From Fimbriosthenelais zetlandica (Eukaryota), in NCBI GenBank assembly GCA_977030845.1, contig OZ365112.1, positions 9,176,001-9,240,000 on the forward strand: 64,000 nt of DNA. Direction: 5' to 3'. The position numbers and the translations under genes were made by a program. Shown here in pieces: positions 1 to 64,000 of this stretch. Below the pieces are notes generated by a model, which ran no database searches, was not told the origin of the DNA, and was given only the letters and a program-made list of their open reading frames with translations. Positions within the stretch are counted from its first letter, which is position 1. Each line of letters starts with the position of its first letter.

Positions 1-2
1 GC

Positions 3-144
3 CCCCGTGATGCTAGCTCCGCCCATGCCCATATACACAGTGAAGGGGAGGAGGAGGATGGCCACGCCCACCATGATCACGAGGATGGACATAACCACAC
101 CCACCCTCAATCAGAGTACCATGTCTCACAGGTCACTGGCGAAG
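3..144 (+). CDS. SLC39A10: ZIP paralog 1 His-rich ectodomain exon (partial)
   Basis: Frame 3 reads [36 protein letters not shown]..., donor G|GTAGGC at 145. Equivalent to exon 50805-50919 of paralog 2. Confidence 0.85.
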
Positions 145-3100
145 GTAGGCTCATGAATATGCATCATCTATTTTGCATACTGCTTAATTTGCATATTGTT
201 GAAAACATTCTCTTAAATCATTGATGCTCTCATTCAATCTAGAATGTTAGATTTTAATTGTTTGTATCGTAGGATAAATCAGAGAGTAATGACCTATTAT
301 TGGTACAAAACAATGAATGAATGAATGAATGAATGAATGAATGAATGAATGAATGAATGAATGATTGAACGGCGATTTAACACCATGCCAGCTACTGTGG
401 CTGTATTCAAGGCGAGAACTCAGTTGGTACAAAACAAATATTTAGTGAATATTTAAGACTAAAAATGTCATCATCATAAATATGGAGGTTGTCCCCAATG
501 ACAGTTTTCCATTATATAAAACAGATCATGAAATTGTGACTTATAATAAATTTTCAGTATTCAGATATAGTCCTCCTTAATCAGAGGTGTTCAGTAGTTT
601 CACTGTTTTATTTGCTTTTACATTTTAATTATGACAGATTTTGCATTGCACTTTCAATAATATATTAAAGGAAATCACAGTACACGCCTAGTCTTTATGT
701 TTTAAGTATTGAATGATTGTATTTTCAGTATGGGGTTACGCCTTGCTGTCAGTGGTTGTGATCAGTATGGCAGGTCTTCTCGGTGTAGCTGTTGTACCCA
801 TCATGCAGAAGGTCTTCTATAATCATCTTCTACAGTTCCTGGTAGCTCTGGCTATAGGCACACTCACCGGGGACGCTCTGCTCCACCTTATACCTCATGT
901 AAGTGTTTATCACATTTGTGAAATGTGTCTAAACTCGGAAAAATGGATTTTGATTTAGTTGCAGATTCTTATAGAGCAGATCACGAGCGTTCCAATTCGG
1001 AAAATGATTGAAGGGTTGGTGGTTCAATCCGCCGAACTGTCCAAGGCTATTTTACTGCCTCCCTCCTCAGTGTTTTGTGTATTAAATAATTATATTCTAC
1101 AAATACATGCACCCAGAAATATCCATTGCAAAGAACCCTGAAACAAATGTAGAAATGCATGTAAATAAGAGCCCCCAGCTGAAAATCATACATCAACTTG
1201 AAGAAGTTGTCTTGAGTTAGTTTTCACCCATAACATGCCTGTATTAAAATTTTAACAAAAAAACAACAAGTAAAGTTCAAAATTAAAATTATTCTAATTT
1301 TTTTCAGGCATTAAGTGCGGCTCACTCTCACGGGCCGAGTGAGACTGAGGTGCCGGTTGAGGACGGAGAGGACCAGCATCTGATGGCCACCTGGCGGAGT
1401 CTAGTCGTACTAGGTGGCGTGTATTTATTCTTTATAACCGAGCGCCTCATGGAAATCATCACGACAAAACGACGACAAACCGAGAAAAATAGAGTGAGGA
1501 CCACTTACCAGCCTGATAAAAAAAACGTAAGTTTAATTTACCTCCCCAGCTATTTAATTATTGTCAAAGTAAAGATTATCGTATTTACCGGAGTGTAAAC
1601 CGCACCTGAGTATAAACCGCACCGCCTGACCGCTCAAGTTAAAATATATATAAACGCCGCTTTTATAGAAATCCATATAAAAGTCACTTCGTTGTATTAA
1701 CCGCAGGCCGCGATTTTTTTAGAAAAAAAAAGTCGCGGCTTATACTTCGGCAAATACGTTAAGAATGAAATATTGCCAACCAGTGCTTGTAGGTGAGAAA
1801 AGCGATCGCTCCCACACATCTTTGCATACATAAATACTGATGTGGGCGGGTGGATAGGCGTAGGCAAAAAGGGGTTTTGAAGTGTATTACTTTGATCTAG
1901 ACGAGCTGTTTCACTGGAAATACGATTTTGATTGTTTTGGAAGAGTCCCACTGTTTTTTCCTTGTTGTATTTGAATTAATTAATTAATCAGAGTATGAAT
2001 CAATCAGATAATGAATTAAATAATGAGTTGTAAGTGCGTAATATTTAGGATTAATTGATATTCCTTTCACAACAGAGCAAACAGTGACCAGTTTTAGTGC
2101 CATTATTTATGCGTAACAGTTGGCAGAATGTTTAAAATGTTATAATGCATAATTCAAGACACGAAATGTGTAACACCTGTTTAAATTCAAACAATACAGC
2201 ATCGATTTGAAATCTTTCATTTTCCTCACCTACATTCTAGCTGTTTTATATGTGTTGAATGTGTGGGTGGTTGTAGGTTGGGAGAATTTAGCACCTCAAT
2301 TCATCCTCACTGGCATCCAGCCAATAAATTCTCTCTACAAAGGTCGGTTTGACATGTAGTACAAAGGGAGATTCATGTAAACAGGTCTGACCAATTCTGT
2401 CACTCTCAACACAACAAGTTTTCCACATTTCTTCAGATTTATTTTTTTTCTCTTTTGTTACTGACTTCGTTATTCATTCAGAAAGCGAAGGCTGGCTTGA
2501 TTTCTTGCCAAACAAGTGATATATTGGGTGTCTACTCATGCATTATGGATGCAGTACATCAGAGAAGGGGCAAAAATCTCAATAAATGACCGTAATCAAT
2601 CTGTAGAGAAGTGGGAGAAGAAAGGCGAGGAAGAAAGCAGGAGAAAAAGGGAAACGAGGAAAGAATATAACAGAGAAGATTGTTTTGGTGATACAAATAG
2701 AAACACAATGAATGGGTGGATATTTGAATTAATGGATGGTTGGATGGATGAATGAATGGAGGAAGGAATGGATGGAGGGATGGATGAATGGATTGAGGGA
2801 TGAATGATTGGATGAATGAATGAAAGTCTTAAAGGAAGGCTTGAAGTAGTGCATGGCTAGTTGGAAGGATGCATGAGGTGCATAAATTTAGTAATGTGGA
2901 AATGATAGGACCTATGGGTATAAAATATATGAATAAAATATATGAACTCTTCACATTAAAAAAGTCGGTGATAGAGCCGCTTTAAGAGGGCTACTGGCGG
3001 CACAATTGCGGAATGAAACAAAATTGAAAAAAAACCAACACTAAATTTCTACCCGTAAACATGAAGCATAGCAATGATTCATTGTGTTGGTAATGCCCTC

Positions 3101-6100
3101 TCCCCCCACCTAGCGGTCACTCTGTCACCTACTGACCGCTTCCCATGTCAATATTGATGGATGAGATGTCCATAACACGAGGTTAAACATGTTAGTTTAA
3201 CATGTTAAGCTCATTTACTCTCACACTGCCAAACTCACCTCTCACAGTGTTTGACTTTAGGCTGTTATACTTCACCACAAACCCGGAAATGTTATACTTT
3301 GTGACGTACTGTTTAGAAGATTAGATCACTAAGAAAATGTGACTATTAAAATTGACATTCTGAGTAGTAACATTGTTTTAAGCTGATATTTGTTGTTTTA
3401 TATGTGAGGGACAAGGCACCAAAGAGTCCAAACTTAATATTTGTTATTTTAATAATATTTTACCAATGTATTTTATGTTGTAATTTCAATTCTAGAGACC
3501 AATTTTATGGAGAATTTGACATGAATAGTCCTACAGAGAAGTAACAACCTCCTCCTTAAAGCGTCTGTGTCACTACGGACCAATAAATGGTCAGGAAAAA
3601 TGTATTTGACACTAGAAAACTTACTCACGACAATTTACATTATTGAGAATCCACTGTACATGTATATTATGTGTATATTATCTGATATGATCTCTAAGCA
3701 GATTATATTAATTATATATTTTTATTCATTTATTTTTATATTTATTTATTTTTGATTACAGAACGGTATGGGGTCGCCTATAAAGTTGTACAGGACTGTA
3801 GAGGAGCATGAGAGTGAGGTGGGAGCTAAGTTATCTAAACACTCTGACGCTGTCACTTCATGTGAGGAAATAGTCATGGTGGTGCACCCTGGAAAAGGTA
3901 GGAGAAATAAAGCATTAAATAATTAGATTTAAAGTGATGTTTATTAAATAAATGATGGAGATTTGTTCGTGTCACTAAACCATACATAAAATACTGGCTT
4001 TTTCCGAAGTAAAACATGCAATAGGTCCCAATTACTCTATTCTGAACACCCTTATTTTATTTTTTTTTAATTCAGACACTTTCCTTAAACCGGAATATTT
4101 CTGGAGCCAATTCTCGAATTACAATACAAAATAATGAGCCACAAATAAATAATAAAAAATGACCAAAACTTTCAGGATATTCTGAGTCGTCCTAATCTGC
4201 GTATTTCTTTAATACCTTTGAGTTTGAAGATTTTTATTGCACATAATTATTGCACTTATTACCTTTGTATAAATAATTCATAATAATCCATTAATTTTGT
4301 AAATAATTGCATTTTTTTCATATTATAGAGATGAGGAACATGGCTGAGGACATGCATGAGGAGTTACATCGTGACTGTGAACCTGAGGAGAGAGAGCAGC
4401 TGAATCACAGTCACACAGTCCACAGTCACGGTCACAGTCACGGACCCCTACCTCAGAGCATCTCAGCCGTAGCCTGGATGGTCATCATGGGAGACGGTAT
4501 ACATAATTTCAGCGACGGTCTCGCTATAGGTCAGTATTCATTCATTCATTCATTCATTCATTCATCTATTAATACCCATCATCTATCCCATCTATCTTTG
4601 GATCTTATAGGTCAGTAGCTATGTTTCATTCATTAATCCATTCATTCATTCATTCATTCATTCATTTACAATCAATTCTGTAACAAAATGCCATAGATGG
4701 TAACTTTAATGAAGTATGACCAGTAGCAAATATGCACGATATGTTATTATTGTTATAACAAGACTTCAATTAATAATAAATAGATCGTTTTCCGAAACAA
4801 AGAAGAATATAGGTCTACGTCATAACCTGCGTCATTGCACTCGATGTTTTAATAATATTGTATGAAAAGTATTTCTAAACATTTTGTTAAGAAGCCCAGT
4901 TGTTCTTCCACATAATCCTATAATGCTACAATTATTTACCCATACATCCCTTCATCCCTCCATGNNNNNNNNNNNNNNNNNNNNNNNNNNNNNNNNNNNN
5001 NNNNNNNNNNNNNNNNNNNNNNNNNNNNNNNNNNNNNNNNNNNNNNNNNNNNNNNNNNNNNNNNNNNNNNNNNNNNNNNNNNNNNNNNNNNNNNNNNNNN
5101 NNNNNNNNNNNNNNNNNNNNNNNNNNNNNNNNNNNNNNNNNNNNNNTTAATGTATACTTGTGTTACCAGGTGCCGCCTTTGCTAACAGTCTGCCGGGTGG
5201 ACTGAGCACCACAGTGGCCGTCTTCTGTCATGAGTTACCTCACGAGATTGGTAAGTAACACATATACCCCCGTTGTACAAGTACCGTATTTGGCGGTGTA
5301 TAAACCGCACCCCCTCGTCGCTCGCCAACCCTCGTCATTGACGAGGTTGCTTTTACAACACTCTGGTGACTGTATAGTTTACAAATGTCCCATTACAATA
5401 TTTGGAGGGAAATCGTCTCTACTCCCCCAAACATATCGGAGAAAATTCGTCAAATCTCGACATAAGAATTAGATAAGAAGGTCCCTTCGTCCCTTGCACC
5501 ATTATATATGATACTATTTATACCTATATTTTATTTTGTAGGTGATTTCGCAGTTTTACCTCCTATAATTTATTTTTTTGGGGGGTGGTGGGGGGGGGGG
5601 GGCTGGGGGTAGATTTCCTTCTCATAAAATTGTTATTCATATGCTATTTTTTAGGTGATTCGTCGGTGTTGCCTTCTTGTATTATATATTTATTTATTAT
5701 TGTAGGTGATTTCGCGGTGTTACTGCGGGCCGGGATGACGGTGAAGCAGGCTATGATGTATAACTGCGTGTCGTCCATACTCTGCCTGTTTGGTATGATT
5801 GTCGGTGTCTGTGTGGGGAACATAGGATCAGTCAGTCTCTGGATCTTCGCCTTGGCCGGAGGCATGTTCATCTATATCGCCCTCGTCGATATGGTGAGTA
5901 GAAAATAAATCAACTACACATAAATTCAAGATAAAAGGCTTAAAACACTCAGAATGTCCACAAAGAAAGCCATAGCTAAGGGAAAAATTGGGGAAAATGC
6001 TTTTTCAAGATCAGTGAGAAATCTTTTGGGAGAATTTTGTGAATGGTCATTGAAAAGGAAATTCTTGGAAAATGTCAGAAACTTTGGGCAACCCCGCTTT

Positions 6101-6484
6101 GTGGCAACCCTGTAAAATAACTATGATACAACTCTGGGCATATCAAAGTGGTATAGATAAAAATAAAATAGGAGGAATTAAAAACTTTAATCTTTGTATT
6201 TTATTCTCTATTGAATTATGAACGGTGAGGGCCAAATATGGCAAACTATACTATTTTTTCATACCGTTTTTTGTTGTTGCTGTCATTAATTTTGATTGTA
6301 ATGAATCTTTTTTTCTTTTCCCTCACAGTTGCCAGAGCTGAAGGCCATCAACCCTCGTAAGGGAGAGAACCCGTTTGTTCATTTTGGTTTACAGAATCTT
6401 GGTATGCTCACAGGAGTGGCTATAATGTTACTGATAGCCCTATACGTGGACAAACTAAAGATATCCTTAAGTGACGAACCATAA
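3..6484 (+). CDS. SLC39A10: LIV-1 subfamily ZIP zinc transporter, paralog 1 (ZIP6/ZIP10/foi-like), 5'-incomplete; exons 3-144, 729-898, 1308-1526, 3762-3897, 4329-4529, 5170-5250, 5706-5893, 6329-6484
   Basis: Spliced GT-AG exons with consistent phases (1,0,0,1,1,1,0) give a His-rich segment, VWGYALL..LLHLIPH (TM1-2), [14 protein letters not shown] (TM4), HELPHEIGD (TM5 HEXPHEXGD signature) and [11 protein letters not shown], ending at TAA 6482-6484. Orthology to SLC39A10 rather than SLC39A6 is not resolvable by eye. Confidence 0.93.
314..423 (-). mobile_element. 5'-truncated SINE/LINE 3' end with (TTCA)n tail and 14-bp target-site duplication
   Basis: TTGGTACAAAACAA at 300-313 and 424-437 flanks (TGAA)n plus a unique segment; minus strand reads ...ggtgttaaatcgccgttcaa-(tcat)n. 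Confidence 0.8.
729..898 (+). CDS. SLC39A10: ZIP paralog 1 exon TM1-TM2
   Basis: ttttcag acceptor, gtaagt donor; 170 nt, identical length to 51779-51948. Confidence 0.95.
1308..1526 (+). CDS. SLC39A10: ZIP paralog 1 exon TM3
   Basis: ttttcag acceptor; [10 protein letters not shown]...[14 protein letters not shown]; donor gtaagt at 1527. An alternative in-frame donor gtgagg lies near 1494. Confidence 0.88.
1577..1761. mobile_element. Tc1/mariner-type MITE (TA-C(C)GTATTT termini)
   Basis: Left tatcgtatttaccggagtgtaaaccgc; reverse complement of right end taacgtatttgccgaagtataagccgc. A solo left end of the same family starts at about 5282. Confidence 0.7.
2705..2825. repeat. (GGAT/GAAT)n degenerate tetranucleotide microsatellite
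   Basis: Direct reading: atggatggttggatggatgaatgaatgg... Confidence 0.85.
3762..3897 (+). CDS. SLC39A10: ZIP paralog 1 cytoplasmic loop exon
   Basis: ttacag acceptor; [26 protein letters not shown]...HPGK; donor gtagga; phases fit both neighbours; GxKLS motif also present in paralog 2. Confidence 0.8.
4329..4529 (+). CDS. SLC39A10: ZIP paralog 1 exon, His-rich loop and TM4
   Basis: [13 protein letters not shown]...[19 protein letters not shown]; donor gtcagt. Confidence 0.95.
4536..4667. repeat. Two (TTCA)n tracts
   Basis: ttcattcattca at 4536-4564 and about 4626-4667; both follow a tataggtcagta motif (the real donor at 4530 and a near copy at about 4610). Confidence 0.8.
4965..5146. other. 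Assembly gap (N run); others at 22441-22617, 23264-23469 and 32789-32926
   Basis: Runs of N in the sequence. Confidence 1.
5170..5250 (+). CDS. SLC39A10: ZIP paralog 1 exon TM5 (HELPHE)
   Basis: ccag acceptor, gtaagt donor; 81 nt as in paralog 2. Confidence 0.95.
5706..5893 (+). CDS. SLC39A10: ZIP paralog 1 exon TM6-TM7
   Basis: [16 protein letters not shown]...IYIALVDM; donor gtgagt; 188 nt as in paralog 2. Confidence 0.95.
6329..6484 (+). CDS. SLC39A10: ZIP paralog 1 last coding exon (TM8)
   Basis: Long pyrimidine tract plus cacag; LPELKAINP...[30 protein letters not shown]. Confidence 0.92.
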   Translation: MPELKAINPRKGENPFVHFGLQNLGMLTGVAIMLLIALYVDKLKISLSDEP

Positions 6485-7081
6485 AAAACTACACATTCCC
6501 AAAACCAGTGCTTACAGCAGCATCAAAACGGTACTAGAAATACCCAGAAATATGACAGTTGTCACCAAAAACTGATTTGCCTCGGCTTAGCTTTCTATTT
6601 ATTGCATTTGGGCATTGAAAGTTAAGTATTATTATTTGTTATTTTCTGAAAACACTTGCATTTTTTGTTGTTTTTTTTTCGCCGGAGTTATTATTAGTTC
6701 AAGTCTACAAGAAAAGTGCTTAAGCCGTGCTTATATCTGCATGATATATTTTCGGGGTTACTTGTGTTGTTTTTTTTGTCGAGAGCTTGAATTGAACGAA
6801 TTCTTGAAAATCATTACCAATGCCCCAAATGGACACTCAGTACTATTCCTTAAATCTACATTCAACAGACGGTACTTTTAAATGGAGGGAAACAATGTAC
6901 ATAATCTATTGTAGCTCTGTATTTTTGATAAATATTTTTAAAGAATTTTGGTAAATTTTTTAGATGGTCCAGTTATTGTCATTGTCCTGATGTCAAATCT
7001 TTGTGTCTTAAACTCCATGTATTAACTAAGCTCTGATGCTGGTCTTCCAAACTTAACTGATAATAATTTTTTCAAATTTAG

Positions 7082-7436
7082 TTAAAGGGGTACAAGCTTT
7101 CGGGTCTGATTTTAGGTGGGTTTTCCTAAAATTAGTTATCAATTTTCCAAAGTTTTTCCAGGATATATGGAAGGTGATGAACATTTTTTTTTTTTTTAAA
7201 TGTCTCACCTAGTTTCCGGTTTTTCAAAGATCTTTTTTCTAAGACTATCCTATCCCACCTTGAATTAAGATATTGCTAAGGTGCCGGAAATTACCTTTGG
7301 AAACTTTAATGATTTTTAGAAGCCTGTCTTGCATTTTGCTTTATTATGGATTTTTGGAGTGACTAAAAACATGCCAAAATAAGTGCCAGTGGGTGAGGTG
7401 GGTAGGGGTAGGCAGGTGGAGGTCGTACCCATATAA
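7082..7436. mobile_element. Possible Kolobok-like non-autonomous element
   Basis: Left TTAA-AGGGGTAC; degenerate right end GTACCCATATAA (2 mismatches to GTACCCCTTTAA). Confidence 0.3.
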
Positions 7437-9021
7437 TCTTTGTTGTGCTTTATTGTTCGTCTTTAACATTAAACCGCCTAGTATTTTCCCCTTTGAGGGA
7501 TTTAGTTTTCAGCTAATTTTCTATAAAATTGCTGATAATTTTAAGCATAATAATTATGCCTAAACTAGTGATAAAAAGGGTTTTATGATATGATATTAAT
7601 AGCAATATTTTTTGTGCCTTAGTTAGGTCTTTAACTTCCAATTTATTTATGAAAATGTTTCTCTGAAATGATACTGACTCAGATTTTGTCAACCACTCAG
7701 TCTCCAACTCGTTTGAAATACTATTTTTCACAAAGTCCAGAAAAATGCACGATTAATTCATGCATATTTTCAATGGCAATGCACAGAATCAAACCAGATT
7801 GTTCCTGCTGTGTACTTATATTCCTTTGTTACATTTTTGCTAAAGTATTGTCAACAAGTGTTCGCCAGAACTTGAAAGGCTTCTTCACTGAGAGTGAGTG
7901 TGATACAATGCTTTTAATACGGTACTCCACACAAAGTTGCTCATATTTCTACTGATTAGTTAGTATTTGGTGTCCCTACACATTGTGATAGCTAGAGCAA
8001 TACAGTAAAGCCTCGCTATTTTGGACACTTTGAGACTAAGAACTAGTGTTCACTATAACTATGAAGGACGTATTCCCTAATCAGAGATGCGAAACACAAC
8101 ATCTTGGGACTGAGGAAGTGTAGATGTTGCATAATCCTATAATATACAAAACCTCAAGGATTTGAGTGCACTATATGCATGTGTTCCCTAATGAGAGGAA
8201 ATCGTATTTGGCACCTCAACAACATGAGAAAGTGTTCACAATTCAGAGGTGTTCCTTAAATAGAAATGTTCACTAAGGGATGTTTACAGAAGACGTTTAC
8301 TTAACATTTCTTTGTCTCTATTTTATATCAAAGATTGAATCTCTTCAATACATATCTATTGCTAACGTTATTTTTTTCTGGGGAAACTTTTCTATTTTTA
8401 TTCTGGAATCTATTCAGTACTTTTACGATCATAAAGTCCACTAAAGTGGCATTCAACTGTTATGTTCTCGAAGAAAGATCTGTTTTACCTATTTTTTTGG
8501 TTGATTTTTTTTTGTTCTAATCAAAATCGAGGATTTGATACTCAGTTATAGGATAGACTTTGATACGATACTCAGTTATGGGATCCATGTTGCCAGTAAA
8601 ATTGTCCTAATATGAATTGTCTCATTTGGTGCCTTCATATCCAAATCTTCTGAATATTGATAGATGAACTATGTGCATATTATTTATTTGTTATTGGTCT
8701 CTACATTGGATGGAATTTATTTTCCATTGATATTGTTTGATCGGTGGGTATTAGGTGTAAATTTTATGTCACGGGCGTTACATATTATTTAATTTATTTA
8801 ACGATGCTCTCTAATGTTGTCATGCATGTGTGATTTAAAGTACATTCTATTTCACTCAGAGATGTATGGTGTCTTTTGAAGAAAAGATTCGCTACAGCAA
8901 TAAGAGAAGTTTTCTTGCATAATAATGTATAAGAAAATGATTGCATTTGCAATAAATTTACTGTCTCGTACCTACTATTTTTGCTCGTTCATTATTAAAA
9001 ATAGTGGCATACTATGATTAA

Positions 9022-9232
9022 AGCCAGGAATACACTAATCCGATTCTCTATCCGGAGCCATCCGATACCAATCCGAAACTATATTTCTATTCACTCCAAA
9101 TGCTTGTAATTTTTAACATCCTTTATACCTAGATAGGGCTAACCACTGACAAAATTTCAATATCTAGATGTCATTAGAAATAGGGTATCGGATGGCGACG
9201 GATTGGAGAATCGGATTAGTGTATTCCCGGCT
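9022..9232 (+). mobile_element. PIF/Harbinger-type MITE, family A
   Basis: TIR agccaggaatacactaatccgattctc / gagaatcggattagtgtattcccggct; 3-bp TSD TAA (9019-9021, 9233-9235). Confidence 0.85.
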
Positions 9233-9236
9233 TAAT

Positions 9237-9582
9237 CACTGGCGGATTTAGGGGGGGGGCAAAGGGGGCAATTGCCCCCCCCCCCCTAGGGCCCCCAAAA
9301 ACCCTAACCCTAACCCTAACCCTATTTTGCGGTTATCTAAGCTAAAATCAGCTAAAATAACCACGATAATATTAAAATTTATGAAAAATAATCGTAGAAA
9401 GGGGTGGAATAAATTCAAAACCCACCGGAAAGTCGGACTTGTGGCCTGGATTATCCCTCGGGTCGACTGCTACTGAATTTACCTCGCTTTCGCTCGGTAA
9501 ATTCCCCCTAACCCTAACCCTAACCCTAACCCTAACCCTAACCCTTTGCCCCCCCTAGAAATAACTTCTAGATCCGCCCCTG
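9237..9582. mobile_element. TIR element with internal (TAACCC)n telomeric tracts
   Basis: Left cactggcggatttaggggg..gcaaaggg; right reverse complement caggggcggatc..ctagggggggcaaaggg; TTAAT on both flanks; telomeric repeats at 9301-9324 and 9506-9545. Confidence 0.7.
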
Positions 9583-10030
9583 TTAATGAAAATATGTCGC
9601 CTCCTTCTCCTAAAAGCTTCTGCGGACAGTCACCTCTACACAGTATCAAATTGATTATATTTGATTACAGATTCATAAAAATATATATCGTAGGTAGCAA
9701 TTGTATTTAAAATATTCAAGCTACATGTACCCCCATCACTGTTCGCCCTTCCCTATTTAGTCTATGCCAGTTCAACACGAACGCTGTTCCTTAGCAACAA
9801 CCCACATCAACATTAGATTGTTTACCCTGTACCCTCCTTAATTCAGAGGGCACATTTTTGTTCTTGGTTCCCAGTGAATTCCTGAGGTGTAATACTTATG
9901 TAATCACATTGATTCAACTTTGCCTTTGGTATGGAGAAGTGGACCAACTTCGAGTTTCTTTAATTCACCTGTTTGAGTGACCAATTCCATGGCCTTGATG
10001 GACAATCTTGCCATTGTATAACCTAGACTA

Positions 10031-10210
10031 AAGTCGCCATCCGATATCCTATTTCTAATGACATCTAAAGATTAATTTTTTTTCAATGGATAGCCCTACC
10101 TAGGCGTAAAGGACTTTTCAAATTACAAGCATTTGTTGTGAATAGAAATACAGTTTCGGACAGCTATCGGATGGCTCCGGATAGAGAATCGTATTAGTGT
10201 ATTCCTGGCT
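10031..10210 (-). mobile_element. Family A MITE, opposite orientation, one TIR truncated
   Basis: Reverse complement of the interior of 9022-9232; ends gagaatcgtattagtgtattcctggct. Confidence 0.8.
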
Positions 10211-11444
10211 TAAGTCTATCAAATTTGCGGTGCATCGACAGCGCCTCGCTATTGAGATAAAATATTTATCTCATGGTAGCGTGATTCAGGACCTGATCAT
10301 ATTTAATTTAGCCCTAGCCTATTTTACGCCTGTTGATCTTGAAGCTAATTCCTATTCTACTTGTATTACGAAGTAGGCCCATGTCATATAGATATTTAAA
10401 AAATACAAAAAGGGACAATAACGCATCTGAATGTCACCATACAAAGATTGTTTAGAAAGTTTCTAGTCACTTTGTCTTTATTTATTATTGTGTATTTTTG
10501 GTGTAGATTATGTTTTTTGGAAAGGCTGACTATTTTTGTCCTAAACCTGGAAGCAAAGACCAAGTACATCGTAGTTGCATTTACATGTGTACCCCCGGAA
10601 TAAGAAATGTTTTATTTATCATGGGTAATATTTAATCACATTTGATAATGGGTTTTTTTTCTACAGGTGTCGTCACAAACTTGCGGATGACGATACCCAG
10701 ATACCCCGATCAGCAAACCATGGTTTAGATCTGATTTACAAAACTATAGTCCGCAACACCAAATTGGGTACTGGAATAATCATAATTCCCGGTGTGTTTT
10801 TAAGTGTTTCCTCATAAGATATTAAATACACTACTAAGATTACTTTTAAGAGTAAGGGATCAAAATGATCACAGGACTGTGGGCCATTTATGTGCATCAT
10901 CAGCATTTCCCCCTAATATCAGGAACTTGAGGATTGTGGGAATACACAATAAAAAGTCCCGAAATTTCATTTTTTTTACCCAAGACTTTTCACTAATTAA
11001 ATGACCACCTCGTTCCGAAGATTTAAAGAAAATTAATATGAATAATTATAAGACATAAAACAATAATTATGATTCAACCATGAATCAGAAGTGTAGTATC
11101 GGGATCTTCAATGTTTCACCGAAGAGAGGAAAGCCGTCGGCACAATTTCCGTTTTTCTTCATTCTTCACTATATCTAACAGCATTTAAGTCATAGTGCGT
11201 AAATGATTGACATTTGCCCCAAGTAGCTTACATCCCCCATTTTCAGTTTATACGAACTAACAACATTTTATAATAGTTCGACCCTATTTGGTGTCTCCAT
11301 CTATACGCCCCATAATTGCAAGCTGGAGCTGGACTACAGTCCGGAATCAGTAGGTCGAAAGATCAGTCTAGGTTTATCCACTTTTGAGATTGTGCGTGGC
11401 GCAAAACTAATTATTGTCATTTTTGTCCCAATATACTTGAACAT

Positions 11445-12920
11445 ATGGCACGGGAAAGTACTTGTAAACGTTATCTGTGTTTCACAACGGCGATGAGTAT
11501 ATTTAGCGTGGCATTGTTCACGTACTACGTGCAAAATGGATTATGGCTGCCACAGCCTCTTCTAGTACGACACAATCCTGTGGAATGCCCGATAATTTGG
11601 AGGCCAAAGGGATTAACAAATACATCTCTTGGATTCAAATCATCTGATGTCTTACAGGAAAATCACTGTTCTTGGGACTTTGATGGGATAAATAAAGCTC
11701 ATTACAGAAAAGCAATTTCAAACTTGAAAAAAATAGTCGATCGTTCAGAGCAAGAAAGGTTTAAACCTCTGGACTACCTTCCTCTACATTTTTCGTCAGT
11801 TAACTTGGACAATCCTGTTGCCTTTCAACATATAGACTATACTGGAGGATACGTGCTATCTGCTTTTATTGACAGGAGAGTGGAGAGAACGCCAGATGTG
11901 AGAGTGTTATATCTTGTGCCTTTTTCCAGTCCCACTCTCTTTTGCCAAACTTATTGCGAAAATTCCTACATAGCAGTCAAAGGCCGGCCTATGTTTTTGC
12001 CCTATTTCAGTCCTGCCCATCGCAACTGCATTTGGCAGCAGTATTTACTGCACTGTTTGTTTCCCCCGATTTGTGATATTCAGAATGTGTCAGTAACTTC
12101 CTCTCCTTGTCTTACACCCACTAACTCACTACAGGTTTTACAAACACATGCTCCCTACAAATCATCAACAACTTTCGCTTTGTGTGTAAATCACCTTTTT
12201 CGCTTGGGAGAGAAAGACCTTTCTTTATTCGTCAGAGCAGTTGAATCATTCCTTATGATAGGAGGAGAAAAGATATACATGTATGGCATGGAAAATGTTC
12301 ATTCTAAAATCAAGGCAGCAGTGGATTTCTATATAAAGCGAGGGGTGATCATCTTTTATGACTGGAATGTACCATCAGATGTTACATCTGTGTTCTATTA
12401 TGCCCAGGTGCTTCAGAATATGGACTGCATGTACAGACATATGATCGACACGGATAAACTTTTCTATCTTGATTTGGACGAGATCTTCATCCCAATTCAA
12501 CATGATAATCTTACCCAGTTGTTCAATGAACTGAAACGAGATAAGGCTTATTTCCATGAGGCAGGGTTCCATTGCCAAAGAGTTCGCTTCCCATCCTTAA
12601 ATTCAGGTTCTGGAAAATATGATGTTTCCGCGGCAAGGGAAGGAAACGTTCTCTGTATCGAACCTCAGCCGAAACCTATAGCGAGTCCTAAAAAAACTGT
12701 ACAAATTTCGGTACATACCATTGATCAACCACTCAGACCCTTTTCCATTGGTGGATCCATTGAAACTGATCTTGCTGTTGCAATGCATATGAAAAGTCAT
12801 TCATGTGAAACCAAGGAATTTATTACTGTTCCAGAGAAAACCCTCCGAACAATAAAGAAAAAATTGAAACTCATCGAGAAAAGAACAAACATTGCCATGA
12901 AAATAATATTCCAGAAATGA
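11445..12920 (+). CDS. Glycosyltransferase family 92 (DUF23/PF01697)-type type II membrane protein, 491 aa, single coding exon
   Basis: N-terminal TM anchor (YLCFTTAMSIFSVALFTYYV); SAFIDRR; FALCVNHLF; KIYMY; IFYDW; YYAQVLQNMDCMYR; DxD motif in YLDLDEIFIP. Motif order fits GT92 as I recall it. Confidence 0.85.
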   Translation: MARESTCKRYLCFTTAMSIFSVALFTYYVQNGLWLPQPLLVRHNPVECPIIWRPKGLTNTSLGFKSSDVLQENHCSWDFDGINKAHYRKAISNLKKIVDRSEQERFKPLDYLPLHFSSVNLDNPVAFQHIDYTGGYVLSAFIDRRVERTPDVRVLYLVPFSSPTLFCQTYCENSYIAVKGRPMFLPYFSPAHRNCIWQQYLLHCLFPPICDIQNVSVTSSPCLTPTNSLQVLQTHAPYKSSTTFALCVNHLFRLGEKDLSLFVRAVESFLMIGGEKIYMYGMENVHSKIKAAVDFYIKRGVIIFYDWNVPSDVTSVFYYAQVLQNMDCMYRHMIDTDKLFYLDLDEIFIPIQHDNLTQLFNELKRDKAYFHEAGFHCQRVRFPSLNSGSGKYDVSAAREGNVLCIEPQPKPIASPKKTVQISVHTIDQPLRPFSIGGSIETDLAVAMHMKSHSCETKEFITVPEKTLRTIKKKLKLIEKRTNIAMKIIFQK

Positions 12921-13189
12921 CATATTAGGCCTAACGTTTATAATGTGATAAGCCTACACTGTGTTAATTTAATGGGAGCAAACTCCAGTCGCAATTTATC
13001 CAAATGAATAGCCTACTAACCATTATATAGACGGAAACACCTGTAACACCTATGTAGATAGAGACACTTTTCATCTATTGACAAGTTAAGTTTTTATTTA
13101 ATTGAACTGGAATTTGTCTCAGAAATGGCCCCTGAAATGAATATTGTAATATTGTTGAATATAGTAATTTTCTCGACTCCAACACAAAC

Positions 13190-13570
13190 ATTGTCGTTAG
13201 ACGCAAATTTGATTCAATATGGAATAGAGCCATTAGATATACCTTATAGTCCAGCAGTTACCGATCACGACCAAGTGTTAGAAGAATTTTTAGACTCCTG
13301 TGTATGATGTACAACCTTAAAGGCTCACCACATTTATTATCAGAAACAACATTTGATACAAGAGCTCATGCTGGTCCTCTATTTAAAATAGAAAGGTTTA
13401 AATCGAACAAATTCAAAAACAGCTCATTTTGTGTCGGTAGAACACTATGGAATAGGCTTCCCATCGATATACGCCTATCTCCAACAAAAAGTATTTTTAA
13501 ATCCAAGTACATTTTCTTAGTAAATTTGGATATGAAGATTTTGATGAAACATTGTTATAAGTATTTTTAA
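13190..13570 (+). mobile_element. Degenerate 3' end of a CR1/L2-group LINE ORF2
   Basis: ORF 13304-13570 contains FKNSSFCVGRTLWNRLPIDIRLSPTKSIFKSK, the typical LWNxLPxxxxxxxSxxxFK post-RT tail; YGIEPLDI upstream in another frame. Confidence 0.7.
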
Positions 13571-13634
13571 GGTTTGTAAAACACCAAAACTCTACACTAG
13601 AGACAGTTTCAATTTTTGTGGTGGCTTTTTATTT

Positions 13635-13672
13635 GTCCAACGTTTCGGCAGGTTACTGCCTTCCTCAGGGAC
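13635..13672 (-). ncRNA. Minimal type I hammerhead ribozyme (Penelope-type)
   Basis: Minus strand: GUCC-CUGAGGA-A-GGCAG-UAAC-CUGCC-GAAA-CG-UU-GGAC. Core CUGANGA/GAAA, 5-bp helix II, palindromic ACGU helix III, 4-bp helix I (GUCC/GGAC). Confidence 0.8.
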
Positions 13673-13944
13673 TAGCTGTTTGCATTTGGGGACTATCCAT
13701 TGGGTAGTCAATTTTTGTGCACTTAACTTTTGTTTAGACAGTTGCTTGGTTACTAGAATAACAATGAGTTGCTAGGTGGCATGGTTTAAAACGATAACGA
13801 GGCATATCTGTAGTTAGTTGGTTTTATTAGTACTGTAGATTTACATATCAGCTGGATCTTGGTTGTAAAAAAATTGTTTTCATACAAGTATGATTCTATA
13901 TTTACACTGATTTATACGACTATAGATCGGTCAATATGACTTAA

Positions 13945-14741
13945 TTATTTCATCCTTGGGTATTTTGCTAGATTATTTCTCACCATGGAGTCATAAAGGT
14001 CCATTCCAATGTCTTGATTGATCTTATATATTATTCGGTACAGGTCATGTAAGATCTCTTGGGTTGGAATATGCAATAATATACCGGTATTAGTTTCTTT
14101 CTTAGTGGTCGGGATATAGGCGGGTATTGGTTGGATCGGGGAGCCTGGGTGGTACTCTTCATCTCGGTTGGATGTATCTGTATGACTGTTGTTCGTGGTT
14201 TGTTTAGTAGATGGCGGTGGAGTAGTCGGACGGTTGTCAGCCTCCTCATCACTGTCATCCGATAGTTCTAGGTCCTTCTGAACCATTTTTAATAAGTCTA
14301 TACAGCTGGTATCACTGTGTGGTGTTTCCACTGTGGGTGGTGTGTGGTCCTCATTGTGATTGTTGGTTTCATTTAGTGATGTGTTGGTTGAGTTCGAGTC
14401 GCTGTCGCTAGATGGCGCTGGGGAGCTATCACTACTGGATATACTGCTACACTGATGTTGCCGTGGTTTTTTCTGTGTGATGGTCACGAGTGGATGGGCA
14501 GTACGAGGTCGTTTTCTCTCAGTACACGGTAATGAGCTGAGTGGCAGTTCGATTGCTTTTCTCTTCGGTTGTGGTTTACTAGTGTTGGCTCGTCTGATGA
14601 TGTTGTTGAGGCGCTTTTCCCTCTCCGTGATCGGGTTGGTTCTGTCCGTGGACGTATTTGATGGTGGCGCTAGCGTGTTACTTCTATCAGTAGCCGTGGC
14701 GAGCACGTCCCTTTCGGCTGCAGATGGTACAGGACTCTTTC
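13945..14741 (-). CDS. Uncharacterised Ser/Thr/Pro/Asp-rich protein with basic patches and a ~50-aa possibly folded C-terminus
   Basis: Stop-free for about 265 codons; KPQPKRK and RKRPR NLS-like patches; C-terminus GILLHIPTQEILHDLYRIIYKINQDIGMDLYDSMVRNNLAKYPRMK. Start codon unresolved. Confidence 0.5.
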
Positions 14742-15717
14742 CTGCAAATGCAAGGGTCAGCGTACACAATGTTAAATTTCACTTTTGCAGGTGGTGGTAT
14801 TGGTTTACATTCATGTTTAGGTTTCTCGTGGATTCTTATTACCAAATCCGATGGAGATGGAGATGGCGATGGAGATGGCGATGGCGATGGAGCGAGAAGG
14901 TGTTGGCGTAATAATGCCCACAGATGAGGCATTCCAACTTACCCCGCACAGTCTTGGTGTTGTCACTGCTGCCATGTTCTTCGTTATATTCTACTTATTG
15001 TTATAAGTAATTTGAGTCTGAAGGAAAAGTCCCCAATCGATGAATTGCCCAAAGACTTACTTGCAAAGCAAAACTTTCATAGGAATAATATGAATTATAT
15101 GGCTCCCAAAAAGATACAAAACCACAAAAATATCAAAAGATAATCTGACGCCATGATGTCGTGACTGTCAGATGATTCGGTGCATTATCTGTGGCTATGA
15201 AAGCATGTTGATGTATAGATGCTGAATGCCAAGCTTTTCTTATTTTATTCAGATTTGGACGACTATTGGGCTGCCATATCACACTATAGGTTTGTTATTT
15301 AGTACATTGCCATGAAAATACATACCCACTGATCCATATGACATTGTATAGCATGTAGTTGTAGGCTACTGAGCTGTCTGTGACCATCCCAGTTTTTAAG
15401 TGTTCTAAATACAGGCTATAGCCAACGAGTATAATGGCTGCTGCTTTTTGGTATACATGCAATTATATTTTATAATTATGTGAACAGTCACTACATGTAT
15501 TGTAATGCATTTACAACGTGAAAGTCATCACAAATGAGTTTGAAATATTCCTTTGATTGAATGCGTATGAAATTCTATAAAGTTTAATTATGGATACACG
15601 TAATGAATAAAGATATTGTAACATAGCCAACATTAAATGGTTAGTTAGTATTTAATGGTTAAATCTCGCTATTAATGTCACCACCCTATGTTTCTAAAAT
15701 ATAAATCTAAAATATAA

Positions 15718-16100
15718 GAGCGCATAGAGCGTTGGACCAAGGATAGTGAACGTACACTATCTATGGCTTGGAGAGCCTATGCTAGCGCCACCCCAATCGA
15801 CGGCCGGAAGCGGAACTACTACCGCGATGTAAATAAAAATGGCTGCCACGAAGATACCCAGGCGAGAAACGTCCACGATTTATGAGCCAGAACTCTCTTT
15901 TGAAATTTCATTCAGCTAAAATATTGCACGTGGGTATATTTAATACATGTTTCTACCTGATCATAGAAGGAATAACATATTGGTTATTGCATAAATGTTT
16001 TATTTGATGGAAACTGGCGATAAGTGGACCCCCGAATCCACACTCCGCACAGTGGCGCTTCTGGAGAAAAACAATATGGCGACGAGCTTCAAGTGACGTT
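15718..16100 (+). promoter_or_regulatory. Probable promoter of ZIP paralog 2
   Basis: CpG-containing island in AT-rich DNA; CCGGAAG (ETS-like) at 15804; GGAACTAC motif; YY1-like AAAATGGCTGCC (15837-15848) and AATATGGCG (16073-16081); MRE-core match on minus strand at 15718-15724. Confidence 0.55.
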
Positions 16101-16199
16101 GGCGCCGCCTATCACCTCATCTACGAACTTCACTCCAATCCACACCTTTCAGCACCTGTCAATCACTGAGCTAAGCACCGCCTCCTTGATGTTTCACAT

Positions 16200-16394
16200 A
16201 ACGCCATGTGAATCAGAGTGAGTGGGAGAGAGAGGTTGAGGAGAGGGAGTAGACTACGGGACTACTAGTATAGGGATCAGTCAGTACATAGGGAACATAT
16301 AACCACATGGCCCACATCCCTCCGTCTCGCCATCGTCCCTCAATATACCAGGACGAACTGACGAACATTGATTTACGCACATGTCGCATTATAG
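16200..16394 (+). other. Candidate non-coding first exon of ZIP paralog 2 (start approximate)
   Basis: Consensus donor AG|GTGAGT at 16395 directly downstream of the promoter-like island; matching strong acceptor tttttcag at 24356. Confidence 0.5.
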
Positions 16395-18343
16395 GTGAGT
16401 ACAGCTTGTATTATGTGATGCTTTGGTAGCTGTAAGCCCCGCTATGCCTTTGTTTATCCACCGATACGTGGACAAGTGTGGATGGGGAGTCGGGGACAGG
16501 TTGTATGTGTTTGTCAAAGTTAGCACATGCTTGTACCTTGCTTGTACCCCTCAATTTTCGTCCCTAGACTTCTTGTCCTAGTTTTCACATGTCGTTAATG
16601 GCAGTGTTAAGCCTGTATAGACTCAGTACAGTAAGTGAATGGATTGTTGTAGTAGTCGGGGTTGGTGGTGTAAGGGGGTAGGATGCGGGTTAGAGAGGGG
16701 TATGGAGGCTGACCCAGATTAGTGAAGCCAGGTCAGTAACTGGTCAGTAGGATGAGTGGTCAACCTTTCCTGTGGTCACTCCAAAATATATATTACAATA
16801 GGCCTACAGTAAGGTCTCACTGTAGTGGACACTTTGGGACTGAGAGAAAATGTTCACTATAAATTCGTATAATTATTAGGCTATATTGGAGGAGTTTGCT
16901 AATCAGAAAGAGCTGTATTTGATACCTCAAGAACTCTAAGCTATGACTGAAAAATTCACTATTTGCAGGTGATCCCTACAATGTATGCAGGGTTTCGTAT
17001 ACAGATATTAGAGATAAGAGGGAAGGTTTTACCAGAGATAATTATAGACTTGCTAATAGTATAACCTGATAACAATAGGCCTACTGATAATAATTATAGC
17101 CTAATTCTGAGACAATGACACATTTTCTCGATAATAATGTAACAGTTTGCATTGAAAAGATTTCTTGTTCATTGTTGCTGAACCTGTTGGCTGTGTATTC
17201 CAGTAGTACACCATTATAGCCTGGAGCTCTATAGCGGCCTATAATATATATGTTTACATGAGGAATTACAACCGTCCTCTAACACAGGCTATTATTGGAT
17301 CTATATCAATAGTTTCCCTCATTATTCATTTAATGTATTTGGGGGATTATTTAATTTATGGCTAGAGTTTTCGTTAATTCTTAAAGTATCCCTTTTCCGC
17401 AATAAATAAGAAAAATGGAAAAAAAATGTACTAGCTGGTTTCAGATATGGTCTTTAAACCCATCCAAATCTGACATCTCTAAGGAAAGTTCTGAATCTGT
17501 TTTCATTGATAAATATATGGGCTATACATATGATGCTTAACTTCACTTCCATCCATTTGCCAGATTTTTCCAATTAAGCTAAAAGTAAATTTTGTTGGAA
17601 AAAAAATGTTCCTTAATTTTCTCCTTAAACTTTAAATTAATCTGGGAGATTTCTACATGGTACGTTTTCAAATACACCAGTCAAAACATTGAACAAGTTT
17701 AGATAACCATAACATAAACACAATATGCGTAGCCAACTTGGCAGCACATGCCATGGACCACGATAATAAAGTAATCCATCTGGCATGTCTATCTATATCT
17801 CCAGTCCATAGAGTACATGTCCAGAGTAGAGGTGAGATTTCTCAATGGGTTCCGGCCCCTTAAATAACGTTAATAAAAAAATCAATTACTGGGTCCTGGA
17901 GATAGTATCGGTTATGGAAAAAACTGAACAAGTTTGCCTGATAATTTTCCCCGCCCCTCATCCATTATCAATATACGGGTTTGTAGATAACTCCTCCCAC
18001 CCATCACTATAGCTACTGCTGTTTAAACTTCCGGTCTCCAAGTCCGATAAGTTTTTATTTTCAGTACGAAAGTGGAAACTGTGATCTTTTTAAGGAAATA
18101 TGAATGTTTCACAAAAAAAAACCTTCATTTAGTGGGCCATCCGATTATACCACTATTAAATGGTATATTAATTTTATTGTAAATGGTTAAAACAAATGAT
18201 GTTTAAACCCCTCTAGGATATAGACCTACTCAATAAAACGACCATCTTGCTATGTTGCATGTACCCCAGTTCTCCTGTCTCAAAAGTGGTCAAATTAATA
18301 AGACTCCACTTTATTTCAGAAGAAAAAATAAGTCCTGGTATTA

Positions 18344-18408
18344 TGGGATTTGAACTCATGACCCAGTACTCACCCAGTCTGCTCTTAAACCAATTGATCT
18401 CGCTCCCC
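18344..18408 (-). mobile_element. Degenerate tRNA-derived SINE head
   Basis: Minus strand: A-box-like gatcaattggtttaagagc and B-box-like gagttcaaatccc. Confidence 0.45.
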
Positions 18409-21095
18409 TTACGTCTCTAACCATCGAGTATGAATTGTATACTCTAAGGTCTGACTCAGTGACTGATGCTTGTAGTGACTTCATCTTGTAGCTGCTGAGT
18501 GGATTTATGTTATATGCTTGAAAGATCATTTAGAACTAAGCCTAGCTTTATGTCTAACCATTGTGACCATCCTTCACCAATTGTAAAGCCAAGTAATCAA
18601 GCCCTCATTGTCGGACGGCCATATCTTTAATATTTTTGAAACAAAAATATTTTCCCGATGGTGATTAGCAGATAGGTAGGCCTAATCCCAAAGTGGGGGA
18701 AAAATTCTTAGTCTTAGTGGTCTCGTCGGCGAGAAATCAAAAATCTAACTCACATCTTTAATATTATCTGCGGTTTGGTTGGTCTTCCCAAATCAATTGG
18801 CAGTAATTACACAATCTGACGGTTGATCAGGGATTGTCGGATTGGTGTGTAAGGGCCTTAATGGCTGTGACAGTGAGGGGCATAGAGTTACTGTAACACC
18901 CCACCATCCTCAGTCTACATGTACCCCATCACATCCCACTGCATCACTTAGTAAGCGTGTCATGGTGCAAGCCAAAGCAAGGTCCAAGTTACCATCTAGA
19001 TATATGCTAGATGTAGCCATCAGATAACTGAGATAGCAGGATAATCTTACTGGATAAGGCATAGCAAGCGGCCGGATATAACACCCCAGTGGCTTACCTC
19101 AGTGGCTTATATTAAGTGAGTTATTATTGTTTTTTTTAAATATTTAAATTAATTATTTTATTGCAGTCATAGGGTATGGTGTGAATGAGAATAATTAAAT
19201 GGAATTTTTCATATTATAAATTTTAGAATGAAAATTGTCCTTTTATCAACATATTATCTATTATTGAAATAGTAATAGAAAATATATAAATTACCAAATT
19301 CCTCAGATTTTCAACATTTTTATTGATTGCACTGAATAAAATTATTTGAAAATACTATTCCTGCTGAAAATACTTACTTCTCAAAACTTTACTGTGGAAT
19401 AAGGTATAAAAAAAGATAATTTATCAAAAAGTTAGAAATTAGCGAAATGCCTCAAAAATGCATCGGTCTTAGTTACGTATATCAATTTACTTGTTCCATT
19501 CAGGCCATCAATTCAGTGAAAGAAGTAAGTTCGCAAGTAAAGCGCTTCAATATATAAAAATAACAAAATAAATGGACTTATTAAATCTTTGACAGGCCCT
19601 TTATGCAATTCCGCTAAACTGCTTTATATTTTTGATGGGCGGGGGCGCTACAATCACTAGTAAAATCAGACAGACATTGTAGGTAATTATGTCCTGAGAA
19701 AAACATGGAAAACTGTATACACCCTTAAGTATAGGAAAACTGGCTGTTGACATGCAAGGAAAAGGAAGATGATTTGCTTAAAAAATGAGCAATTTCTCCT
19801 TGGAATTGCGCACATAAATATGGCGAATTCAGATTTTCATTATGATTTATATCAGGAAAAATGTAAATTTATTATAATATATTTGATTTATGATACAATA
19901 GGGCCTACAGGTACATGATGTTGACAAGTAACCAATGTAAGAAAATCACACTATCACAGTAATTATTTTATCACAGGATAAATGTTTGAATGGATGCCAA
20001 GTCTACGGTATGTTCCTACATACCTGTCACCTTAGAAAGTGACATGTTCGGTGCGAGGGGAAGCAAGGTGGGGGGGGGGGGGGAAGGTCTATTGGAGATG
20101 TTTAGCTGTTTGGACCTCTCTTCTATACCTTGTACTAGTATCCAGCAGCCTTTAACACATTAGACATAACATGGGGGCACGCCGAAACTAAGTGCGTACC
20201 AAATCCATTCATGAAAAATACACATTTTCTCGTAAAATTACGAATTTTTGGACGAAAATAGCACGCGACAGGTCCCCCCAAATTGACATAAATGACCATG
20301 AAGTATTGTGCATGATGTGTCACTCTGTAATTAAATTTCTAGATTGCGAAGGGCCCCCTCGTTGCATGTAAGATGACATATAACACATATTTGTCCATGT
20401 TTTCTGTATAGTTCTTCATCACTACATTGCCCTCTTACATTCTCTCTTTTTGTCTCCTCAGTTCCACCCATCTCTTTTCACTTTTACTTTAAACGATACA
20501 AATTTTCTTCCATTGGTACGCCTGGGCCATAATTATTTTGGTGGTACATATTCTGATGCTTATACACTATACGCAAGATTCTGATTGAATATTAGATAGA
20601 TTATCATATGCACATGTATGGTCCCTTAAGGACATTTTTTAGGGTCTTAAACAATAATGATTACAGTAAGTGAGATGGAAGTTCGATCCTTTACCTGTTA
20701 CCTAGAGACCCCTATGAAATGGTAGGATCTTTTGGGGGACAAAAATGAAAAAACATCCCACATTACGGATGAATCTTCATCATTTACTATTACATTTTGG
20801 AAATATTTCGTTGGTTAATTCTTCTGTACAAACATGTGTCAGATTTGGAATCGTAATTGACGCCTGGAAATAATTCGTTTTAATTAATCTAATTTGCTAC
20901 TCAAAATAGCGCCACTTATGGAATTACTGTAGTAACTATTCCTGACTATAGTCTTACCTGGAAAATCAGATAATGTTGTACTACAGGTTCATAGTGAGCG
21001 TGACACTGTTAGCGGAGTATCATCTCTATATCTTCATTATCTCACTCTCTATTTCCACCATTATTTAATTGTCAGTAATTGAGAACATACATATA

Positions 21096-21299
21096 CAGTA
21101 AAACCTCTATTAGTGCACACCGAATAACCCAACGACTCGGAACACTATACAGTTTTGGATCGAGTTTAGGAATATCCAAACTCCATAAAGTGAACACTCT
21201 CTCACAGTCTGAAGTTCTTACAGCTCCCTCTGATTCTTTTTCCATACTTTAATCACATTGCTTGGTGGTCAAAGTGGCCACTATACAGAGGTTTTACTG
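21096..21299. mobile_element. Tc1/mariner(pogo/Tigger)-type MITE
   Basis: TA-CAGTAAAACCTCT ... AGAGGTTTTACTG-TA. Related degenerate pieces at about 8000-8290, 16806-16975 and 58495-58700. Confidence 0.8.
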
Positions 21300-21569
21300 T
21301 AGATAATTTTGATGACAGATGAATAAGACTTTATAGCAATATATTTATACATGAGAAATAGAGTATAACTTGTTGACGTGTGATTAGGGGTTAAAGGGCC
21401 TAAGGGCATCACTAATAACATCTGAAAGACCTGTCTTAGTGAGGTGGTCGTTATAGGGATCTGTGCACCAGCTACAGTGCATTGATTTTTAACACTTTAG
21501 CAATCAAAGTATGCAGGTTTTAAGTTATCATTCAGACTGTCTTAAGCCCTTACGACCTCAGCAGTCTTA

Positions 21570-21788
21570 AGCCTGGAATACACTAATCCGATTCTCCAAT
21601 CCGTCGCCATCCAAACCCCCATTTCTAATGGCATCCAATGATTGAGATTGTGTCAGTGGTTAGGCTTACTTGTTTCTTAAGGTTTGTTCAAATTACAAGC
21701 ATTTGGTGTGAATATGAATATAATTATATAGTTTCGGACAGCTATCGCATGGATCCGGATAGAGAATCGGATTAGTGCATTTCAGGCT
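21570..21788 (-). mobile_element. Family A PIF/Harbinger-type MITE
   Basis: TIR agcctggaatacactaatccgattctc / gagaatcggattagtgcatttcaggct; TSD TTA/TTA. Confidence 0.85.
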
Positions 21789-23084
21789 TTAAGGGGTTAC
21801 ATTCTGGGTATAAATGTTCCTAAGGCTGAGCCCCAGAGGAAACCTAAACCAAAGTGAGGCCTTGAACTGGTCTTTCAAAAATACCTTTTCTCCACCAGAG
21901 CATAAAAACAGGAATAAAGTTTCACATATTCCCGGAATATATATATAACATATTAAGTATATTTTTTTCTTCTGACACGCGTCAACCTTGAGTAAAAACG
22001 GGAAGACAAACTATACTTGTAAGATAAAAAATTGTTTCTGTATGCTGGATGATTGCCAGGCTGTCCTTGGATCACTGACAAGGACTGGTCTGTCATTTAT
22101 TTGTTCTGTGAAGTTATTTTTTGACTGGACAGAGATCTCAGAGACTTGTCCAGCTGTTTGGTCTGTTGTCTTATAGGCGTGTAGGTCTGGTAAAAATGAT
22201 TTTCACATATGTAGGAATGTCAGGGTGGGGGAAGGAAGGTGGGGTGGGGTTTCAGGTGGAATCTGACTACACGACAACATGACTTTCTTTGGAAAAAGGC
22301 CAGTCCTGGTGTAACACCTACCTATGTTAGTCCTACCAAAGAGCATACTGGTCTTTGGTCATACTATAGAAAGATAGTTTCTCAAAAAAATTTGGTGTCC
22401 AAATCATTATCATTTACTAATCTGTCCATCCTTCCTTCTANNNNNNNNNNNNNNNNNNNNNNNNNNNNNNNNNNNNNNNNNNNNNNNNNNNNNNNNNNNN
22501 NNNNNNNNNNNNNNNNNNNNNNNNNNNNNNNNNNNNNNNNNNNNNNNNNNNNNNNNNNNNNNNNNNNNNNNNNNNNNNNNNNNNNNNNNNNNNNNNNNNN
22601 NNNNNNNNNNNNNNNNNCCTTCTTGCAAACATCCTTTACTTTTTTCTTTAATTTTATTTCTTGTGATTTTTTTCCCTTTGATTTTTTCTATGATTTTTTG
22701 TCATACCATCACATGCAACTACAGGCTATCTGTCTCTTTGCCTATCCACCCTGTCTGGGCCCACCCATCCTGGCTATCTGTCTCTCTGCCTGTCCATCCT
22801 GTCTACCCCCACCCCCACCCCGTCCCCCCTCCTTTGCCCACCTCGCCCCACCTGCCCATCTCTATACACTACGCCTGTCATTTCTTTAGCCAGGTAAGCC
22901 AATGCTTGTTTGTCCATGTGTATGTAGGTATTAACTTACCTCCAGGGTCTAGGCAGGTGGTCTCCACCTCTCTATACCTATACCCTACCTGGGGGCACTC
23001 AAAAACAACCGGGCTACCTATGTTCATCGCCTTCCCCAAGCATTCTCCATATTTGTCTTCTTTGTCCTTCTCCACTCAGTTCTG

Positions 23085-23245
23085 GTAAGTGGGATATCAA
23101 AGGCTTACCATGTCCACCTGTTGTGATATGTATGAAAAGGCATGCCATATCTCCCACTGTATGTGGTGAGAGGCATGTAAAAGCCAGCCATGTATCCTAC
23201 TATTTATGGTGAGAGGCATGTCTCCCACTGTCTGTGGTGAGAATT
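23085..23245 (+). repeat. Deu/Nin-type SINE core fragment with local tandem expansion
   Basis: gggatatcaaagg...catatctcccactgtatgtggtgagaggcatgtaaaagccagcc; same motif as 45045-45112 and 54923-55265. Confidence 0.6.
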
Positions 23246-24736
23246 TTGAAATAGAAAATTGTTNNNNNNNNNNNNNNNNNNNNNNNNNNNNNNNNNNNNN
23301 NNNNNNNNNNNNNNNNNNNNNNNNNNNNNNNNNNNNNNNNNNNNNNNNNNNNNNNNNNNNNNNNNNNNNNNNNNNNNNNNNNNNNNNNNNNNNNNNNNNN
23401 NNNNNNNNNNNNNNNNNNNNNNNNNNNNNNNNNNNNNNNNNNNNNNNNNNNNNNNNNNNNNNNNNNNNNTCTCCCTGTCCATCTCTCTCTCCTCTTCCCA
23501 TCTCCTGTCCACTCTCTCTCTCTCTTTCTCCCTCTCCCTCTCTCCCCTCCCCTCTCCCTCTCCTCATGTAATACCATGTATGCCCGTGTTAGTGAGTACC
23601 CTAGCCCCGGGCTACTCCCACCACTGACTGATCTTCACTGACATGTCTAACTTCACTCTTCACACCTCTATAGAGAACACCTGAGTAACCCCGAGTAACG
23701 TCTAAACGTCTCAGATTAGTTACACTCTAATTGGACAAACACATCCTTTCTTCATCAACTTTTATTCATGTGGAAAAACTACTACTACCTCCATCTATTC
23801 TATACTGGGCTCATATATTATAAAAATCTCCAGCAATAGATTTTGGTTGTCATGTTATAAAAATATACAAATATAATATACAAATAATGTGTTTTTTCAG
23901 CTTCTTGACATCTTCTTTTCTTTAATTTTTTAAAACTTAGTTTTCACCCTGTTACTTCGTCTTTAAAGTGATTAACTTCTTTGGAGGTCCTTCCTTCAGG
24001 TGTTTTTGCAGCTTTCCTTTGCTTAATCTTTCCAGTCCATTTCGATGGATTCCTTTATGTCATTGACAACTATTGACTAATTTCTTATGAGATTTTCTTT
24101 TTTCTACATCCTCCAATTTAACATGTAAACTACATCTTAAAAAGTTATTCGATCAACTTGCCAATATTCTCTGCATGGGTGGGCCATTGGGGATTTGATT
24201 ACAGAGTATAGTGTACTTGTTGAACTATTTGTACCAAGTTGTGTAATGTATTTCGTAGTTAGGGGTTCCAAGTATGAACCCAATGAAACAAAACCTATTA
24301 GGCCTATAGAACCCTAAGCCTTATCTTACTGAATTCCCCTTTTGTTGTTTTTTCAGGTAAACCCAACACTCCCATGTGCTGTCAGTCGAATCCATAGAAG
24401 TAGGTCTTTAAAATGAATTACTTCTAACGCCAGTGAGGGATGGTGAAAACAGGAGGGTGTTTTGTGCTTCTGAATGACCCTAAATGTTACAATACCCGCA
24501 GAGGATGGGTAGACCATCTGGAAGGGTCAGGCCCCGGATCGACCAAGAATTAAAGTGATATTTCGAACCCACTCCACCTGACCGACTTTTGACAACACTG
24601 AAGCTGTTCTAAACCACCCAAGCTGGGAAAAGAACCTCCATTGTGGATTTATTTAAAGTGGTAATATTTGCACTCCAAGATGATCCACATTTTTTGAATA
24701 TTTGTATGAATATTGGATTGTTCATAGGAAGGAATC

Positions 24737-25843
24737 ATGCAGTGGTTTAGTGGACGTTTTGTTGGTGAAGGGAGGTATGGGGAGGTTGCTTACATTGCCA
24801 TTTGTTTGTTGTGTTTATGTGCAAGTTGTTTGTGTCATGGCAAGGACTTGGGACATCAACATACTCAAGAAAGTACGCGAAAGTATCATATCCAGGATTT
24901 AAACCAAGCTGAGAAAGACACCTTGAAACACATAGGGGCGGGGAAGGACCGTGCTGAAACATTGTTGTTTCTTCAAAAACTGTTTGATAAATATGGAGAA
25001 AATGGCCTTATGACTTTTGAAGGGTTTGAACATTTGTTACAAAGTTTGGGGATTGGTAAAGTGATGATTGAGGACCATGATATTGATGCTCACCGGTCAA
25101 ATGGAAGCTTTATTACATTCCATGGTAACCATAACCACAGCTCCCGAGAGGCAGAGGCACTCGGGAACCTCTCCCAAAGCAAAAAACCACAACATGCGCT
25201 CCACGAGAGCCACTCACAGATGAGACTCAATGAGCATGACCTTCACCACCAAGGTCACGACCTTGACCCTGAAGGTCACGAGTCTGACCCTGAAGGACAG
25301 GATCATGATTCTAAAAGGAAACATAAAAGTCCAGGCGGCGGTGGATCCCAAAGTTCAGTGGGGCAAAAACAACGGCGTGGTCGCCAGAGACCTGGCAAAA
25401 GTCATTCTCATGGCACCCAAGGTCATTCTGAATCTGGAACGAATGAGAAAAAAGATCAAGTATTTACATATGGTGCTGAAAACCAAACTGATATTTTGAC
25501 AATCACAAGCTTGCCTATTCCAGGAGATGGAATGAAAGATACGAAAAAAACTTTACATTCCTCCACAACTGAACCACCTTGTGAATCAAAAGGAAAACGA
25601 AAACATGGTAGAAAGAAAGACAGGAAGAAAGAAAAAGTTAGAAAAAATGAATCTATTCCCCCGGATTCCTCAGGGGAAGAGAGAGATGGTCGAGAGAGGC
25701 GGAGTGTGATGGGAGAAGGAAGTGACGTCATGAATAGGCTGAGAAGGTCATTGGATGACGTCAGTAGCCATGAAGGTCATGACCATGACCATGACGATGA
25801 TGACGTAGGAGAAAAGACGAAGGTTCCTGCACCATTAGACAAG
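24737..25843 (+). CDS. SLC39A10: ZIP paralog 2 first coding exon (signal peptide and His-rich ectodomain)
   Basis: ATG 24737; donor AAG|GTATGT at 25844, phase 0. Confidence 0.9.
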
Positions 25844-28800
25844 GTATGTAGAAACAGCCTCTAATAACATATATTTCTGTTCCAAAATATTAACAAACAG
25901 TGATTTGAATTGCAACCACCAGAAGGTTATTTGGTGTATAACCTTCAACTCTGACCTTGGCTCTGACCTTCGAATTGCCTTTTTGATGGCAGTTATTTAC
26001 ATGGCGTAGATAGATAGGTTGGAGGTTTGTTTTTCACAGTTATCGTCGTTGGAGCACCTCTTGACATTTCATGGCATTTTGAGTGTGTCGATTACACGCC
26101 CATCTCAGTACTTTATGTGATAAAATACACACGGCATGGTCATTGAGGAGGTTGTTATCCTGTAAGGACATTTCAGTTTCACACAATAACTGGTTCCAAT
26201 AACTAAAAGAAAGGCGTCGTCCGTGGTTGGGGCATAAAGTTGATAAAAGTTGACAAAAGTGAAATACACAATACAATTTATTGCATAATTTATTGTTATG
26301 TCCTTAGAGTAAAATCTTACTCTGCCAAAATGGATTGGCAAACCAATGAAGTACGGAAGTCTCACATCAGCTGAATCATATATTTACTGCCTCTGTTTAT
26401 TTGTATATTTGGGATAACATCATAGAATGTTCCCTTCTCATTGACATCATTTCCTTGACAGCGGTCCCTCCCAGTATTAGAAGTCACCCTCTAATAAATC
26501 ATAATTTCCTCAAGATTCTGACACAAGGAATTTATGCCCGAAGGGCCATATTACCAATATAGTACCTCACTAAATATAGTGGAGACCCACTTAACGATCT
26601 CCTCAATAAAGCGACCATCTCATTAGCCGACTACTGAATGGTCAGAACTCCACAAAGGCAGTCTCACTCAAGTGACCATCTTACTATATATGGCCTCTGA
26701 ATGTTCACTGAATGTTTTAACCCACGGACACATAATCACTAAAGCAGTTGTCCTCTAATATCTCAACAATTATTTCAGTCCCATGTGGTCGCATTAGTGA
26801 GAATCGACTGTAAGGTGGGCAATTTTCAATTGTTCTGGCAAGAAATATATGGAGAGTATCCAGGAGTGCCTGACGAATGAACACTGCTTTTATTTTCAAA
26901 ATAAATGTCTTAAATTTCAGTGCAGTAACGCACAGATCCGGGAATTTAATGTTTCGTTTAGCATGAAATGTTTCAATCAATTAACTCCCAGCATTTCTCA
27001 AAATTCATTGTGCCACAACTATGTATTCTAAGTCAGCAGTTTTGACCAGAAAACCACATTGTTCAGAGGCCTGTCTTCGTAACTGTCATTTGTGGTTTTG
27101 CCAGTGGGCCTTCCTTATGAAACAGGCCCCAAGGGCATCTTTAATTGATTGCTGAAGACATTCTTTTCATCTGTAGACATTTTGGTCCATTCAACTTTGA
27201 AAGTAACTGTCAGAGAACAAACATCGGGCCAAAATGGTTTTTAGAAACTTAAAATGCAGGAGAAAATCACTTAATTTTGACACTTTTAATTTGACAATTT
27301 TACCAGTGTCAATTTTCCTATATTATACACTATTCAAATAACCTTAGGGGTCGAAATAGGATTGATACAGGATAGAAATGATGTCTTAGAGAGGCAAATG
27401 AGTGTTCAACCAATTATAGTTCTCTTTGATGTTTTTGGTCGCTCAAATTTTACATATTTGGAGCCAGAAGCCTTTACAGTGCTAACCCCTCTGACCCCGC
27501 CCTTTCTACAATCCTTGATCCGCCCCTGAAATGGCACTTTTACGCGCGTCGCTGAGTGCATTCTCTGCTTTATCAAGAATTGACATGTTAACACTGGTTG
27601 ATTCACGCACGTCTTGACCAACCTTTGTCATACTCGCCTCTCAAGTAGCGCAGCAGGATTCAAATGAATTTTCCCCTCAAAGAGTCAAGCAAATAATCAA
27701 ATAATATTCCTTTGATAACACATAGGTGCACATAGAGCTTCGCTTGAATTTCCACGAAAAGAGTGCGTGCTTGGACTATTACAAGCTTTAATGCAAAAAA
27801 TAGACTTACACTTTTCCCCATAGCTATCATTCCTTTGTCCTTAGGGTAAATCCCTAAGCTTTGTCCCTATACATGGAAGAAATTGTCTTTAATATAAATA
27901 ATTCCCGTACATTGATCTTCCGTATTTTCTTGAAATTTTCAGAATTCGAACATCAATATGAGAGAGCTGTTTTAAAATGTTTAATATCAGATCTGTTTAA
28001 AAATAATAGTGAGAGACTCTAGCAAGTCTATAGAGAGGATGGATAGTTGAAAGGTACAGGGAACCCCAATCTAAAGACCTATGTTTATTATTGGGCCTAG
28101 ACATCTGAAGGTTTTTGATACGTGAAACTTTGGGCCTGTCATCTGAAGAAGTGGGATTTCTTATACGTTTCAACTTTCTGGCCATATTTGTACTGCTTCT
28201 TAACGTGAGAGCTCCATGGAATAGAGAATGTTTGAGGTTGGCGGTCCAGACATTGGCAGACATGTTAAAACCTCACTGTTGGTGCAGGGGCTGTCTGAAA
28301 ATAGTAATGTATGCACTAGAGGAATGATCATGAATGTGTCAGAATTATTGAATAGATTAGAAATATGGAATATGTGGGAAATGTCCATAGGAAGGAAAAC
28401 CTACATCAAATCGAAACTCAGCAATTTTTAGAATTAATTTGAAATTTCATTAGGATAGCACACCCTCAAAACTGTTTTTGATCGGAAATAAGTTGATCCA
28501 GTTCCCCATATGGTACTGTGTTTTGCCTGCAGGATAGTGGCCCAACACACCCTTAGAATATACAACAGTATTTGCCATTTTCCCACCGATATAATGTATA
28601 AAGTACTTTTTAAAGGTAAAATGTAAGTCTCTATATCTTGTCTTTATGTCTCAAACATGTTTTTAAGTCAAAGTATGTTTTATATCTTGGTTTTCTGATA
28701 ACATGCCTTTTCCTATACTGCACATATAGAGACGCACCTGTGGTAAATTTCATTTATTTTAGAGTTGAGCTTTTTGTACACACAGGCCACACTTACCGCC

Positions 28801-31800
28801 TACTTGTGTCAGATTAAGAGGTGACTGTTAGGTGCTTGAATAGGATTTACTTTAATCTCGACTTTAATCCAGAGTTTATATAAAAAAAAAACACGATCAG
28901 ACTTTCTGAAAGAAGCCTTTCAATTTGAACTGAAATTGTTGATATAATTTGAGGTAAGAACCTCTGAAAGAATGATGGTTGGATCGATGGATATGGGAAG
29001 AAATGACAGCATTATTGAATAGCAGGATGTTTAAATAGATAGATATACAGATGGATACATATGGGTAGATAGATAGAGAGATAGAAATACAGAGAGATAA
29101 AAGGCAGAGTCTATATGGACAAATGGTAAGATGGACAGCAGGGTAGGTCACAGAAGAAAGAAAAGAAATATTTAAAATTAAAGAAACTAATAGTTAATAT
29201 TATATCCGTGACTCTATTGTGGAAATATGTCCCTTTCACTCCCACATTTCCATTCATACTTTATGTATAGAGTCACTTAAAGAGCCCTCTCTTTTGACAC
29301 CAATAGTAAAGAGTAGCTGTCAATGGTAGTATAAAGCCTGTTGACGGCATGACAAATTAAGCATGTCACTCAGTCAACCTCACTACACTCTGTGACCAGT
29401 ACTTTGACGATAATAATCACTGTGTTCTTGTTTTAGATAAACTAACGGTCTTTTTTATCATAAGCTTTAAAGCCGAGATAAGATCATCGTGGTCACAATG
29501 ATCGTTGAGTCTTCTATGAAGTGTCAAAAAATTGTCTATTTCCTATTATCTTTTGTACATCAATTCTATCAGTAGATTAAGTACCTGATAGACATTTCCT
29601 AGTATGCCCTTCAAAGTTCCATGAAAGTTTATTATAAAGGAATGCCAGTCATTTGGTCCAACCTTGATTTAACCAGTCATTTGATCGTAAATTATGGGAT
29701 TTAGTGTAGTCCCATTAACTGTCAAATCCACTTAACAAAGATTTTGAATCAACCCCTGAGATTCCAGCATAATGTCCATAATATTAAATTAAAGGATAGC
29801 TTATATTAACCATATTGTAGCCTACATTATGATAGGTATATATAGGCAATATTATAGGCAAATGTTACAAACTATAGAACAATCTTATATCCTCATTTTG
29901 CCAAAGAATAAGATCCCCGGGCCCCATTTTTATTTGGGAATTTTTGCGTATGGTCTCTTAACTATGGCTAGAATATCTGTCACAGAGTGTAAGGGGACAT
30001 GTCAGTTGTGACAGTAGTGACATTAGTGGCTCTACTCTATACTGACAGTGACAGTGAGTCCGTCCCTTGTCAACTTTATAAATGACTTCTTTTCAACCTG
30101 AAGTCAAGGTGTTCACACTTCACTGTTGTGTGCTCTAAACACAAGTATTTATTTTGTTTGCGTCCATAGAATTTAAACCTTCTGTGATATTGAATTTAAC
30201 CATAACTCATTATTTCTAGATATATTTTAAAACATATATAGGGCCTATCTATGCTACTTCCATTATGTTCATATCATTGTGTGAATTCCTGAGATTGTCC
30301 CATAAATTGCCATACTTTGTTAGGCATTACAAAATATTACATCTATGAAATTTAAACTGCTAACATCGTATTATCTTATCATAATATTATTTTCAAGTAC
30401 CTGGTAGTGCTAATTTTGGTCATCAGGAGGGAAGACAACAAAAGTGACGTATGCTGAAGTAATTAAACGGTTCACTCACCCCTTACAATAATAAATTATT
30501 CTATTTTTACTTATTTATCCCCAGAATCCGGTTATTGGAGACCATTGCCATATTTTTATTTTTTTAAATCCACTGTTGCACGTAGGCCAATTTCATTCAA
30601 TTGATTTATAGTTTCACCTCTCTATCTCACCCTTCCTTTCTGCGCCCCCATGTCCTCCATTTCTCCCTCTCCCATCCTTGTTTCTTTCTTTTGTCTTTCT
30701 TTCTTTAAGGAATAGGTATATTTAATTCATGCTTTTACCTATAAGCTTTTTGTCTGGGACAGAGGCGAAAATATTTACAGGATTGGTAGTGATCTTCTGG
30801 TGATAACCATCTGTTATGAGAAGTTTTCTCTCCAGTTGTCACTTCAATTTTCAATCTAGTGGTGCTATAGTATACATCCTATCATTGATCTGTTGCTCCC
30901 TCTTCCCCTCCCCACCCCAATCAAACCACCCCCATCAAACCACCCCCGTCAAACACCCCCACCAAACACCCCCACACTTCCTACCCACCCATCTGAGGTT
31001 TACCATGCTCATATATATGGTCTACCAGTTGCCATACCCCTTTGCCAGTTTCCAAGGAAACACATTTCATTATGACTGCAATGTCACACACAAAAAAACC
31101 CTTGATCTACTATGTGGTTAGGCCTCACCACCAAATTTCCTGGCTTATTCCAAAAAATACCAATTTCCCAGAAAACATACGTGTATGTAAGTACGACCAA
31201 TGACATGTGAAATTCGTAATTGTAGTGGGTGGGGCCGTGGCTTGGGCTGAGAACCATTGACTTGTATAACAATGCTTGAACCTTTGCTTATGAAGCAATC
31301 TTGGTGCTCCTGTCTGGGATGTTCAATGCCAGCCATGTCTGTTGTGAGAGGCATGTCAAAAAACCATTGCTGCTGCCATTCAAAAGAGCATGTCATTGAG
31401 AGCCGATAGCGAGTTTCTGAGATGAAAAAAGAACGCTGAAAAATATTCCTCCTTCGTAGACATGATTGTGCTAAGATGTCATCCTGAAATGGAGACGGGG
31501 TTTGAGATGAATCATGCAGTGGGTCAGGCCTTTAAGTTTACCGTGATATGGATCATGCAGTGGGTCAGGCCTTTAAGTTTACCGTGATAACTAGCTGTAT
31601 GGGTTACTTGTTGTGTAGGGTGGTTTTTATGCTGAAAGGCTCACCTGACAGCCCCAATGATAAAGCTGGGATTTTTTTTTCTTACTTTACCTTCAGAGAG
31701 ATTGCTCCTTATAAATTAGGGTTGTTAGAACCCCCTCTACTAAACAAACACGCAATTGGTATTATCTTTGATTTTTAAAGTTTTTTTTGTTTGATTTAGA

Positions 31801-34800
31801 CTGATATATTGAATTCTTAAATACTGCAACATTCGCTCAAACCATTAAATGGTTAGAACCAACTGTTTTAAAACCACTAAGACACTCATTAAAGGGATCG
31901 ATTGAATTCTACCACAAGAAGTTCAGTCTCAAGATTGATTGCATTAGTTGGACACTACTATAGTTTAGTCGTGTTAGTTGACTAATATTGCGCAATAGTA
32001 TTATTTCCTCAAAAAGAGTATTTGTGAACTTTTTTCTTTTGTTTGCTCCATTGATTGATCTCCCTTGATACCACATTTTCACCCCGTAGATTTCTGTTCA
32101 TATTCTTTTTACAACGGCAAGTATTGACAACGCAGTATGTCCCTTACATATGTGGCACACTCAAAATAGTTTTTCGGATAACTGGATGAAGTGAAATCAA
32201 TAAAGATCACTTTTTGCTCTCACTTTCATCAATTTAGCGGTAACTGGCAATTAAGTGGTAACTAAGGACTTTTCAACCATTTTATCAAGTGACGTTTTTT
32301 CGGAAATTCTCTCTATGTTGCCAGTCGGGCAGTTGGTGGTGTAGGGATAGAACCGTCACAAATCGAGAGCTTCTGTAAAGGTGGGGCTCCATTGTTGCGA
32401 CAGAAGTTGCACATATACCTATGTTGTACGATTAACCTCGTCAATGCGAGGGTTATAATCGAGAAGAGCCCCTCATCAAACGATTGTATTGTGTACGGAG
32501 TGGGATTTATTGGGGAAATGGTAAAGGTATCTCTTTCTTTTAAACTGTGTTGAAACTGGCTACTTAACCTTGAGAAGTTTAGATATATTTACATAGGTCA
32601 CTTGCCTTGTGAACCAACAGGTCTGTTGCGTTGTATGGATTTCATTGACTTCGTAGAAATCCAACAAAAGGTAAGACACTTCGGTAAATCACTGTGTTGA
32701 CTCACTAAGTATAGGAAGGTTTTAGTAATAAGTTTTAGGAAAGAAAAATTAATATTGAAAGTTGTATTTACCCTCCATTGCAAGGGTGNNNNNNNNNNNN
32801 NNNNNNNNNNNNNNNNNNNNNNNNNNNNNNNNNNNNNNNNNNNNNNNNNNNNNNNNNNNNNNNNNNNNNNNNNNNNNNNNNNNNNNNNNNNNNNNNNNNN
32901 NNNNNNNNNNNNNNNNNNNNNNNNNNTGAGTGGGCAAGGGGGCAGGTTAGGGCTTTTCGCCCAAAAATCATTCTGATCCCCCGACTTGCATTCGCCCCTG
33001 GATCCGCAGACGTCCGGCAGGTACGTTATAGCAGGGGGGTGGGAGGGGGGAGGGGTCAGTCAGCGGTGCCAGCCCCCGTGGTCATTCTCCCCTGGACGTC
33101 TCCTGAATGGAGTGAGATGTATAATCTAGTCCCGGGAGAGCCTGAAGACTGGACATTACAAAAGGTCACTATAGCACCTCATTCACCTTTAGGTCTCTTC
33201 TCCTTACATCCAGATTATCATGCTCAAATACGCAGTGGATTGTATATATGCATGTAAATGAAACCTAACAGTCAAGTCCCAGGAAAGCATCGAGGGATCA
33301 AAATGATAAATCTATCCAGTGTTTTACTCCCATGAATTTTTATAATCACCTTTTAATATGCGAGAAACCTCTCAAGAAGTTTTTGAAAGGGAATTTTCTT
33401 AAATCATTGTATCGAATATTACATAGATGGTCGTGAAAATATTTCTTCAGTTTGTCATTCCGATTGGCTCTTTATTTTAAACCTTTGTTTGAATTAGGTG
33501 ATGCAATCTATATGCATAATTCAGCTGCAGGGGAATATATCTATGACCCAGGAGAAAACGTCAAATGCCCTCAGGTCTATGTCTGTGACTAGAACTTCAG
33601 ACAAAATATTTTAAACAAATTTTATGAGAAAATATTTTTTTTTAAAACATGGCCAATGAGTGACTTTGTTAGGAGTCAGTCACATTAATCCATGAATTAA
33701 CATATAGACCATTATCCTGAGAATCGAGACAAAATGTCATAATTATTTTCCATTTTCAAACATTCTTAGTAGGATCATTTCCCTGAGAATTCACCAGTTA
33801 TTCTTTGAGAGAATAGTGGAAAATATTGTATTACAAAACCATGGAATTTGAAAGAATATAGCCGAAAGTAAGGTGCAATGTGGTAGGCCTATTTAATTCT
33901 AATTTCTGATACATTTGGCATGAGAGCCCTGCAGAATTTCCATTGCGTTTGTCATAAACTAGTTTGAGTGAGTGAATATGTTCCAACGTGTACTACACGG
34001 TATTAAAGTGACCACTGGCTACCACTTATGATATAACACTTCCTCATTGACCAACATTCCCTATTGTTGTATGGTGACCTTTCCCTATAGAAGCAGTTGT
34101 TGTGGTCAATAGAGCCAGCCTAGAGTACTGTGTGACATGTGAAACAGATGTTAGTGGTATATGTAACAGACTTGACCCTTCACATATTTACATCTCTTCA
34201 GGACTACATACATTCTTATCCGATATTTCTACAGTATAAATAAAAGGCTTAAAGAAAATGTTGCTGGCACAGTTTTAGATGACCCGTGATAAGGTCATCT
34301 TTCTTCACCATTAAATAACTTCATTTAAAGCAGCTCTATCACCGATCTTTTTCCTGTACAGAGGATTCCTGCTCCACATATTTTGGCGCCATTCAGACAT
34401 ACTATATGTAATAATATAATACTTAAAGAGACCATCTCACTTTATCCATTAAATGGTCAGAACCAAATTTTTAACGCCACTAAGACATACTCACTAAAGC
34501 AACCATCTCATTATGTGACCACTAAATGGTCGGAACTAAATTTGTTAACACTACTAAGACATACTCACTAAAGCGACCATCTCACTATTTGTCAACTATA
34601 TGGTCAGAACCAAATGTTAACGCCACTACAACATCCTCCCTAAAGCGACCATCTCACTATCATATGTCTGCTAAATGCTGAAAACCAAAATGTTTAACAC
34701 CACTAAGACATCACCGATGACCATTCTACTATATAAGACCATAACACACTTGGCGCCAAGAGTGCATGGTGGCATTAATATGCCAGTGTTTTATGTATAT

Positions 34801-36574
34801 TAGGTAGACTGACAGTATAAGAAGTCCTGTATGTAAATAGACCACATTGTTACATTGCCCGTACATGCACCTAAACCAAGTGTAAAGGTCTGCTACACTG
34901 GCTGGCCCTACATCCCCCATCCTTCCCCTGCCAACTCGGCTGCCAGACCCTCACACAATATACACTTTTGGGCCCGATTCAAATGTCATACACTAGACCT
35001 TATATGACTCTGTTTTGTGCAAATAGCTTGCAAATGCCAGACGAAAGTATGCAGGCAATTTGTTCGCAAGCTGAGTCGGCACAGTGGAGGAGGCCTTGCA
35101 AATTATCCCCCTGCGATGGTTGCTTCAAAAGCAAGATTTACTTGCGACGCTTGCAATGTTCAATTTAAGCTCTCTTGTAAATCATTTGCAAGGTGGAGGA
35201 ACAACAGGTGAATTTATGCAATAAACCGCATAAAAATGGGGCTTATGAAACAGGAGCCTGTTTCAAAATGAATATTAGCCATAGACTTAGCATTGCTACG
35301 GTAATACAATATTCCTTTTGAAAGAGGCCCCATATTTCAGGCTTCTCTCTCAGATTTTCCGTTCGAATGACATCTAATGATATAAATTTTGTCAGTGGGT
35401 AACTTTGCTTAGGTGTAAACCTCTGTCAATTTACACGCAATTAATTTGGTAAGAAGTGACAATTCTGATGTTTATCGGATGGACAATGGTCTAGGTGTGT
35501 CATAATGCAGGGATTAGCTGAATCATGTATGTAAGCTCACGCAGCAGATTCTATGGTTGATTATCCATTGTGTTCATGCAGCGTCTTGTCCCTCTCTTAA
35601 CGGTGGCTAATTCTTATATGAATGTCCTTACACACCAAGCCGGCAGACGCCAACCGACCGTGCGATTTCTACCTTACTCTTAGGATCATCTGATGGTTTG
35701 ATACGAGACCAAACTGACAGATGGAAGTTACATTCCGCGCTTGTGTTAACAAATTTCACCATTATCAATGTCAGGTCCTACAATATATCTAAAACTTGAT
35801 ACATCACCGAGTGATCTGGCGAATTAAAAAAAATCGTTTCGTCGGTCGGTTTAGTTTGAAAGTAGTACAACACTTGAAAAATCATTTTCATGCATGTATA
35901 TAGCCTGGAATACATTTGGTGTGAATAGAAATATAGTTTCGAACAGCTATCGGACGGATCCGAATGGAGAATCGGATAAGTGTTTTCCAGGCTTATTGGG
36001 GAAATCTAGGTTGAAAATACGAAGAAATCGACCTTGATATCACCCTTTTACCCTAAGATATCACTTTTCTATTTATTACCAAATGACACGCTTGAGAAAC
36101 TGGATGGGTAATCTTTCCTAGTATCTGAGACAATTTATTCTTTACAAATGAGGGAGTGCTCAGTCACTGTCACTGGCTTACAATATATAGCGGGTGACAT
36201 TAAACCCCCTGGGGAAAGATGGGTTCTTACATAGTTTGATGTAAGTTTGTAAGCTCATATTATACTGGGCGGATGCACTAACGATATGTCCCATCAGATG
36301 CAAAACAACAAACACCCTGTAACTTGATTGGATATTTTCAGTTCTCTCTCTCTTTCTTCTCTCACTCTCATATTTCTCTCTCCCTTTCCTCTCTCGAAAT
36401 TAGAGATCTATCTCCCTCCCTTTCTGTCTCCCCTCTTCTCTCTTATCTCTATTTTTCTCACTCCCTCTCTCTTTCCCTCTCTTTCTCTCTCTCTCTCTAT
36501 ATCCCTCCCTCCCTCTCCCTCTTTCTCTCTCTCCCTCTTTCTCTCTCTCCCACTCTCTTTCTCTCCCTCACTCC

Positions 36575-36615
<41 letters not shown>

Positions 36616-39600
36616 CTCCTTCCCTCTCTCTCTCTCAGTGATGGCTATTTAGATTTACATGATAAGAGACGCGCTATAAACACACGTTTCTCACCTGTTA
36701 TCGTGTCATATGTGAGCTCAGTGTGATCCATGAGTGACATATTGCCCATCAGGTCAATACAAACTGTTACATAATATGTTTTGTATGGATATTACTAAAT
36801 ACCAGATAAGCGAAACTATTGCTTGATTAGGATAATCTATATGGCAGTGATAATGCAATAGTTGTACTCGTAATACTGGATGATTGGCAGGCCTGTGGGC
36901 TCGCTTATCTCAGATCAAATCTAGAGTGATCCATCTAAATTTTCAAAATGGGCTGGGCTCATTTTCAATTGGTTTACAATTTCAATAAATTACGCGGATA
37001 TGTTCTATTTTCCATGAACTATACCTAATAGTTCAAGAAAGGGAAAGATTTCTTAGATAGAATGTTGCTTTAAAATAGAGTGCAGTCCAACTTAATGGTT
37101 CCCTAAATTTTGACATGAGTAAAGAGACAGGTCCCTACTTCAATGCAAAAAATCAAAGACCAATGTTTACTCACTAAAGTAACCACCTGACTATGTGACC
37201 AATTATACAACCCAAGTTTGGTTAAATTATAGTGGGAAACATATTTTACGAAGCTATATTCTGCGACCGTGTATATTCACTGCAAGTATCAGACTTTCCA
37301 TAAGAGGTATATTAAGTTCAAGTGTAAAGAGAAGATGGCACAGATTATAGCTGCTGCTTCCCATAATGTAGGTTTAGTACTTGAGTAGCTATTACTGACT
37401 GACCAGTGGACCACTTCTCTGTGGTCCATTCTTTAAATGGGAGGGACATAACAATGCCTTAAAGTCCCAAGTACCATCATGGGAGTTCTAGGAGGGGCCC
37501 CTCCCCCTCTGATGCGACCCTTCCTCAAATTAACCGGATTTTCTGCATGTATTTACAGTGCACCATTGTTAGAACTAATGGTGCTTCAGGGACAATTCAT
37601 TGTCCATTTCCTTCCCTTAAAATAGATCAAAGGGATATAAATTGATGCACCAACCCATGTATGAAATTGTTTTTATGTTTAATGGCTCGATGGAAAACAT
37701 TTTCTTGAATTTTAACCCGATTTTTCGATCTGCCATTTACTGCAGCATTTCCAAGGCAGGGATGAAGTCAAAGACTTGGCTAAATTGAAGCCATCCGAGG
37801 ACATACTTTCTAAAGCGACCATCTCATTTTGTGCCCATTAACTGGTTAAAACTACTCCTTTTGATGAATTACTAAAGTGAATATTTGTCTTTTTTAAATT
37901 GAAATCTCTTTTACCGAGCGTTTTGGATCTCAATATTTGATTTTTGAACAGGTCTACAGGATAATCACTTAAGAAAATTGCAATAGATTGTCTTTTCTTC
38001 TGACTTTTTAGAATTTAAAGTGTTGCTATTTTAGGCCCCCATACCGTGAATTGCTCTTAAATGTCTCAAAATCACCGAGGGTATCATTCAACCATGGCAG
38101 TTCCTTTCATACCGTGGATAGTAATGATTTTGTGTTCTGAGACCTAAATGATACTTGATATCTGTAATGATACCTTCATGATATATGATTGGTCTACTGT
38201 CACTAGTGTCAGTGTCACCTGCCCCCACCAGAGGGGGCTCTGATGTCAGGTGTGGCTCCCCTCGCGGAGAGACGAGGAACTATTAAAGGGCAGTTAATTG
38301 TGGGTCAACTTTGAAGAGAACCGAACAGGAAAACAATTTCTTCATTTTTGTCAACTCTATTACCAAGAATTGACCTGCTTTCTTCATTGACATAGCCTAG
38401 TCTGATGGAAGGCCAATACAATTGCATATAAGAAAATCATTCATCTTTATTGGTTTTCTGATGAAAAACACTTTCTAAACATATATCATGCAATTATTCT
38501 TGTCATTTTACTCTAAGTTCTAGTCAACAGTTTTATGCCTCTGGTAATATCTAGATTTTATTCCTTTGAGAGAGAAAAAAACAATTTCTTGTGAATTCAA
38601 GGGATTTAAAAGATGTTAAGAGGTAAAATTGACAAGAACAAATTGAAATCCTTGGTAAAAACCTTCCCCGACCTCACAGATGTCGGTTATTTTGGGTTAG
38701 CTCATTAGTATGCATGCAGTAAACAGAGCCCCTCCCCCAGTAGGCTACTCACCAAAATTAGATTATAAAACGTTATAAACTTAATTATTTTGTTAGTAAA
38801 AATCAAATTATGTCCTTAGTGGGTCTTAGTCATGTGTTCTAGCCTTTCCTCCACTCCTCCTGGGTGCTGGTACACTTAAAAACCCCATCTCCACTACGAT
38901 CATCCGATAAAGCGATGGACGGCAGGAGCAAATCGATAGTCTTAGAGGGGTTAAATGGGGTCCGACATCCCCGAAAGGCCCTTCGAAATAATTCTTTGGG
39001 CACCAACTCTTCAAAAATACTGGATCCTCTCCCGTCTTGTCTTGGTATAGCCACATCTCCATTAAAGCGATCTAGAAACGATATATTGTCGTCCTTGATC
39101 GGTTCAGGAATCGGTTTAGTGGAGACGACCCTTTTAAGGTGACTGACTAACATCTTTATTGACATGTTTACCAGCTACCGTGTGAACATGTCAAGTGACA
39201 CTCAAAAAAAAGATCAATACATGATTGAGTTAGCCAAGATAGTTAGCTCCAGGTCATACCCTGACCCCGTGACCTCACCACGCCCTTGACCCCTGGGGTC
39301 AGGTACTCTTTCAGGACCCATTCTCTTTCACAGTCCCCAAATTCAGACTTTTTTAAACAAGATTTTTCATTGAAAAAGTACATTTTCCCCCTGAAAATGA
39401 GATTTTCTCAGGCTTGACTTGACTTGAAAGGAAGGCCATGCATGGCGGCCTTGACTAGCTGAAGTCAATCTAGATTTATTCTTACAGTACGATTAAATTA
39501 CATTACCATTTTACTTTAACGTGTACATTGGGTTGGATATGTCATAGTAGGCCTACCATCAAGGATAGTGTACGAATACTATCCTTGGTACCATTACCCG

Positions 39601-42600
39601 CTGGGCGGGCCTTCTGGATACAGTATTTTGATTCTTGAAGCCCCAAAAATTCCCTTTTCTCCTTGAATTAATTGAAATACCCCTTTTCCCTGAAAATTGA
39701 AACAATCCATTCTTAATAATTGGAATAACCCTAAACTTGAAATTTAAAATTCTTGACAATTGAAACCGTCATGGGTACCCACTTCGGTTGTGAGTGCCGG
39801 GGCGACCTTGACCCCGCCGGAACAAGGTTTAGAGGGTAGCGGAAGTACAGTGAGCGCCCCCGTGCGGGATATATAATGGAGGGTTGTGTGATTTGCTGCC
39901 CTAGGCCTCACCACCAGTTTGGCCCGGGTTTTGATGTTTCCTACCAGGTCCTTTGACAATGGCTGCCCTTCTGGCCCTGACAAATTTGATGAAGCAAGAA
40001 AAGAGGGTCAGGATGAAATAGGTTGTCGATTCAGGGACACACGGGGGCGATTTAAGGAGTACAGTTAACTCTGCTATTGTAACTGGATTGACAAACCATT
40101 CTATTGTGTATTAACTGACGAAAAAGAACTTCTAACAAGCCGAAAAATGTTTTGCTCCGTTTTCTTGTTATTAAATTATGACAAAGGCTTTTGGGAACTT
40201 CCAAAATACAGCAACAATGATTTTGGGCCAGTTCTATTGTATATTAGCTCATAAAAGGGCTTTTGGGAATTTCGAAAATGCCAACAAGTAATCGCTTTTT
40301 CTTCATGAGCTTGAATTAACTTTAAATATGTAATGTATGGGTCTGAGATATGTAGAAAAGAATTATCTCAGTTTTGCTTTTAGAATTTGTACGATTTCAG
40401 GTACTATATATACCATTAAATACTTAATGATTTCTGAAATTCATGACCTATACCTTGACATTCCCAACCCCAGGTCGCATTAGTGAGAATCCACTGTAAG
40501 TGATGGCTACATTTTAACCTGATCCAACATTTCACCCCACCACCAAACCTTCCCATGTCGACAATCTCTTCTATTCCCTTCACCGTTACATCTTGTCCCT
40601 TTCTCCCTTCACTCTTCCTTTTCCCTTTAAGTGCATTCCTTTGCCGGCTGCCCAGGAGCTGAGGGATATTTATAGTTCCTTAAAACAGCCCAGCAATATA
40701 AATCAGGTCGCGCTGAAGTCAAATGAAATCATGCATTATGGCCAATGACATTGAGCTACGTCCGATTTTAAAAGCTTCCCCAGAAGCGATGAGACAGAAA
40801 AGAGACATGTAAATTTGTATTGACCACAAGGCTACTTAGGCTTCCTATATTGCAACACTATAGTTTTATACAATAGATTCCCAGCAAACGCCCTCATCAA
40901 TAAAGCGACCATCTCAATATGTGACCACTATAAACCATCAGAACCAAATGTTTTAACACCACTAAGACAAACTCACTAAATTGACCATATCACGATGTGA
41001 CCAATAAGTGGTCAGAACCAAACCCTTTCAACACCACTAAGATATATTCACTAAAGCGACCATCCCATTATTTCAGTCCCATGGGTGGTCGCATAATGAG
41101 ATACTACTGTATGATTTTTGACATCATATTTCTCTGTGGAATGGAAGGTCAATCTATAATTCTTTTGATCACCTCAATGGCCACCTTGAATTCTTTTAGG
41201 GTCAGCGGTCAATATCGTCCAACCATTCCTTCCCTATCATTTTTTCATATCATTGAAAGACCTTCAGGGACTCATAAATCCACGTTAAAAGCTCGGCGTT
41301 GTATTGACGTGAAAAAGGTGGTTAAACATTTAGATACACTATAATGTCATTTAAACATTTAGATTTGTCCCACTGCCTGTAGTGCGAGGCATGTAATAGA
41401 ACCATTGCTGCCGTTCAAGAAGAACAGCATTGTCAACAGCAAGTTTCCTTCTCGTTCTGATTGAACAGTAAAGAGATATCATATCCATCCATTTTCCAAT
41501 AAAGTAGGTCTAAGAAAGATCAACTACACCACACAAAGGAGTGAGAAAGAATAAGGTATAGAGGCCTATATCATATTCTCATCCACCTTCCCTCAGCTCA
41601 GTCAATACAATTTAGCCAGCCATATCACAAAGGTTACAAAACAAGACCGGGCTAATAAATCTGAATAAAGGGGTTTTCAAAGGCTGCTTGTCCACTTTCT
41701 GCCCATGTACTTCAATCATTGGTTCTCTTGCCCGTTTTATTATAGTAACCAGGCAACAGCCAATGAAATAGCCCCTTCCCCTCGTCTCCTGCCTATAGTC
41801 ACTAGACATGTCCTTAAGTCTTCTATTAAATTTTTATATAGAAAATGTTATCCGGTGCTCTTCTTTGTCCAGTGCTGCTAACTGGGATATTAAAGGCCAG
41901 CCAAGTCTCCAACTGTCTATGGTTAGAGGCATGTGAATGGCCAACCCCCACTTTCTTTGGTGAAAAAAACGCGCTGCAGTTCATGAAGATCAGGAACGGA
42001 TGTTCCTACCTAGAACAGGAAATTAATTTCTTCGTGATATGGCAGAAAAACTGCATAGCCCTTTGGCTATATGGGATTATAGCTAGGAATTCTTTGAAGT
42101 TTACATCAAAATAATTTTGAGTTCATGAACAGACAATCTCGTTCACTGCGAAATTTCAAAACCAGGGATCGTTCATTACTTAGATTGTCTTGCTAATTGT
42201 AAATGGGCTTGTTCCTGCAGTACCAAGTTAAATGCTACAAGAACCTACCCTGAATATTGTAATTGTTACAAATTTATTAATTTGTGTCTTGGAGACGTGA
42301 ACTAGTCTATGTATAGTGGACGGCCTGGTCAATTTCAGCCAGAAAGTGGTACTCAATATGGTGAGATTTATGATGGTCCTGGTCAAAACAAGCTCTCCCC
42401 TACTCGCCTGATATGATAGGCATATCCTGAGAAATGAAATCACTGCCAGGCGTCCATATTAAATACTCATACAGTCACCAGCGTGTGTACACCGTGAAGT
42501 ATGACTATACCATCTCACAGACATAACGTGTGACATATTCCATACGATAATCCACCGTCAGGTGTAGATAAAGCATGCATGTTTCACACGGGAAGTCTGG

Positions 42601-45600
42601 TGAATTATGGCCGGTCTATACCAGGGTTCGTACGTCCTAAAAATCATTAAAAAAAAGTCTTGAAATTTACAGTATATAATTTAAGTACTTAAAAGGTCAT
42701 GAAATTTCCGAAATGGTCAAAAATCATGAAATTTGATTGCCTATATTATTTAAAAGGTGTAAAGCCCTGTTACATTTTGGGAACATAGACCTAAAAATCT
42801 GTATAATTTTTTCGCGTGTTGAAGATGACCGCTTGCCTTAACTACCTGGACTTGGAAGCATTGACTGTCTCACAGATGTAACGAGTGACATATTCCACAC
42901 GATATTTCACCCTCAGGTCTATATAATGCATGCTTCACAGGGTGTAGTCTTTTCCTGTTTCTCAACCATTGCTGCCGTTTGAGAAGAGATAAATATTCTG
43001 TGATGAAAGCGTGTTTCCGTCTGTGTTTGCTTCCTGAAGCCTCGATTGCTAGCTCACTCACTCACTCACTCACTCACTCACTCACTCACTCACTCCCTCA
43101 CTGCCTCATTCGTAATGTTTGAAATCTGTATGAGGAAATATTTGTTGACTTATTCCAGAAACTGTGACCATCTTTTGTGCTGCGTATATCATGCATCGAG
43201 CGCAAGCTCCTGAACTATTTTCTTTCCAGGAATCGTTACGTATGAAATATTATAACTTCTCGTGTGTGAAATATCACTCATGTTATAAGAAGAGGTTTCT
43301 AGTTCACTGTTACAAAATGTTGCTCTCCCAACACCCATTTATAGACATCTTTCATGAGTTTTTCAATTGATTTTTTGAGGTGATATATAACCTTATTTAT
43401 AATGCGTCCTTTGATTTACTGTTAGATGGGTTTAAAATGGATTGTTTTATGATTGATAGTTTTAGATTGTAAATGGGTTTAGAAATGAGATGGGTTGGGC
43501 CTTGGGAGGTGTTGGATGTTTCTGTTCAGAAACCCTTTTTATCTCCCTTCAAAAATCAATAGATGGTCCATTTTAACCGATCGTCGACAATTTGTCACTG
43601 TGATCGACTTTTAATTCCCTTAATGGATTGAGTTTGGGATTTTAAATGGATACTTGCGCAGTTTATAATTTTTATTGATCATCTTATCTTAGATGTAGGC
43701 CAGGAGAGAAGGGAATAAGATGATCCGGGTTTTGATTGATGTATTTTTACTTCTCTCGAAGGACGTGTAGCCATTTAGCAATAGTTTTAACAGAAAAGTC
43801 TATTGATTGTGTTTTGTTCCAGCATTTCTGTATCCTGATGTCTATTTTGTCACATTTTCAAACTATCCTGTGCATGTAGAGTCCAAATATGAAACAGAAA
43901 AAAACATTTAACTATGGTAATATGACAGTAACAGATATTAATTGAGTATATGTTGCTGAAAAACATCCAAAGGGACCAAATTATTCTTTGGAAATTCACA
44001 TTGGATCGAGAGAGGGCCAGTGTATCCAAACTTAAGAAAATGGATGAATTTTGTAGAATTTTTAAGTGAGAATACACGAAGCAGAAGTGAATTTGTTGTG
44101 GTGTGGAGTAGATGTCTCTATATGTGGACTTGGAAATAACAGGACCTAATGTGAAATCGATGTAGACACATTTAAGATATGAGAGGATGAGTTATTCTGG
44201 TTTGGGAGAGCGTCCCTCATTGATGGGGGCACATCCATATATATACCCAAACCCTTCTGGTCCACCAGACCGATTTACATCCGATTCCTTTAAAATTCCC
44301 ATAAGATTTTGAGCACTACTCGGTTAGGTGCGCTTTTGTCCAACTTTTGTCTTACTCTTGTTGCTAATCTTCTTTCATTCGCCTCGGTTACTGATTGAAA
44401 TTGTGAGTTGGAACCGTCTGATCCAGGAGGTCTGAGGTCCAGAAGTGGAGAGTTCCAAAGACCGCCCAACTCATCCCGATTCAGAGATGATTTTTGGAAC
44501 ATTTCTTCAATAGTAAATCTTTTGAACCACAAGGTTGGACCAAGCCATCCCCCCTTTCAGAGATTTTACACCCTTCCAAAAGCCTATGGTTATGAAACAG
44601 GCCCCAGGGCCAGGATCGGATCCTGGGTAGTTGGGTGGGTATGTGTTGGATGATTGGCCCTGTGTGTTACAGCCCTATTGGTGGTGAGGGAGGAGGGGCG
44701 GCACATTGATTGGCCACCAGTCTTATCGACGACTGGTGCGCCGCCTACCGACGTCTACAATCAATGTTAGGGATGGGGATCGTGACCGTGGAAACCCGGG
44801 GGATGTATGGAGGGAAGAGGGAGGGATGGGAGGGAGGTTGCATGAAACGTCTATACTGGGCACTTCCAAAATACAGTAACATTCGTTAAAACTTACATAA
44901 TGATAAAACGTCCTGAATCCTGTCGCAAAGACTTGAACAGTACTTACTGTATAAGTGACTATTACATCCATATAGTGAAGAGTATTCAACATGAACGTGG
45001 AAGGTCCCAGGTTCAATTCCCCAAGAATTCTGTAAATTTGCCCTCCCAGTGCTGTAACTGGGATATCAAAAGCCAGCCATGTCCTACTGTCTGTAGCGAG
45101 AGACATGTAATGCTATTCCACCCATTGGAAATTGGCAAGTTTGGTCATTGAGACAATATGTTTACTATAGAGAGATTGTTCCATAATCAGAGGGAGTCGT
45201 ATACATGTATATGACACCTCAATAACGGAAGTCAGTGAGAAATTGTTCACTCTTGAGGTATGTGGTTCCTTCAATCAATGTATTCACATTTTGGATGTTT
45301 ACAGCTTTTTTTATGAACTTTTTTAGTGCCTGTCTACAAATACTTCAGTATAAAAATAGCCACAAAAAAACTATCCAAGTAGCTATAAGAGCTAATATAT
45401 TGAGGCAGTTAGAGTGCATGTGATATTGACATTTCCTGCTATTGCAGGTCAACAAGCCATTTATGATACCGACTACATGTATATTATGGTCATATCTCAT
45501 GAATTGGCGACAATTCCTGAGAAAAAAACCCTAAATTTATATTATTTCTATTGAAAATAAAGCTTAAATTCATGTAGTTTTTCACTCACAAAGTTTGGAT

Positions 45601-48600
45601 TTTGGTTTGAATGAATGTCCTAATTCAAAAACAAAAGTGAAAGGAAAAAAGAGAAATATTTGGGTGCAGTTTTTGAGAATTGACCAATGTGGGGTAAATG
45701 AGGGGTGGGAGTGGGGGTGGGGGTGGGGGCGTGGGGATGGGATGATTGAGCATTTTACTGCCTCCACTAGATAGCTGGATTATCCAGGATCAGGACAAGC
45801 TGAGAGCATTAAAGATAAAAAGATGATCACAATAATCTCTGTTCCCCACTTGCCATGGCCTGGATTTACAACTGTTCCACTGCTAGTCCCTGTGCCAACT
45901 TCTGTTTAATAAAAAAAAAATAAAAAAAAGCAGGGTAATCGCCCCACTTAGGTTTTACTAAATGATAAATGACACAGTGTATAAAATAGGATGGGCTTTA
46001 GAAGTAATCCTTCCAACCAAAGATAGTATGGATTTAGAAGCAATAAGATCTTACTATACTCTGTGCCAGTGTATGTATTTAAAAAATGGTTTATCAAATA
46101 CTTCTTTACACTGAATTTGTTGGTGGGGGTTGGGGGCACTCCAATGTATAATGGGTAACCAGTGTGGTTCCATATGCCCTTCCCCAACATCGAATTCAGA
46201 ATTTCTGTATTATTTCTCCTTGTGAATCATATTCAAAAATATCCAAAAATACCCTCCAATGTCCGCGGACTTTGGTCCGAACAAGCGTCCCTCTTGTAAG
46301 GTATTTTGCTATCATTATTCTTGGCATGAAAACAGACAACTTCCCCAATGAAAATGGGTGAAGGGAATGGGTGCTCACTTTGGTTCAGTGTTCCATCCTA
46401 TAATATGTGAACGAGGAGGAGAGGCGCAGAATATAGCAAGAGCCGATCACAGCTAAAGGTGGATTGGGAAGCTTTAGAATCAATCACATCTCCCTACTAT
46501 CTGATATGGAAGGAATCATCTCTCTGTCTTACTATCCAGGCCTGGGATATGAATAGTTTGGTAGAAAATGTCATGGTCCAGATGAGTAGTCATGGTAAAA
46601 TATGGGTAGTTATGGTAAAGTATGGGTAGTCATGGTAGAGAATGAGTAGGCATGGTTGAACATGGTTCGTCCTGGACTAATTATCTTGGTAACAAGTTTT
46701 TTATGAGAAAATGAAGCAAATTATAGTTAGTTACAAGCGTGTCGACGAATTCATTATTTAATTATCAGTGAGGAAAATAAACTTAAGTATGTGTTTAACC
46801 CAATTAGAAAGGTTCAGTAAATATGTGGCATAGAGTGTGTGTTTTTCTGTCATGGTAATTAATCTTGATTTATTTGTGATAAATCCCAAAATTTTGTCGG
46901 AATCTCTAATGTGTTAAAGTACTTGGTATTGACAGTGAAAACTTGCTTGTTTTCTATACAAACTAGCTCCATTGTCCTGCACGTTAATTCAAGCTTACCC
47001 TATAGACCCCATCATTCATGTTAGACCTTTGTTAGCGACCAATACAAGCTATATCTTAGAAGAATGGAGAAATATAAAGACATCTTTTCCTCCGTGGCTA
47101 AGTCAAGGGTCGGTACAGGTATAAAAGACTTGTTTCATGCTGTTTCCTACATTTTCAGCTCCCACGGTGGTTTAATAGGGTACTCCTTAGGGGTGGGGGA
47201 GGGGCACTCGTGATCAAAGAGGGTGGATAGACCGATTCCCTGACGTACAAATTACTCATATCAACCTGAATAGATATCCCAGGTAGAAACGCTACTATAT
47301 CATACATTACGTTTTCTGCCCAGTTTTATTTTGAGTGCCCCTCACCTGTAGCCCCCCTTAACCTCCTCTCTCACACCCCAGGCAGGGAGCATGTAGTGCT
47401 TACTAACCCTGACTTGGGAGCATTCATTGCGCTCAGCAGGAGTGCTTTGGTTAGATTTGTTCAGCCTCTTGAGGGTGAGAGACAGCAGATGAGAGCGGGG
47501 ATGAGAGAGAGAGAGATTAGAGGAGGAAGGAGAAACTCGAAGCAAAGAGGGGAAGAGAAGAAGAGAAGAGAGACAGAGGGGAGAAAGGCTGATCCGAAGA
47601 GAATGAAAGAAAGAGAGAAGTGAGGCTTTTCGTACAGAGAGAGAAAGAAAGAGGCTGAGAGAAGGGTTGATGGAAAGGCAGAGAAGGGGAGACTGGGTTG
47701 AGTGAAGAGAAGAAAGAGAAGAGAGGAGTGAGCTGAAATAGAGACATGGACAGAAGATAGAATGGCCAAGAGCAACGATAGTCTCGTTGCTCTCTCAAGA
47801 GAGAGAATCATGGTGGATGGGGACTCCCCCCGCCCCTCGATACCACCCCACCACCACCCCCCCCCCTCCCCCCCCAGAAGTCACGGTAAGGTAGGGAACA
47901 TGAATACCCCTCTTCACACCTCCCTCACCACCTACAGTGACTGCCCTCTCTCACCCTCACCTCTCTACCTGCCCGACATTCATAAATTCTTAATCAAACT
48001 GAAAAGTCTACATCCACTTCTGGCGCGATGCTTCCGTGTTTAAGGTCTAATAGTACAGAATAAACGGAGATCATATCGGATTAGGTTCTGCTAGATGCTT
48101 CCGTAACCACTCTATGTGTCAATAAGCCGCCGTATACTAATGTATTATTTTCTTTACAATTTACATGATTCTGAGGCCTCCCATTGGCCTCTCTCTCCTC
48201 TCTCTCACGCTCTCTCCTTTCTCACCCTCTCTTTTCTCACCTCCCCCTCTCTCTCCTCTTCATCTCCCTCTTTCACACTCTCTCTCACCTTCACCTTCTT
48301 TCTCTCTCCTCTCTCAGTGCCTCTCTCTCATTCCTCTCCATCTCTCTCCTCTCTCATCCCCTGTCTTTCCCCACTCCATCTCTCTCAAGTCTCACCCTCT
48401 CTCACACCTTCCTCCCTTCCTTCTCTCTCCTCTCCTCTCTCCCTCTCTCCCTCTCTCGTCGGGTCCCTCTCTTTCAGCCTACCTATCCACAGATCTGTTT
48501 GCCAAAGGTCGAGCCGCTATTTATTTATTTTTCCTGTTCAAACAGAATACCTAATCCTTACGACAACAGAATGTGTGAGTGATAAGAATGGTATACAGTT

Positions 48601-51600
48601 ACTTTCCTTCCCTCTCACTAAACCTGTCCTCCTGACTCCAACACTGAGACCCTACTCACTTTCAGACCATGTGACTCTCATTTTATTTTTCCCTATTTTC
48701 CCTGAAAGATTCCTCGTAAATGACACCATTTTCTGCTTTTAAGATGAAAAAACTGTTACGATAATTTACGTACGTTGTGCTCCAAGCAGTGTTAAGTTGT
48801 CATTAAATGCTGGGAATGACCGTCATTATGGTTTAGTTTCACAGAAAAAAGGGGTCTGCTTTCTATTTTGCCAAAAAGAAATTGCCATTGACACTAAGCA
48901 TTGGTTCCCATGATACCGTTGAAGAATTTAGTAACATTGAGTCAGTGATTCTCAGGATTTTAACTTTATTTTCCACCCAAATTAAATTTGACGATTATAT
49001 CGATAGAGGGGAATGTGGAGTGCCCCTTTAACTTGCCCTACAGTGGAATTTCGAGATGCTCGAGATAAACAATTCTGGACAATTTTATTTCAAAGACCAC
49101 ACTCACAAAAATGGTTTGGGCTAGGATTCTGAATTATGTTTCTCACTGAATAATTTAGAAATTCTGAAAAATGCTTAGTTATAGACAGTAGTGACCACCA
49201 AAAATTATTTTGTTTTGGAGAGAAATTCGACAAGGAAATTCCAGAGTGCCCCCCACTGATAGCTCCCCGTCTCATCCTCTAATTTGTGGAAATGGAAACC
49301 ACATTGTGACTGTCCTGTGGTGTAGAATCACTCCTTGTCATCTTCCCCAGTGAATCATTTCTTTATAGACGTATCAGAGATTCTTCACAATATGTTTAAC
49401 ACTTGTGAATTACCACTATGTCCTGTCTACCATGAAAACATCAAGTTTTTCTTTGAAGTTTGTGGGAGCCGAAAAGAAATAAAAAGCTTCGTGGAAACTG
49501 GATTAGTTTTAATCGACTTTAGTTGTTTTGTCACAGAATACTGATAATATTCTCTTGTTTTTGAAACAAAAATATTTTATTGATGAGATAAATTGCAAGT
49601 ACCAATGGTAGGATCTTGTTTGGAGACTGGGTTCTGTGTAATGCTAAACCCCCAGACTGAAAAACATGTCATGAATTTAAAAACAAATCCCGGTAGACCT
49701 TTCCCATGAAAGTATCTGTTTTCTTTAAACTATGTGGAAAGTTGACCGAAATCTGAAATACAACTTTCTATAAGAGCGTTTCTGAATTACTGAATAAACG
49801 GGGAATTGGTCTATTATTGGACTTTAATTAACATTTTTGTCAGTTTATGAGGTGCGATGATACTTCAATGTAGGCCTATAATCAACTTAAGGTGGGAAAA
49901 TAGGGTGGTCCAGACATGGACTTAATTGTTGTTAATAAAAGAAAGATGGGTGCAGCGATGAAAAGAATAAAAGGCCAGACAAGACAGGGTCATTGCTTCA
50001 CATTCCAATCCGCCCTCTCTCCTTGACACCGTCTTGTTCCCATAGCAACAAGCCCCTCCCCCTTACCTCACCTTAACGCCTCGATGTTACCAAGGTGATA
50101 GGCCCCGCCCCCTTCATGTCAAAATACGTCTATGGTAGTGCCCCCTAGTGGGAGTGAAGGGAAGCAATGACCTGTGACTGGAGGTCAAATCAAGGTCACA
50201 ATCCTGGGGACTAGTTTGTGAGAAAAGTTAAAAAGAAAAGTCCAATGTACGATTTTAGGTGCTTTTAGTGACCACTTTTACCATAGATTACATGAGATTC
50301 TGATCCAAGAATTAGAAATACAGATCCAAAAATATTTCTGACACCATTTAAGTTCATCTACATCTTAACTTTAACTCTTATGATCCTTTAAAATCTGAAT
50401 TACCTACACTGTAATTTAGTTTTTGTCTCACTTATTTTCAGCTGAAATGTACTGTCATTAAAGTTTCAATTTTCTATATTTTCAGTGTATGTCAGCTCGC
50501 GATATTTTACTGGCTTTCCATGTCCAGTACGAGGATGGCATCACTCCGGCTAAATTCCTGGATCTCTGTCCAGCCATGGTAAGCCACTGACTAAAAATTA
50601 GTTGATATAAAAGTTAGTAGACAAAAATTAGGTAGTAGACCATAAAAATCAGTTATCAGTTCATATACGCTTTAGGTGAAAAACAGTAATGTTCCTACTA
50701 ATCCTGACTGCAAATTGCTAAAGAAAAAATGTTGTGTCACTTTTTGCTAAAAGAAATTTGTTGTTAGAGATAGTCCAGTTAAACTTTTCCGTTTTTATTT
50801 TTAGGTGTATCAAATTGATAGACACGCCTGTCACGGAGATGGTCACGCCCACTCTGATCATGACCACGCCCACAACAAATCTCTGACTGGCCTCAATCCA
50901 AGTATCACTGATCCTATAGGTGAGATATCATTCATTCTCTCATCACCTCTCAATGCCCCCATCTCCATTCTCTTTGAAGAATGCCTTGCGACACACCTGT
51001 AGAAAATCGCAAGATATCGCGGTGACGCAAGGGATGAAATCCAGTGAAACTAATAGAGTTTAGACCTGCATGGGTGCCCTGGCTTGCGACACTACTGCGA
51101 CAATGGTAGATAAATGTGATGCAAGTCTCGCAATGAAGAATATGCCAGTGGAAGACGGCCTTAAGAACTCTTTTAACCGTAATTTATGTTTTTATAACCC
51201 TGTGCTCTATCACACCCTGCCTTTTTCCATGCCCCCAGCTCTCCCTTCTCTCACCTCCCTCCCCTCTCTTTCCCTCACCTCTCTCTCCTTTCTCTCACCT
51301 CTCCCTTATCTCTTTCTCTCACCTCTCCGGATCTTTTATCCCGTTAAATGATTTGCACTGACCTCTATATTGAACCTAGCCATGGTCACCTGCCCCCTTT
51401 TTGTTGCCATGGTTACCTTAATGATACCCTATGACAGGTCCTTTTCATGGGTCAGGTTGATCCTCTAGCTTTATTTGTCCAGGCGGTCAAGCTCGTTATG
51501 ATCGGTCAGTGCTTCCTGTAGATCGGGGTGCGTGACTGACAATATACAGTTAAACCTCGCTATATGAGGGCCCGGTATCAGAAGTATTACAGCAATTGGT

Positions 51601-54600
51601 TTTAGCCATTTCGTGGCCATATACTAGTGAGATGGTTGCTTTTATGAATATAGCCTAAATGAAAACTTTGATTAAGCCATGAGTGCTGCCTCATCGAGAT
51701 GGTCCTAAAGTGAGATAGTAGTTTGTATTTAATGTCTTCTATCTAATGTCTTCTAATGTTTTAATTTCTTGTCTTCAGTTTGGGGTTACGCCCTGGCGTC
51801 TGTGACAGTGATCAGCTTGGTGGGGTTGTTGAGCGTTGCCATGGTTCCCGTACTACAGAAGGCGTTCTTTAACCATATCGTACAGTTCCTGGTGGCCCTC
51901 GCTATAGGCTCGCTGACCGGCGATGCCTTCCTTCATCTCATTCCACACGTACGTACAATCTTTTCAAAATGTATCCTTCTCCATCCAATCCGGGTTCATC
52001 AAAGGCCGTCCATGTCTCCCACAGCGTGTTTCCTAGTTTTTGAGTGGACTAGAAATTTGTCCTTTTAGGCCTATAGCTGAAACGTTACGGTGATGCCTGT
52101 GTCGTAATAAAATTTTAAAAATATAGTTGAAGTGACTAAAGTAAAAATATAGTTGAAGTGACTAAGGCCTTACGATTTTTCATTGCGACACAACCCCTTG
52201 GTCGCATTTGTGTCAGAAATAGATTTCTCTTAGAAATAGAATCGTAGAGAACATTCTACGAGCAGTCTAAGGAGTTTTCTTGCGATTTTATTTTCTACGA
52301 GACTTGGCCAGCGAGCCCTCGCTGAAGTTATGCAACAAAGGGATAGACATAACTTGGCGTAATCTAATTTCGAAACGGTTCCAAACTGCATGGTTTTTTC
52401 CTTGTATGTTACAGTCGCTGGGTGCTGGTCACTCTGAGGGTGGTCATCATGATGAGAGGGAGGATGGACATCACAGTGACGAGGGTCACGGTCATCAGGA
52501 TGCCGTATGGAAGGGTACCGTGGTACTATCTGGGATCTACTTCTTCTTCCTCATGGAGAGATTCATGTCAGTGTACCAACAATGGAACGTCAACCGAAAG
52601 AAAAAAGTACAGGTCAGTCTAAATTATTATTGCAAAATTATTTCCCGTTAAAATGATTTCATAGTTATTTCAAATTTGTTTATTTCCCACGAAAATGGTT
52701 ACGCGATAGTTCATGTTATTCCAATATTTTATTTTAGAATTATTTACCCACGCAAAATATTACCGTAAGTATCATTGTATGGGTAACATATGGTAACCGT
52801 ATTCAAAACTCAAATGATGGGAAAATAAAGTAATACTGGAACAATAAATATCTACAAGGAATCAAGGGATAACGAGGTCTATTTCCTCTAATAGGTGACT
52901 GGTTGCATGTCAATTATCTATTACTACATTAGTTTCCCAAAAAATCCTGAAATGGCATCAAGACTAGCATGCATGTAAAATATTTCATGGACTCAATAAA
53001 CCCAGTCCATGATAGGAGATGACCTATCGCCAGGCCCAGTATGTGTATGATTGAGTTAGTATTTGTGAATCAAAAACATGATTCTGACATTTACTGATCC
53101 TGATTCACATTAAGTGGAATCCTTCACATCTTACCTAGAATCGTTTAACACTTAAAGTAGGACCTATCAAGCCAAAATATTGAGAATAAATCTTATCGAT
53201 TGTCTCTTAATTTTGATAGCACCTCCTGAATAAATATAGTTTTATCAACAAAAAATATTGACACTTCTGGCTCAAGGGTTATTTTAGATTCTTGACTTAG
53301 TGCAGCCCGGGCCTTGTATTAAACATTTTTACTATTTATCACAAAGAAAATTCTTATATTCATAAAGTTTTCGGCTGGGTTCAGCTCCAAAGAAGTGATT
53401 GCCTTCAGACCCAATTGAGATTTTTCATGTCTAGTTATCAGTCCATCGCCTTAGCGTAGACAAGACGCAATATCAAGCCCTATTAATATTACATGTAGGC
53501 CTATATCACAAGCAAAATTTGTAAAATTCTTCAGTCAGGGGGTTGCCCCTTTGATTGCATCCTCCTTTCCCTGATCAATTCCCTTTTCGGAAACTTGCAC
53601 TTACAAAGTACATCTTCTACTGATATTATATTTCAACACCGCTTTTAAAAATGATTTATTAAATCTAGCCACGTCTGGCCTGAGCAGTCCAGATTTCATG
53701 GACTTAACATGACTTATATGTTTACATATGTATGCAAACATTCCCTGAAAAACAGCATCTAACATGTCAGAAATATGACCCCAAACTTTTATCCCAGCTC
53801 TGATATTAGATTACTTCTTCCCACATTTATATCCATTACCTCGGATCACAGATCCATTTGGGTATTATCCAACAATTCAATGAACTGGGTTCACTAAAGA
53901 AACCCTGATATAAAGTGCACAAGTTCCCTATTATAATTTCCTTCTCACCCTACTTATTTTCCCCATTTGTTTGACTTCAGCTCAGGAGGAAGAAATCCAA
54001 CAAGCCCCGCAGACAAAGTTGGCGCTTCTCAGCGATTGGTCAAAAATTGTCAGAATATGACAAAGTGGCGTTCTCTAGTGAGGATGTGGGGAACCTCACT
54101 AGGAAAGGTTGGTAATATTATTCTTTGTTTTATTCGAAAAACCACATATTTTTACATTTTCCTCCCTTTCAAACTTTCATTCTGTTTCTTTCGCCTTGTT
54201 TGGCTATCCCAAAAATCTTAACCTCCCATGTTATGGCATTGCGGAATGAGGGGAAACAGAGGGGAATTAGCTCAAAGGTTTTTTGTTTTATTTTGATTTA
54301 ATCAAATTAATAATGACCTAAGTCAAGTATATGAGCATGCTGGCTGTCTCCTCCTGCCCCTGACCCATGTGATCTCTGGCCTGGTTTAGTCAGCCTTCCC
54401 CTATCTGACATTTACAATTCTCCTCCAACTGGTATTATGTCACGCTTTTCTAAATTAGCTGAATGTGACAAATCTAAGAGTTTATATTTAGTTCAGATTC
54501 AGTTATATTTGCCTTATTCGGGATTTCTTGTCCTATAAAAGTTTTACTGTCAAGAAGGGAGCCATAATATTATGTGATATTTTCGAAGGAATTCTCTAAC

Positions 54601-56506
54601 CAAAAATACCGCCAATAACTAACTAAATCTCTTTACTACCAACAGAAGCAGCTTTTCTAGAGGAGACGCTGGAGCTGAAGGAGCTGGAGCAAAGTTTTCG
54701 TGACGAGCATGATCACGGTGATCATCATGGTCACAGTCACGGTCATGGTCACAGTCACGGTGGAGGGCCGGTCGTGTCAGCCTCCATCGCCTCTATAGCC
54801 TGGATGGTCATCATGGGGGATGGCCTCCACAACTTCAGTGATGGTCTCGCTATAGGTCAGTTGAAATTTTCATTTTCCTCTAACTGGAATATTATAAACT
54901 GTCTCCAGTCAAAGACATGGACAAGGCCAGCCAATGTCTAGGGTTAGAGGCCAGCCATGTCTTCCACTGTCTGTGGTGAGATGCATGTAAAAGGCCTGCC
55001 ATTTCTTCCACTGTCTGTGGTGAGAGGCATGTAAAAGGCCAGCCATTTCTTCCATGTCTGTGGTGAGAGGCATGTAAAAGGCCAGCCATTTTTTCCACTG
55101 TCTGTGGTGAGAGGCATGTAAAAGGCCAGCCATATCTCCCAGTTTCAGTGATGAGAGACCAGCCGTATCTCTGACTTTCTTTGGTGAAGGCCAGCCATGT
55201 CTCCCACTGTCTGTGGTAAGAGGCTATCCATATCTTCCATTGTCTGTAGTGAGAGCCAGCCATCAGAATTTACTGATCATATTTCGTATAATAATAAAAT
55301 TACGTATTGTTTCAGGGGCATCTTTTGCTAACAGTCTGACTGGAGGTTTGAGTACATCAGTAGCTGTGTTTTGTCATGAATTACCTCATGAATTAGGTAA
55401 GAAAATCTTCATCACTGGTCTTGAACTCTTATGGAAAGTTATACTCTGTCCCAAGCAATAATAAAACTCAGGATATCAAGAAATGAAACCCAGGATATCT
55501 ACAAACTGCCTTGCTGGGAGTGAGTATTACTTTTATAAATGAATGAATGAATGAACGAACTTTAATGCGGACTCGTCTACATACAAAAAATTACATATAG
55601 GGGTCCATAATGACTAAGAGAACATAGATAAGAAAACAAAGAGGTTTGTTATACCAAGTAATATAAATGTTTTTTGTTTGTTTTAGGTGATTTCGCAGTG
55701 TTGCTCAGGTCGGGTATGAGCGTCAAGCAGGCCTTGTTTTATAACATCGTGTCGTCCGTGCTGTGCTTTGCTGGGATGGTGATCGGGGTGGTGGTGGGTA
55801 ATGTAGGCTCAGCGTCTCTCTGGATCTTCGCCATGACAGCTGGCACATTCATCTATATATCACTAGTAGACATGGTGAGTATTTTTATAATATATTATGT
55901 TATTACCTCTGATGGTATTGATCAAGTATTGTGAGTTTAAGGGGGTTTTTATTGCACAGTTCGGTTGGTATAGCGGGTCTTCCACATGTACAAAAACTAT
56001 TCAGTTAATTTAAAGGATAAAGTGAAAGATCGTCAATATCTTTATTTGAAATGGAGGAATTCCACCCAAGGGGATTGAAATTAATTTTACCCTTTCGTTG
56101 CCTTCAACCTCCTTTTTCATATTCCCTAAAAATTCTTAAGATTTCTTATGGGGAAATCAAACACCGCTCGTCATTTCCCCACTACCCCCGGTATCTCTCA
56201 TAGACTCGCGTTTGCCCTCAGAATATCAATCTTGAGGACGATACTGCGGTTATAGATCTTTCAAATGGAGACTGCTATGTGTACCTTTTCCTGCCAAAAA
56301 TGTAGATGAATATCAAAAGTAACTTGTTGCTTAATATTGCTTGATGTTTCTCTTTGCAGTTACCAGAGATTAATACAGAAGGTGCTACCACAGCCTGTTC
56401 CAAGCTGACCATCATCATCCTACAGATACTGGGAGCTACACTCGGTGTCACTATCATGTTACTGATAGCCTTATACGAGGACAAAATTAAAGTCCCGATA
56501 GACTGA
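24737..56506 (+). CDS. SLC39A10: LIV-1 subfamily ZIP zinc transporter, paralog 2 (ZIP10/ZIP6/foi-like), 811 aa; exons 24737-25843, 50486-50578, 50805-50919, 51779-51948, 52415-52612, 53981-54107, 54646-54855, 55316-55396, 55687-55874, 56360-56506
   Basis: Exon sum 2436 nt, open throughout; signal peptide; [28 protein letters not shown] ectodomain motif; CPAMVYQID (CPALLY-type motif); [14 protein letters not shown]; HELPHELGD; ALYEDKI near the C-terminus. Confidence 0.93.
26575..26812. mobile_element. TA-CAGT-type MITE, family B (AAAGCGACCATCTC subrepeats)
   Basis: Ends ggtcgcattagtgagaatcgactgta; the same terminus occurs near 40473-40498 and 41085-41111. Confidence 0.65.
27068..27128. mobile_element. 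Tiny Harbinger-like MITE (GGCCTGTTTCATAA-type TIR)
   Basis: ggcctgtcttcgtaa ... ttatgaaacaggcc; the same right TIR occurs near 35244 and 44590. Confidence 0.45.
31310..31395 (+). repeat. Deu/Nin-type SINE core fragment
   Basis: gccagccatgtctgttgtgagaggcatgtcaaaaaaccattgctgctgccattcaaaagagc; further pieces at about 41365-41430 and 41870-41945. Confidence 0.55.
34420..34740 (+). repeat. Tandem array of a 71-74-bp unit (about 4.5 copies) from the family B MITE interior
   Basis: TAAAG(C/A)(G/A)ACCATCTC recurs at 34424, 34495, 34569 and 34641. Confidence 0.85.
34968..35332. mobile_element. Two abutting Harbinger-like MITEs
   Basis: gggcccgattca ... ttatgaaacagg-a-gcctgtttca ... ttgaaagaggcccc. 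Confidence 0.45.
35902..35993 (-). mobile_element. Internally deleted family A MITE
   Basis: agcctggaatac ... gagaatcggataagtgttttccaggct; TSD TAT/TAT. Confidence 0.8.
36340..36638. repeat. (CT)-rich low-complexity tract; similar tracts at 23470-23570, 47485-47760 (GA-rich) and 48185-48470
   Basis: Direct reading; these tracts explain the Ser/Leu ORFs in the ORF track. Confidence 0.95.
40880..41111 (+). mobile_element. Family B MITE with about 3 internal 75-76-bp subrepeats
   Basis: TAAAGCGACC-like motif at 40901, 40977 and 41052; terminus gtggtcgcataatgagatactactgta. Confidence 0.7.
43053..43101. repeat. (CTCA)n microsatellite
   Basis: About 12 units read directly. Confidence 0.95.
44960..45115 (+). 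mobile_element. tRNA-headed SINE with Deu/Nin-type core (5' portion)
   Basis: B-box ggttcaattcc (45010-45020) followed by cccagtgctgtaactgggatatcaaaagccagccatgtcctactgtctgtagcgagagacatgtaa, which resembles the Deu/Nin conserved domain as I recall it. Confidence 0.6.
46580..46665. repeat. 20-bp minisatellite, about 4 copies
   Basis: atgggtagtcatggtaaagt-like units in tandem. Confidence 0.8.
50486..50578 (+). CDS. SLC39A10: ZIP paralog 2 exon (CMSARDILL...LCPAM)
   Basis: ttttcag acceptor, gtaagc donor, phase 0/0. Confidence 0.9.
50805..50919 (+). CDS. SLC39A10: ZIP paralog 2 exon ([10 protein letters not shown]...)
   Basis: ttttag acceptor, gtgaga donor; completes the CPAMVYQID motif. Confidence 0.9.
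51779..51948 (+). CDS. SLC39A10: ZIP paralog 2 exon TM1-TM2
   Basis: VWGYALASV...AFLHLIPH; 170 nt. Confidence 0.95.
52415..52612 (+). CDS. SLC39A10: ZIP paralog 2 exon TM3
   Basis: [12 protein letters not shown]...[14 protein letters not shown]; donor gtcagt. Confidence 0.92.
53981..54107 (+). CDS. SLC39A10: ZIP paralog 2 cytoplasmic loop exon
   Basis: ttcag acceptor; [26 protein letters not shown]...RK; donor gttggt; phase 0/1 fits. Confidence 0.8.
54646..54855 (+). CDS. SLC39A10: ZIP paralog 2 exon, His-rich loop and TM4
   Basis: [18 protein letters not shown]...[13 protein letters not shown]; exact acceptor ambiguous (tandem NAG). Confidence 0.92.
54923..55265 (+). repeat. 44-bp intronic minisatellite derived from the SINE core
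   Basis: Four near-perfect ggccagccat(g/t)t(c/t)ttccactgtctgtggtgagaggcatgtaaaa units plus shorter degenerate units. Confidence 0.9.
55316..55396 (+). CDS. SLC39A10: ZIP paralog 2 exon TM5 (HELPHE)
   Basis: 81 nt; ttcag acceptor, gtaaga donor. Confidence 0.95.
55687..55874 (+). CDS. SLC39A10: ZIP paralog 2 exon TM6-TM7
   Basis: [16 protein letters not shown]...IYISLVDM; 188 nt. Confidence 0.95.
56360..56506 (+). CDS. SLC39A10: ZIP paralog 2 last coding exon (TM8)
   Basis: LPEINTEG...[17 protein letters not shown]; TGA 56504-56506. Confidence 0.92.
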   Translation, partial: LPEINTEGATTACSKLTIIILQILGATLGVTIMLLIALYEDKIKVPID

Positions 56507-59500
56507 CACAGACCTTACACATAGACTGACACAAACCTTACACATAGACTCAAACACTTAACACTTTAATCAGTGACTCTTCACAAACTTTCCAAGACCT
56601 CAAAAACTGCAGTCGATGGCAAGGATACAAAAACCTCATAATTATACTGCAGTCAGTGCTTACTTTGGAAATTACCGCAGAGACTTTGGAACTGCAATGT
56701 GTGAAAATCTTGGGAACTCAAAACAGTCTATGGAAAATCTTGGGAACTCAACACAGACTTTGGAAGATATCCCAATGACAATCTGCAGTGCATCCGAGCT
56801 TTGAGCTCAAATTGCAGTGAGAGACTTCTATACTTATACGGTAACATAAACCTAACATGCTGCAAAAATGAAGAAATCCACTGCCTTCCTGCCAGAAATC
56901 TACTTATCTACTGGCAGTATAGGCCTAGCCTATCTCAGGGTATTCCTTCCTTCCAAGCCACCATCACTCCCAAGCTGCTTCAAGTCCTTATCAAATCCTC
57001 AGCACCTGAAGAATATCTCCTGCTGTCTTTAATAAATATGTATGTTTTGACATTATTGTATAGAACGCTGAAACATGCTGATTATTTAATTTGACCTGCC
57101 AAATACTGAATAAGATGCTCAAATATAAAAGTGAGCTGCAAGGGTTCACGGTGGCGCCCCCAATGTTTTGTTTTCGGAACTGTCCTGTCAACTGTCTTGT
57201 CAACCCATTGGATTTGACAAGACTCCTGGACACCGTTTCATAAAGTGGGTCGATTTATGAAACACTTGTAACACTCTAAGGTCGTTGTACAACAGAGCTT
57301 TAGCAACAGCGTGTATAAATATTCCAAACTGAATGCATACAACTACTACATCTTTATGATGTATGTCCCAGCTTGTGATTCCATGTATGAAATGCTCAAT
57401 ATGTGATATTTATCTCATGGGGGTTTAAAGGGTTTAAAGTTGCCAGTATGGAGAGTATTAATATGTTTAGAGATCTGTTTAAGAAATCCTGTACAGTAAT
57501 GAATTGTATATTTTGTTCATTGATTTGAAGTTTTGACATGACCCTGCACCACTACGACTTGCACAATAGAGATTATTTGCTTGCTGCTGATGACTTAAAG
57601 TACATCTACAGTAGTCTTTAGTAAATATTTAAATGTATATATAGATTTTAATTTCTATATTTGTTAGTTTCTTCAACAGTTCCATGTATGGTAATGTAAC
57701 AGTCCCATGAACGGTAATGTATGAAAATACACTAGTCTCAAAAAAGCGACCATCCTGAACTAATTCTGGTATTATATCGGGATGGTCGCTTTAGTGAGTC
57801 TATCTTAATTGTGTTAAACACGGTTGGTTTTGTTCATTTACTGTTCTCACAGTAAGTTTTAACCGTAGTCCATTTCTTAATGGCGTTATAATCATTGAAT
57901 TGCTTCTGAGCATTAGTTGTCGTGTTGAGAGATAGTCACTTTCGTGAGGTGGTTGATTAGCGAGGTTCCACTGTAGTCGGTTTTAGATGTAAAGTTAGGC
58001 CTAAGTCTATGGCTTCTTGATATATTCAGTTCTCATGTCATAACTCGGTTTATCCTAATTATAGTCCCAATATTTGTGAGTTACCGGTATTTTATACTTC
58101 AGTTTATCAAATTGCGTATTATTGTTTTTCCTCTTTGTGAAGGCGGGCTCTAACTTTGAACCGGAGCTTTTGAATTTTATAATGAACGATGGTCAAGATA
58201 TTATAAGATATATCTCTATTTTTATTTAATTTATGCCTCTTGACAGGCTTTAGTTCTACCTAAAATAGGATTTATATAATCAAGACAATTATTGAGTTAT
58301 GGATATTAGCTTTAGTTACCGGTAGCTTATGTGTTAGTTCATCAATTGTTTTTTTCTCTTTGAGAGGGCTTAGTTGTATCACAAGGTGCATTCCATATTT
58401 TGAAATGAGGATACGGGGCATATATATTTTACCTGGAAATATATGTTTTAATTATTATAGGCCTCACTTTTATATTAACTTGTAGGCCTATAATACTGTA
58501 AAACCTACATTAACGGACACTTGGGCTGTGAAAGCTTTCACCCAAAGAAAATTCAACTTTGAAAAGCGTTCACTGTATGGAGGTGTTCCCTGATCAAGGT
58601 AGGAGCTGTGAACGATATACCTGGAGAACTTGGGACTGAGAAAAGCGTTCACTATTCAGAGGTGTTAATTTGTTTTTTTATCAGAGGTGTTCGTATATTG
58701 TGGTTTTATTGTATTTATACTATTTTGGTCGTTCATGTTCTCTAGCATGAACTCCAGGACTTCCAGGTCATCGCATGAACTGCTATACAATTGATATATT
58801 CTTACTGAGTTATTCTACCAACAATCTTTATAAATTTCAAATCAAGTAGAACATCTTCCCAGTGCATAATGAAAAATGGTGAAATGGTGCAAAACGAAAA
58901 GTAGAAAAAAAGTTTTTAGGTAGTGTAAAATGTATAGCTTATAAAAGATTATAAAAAATAGGTTATAAAAAAACTATTTTTAATTGAAATATTTTTAATC
59001 GGGGTCAACTGTAAACTGTCACCGCCCCATCTTACTCAATTTCATTTTCAGATGTTCATTGGTTCATTGGCAATTACAAAAGCAGACTTGTACAGGGAAT
59101 TTCACTGCCAATTGAATTGCAAAGATAAATGTTCAAGAGAAGCAAGTCCCTGTTTATATTGTAAATTGTCCTCGCACTTGCTCTCTTATTGCTCAAAGAG
59201 CCTACAGGCCTACTTTTGATAGGTCTAGTCTACAGGCCTGCAAAGGTATTCAATTGATATTGAAAATAAAATGAAAATACGTCAGAAGTTCTTTTGTTGT
59301 TGATAGGATCTACGTTAACCCTGTAAAAATGTATAAGGCCCTATCTTAATTTTAAGCCTGACTTGGAAATTCCACTAATCTATCATCCAAAATGTTAAAA
59401 TTTGTCCAAGTAAACTTGGGAAACTTAAAGAGACGCGTCTGATAGCCTATAGATCCGCTCTACTGTTTAATTCTGAACATAGTGATTCAGCCGTGCCATG

Positions 59501-59561
59501 GGCGGTTCAGGCTAAATTTGAAGTGGATGTATTGTAGTGACGTCAAAGCCACAGGGAGCTT

Positions 59562-59629
59562 GTGTTCGTGGTATAGCCTAGAGGTAAGACACTCGCCTGG
59601 AACACGCGAGACCGGGGTTCGATTCCCTG
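59562..59629 (+). pseudogene. tRNA-like head in left foldback arm
   Basis: A-box tagcctagaggtaagac, B-box ggttcgattcc, GGA in the anticodon-loop position; no acceptor stem. Confidence 0.6.
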
Positions 59630-61240
59630 TAAATCCCTTTTCGATGTTACCTGGATCGCTACACATTTTATAAGCTACTGATAAGCATTGTTGATTTGGG
59701 CTTTTTTTCGTTCGAGTTGCTGAGGGGAGGGGGCGGTCGGGGTTTAATATTGATTGGAAGGCAAATCCAATGCAGACAGCTTAGATCCTGCTCTGCGTTT
59801 TGTCTTCCTCCGCGCTCTCCCTTCTCTGCGTCAAATGCCGCCCCCTTCAGTGCCCCTCTGGCTTTGCGAAAATCCCGCCCGTGGCCTCTGCAAGCCCTCT
59901 GACCACTGAAGCGTTAAAAAAGTTGAGGCTATTTTTGGCATATTTTCTCTCCAACTTTACCTCCTCCCATGATCCTTTGCGGCTCGATTTTTAAGAAGTT
60001 GAATATCTCCGCAATTAAGGGGTCTAAAATTACAATTGAAACGGATTATTCTTAGTTGGGAGCACCTCCAGGGGGCTATGTGGTTTTTATTCCAATAAGA
60101 TTAATTTAAAATTTCAGATTATGAAAATGGACCGAATTTTCGCTCTCAGCATTGATCCCTATGGAAGAAGCAAACAATGCGACAGTGGCGACCCGAGATT
60201 TTCAGCGGAAAAAAGATGAACTACGCGGCTAAGATCTACCCAACGATACCAACGCTCTCAAGTACTCTTGGCTTATATCAGAGAGGGGTGGGATTGTCCG
60301 GTATGGGGAGTGGGTCAGAATTGTGGTGGGACTTAGGGATGGGGCGGGACGGGGGCTAAATAACATTGAGCAAAATTAATATTTATGTTTTTTTTTAATT
60401 TATTTTATTTCTCGAAAACTACTAGGCCTAAAATTACGATCTGAACGGGGAAATCTCAGTTGAGAGCCGAAGTATGTTAGTACACACTTTTTGAATGAAT
60501 AAAATTGATTTAAAACCTGAGATTTTGAAAATGTGCTGATTTTTCGGGGTTGACACCACCAATGCTAAATTGTCTGTTAGCTTTACTGAAACTGGATAGA
60601 GAGAGCCCTGGTGGTTCACATTGTCGCCGCTGGAAATCTCGGGTCGCCACTGTCGCGCTTGCTGCTTCTTCCATAGGGATCAATGCTGAGGGTGAAAATT
60701 CGGTCCATTTCCAAAATCTGAAATTTTAAATTTATTGTATTGGAATAAAAACCACATAGCCAGCTGGAGGTGCTCCCAACTAAGAATAATCCGTTTCAAT
60801 TGTAATTTTAGACCCCTTAATTGCGGAGATATTCAACTTCTTAGAAATCGAGCCGCAAAGGATCATGGGAGGAGGTAAAGTTGGAGAAAAAATATGCCCA
60901 AAATAGCCTCAAGTTTTTCAACGCTTCAGTGGTCAGAGAGCTTCAAGAGGCCACGGGTGGGAGGTTCGCACAGCCAGATTGAGGGGCACTGAAGGGGTGT
61001 GGCATTGGATACAGAGAAGGGAGAGAGCGGAGAAGGAAGAGGAAGAGGAGACGCCGCAAGGCAGGATATATATCTAAGCTTGGATAACTAGCTATATTAT
61101 ATATTGAAGCAAAGAGGCCATGCAACGATTAACTCTATGGGACTTAGTTCCTCTCGCCCCCGCCCTCCTCTCATCAGCTACTCAAACAACAAAAAACCAA
61201 AGCCAAAATCAACACTCTAAGCAGCTTATAGTGATTAACA

Positions 61241-61309
61241 ACACGGTGATTCGAACCCCGGTCTCTCGCATTCCGGGCGAGCGTCTTACCTCTAGACTAC
61301 CACGCACAC
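61241..61309 (-). pseudogene. tRNA-like head in right foldback arm
   Basis: Minus strand: D stem gtct/agac, anticodon stem ctcgc/gcgag with loop ccggaat, T loop ttcgaat; acceptor stem unpaired. Confidence 0.65.
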
Positions 61310-61384
61310 ACACTCCCCATGCCTTTCAGCTCATTGCAGGACACTCACTCAAAGTTGAAGGCTCAATCACAATGTTTATAATTA

Positions 61385-61725
61385 GCTTGCCCCCCGGACT
61401 CCTCCCCGTCCCCCAACCCCATGTCCACTCTCCAGCAGTCCCACCAACCCCCTACGAAAACCCCAGTCCGATTTGAAACGGCTAACCTGTTAAAATCCCT
61501 TGGACTAGGCTACTGTGTAGGTACCGCCCATAGGCTCCAATGTTAAAAAATATTTAGCCCCCGGGACCCCTCCCCGGCCCCCAATGTCCACCCCTAGCCC
61601 CATGTATACCCCCGGCACCCACCCGAACTCCCTCCTAAAAATTCAGCCCGATTTGAAAAGGCTAACATGTCTAAATCCATTGGATTCTGCAAAAGTGTCC
61701 CGCCCATAGGCGCAATGTTAAAAAT
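61385..61725. repeat. Direct duplication with 180-bp period, related in reverse orientation to the foldback spacer
   Basis: ccgatttgaaa at 61468 and 61648; aatgttaaaaaatatttagccccc resembles the reverse complement of ggggctaaataacatt (about 60350). Confidence 0.7.
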
Positions 61726-61989
61726 CACTCACGATTACAGGAATGTGTGCCACTAAGCCGGTTTACCAGTCCACTACAATCGGCTTTTACTCTACCTAAT
61801 ACATATTATTTTCACCCAAGACCACGGTTATGTATAACTTATGACCTCTACTGATAAATCTCAAAAGAGTGGAGACAAAAGACGTGGAAAACCCCGATTT
61901 CTGCGAAGTTGACAAATCGGCCGCGCGTATACAGGCCTATAATTTGGCCTTTTAAAAACCTTAACAGCGCCCTCTCACTAAAAGTCGAA

Positions 61990-62795
61990 AAAGTTGAATA
62001 ACTCTGTAAATAATAAGTCTAAAATTACAACTCAAACGGATTATTCTTAGTTGGAAGCATCTCCAAGTATCCATGTGGTTTTTGTTCAATTAAACGTTAT
62101 TTAAAATTTCGATTTTTGAAAATGGAGTGAATTTGAGGTTTTAGCATTGGACTCTATGGAAGAACAAGCCAGAGCGTTTGAAGCGACCCCGAGATTTATA
62201 GCGGCAAAAAGATGAACTACACTACTATGATCTACCCAAGGATACAACGCTCTCTCAACTCCTGGCTGATATCAGAGTGGGTGGGATTGTTTGGTATGGG
62301 GAGTGGGTCAGATTTGTGCTGGGATTAGGGATGGGGTGGCGGGGGGGGGGGGGCTAAATAACATCGAGCAAAATTGTATGTGTTTTTTTATTTCTTTATT
62401 TTCTCGAAAACTAAAAGGTCTAAAATTAGGGGAAATCTTAGTTGAGAGCCGAAGTATGTTAGTACACACTTCTTGATTGAATAAAATTGATTTAAAACTT
62501 GAGATTTTGAAAATGTGCTGATTTTTCGGGGTTGACACCGCCAATGCTAAATCGTCTATTAGCTTCACTGAAACTGGATAGAGAGAGCACTGGTAGTTCA
62601 CCTAGTCGCCGCTGCAACTCGGGTCGCCACTGTCGCGCTTGCTGCTTCTTCCATTGGGATCAATGCTGAGGGTGAAAATTCGGTCAATTTTGAAAATCGA
62701 AAGTTTTAAATCAACTTTATTGATTCAAAAGTTATGTCCTAACCTAGTTCGGCTCCCAACTAAGAATATTCCGAAGAGATCGTAATTTTAGGCAC
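61990..62795 (+). mobile_element. Second, shorter copy of the foldback element (inner arms plus spacer)
   Basis: Direct similarity to 59995-60815 throughout, including the spacer gagagccgaagtatgttagtacacact. Confidence 0.85.
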
Positions 62796-63364
62796 GGTAG
62801 TTTTCGAGAAATTAGAAAAATAAAAAAATCGTCATTTTTATGAACTACTCACAATCGATCGAGGCGCGCATAATTAAGGCCACTAGAGGAACTAAGCTCC
62901 ATTCAGTTGAAGTTGGCCTTTTAGTTTCGTATTTACTTAGATCACCAACTAGACATTATCCCACAGAAGTAAAAATACGCAGTGATATACTTTTTCGATG
63001 TACGAGTTTTGACACTGATTTGACAAGTCCTTGTCCTCCTGTATTTGATGTTTAGTTTGATTCCAGTCGTGAGTTTCGGAGAGTGGGTGGGCGGGTGGTC
63101 CAAGTCACTGCGCACTGAAGCATGAGATGGGGTAGGTGCATGTCCCCAGCTGGTCAGCTATGCATATACCTTTGGATAGCATACTTAGAGGTTAAACCAC
63201 GAGTGAAACGAATTATACCACGATTGAAATTTTTTTTATATACCAATGAATAGTTCAGAAATAGTGTAAATCGATTCCCTTTTCCTTGTGTTGATACCAA
63301 ATAGCTACAGAGCAGAAAATGAACTTTGAATTGGTGGAGTGGTATAATAGCCTATATATGTCAT

Positions 63365-64000
63365 AAGCGGCAGCAGCAGCAGGTGCACTAGCAGCAGCAG
63401 GAGTTCAAAGCTATTGAAGGTCTCATGGGCGCCACCCAGCCAGCTCTACGTGGGATTACATATAATACGTGATCCGTCATAGCTCAGATGGTAGAGCGTT
63501 GGATTTCAAATCCAGGGGTTCTGTTTTCGAATCCCCTTTGGGAGAATGCTTTTTTGCTTTTGGCGCCTTATTCTGCTAACAAAAAGTAATCCGTTTCCAG
63601 TGCAGCCTCAAATCACCCACCATTCCCTAAAGAATTTTTATTAATGATTATCAAGTCCAAAAACTGGTTTTCCGACTATTTATTCCCCACAATTTAATAA
63701 ACGTTTTGCCTCGGCAGCAGATGCAGCGCCACCAGAAGCCTCGGGAGCAGATGCAGCGGCAGCAGATGGAGGAGCAGCAGATGGAATGGCAGCAGATGGC
63801 AAAGCAGCAGATGGCAATGGGCGCCACTTTTAGCTTTTAGCTTTAGGGAAACGGTTCCAGTATGTAAGCCTTGCTAGCTCATATGGTAAAGTGCTTGGTT
63901 TCAAACCCTAAGGTCCTGGGATCGAATCCCTTTTGGCACTATGCTTTTACGTTTTTTAGCGCTTTGTCTGTAACTAATAATTATCAAGTGCACAATCTGG
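63365..64000 (+). repeat. ~392-bp tandem unit (2 copies, second runs to the window end): (GCA)-rich tract plus tRNA-like segment plus T-tract
   Basis: atgggcgccac at 63425 and 63817; tagctca at 63480 and 63875; both units end in taat(g/a)attatcaagt. Confidence 0.75.

What the first reader, a model, noticed from the sequence alone, without database searches (positions are those of the whole stretch)
13635..13672. Minimal hammerhead ribozyme on the minus strand
Seen: all core nucleotides CUGAGGA/GAAA/UH, helix I GUCC:GGAC, helix II GGCAG:CUGCC, and helix III reduced to self-complementary ACGU. There is one extra A before helix II. Known: minimal type I hammerheads with a palindromic helix III occur in Penelope-like element repeats and are thought to cleave as dimers. 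Only one copy was noticed in this window, so cleavage would need a partner in trans or a tandem or circular transcript.
Basis: partly seen in the sequence, partly recalled or inferred. Interest (0 to 1): 0.75.

Follow-up and report, generated by a model that had tools for sequence, protein, structure and literature searches.

The report
Penelope-element minimal hammerhead ribozyme copy
The motif is a genuine minimal hammerhead ribozyme, but an ordinary one: it sits about 70 bases from the end of a broken, 5'-truncated copy of a Penelope-like jumping gene, a kind of element already known to carry such ribozymes.

Summary
Minus strand 13672-13635 reads GUCC / CUGAGGA / A / GGCAG-UAAC-CUGCC / GAAA / CG / U / U / GGAC. 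It is the only match to a min-hammerhead descriptor in the window, against 0 in 300 simulated windows. Rfam models do not detect it.

It is not a free-standing gene. It lies in the last ~110 nt of a 1.43 kb insertion (window 14996-13564, minus strand) flanked by a 13-bp target-site duplication. That insertion is the 3' part of a Penelope-like element (PLE), 5'-truncated and frameshifted. Elsewhere in this genome a degenerate full-length relative (L048) carries the same ribozyme-plus-tail module in both 423-bp flanking repeats, around a reverse transcriptase/GIY-YIG region.

The genome holds at least 66 near-identical copies and several sister families. These covary in helix I and helix II. Helix III stays palindromic (ACGU, AGCU, AUAU), and the unpaired A after A9 is always present.

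This matches the "min-HHR" class of Cervera and de la Peña 2014 feature by feature. Cleavage was not tested, and no RNA run was listed. The scan had already reached the same reading on other DNA of this genome.

Two side observations: short copies start 1-6 nt upstream of helix I, never at the cleavage site; and this PLE lineage has a conserved second ORF.

The parts
13635..13672 (-). Minimal type I hammerhead ribozyme motif (helix I GUCC/GGAC, core CUGAGGA...GAAA, unpaired A, helix II GGCAG/CUGCC with loop UAAC, palindromic helix III ACGU, H17 = U at 13639)
   Evidence: at least 66 genomic copies with <=3 mismatches and 0 in the reversed-pattern control
13564..13634 (-). 3' tail of the element (AAAUAAAAAGCCACCAC ... 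ACAAACCUUAAAAA), always found together with the ribozyme in genomic copies
   Evidence: 38 of 38 tail-ascertained copies are preceded by the ribozyme 3' half
13564..14996 (-). Whole insertion: 5'-truncated Penelope-like element copy (the region after the endonuclease, plus ribozyme and tail), 1433 bp
   Evidence: Collinear homology to the region downstream of the GIY-YIG domain in L047, L048 and L049, and to L050 (97%) and L051 (78%)
14997..15009 (-). Upstream copy of the 13-bp target-site duplication TACTTATAACAAT
   Evidence: read directly
13551..13563 (-). Downstream copy of the target-site duplication TACTTATAACAAT
   Evidence: read directly
13945..14985 (-). Remnant of the PLE lineage's second ORF. 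It is 5'-truncated inside the first C2H2-like finger and split over three frames. The longest piece is 13945-14769, 274 aa.

Best explanation
The 38-nt motif is a min-hammerhead ribozyme of the Penelope-like-element (PLE) class. It was carried to this locus passively, as part of the last ~110 nt (ribozyme plus ~70-nt tail) of a PLE RNA. That RNA was copied into the chromosome by target-primed reverse transcription, which left a 13-bp target-site duplication and a 5'-truncated 1.43 kb copy. In the active source elements the ribozyme lies in the terminal direct repeats (pLTRs) and is kept by selection. Its core, helix I, helix II, the unpaired A and the palindromic helix III are conserved or covary, while the flanks diverge. 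Helix III is only ACGU with no loop, so a single copy cannot close it. Catalysis would need two copies pairing ACGU:ACGU in a double hammerhead (tandem pLTRs on one transcript, or two RNAs), probably helped by the element's protein. At this locus the copy is solitary and sits in a frameshifted, promoter-less fragment, so it is most likely an inert relic. Shown here: the anatomy, the element context, the copy number, the covariation and the PLE link. Inferred only: cleavage, dimer dependence and the biological role (processing of multimeric PLE transcripts and/or a structured recognition module for the reverse transcriptase).
For: The motif is complete and unique in the window, with 0 hits in 300 simulated windows.

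Copy number: 66 genomic copies with <=3 mismatches against 0 in the reversed control. Variation is concentrated at N7 and loop 2.

The window copy is flanked by a target-site duplication.

Link to a PLE: L048 has 423-bp direct repeats at 98.6% identity, each with the ribozyme. They flank a region that aligns at 33-37% aa identity to intact RVT_1 + GIY-YIG ORFs (L037, L041), followed by an ORF2 that is 50% identical to the window ORF.

Selection between lineages: the upstream 100 nt is ~61% identical and the tail 66-74%. Yet only 0-1 of the 33 constrained ribozyme positions differ in four comparisons, and 2 differ in the decayed 5' repeat of L048.

Covariation at positions left as N in the search patterns:
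- Helix I: GUCC/GGAC, UACC/GGUA, UAAU/AUUA, AAUC/GAUU, UAAC/GUUA.
- Helix II: GGCAG/CUGCC, GGCC/GGCC, GGAC/GUCC, GGGC/GUCC.
- Helix III: ACGU, AGCU, AUAU.

The double-hammerhead pairing is energetically feasible, at -22.7 kcal/mol against -24.4 for two monomers.

[quoted passage not shown] The Poseidon (Anolis) PLE ribozyme is protein-assisted and dispensable for insertion in vitro (PMC11167929).
Against: There is no experimental or read-level evidence of cleavage, because no RNA run was listed for this stretch. Rfam hammerhead models do not score it. None of 38 tail-ascertained copies begins at the predicted cleavage site, so cleaved RNA does not appear to be a frequent template. Published min-HHRs cleave poorly in vitro (PMC4209133), and HHR-less PLE clades proliferate well (PMC8557442), so the self-cleavage role is itself uncertain.
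Confidence: 0.9

Rival explanations
1. The ~110-nt ribozyme-plus-tail module is itself a small non-autonomous element. It would be a SINE-like parasite of PLEs or a solo 'non-LTR retrozyme' monomer with its own 5' end. The window copy would be one long variant of it, not a truncated PLE.
For: In the 194-nt query search, 23 of 40 scored copies begin 75-93 nt into the query, and 16 of those begin 1-6 nt upstream of helix I. TSD-flanked ~110-bp insertions are seen in L001, L004, L011, L018, L019 and L021. No copy is truncated inside the ribozyme or the tail. Animal retrozymes are reported to be pLTR derivatives of PLEs, with many solo monomers (bioRxiv 10.64898/2026.07.22.740005).
Against: The window copy and several others continue upstream, collinearly, into PLE internal sequence (ORF2 and the endonuclease C-terminus) with varied 5' ends. 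Among the 66 copies no short tandem arrays (100-400 nt spacing) were seen. The discrete 5' end could equally be a reverse-transcription stop or a transcription start inside the pLTR of ordinary PLEs.
Confidence: 0.25
2. A chance match to the hammerhead consensus, or a conserved sequence kept for a non-ribozyme reason such as a protein-binding hairpin for the reverse transcriptase, with the catalytic core coincidental.
For: Rfam gives no hit. The loose core pattern alone is at chance level in the window, with 10 matches against 8 expected. The PAc ribozyme is dispensable for in vitro insertion (PMC11167929).
Against: The full descriptor gave 0 hits in 300 simulated windows. Independent families keep all core nucleotides while changing both strands of helices I and II compensatorily, and keep helix III palindromic. 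This is the signature of a hammerhead fold, not of a simple hairpin.
Confidence: 0.05

Closest known systems
min-HHR of metazoan Penelope-like elements (Cervera and de la Peña 2014, PMC4209133)
   Same: Type I topology; 4-bp open helix I; helix II of 5 bp starting G10.1-C11.1; one unpaired nucleotide between A9 and 10.1; helix III reduced to a palindrome; located in the PLE terminal repeats near the 3' end; most genomic copies solitary and truncated; several covarying consensus families per genome.
   Different: Nothing structural. Helix II (5 bp) is at the short end of the 6-8 bp described for Schistosoma and Drosophila. This lineage's element also has a ~1.9 kb region after the endonuclease, containing a second ORF, between the endonuclease and the ribozyme.
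Poseidon (Anolis carolinensis) PLE hammerhead, PAc (PMC11167929)
   Same: A PLE-borne hammerhead close to the site where reverse transcription starts (the 'tail'). Its cleavage is protein-assisted and not required for insertion in vitro. That fits the absence here of copies starting at the cleavage site.
   Different: In PAc the ribozyme overlaps the ORF start. Here it lies ~1.9 kb downstream of the endonuclease stop codon and ~70 nt before the element's 3' end. No biochemistry was done here.
Animal non-LTR retrozymes (tandem type I HHR repeats giving circular RNAs; bioRxiv 10.64898/2026.07.22.740005)
   Same: A type I hammerhead derived from PLE pLTRs; non-autonomous; dispersed solo monomers exist.
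   Different: No short tandem arrays of this family were seen. The window copy carries PLE internal sequence. Circular RNA was not tested.
Rfam Hammerhead_1 (type I, e.g. Schistosoma, newt satellite)
   Same: The same catalytic core and the same order of helices.
   Different: Those models include a helix III hairpin and loop-loop contacts. This motif does not reach any score.

Membership tests
Hammerhead ribozyme (catalytic core) | Conserved core C3 U4 G5 A6 N7 G8 A9 ... G12 A13 A14 ... U16.1 H17 | tested here: met
   CUGAGGA at 13668-13662, GAAA at 13646-13643, UU at 13640-13639. The core is invariant across genomic families.
Hammerhead ribozyme (catalytic core) | Helices I and II supported by compensatory changes | tested here: met
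   Helix I: GUCC/GGAC, UACC/GGUA, UAAU/AUUA, AAUC/GAUU, UAAC/GUUA. Helix II inner pair: C-G, A-U, U-A, G-U. These positions were left as N in the patterns.
Hammerhead ribozyme (catalytic core) | Site-specific self-cleavage 3' of H17 | not testable with these tools
   No RNA run was listed. No genomic copy starts at the predicted site.
Hammerhead ribozyme (catalytic core) | Match to the Rfam hammerhead covariance models | tested here: not met
   No hit at gathering score or at E<=10. This is expected for a motif lacking a helix III hairpin, and the min-HHR class was defined with a dedicated descriptor (PMC4209133).
PLE min-HHR class | Unpaired nucleotide between A9 and 10.1, G10.1-C11.1 pair, palindromic 15.2-16.2 | tested here: met
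   A at 13661, G13660-C13647, and ACGU at 13643-13640. Other families in this genome show AGCU and AUAU.
PLE min-HHR class | Located in the terminal direct repeats (pLTRs) of an element encoding RT plus GIY-YIG endonuclease | tested here: met
   L048 repeats 2022-2442 and 7568-7990 each carry the ribozyme. The internal region aligns to RVT_1 + GIY-YIG ORFs and has a GIY-YIG Pfam hit. The window copy itself has only the 3' part.
PLE min-HHR class | Activity as a dimer (double hammerhead) | not testable with these tools
   Only the energetic feasibility of the pairing was computed.
Non-LTR retrozyme | Short tandem repeat units, each with a type I hammerhead | tested here: not met
   There is a single copy in the window. 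Among 66 genomic copies the closest same-strand pairs are 900 and 2780 nt apart.

The most novel reading that the evidence does not exclude
The ribozyme-plus-tail module (~110 nt) may be the minimal retrotransposable unit of this PLE lineage, with a defined RNA 5' end at AGCUA, 5 nt before helix I. That end could come from an internal pLTR start site or from a processing event. In that case the hammerhead fold would serve mainly as the structured handle recognised by the reverse transcriptase, not as a self-cleaver. This would explain why copies never start at the cleavage site and never end inside the module.
Probability: 0.25. Interest if true: 0.5.

Novelty: new member of a known kind. Interest (0 to 1): 0.22.

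Why it matters
For annotation, this site should be labelled as a relic Penelope-like element fragment with its built-in minimal hammerhead, not as a new ribozyme gene or a new system. The genome offers several covarying min-HHR families and a sharply bounded ribozyme-plus-tail module. That makes it a convenient data set for the open question of what PLE hammerheads are for: transcript processing or recognition by the reverse transcriptase.

Tried and rejected
1. Rfam at gathering score and at E<=10 gave no hammerhead hit. This is uninformative for this class.

2. The loose pattern CUGANGA...GAAA...UH is at chance level in the window. A structure-aware descriptor was needed.

3. I first thought the window, C31 and C25 copies shared one 5' end, which would imply a discrete 1.4 kb non-autonomous family. 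This is rejected: tblastn shows that L050 and L051 continue upstream into the endonuclease C-terminus, and the apparent common start is only the window copy's own end.

4. A possible intron (GGgtaagt ... tttgcag) in the element is rejected. The 'gtaagt' lies inside conserved C2H2-finger coding sequence (GKLECLICGH), and the frame breaks are ordinary frameshifts relative to L047.

5. The RT ORF next to L012/L033 belongs to an LTR-type element (RVT_1 + RT_RNaseH), and the RT next to L047 belongs to a LINE (APE + RT + RNase H). Neither is the ribozyme's parent.

7. The RNA run search listed none.

8. The ORF2 word search found no homologue, and the Atlas search showed only C2H2-like features.

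9. No covariance model was built.

Full report
**Observation.** On the minus strand, window 13672-13635 reads GUCC CUGAGGA A GGCAG UAAC CUGCC GAAA CG U U GGAC. This is a complete type I hammerhead. It has:
- an open 4-bp helix I;
- the core CUGANGA ... GAAA;
- a 5-bp helix II that begins with G10.1-C11.1;
- one unpaired A between A9 and G10.1;
- a helix III reduced to the self-complementary ACGU;
- H17 = U at 13639.

The predicted cut therefore falls between 13639 and 13638.

A descriptor encoding these features finds this one site in the window on both strands. It finds none in 300 simulated 64-kb sequences with the same dinucleotide statistics. The loose core pattern alone is at chance level. 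The 38-mer's minimum-free-energy fold is exactly helix I plus helix II, at -12.2 kcal/mol. A double-hammerhead pairing of two copies is energetically feasible, at -22.7 kcal/mol against -24.4 for two separate monomers. Rfam reports nothing, even at E<=10. That fits a motif without a helix III hairpin.

**It is a repeat.** The window's assembly has 447 Mb in 79 contigs and is a eukaryote; earlier notes of this scan call it an animal. It holds 66 copies within 3 mismatches (32 forward, 34 reverse) and none for the reversed-pattern control. Differences sit mostly at N7 (G or A) and in loop 2.

Aligning 30 copies shows what is shared. The common unit begins a few bases before helix I (AGCTA|GTCC) and ends ~70 nt after the ribozyme at ...ACAAACC(C/T)TAA(A). 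It is flanked by AT-rich 9-15-bp target-site duplications.

**The window copy.** It is flanked by TACTTATAACAAT at 15009-14997 and at 13563-13551. The insertion is therefore 14996-13564, 1433 bp, on the minus strand.

Its internal part recurs elsewhere with varied 5' ends, all running to the ribozyme. This is the 5'-truncation pattern expected from target-primed reverse transcription.

**Link to Penelope-like elements.** A GIY-YIG scan of the genome placed endonuclease domains directly upstream of sequences homologous to the window element, on C14, C27 and C29.

Locus L048 (C14) is a degenerate full-length element. Two direct repeats, 2022-2442 and 7568-7990 (423 bp, 98.6% identical), each contain the ribozyme; here it is the variant with helix II GGCAG-CCUC-UUGCC. 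Between them, 3644-5950 aligns at 33-37% amino-acid identity to intact ORFs from other loci (L037, L041). Those ORFs score RVT_1 and GIY-YIG in one frame, which is the canonical architecture of an endonuclease-positive Penelope-like element.

The linker before the GIY-YIG domain has a CX4CxxC motif, of the kind noted for Neptune-type elements in PMC8557442.

Downstream of the endonuclease stop lies a second conserved ORF, then the ribozyme, then the tail. The window's 274-aa ORF (13945-14769, minus) is 49-50% identical to that second ORF in L048 and L049, and 37% identical to the one in L047.

The window copy starts inside the first C2H2-like finger of this ORF and is broken by frameshifts. 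The window element is thus an ordinary, dead, 5'-truncated Penelope-like element fragment. The hammerhead is its built-in 3' module.

**Selection and covariation.** Between lineages found independently of the ribozyme (L048, L047, L031), the 100 nt upstream are ~61% identical to the window copy and the tail 66-74%. Of the 33 ribozyme positions outside N7 and loop 2, only 0-1 differ in four of the five comparisons. The decayed 5' repeat of L048 differs at 2. The change shared by both L048 repeats turns a G-C pair into G-U.

Pattern searches that fixed only the core and the GG...CC of helix II found further families:

| Helix I (5'/3') | Helix II (5'/3') | Helix III | H17 |
|---|---|---|---|
| UACC/GGUA | GGAC/GUCC | ACGU | U |
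| UAAU/AUUA | GGCC/GGCC | ACGU | C |
| AAUC/GAUU | GGCC/GGCC | AGCU | A |
| UAAC/GUUA | GGGC/GUCC | AUAU | U |

Compared with GUCC/GGAC in the window's family, helix I changes on both strands at up to all four pairs. The free inner pair of helix II appears as C-G, A-U, U-A and G-U. Helix III stays palindromic. The unpaired A after A9 is always present. The reversed-pattern controls gave 0 hits for these patterns.

**Comparison with the literature.** Cervera and de la Peña (PMC4209133) defined exactly this class. [quoted passage not shown] The copies are mostly solitary motifs from truncated elements and fall into covarying consensus families. In vitro they saw no monomer cleavage and weak dimer or trimer cleavage.

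A 2024 study of the Anolis Poseidon element (PMC11167929) found its hammerhead to be protein-assisted and dispensable for insertion in vitro. It found no RNA-seq ends at the cleavage site. Craig et al. (PMC8557442) note that hammerheads sit in pLTRs near the 3' ends, that 5' truncation is pervasive, and that the function is unclear.

An earlier follow-up of this scan (s1-191765) reached the same reading for another copy on other DNA of this genome. I tested that reading independently here.

**Mechanism.**
- Shown: the anatomy, the element context, the multiplicity, selection and covariation, and the link to reverse transcriptase/GIY-YIG elements.
- Inferred from family knowledge: in source elements, two copies (tandem repeats or two RNAs) pair through ACGU:ACGU to form a double hammerhead. 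This may process multimeric transcripts, probably with the element's protein.

At this locus there is no partner within 64 kb, and the host fragment is truncated and frameshifted. The copy is therefore most likely inert.

**Side observations.**
1. In an unbiased 194-nt query, 23 of the 40 best-scoring copies begin 75-93 nt into the query. Sixteen of these begin 1-6 nt before helix I.
2. All 38 copies ascertained by the tail alone are preceded by the ribozyme's 3' half. None begins at the predicted cleavage site or inside the tail. The ribozyme-plus-tail module thus behaves as a sharply bounded minimal unit. A transcription start or processing site at AGCUA, or a reverse-transcription stop, would explain this. 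Ribozyme cleavage would not.
3. The second ORF after the endonuclease has two C2H2-like fingers, a Ser/Thr/Pro-rich middle, an acidic stretch and a conserved C-terminal block. It has no Pfam hit, no word-search homologue and only C2H2-like Atlas neighbours. Canonical endonuclease-positive Penelope-like elements are described as single-ORF (PMC8557442).

**Limits.**
- No RNA run was listed, so expression and cleavage are untested.
- Genome-wide counts are lower bounds.
- Covariation is read from pattern-search listings, not from a formal alignment-based statistic.

**Verdict.** It is an ordinary new member of a known kind, and its interest is low.

Noticed in passing
L047:6431-7627, L048:5960-7256, L049:3023-4319 (minus); window 13945-14985 (minus): This PLE lineage carries a conserved second ORF downstream of the RT-GIY-YIG ORF. 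The endonuclease ORF ends ...LKM-TGA at the same place in three copies. ORF2 has two C2H2-like fingers, a Ser/Thr/Pro-rich middle, an acidic stretch and a conserved C-terminal block. Lineages are 37-50% identical at the amino-acid level. It has no Pfam hit and no word-search homologue. Canonical EN+ PLEs are described as single-ORF.
   Followed up: partly
genome-wide; L001, L004, L011, L018, L019, L021 around position 1493-1500 of the oriented loci: The 5' ends of short TSD-flanked copies pile up 1-6 nt (up to 14 nt) upstream of helix I. No tail-bearing copy (0 of 38) starts at the predicted cleavage site or inside the tail. The cause is unknown: a pLTR start site, RNA processing, or a reverse-transcription stop.
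   Followed up: partly
window 14946-14951 and 14738-14745 (minus): A splice-donor-like GGgtaagt and an acceptor-like tttgcag inside the element are not an intron. The donor-like site lies within conserved finger coding sequence (GKLECLICGH). The frame changes are frameshifts around a (CCATCG)n microsatellite at about 14860-14900.
   Followed up: yes
L031 (G000:C25:33983500-33991500): A ~2.78 kb unit is tandemly duplicated (92% identity). Each unit carries a hammerhead module and an ORF with a weak CD225 hit. It is unclear whether this is a PLE-style partial tandem or a segmental duplication.
   Followed up: no
L039, L040 (G000:C21:21057017-21060193; C32:591230-594457): Long open frames combine a PIF1-like helicase with a GIY-YIG domain. 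This is a different GIY-YIG-bearing mobile element family, unrelated to the hammerhead.
   Followed up: no
window 11445-12920 (+) and 13304-13570 (+): A 491-aa ORF with a glycosyltransferase family 92 domain lies ~650 nt from the element. An 88-aa ORF abutting the element's 3' end looks, by eye only, like a C-terminal fragment of a non-LTR retrotransposon ORF2 (...LWNRLP...).
   Followed up: no
window 61236-61306 (minus): A tRNA-like match at 35 bits (gathering score 29), with several non-canonical acceptor-stem pairs. It may be a tRNA-derived repeat or a pseudogene.
   Followed up: no
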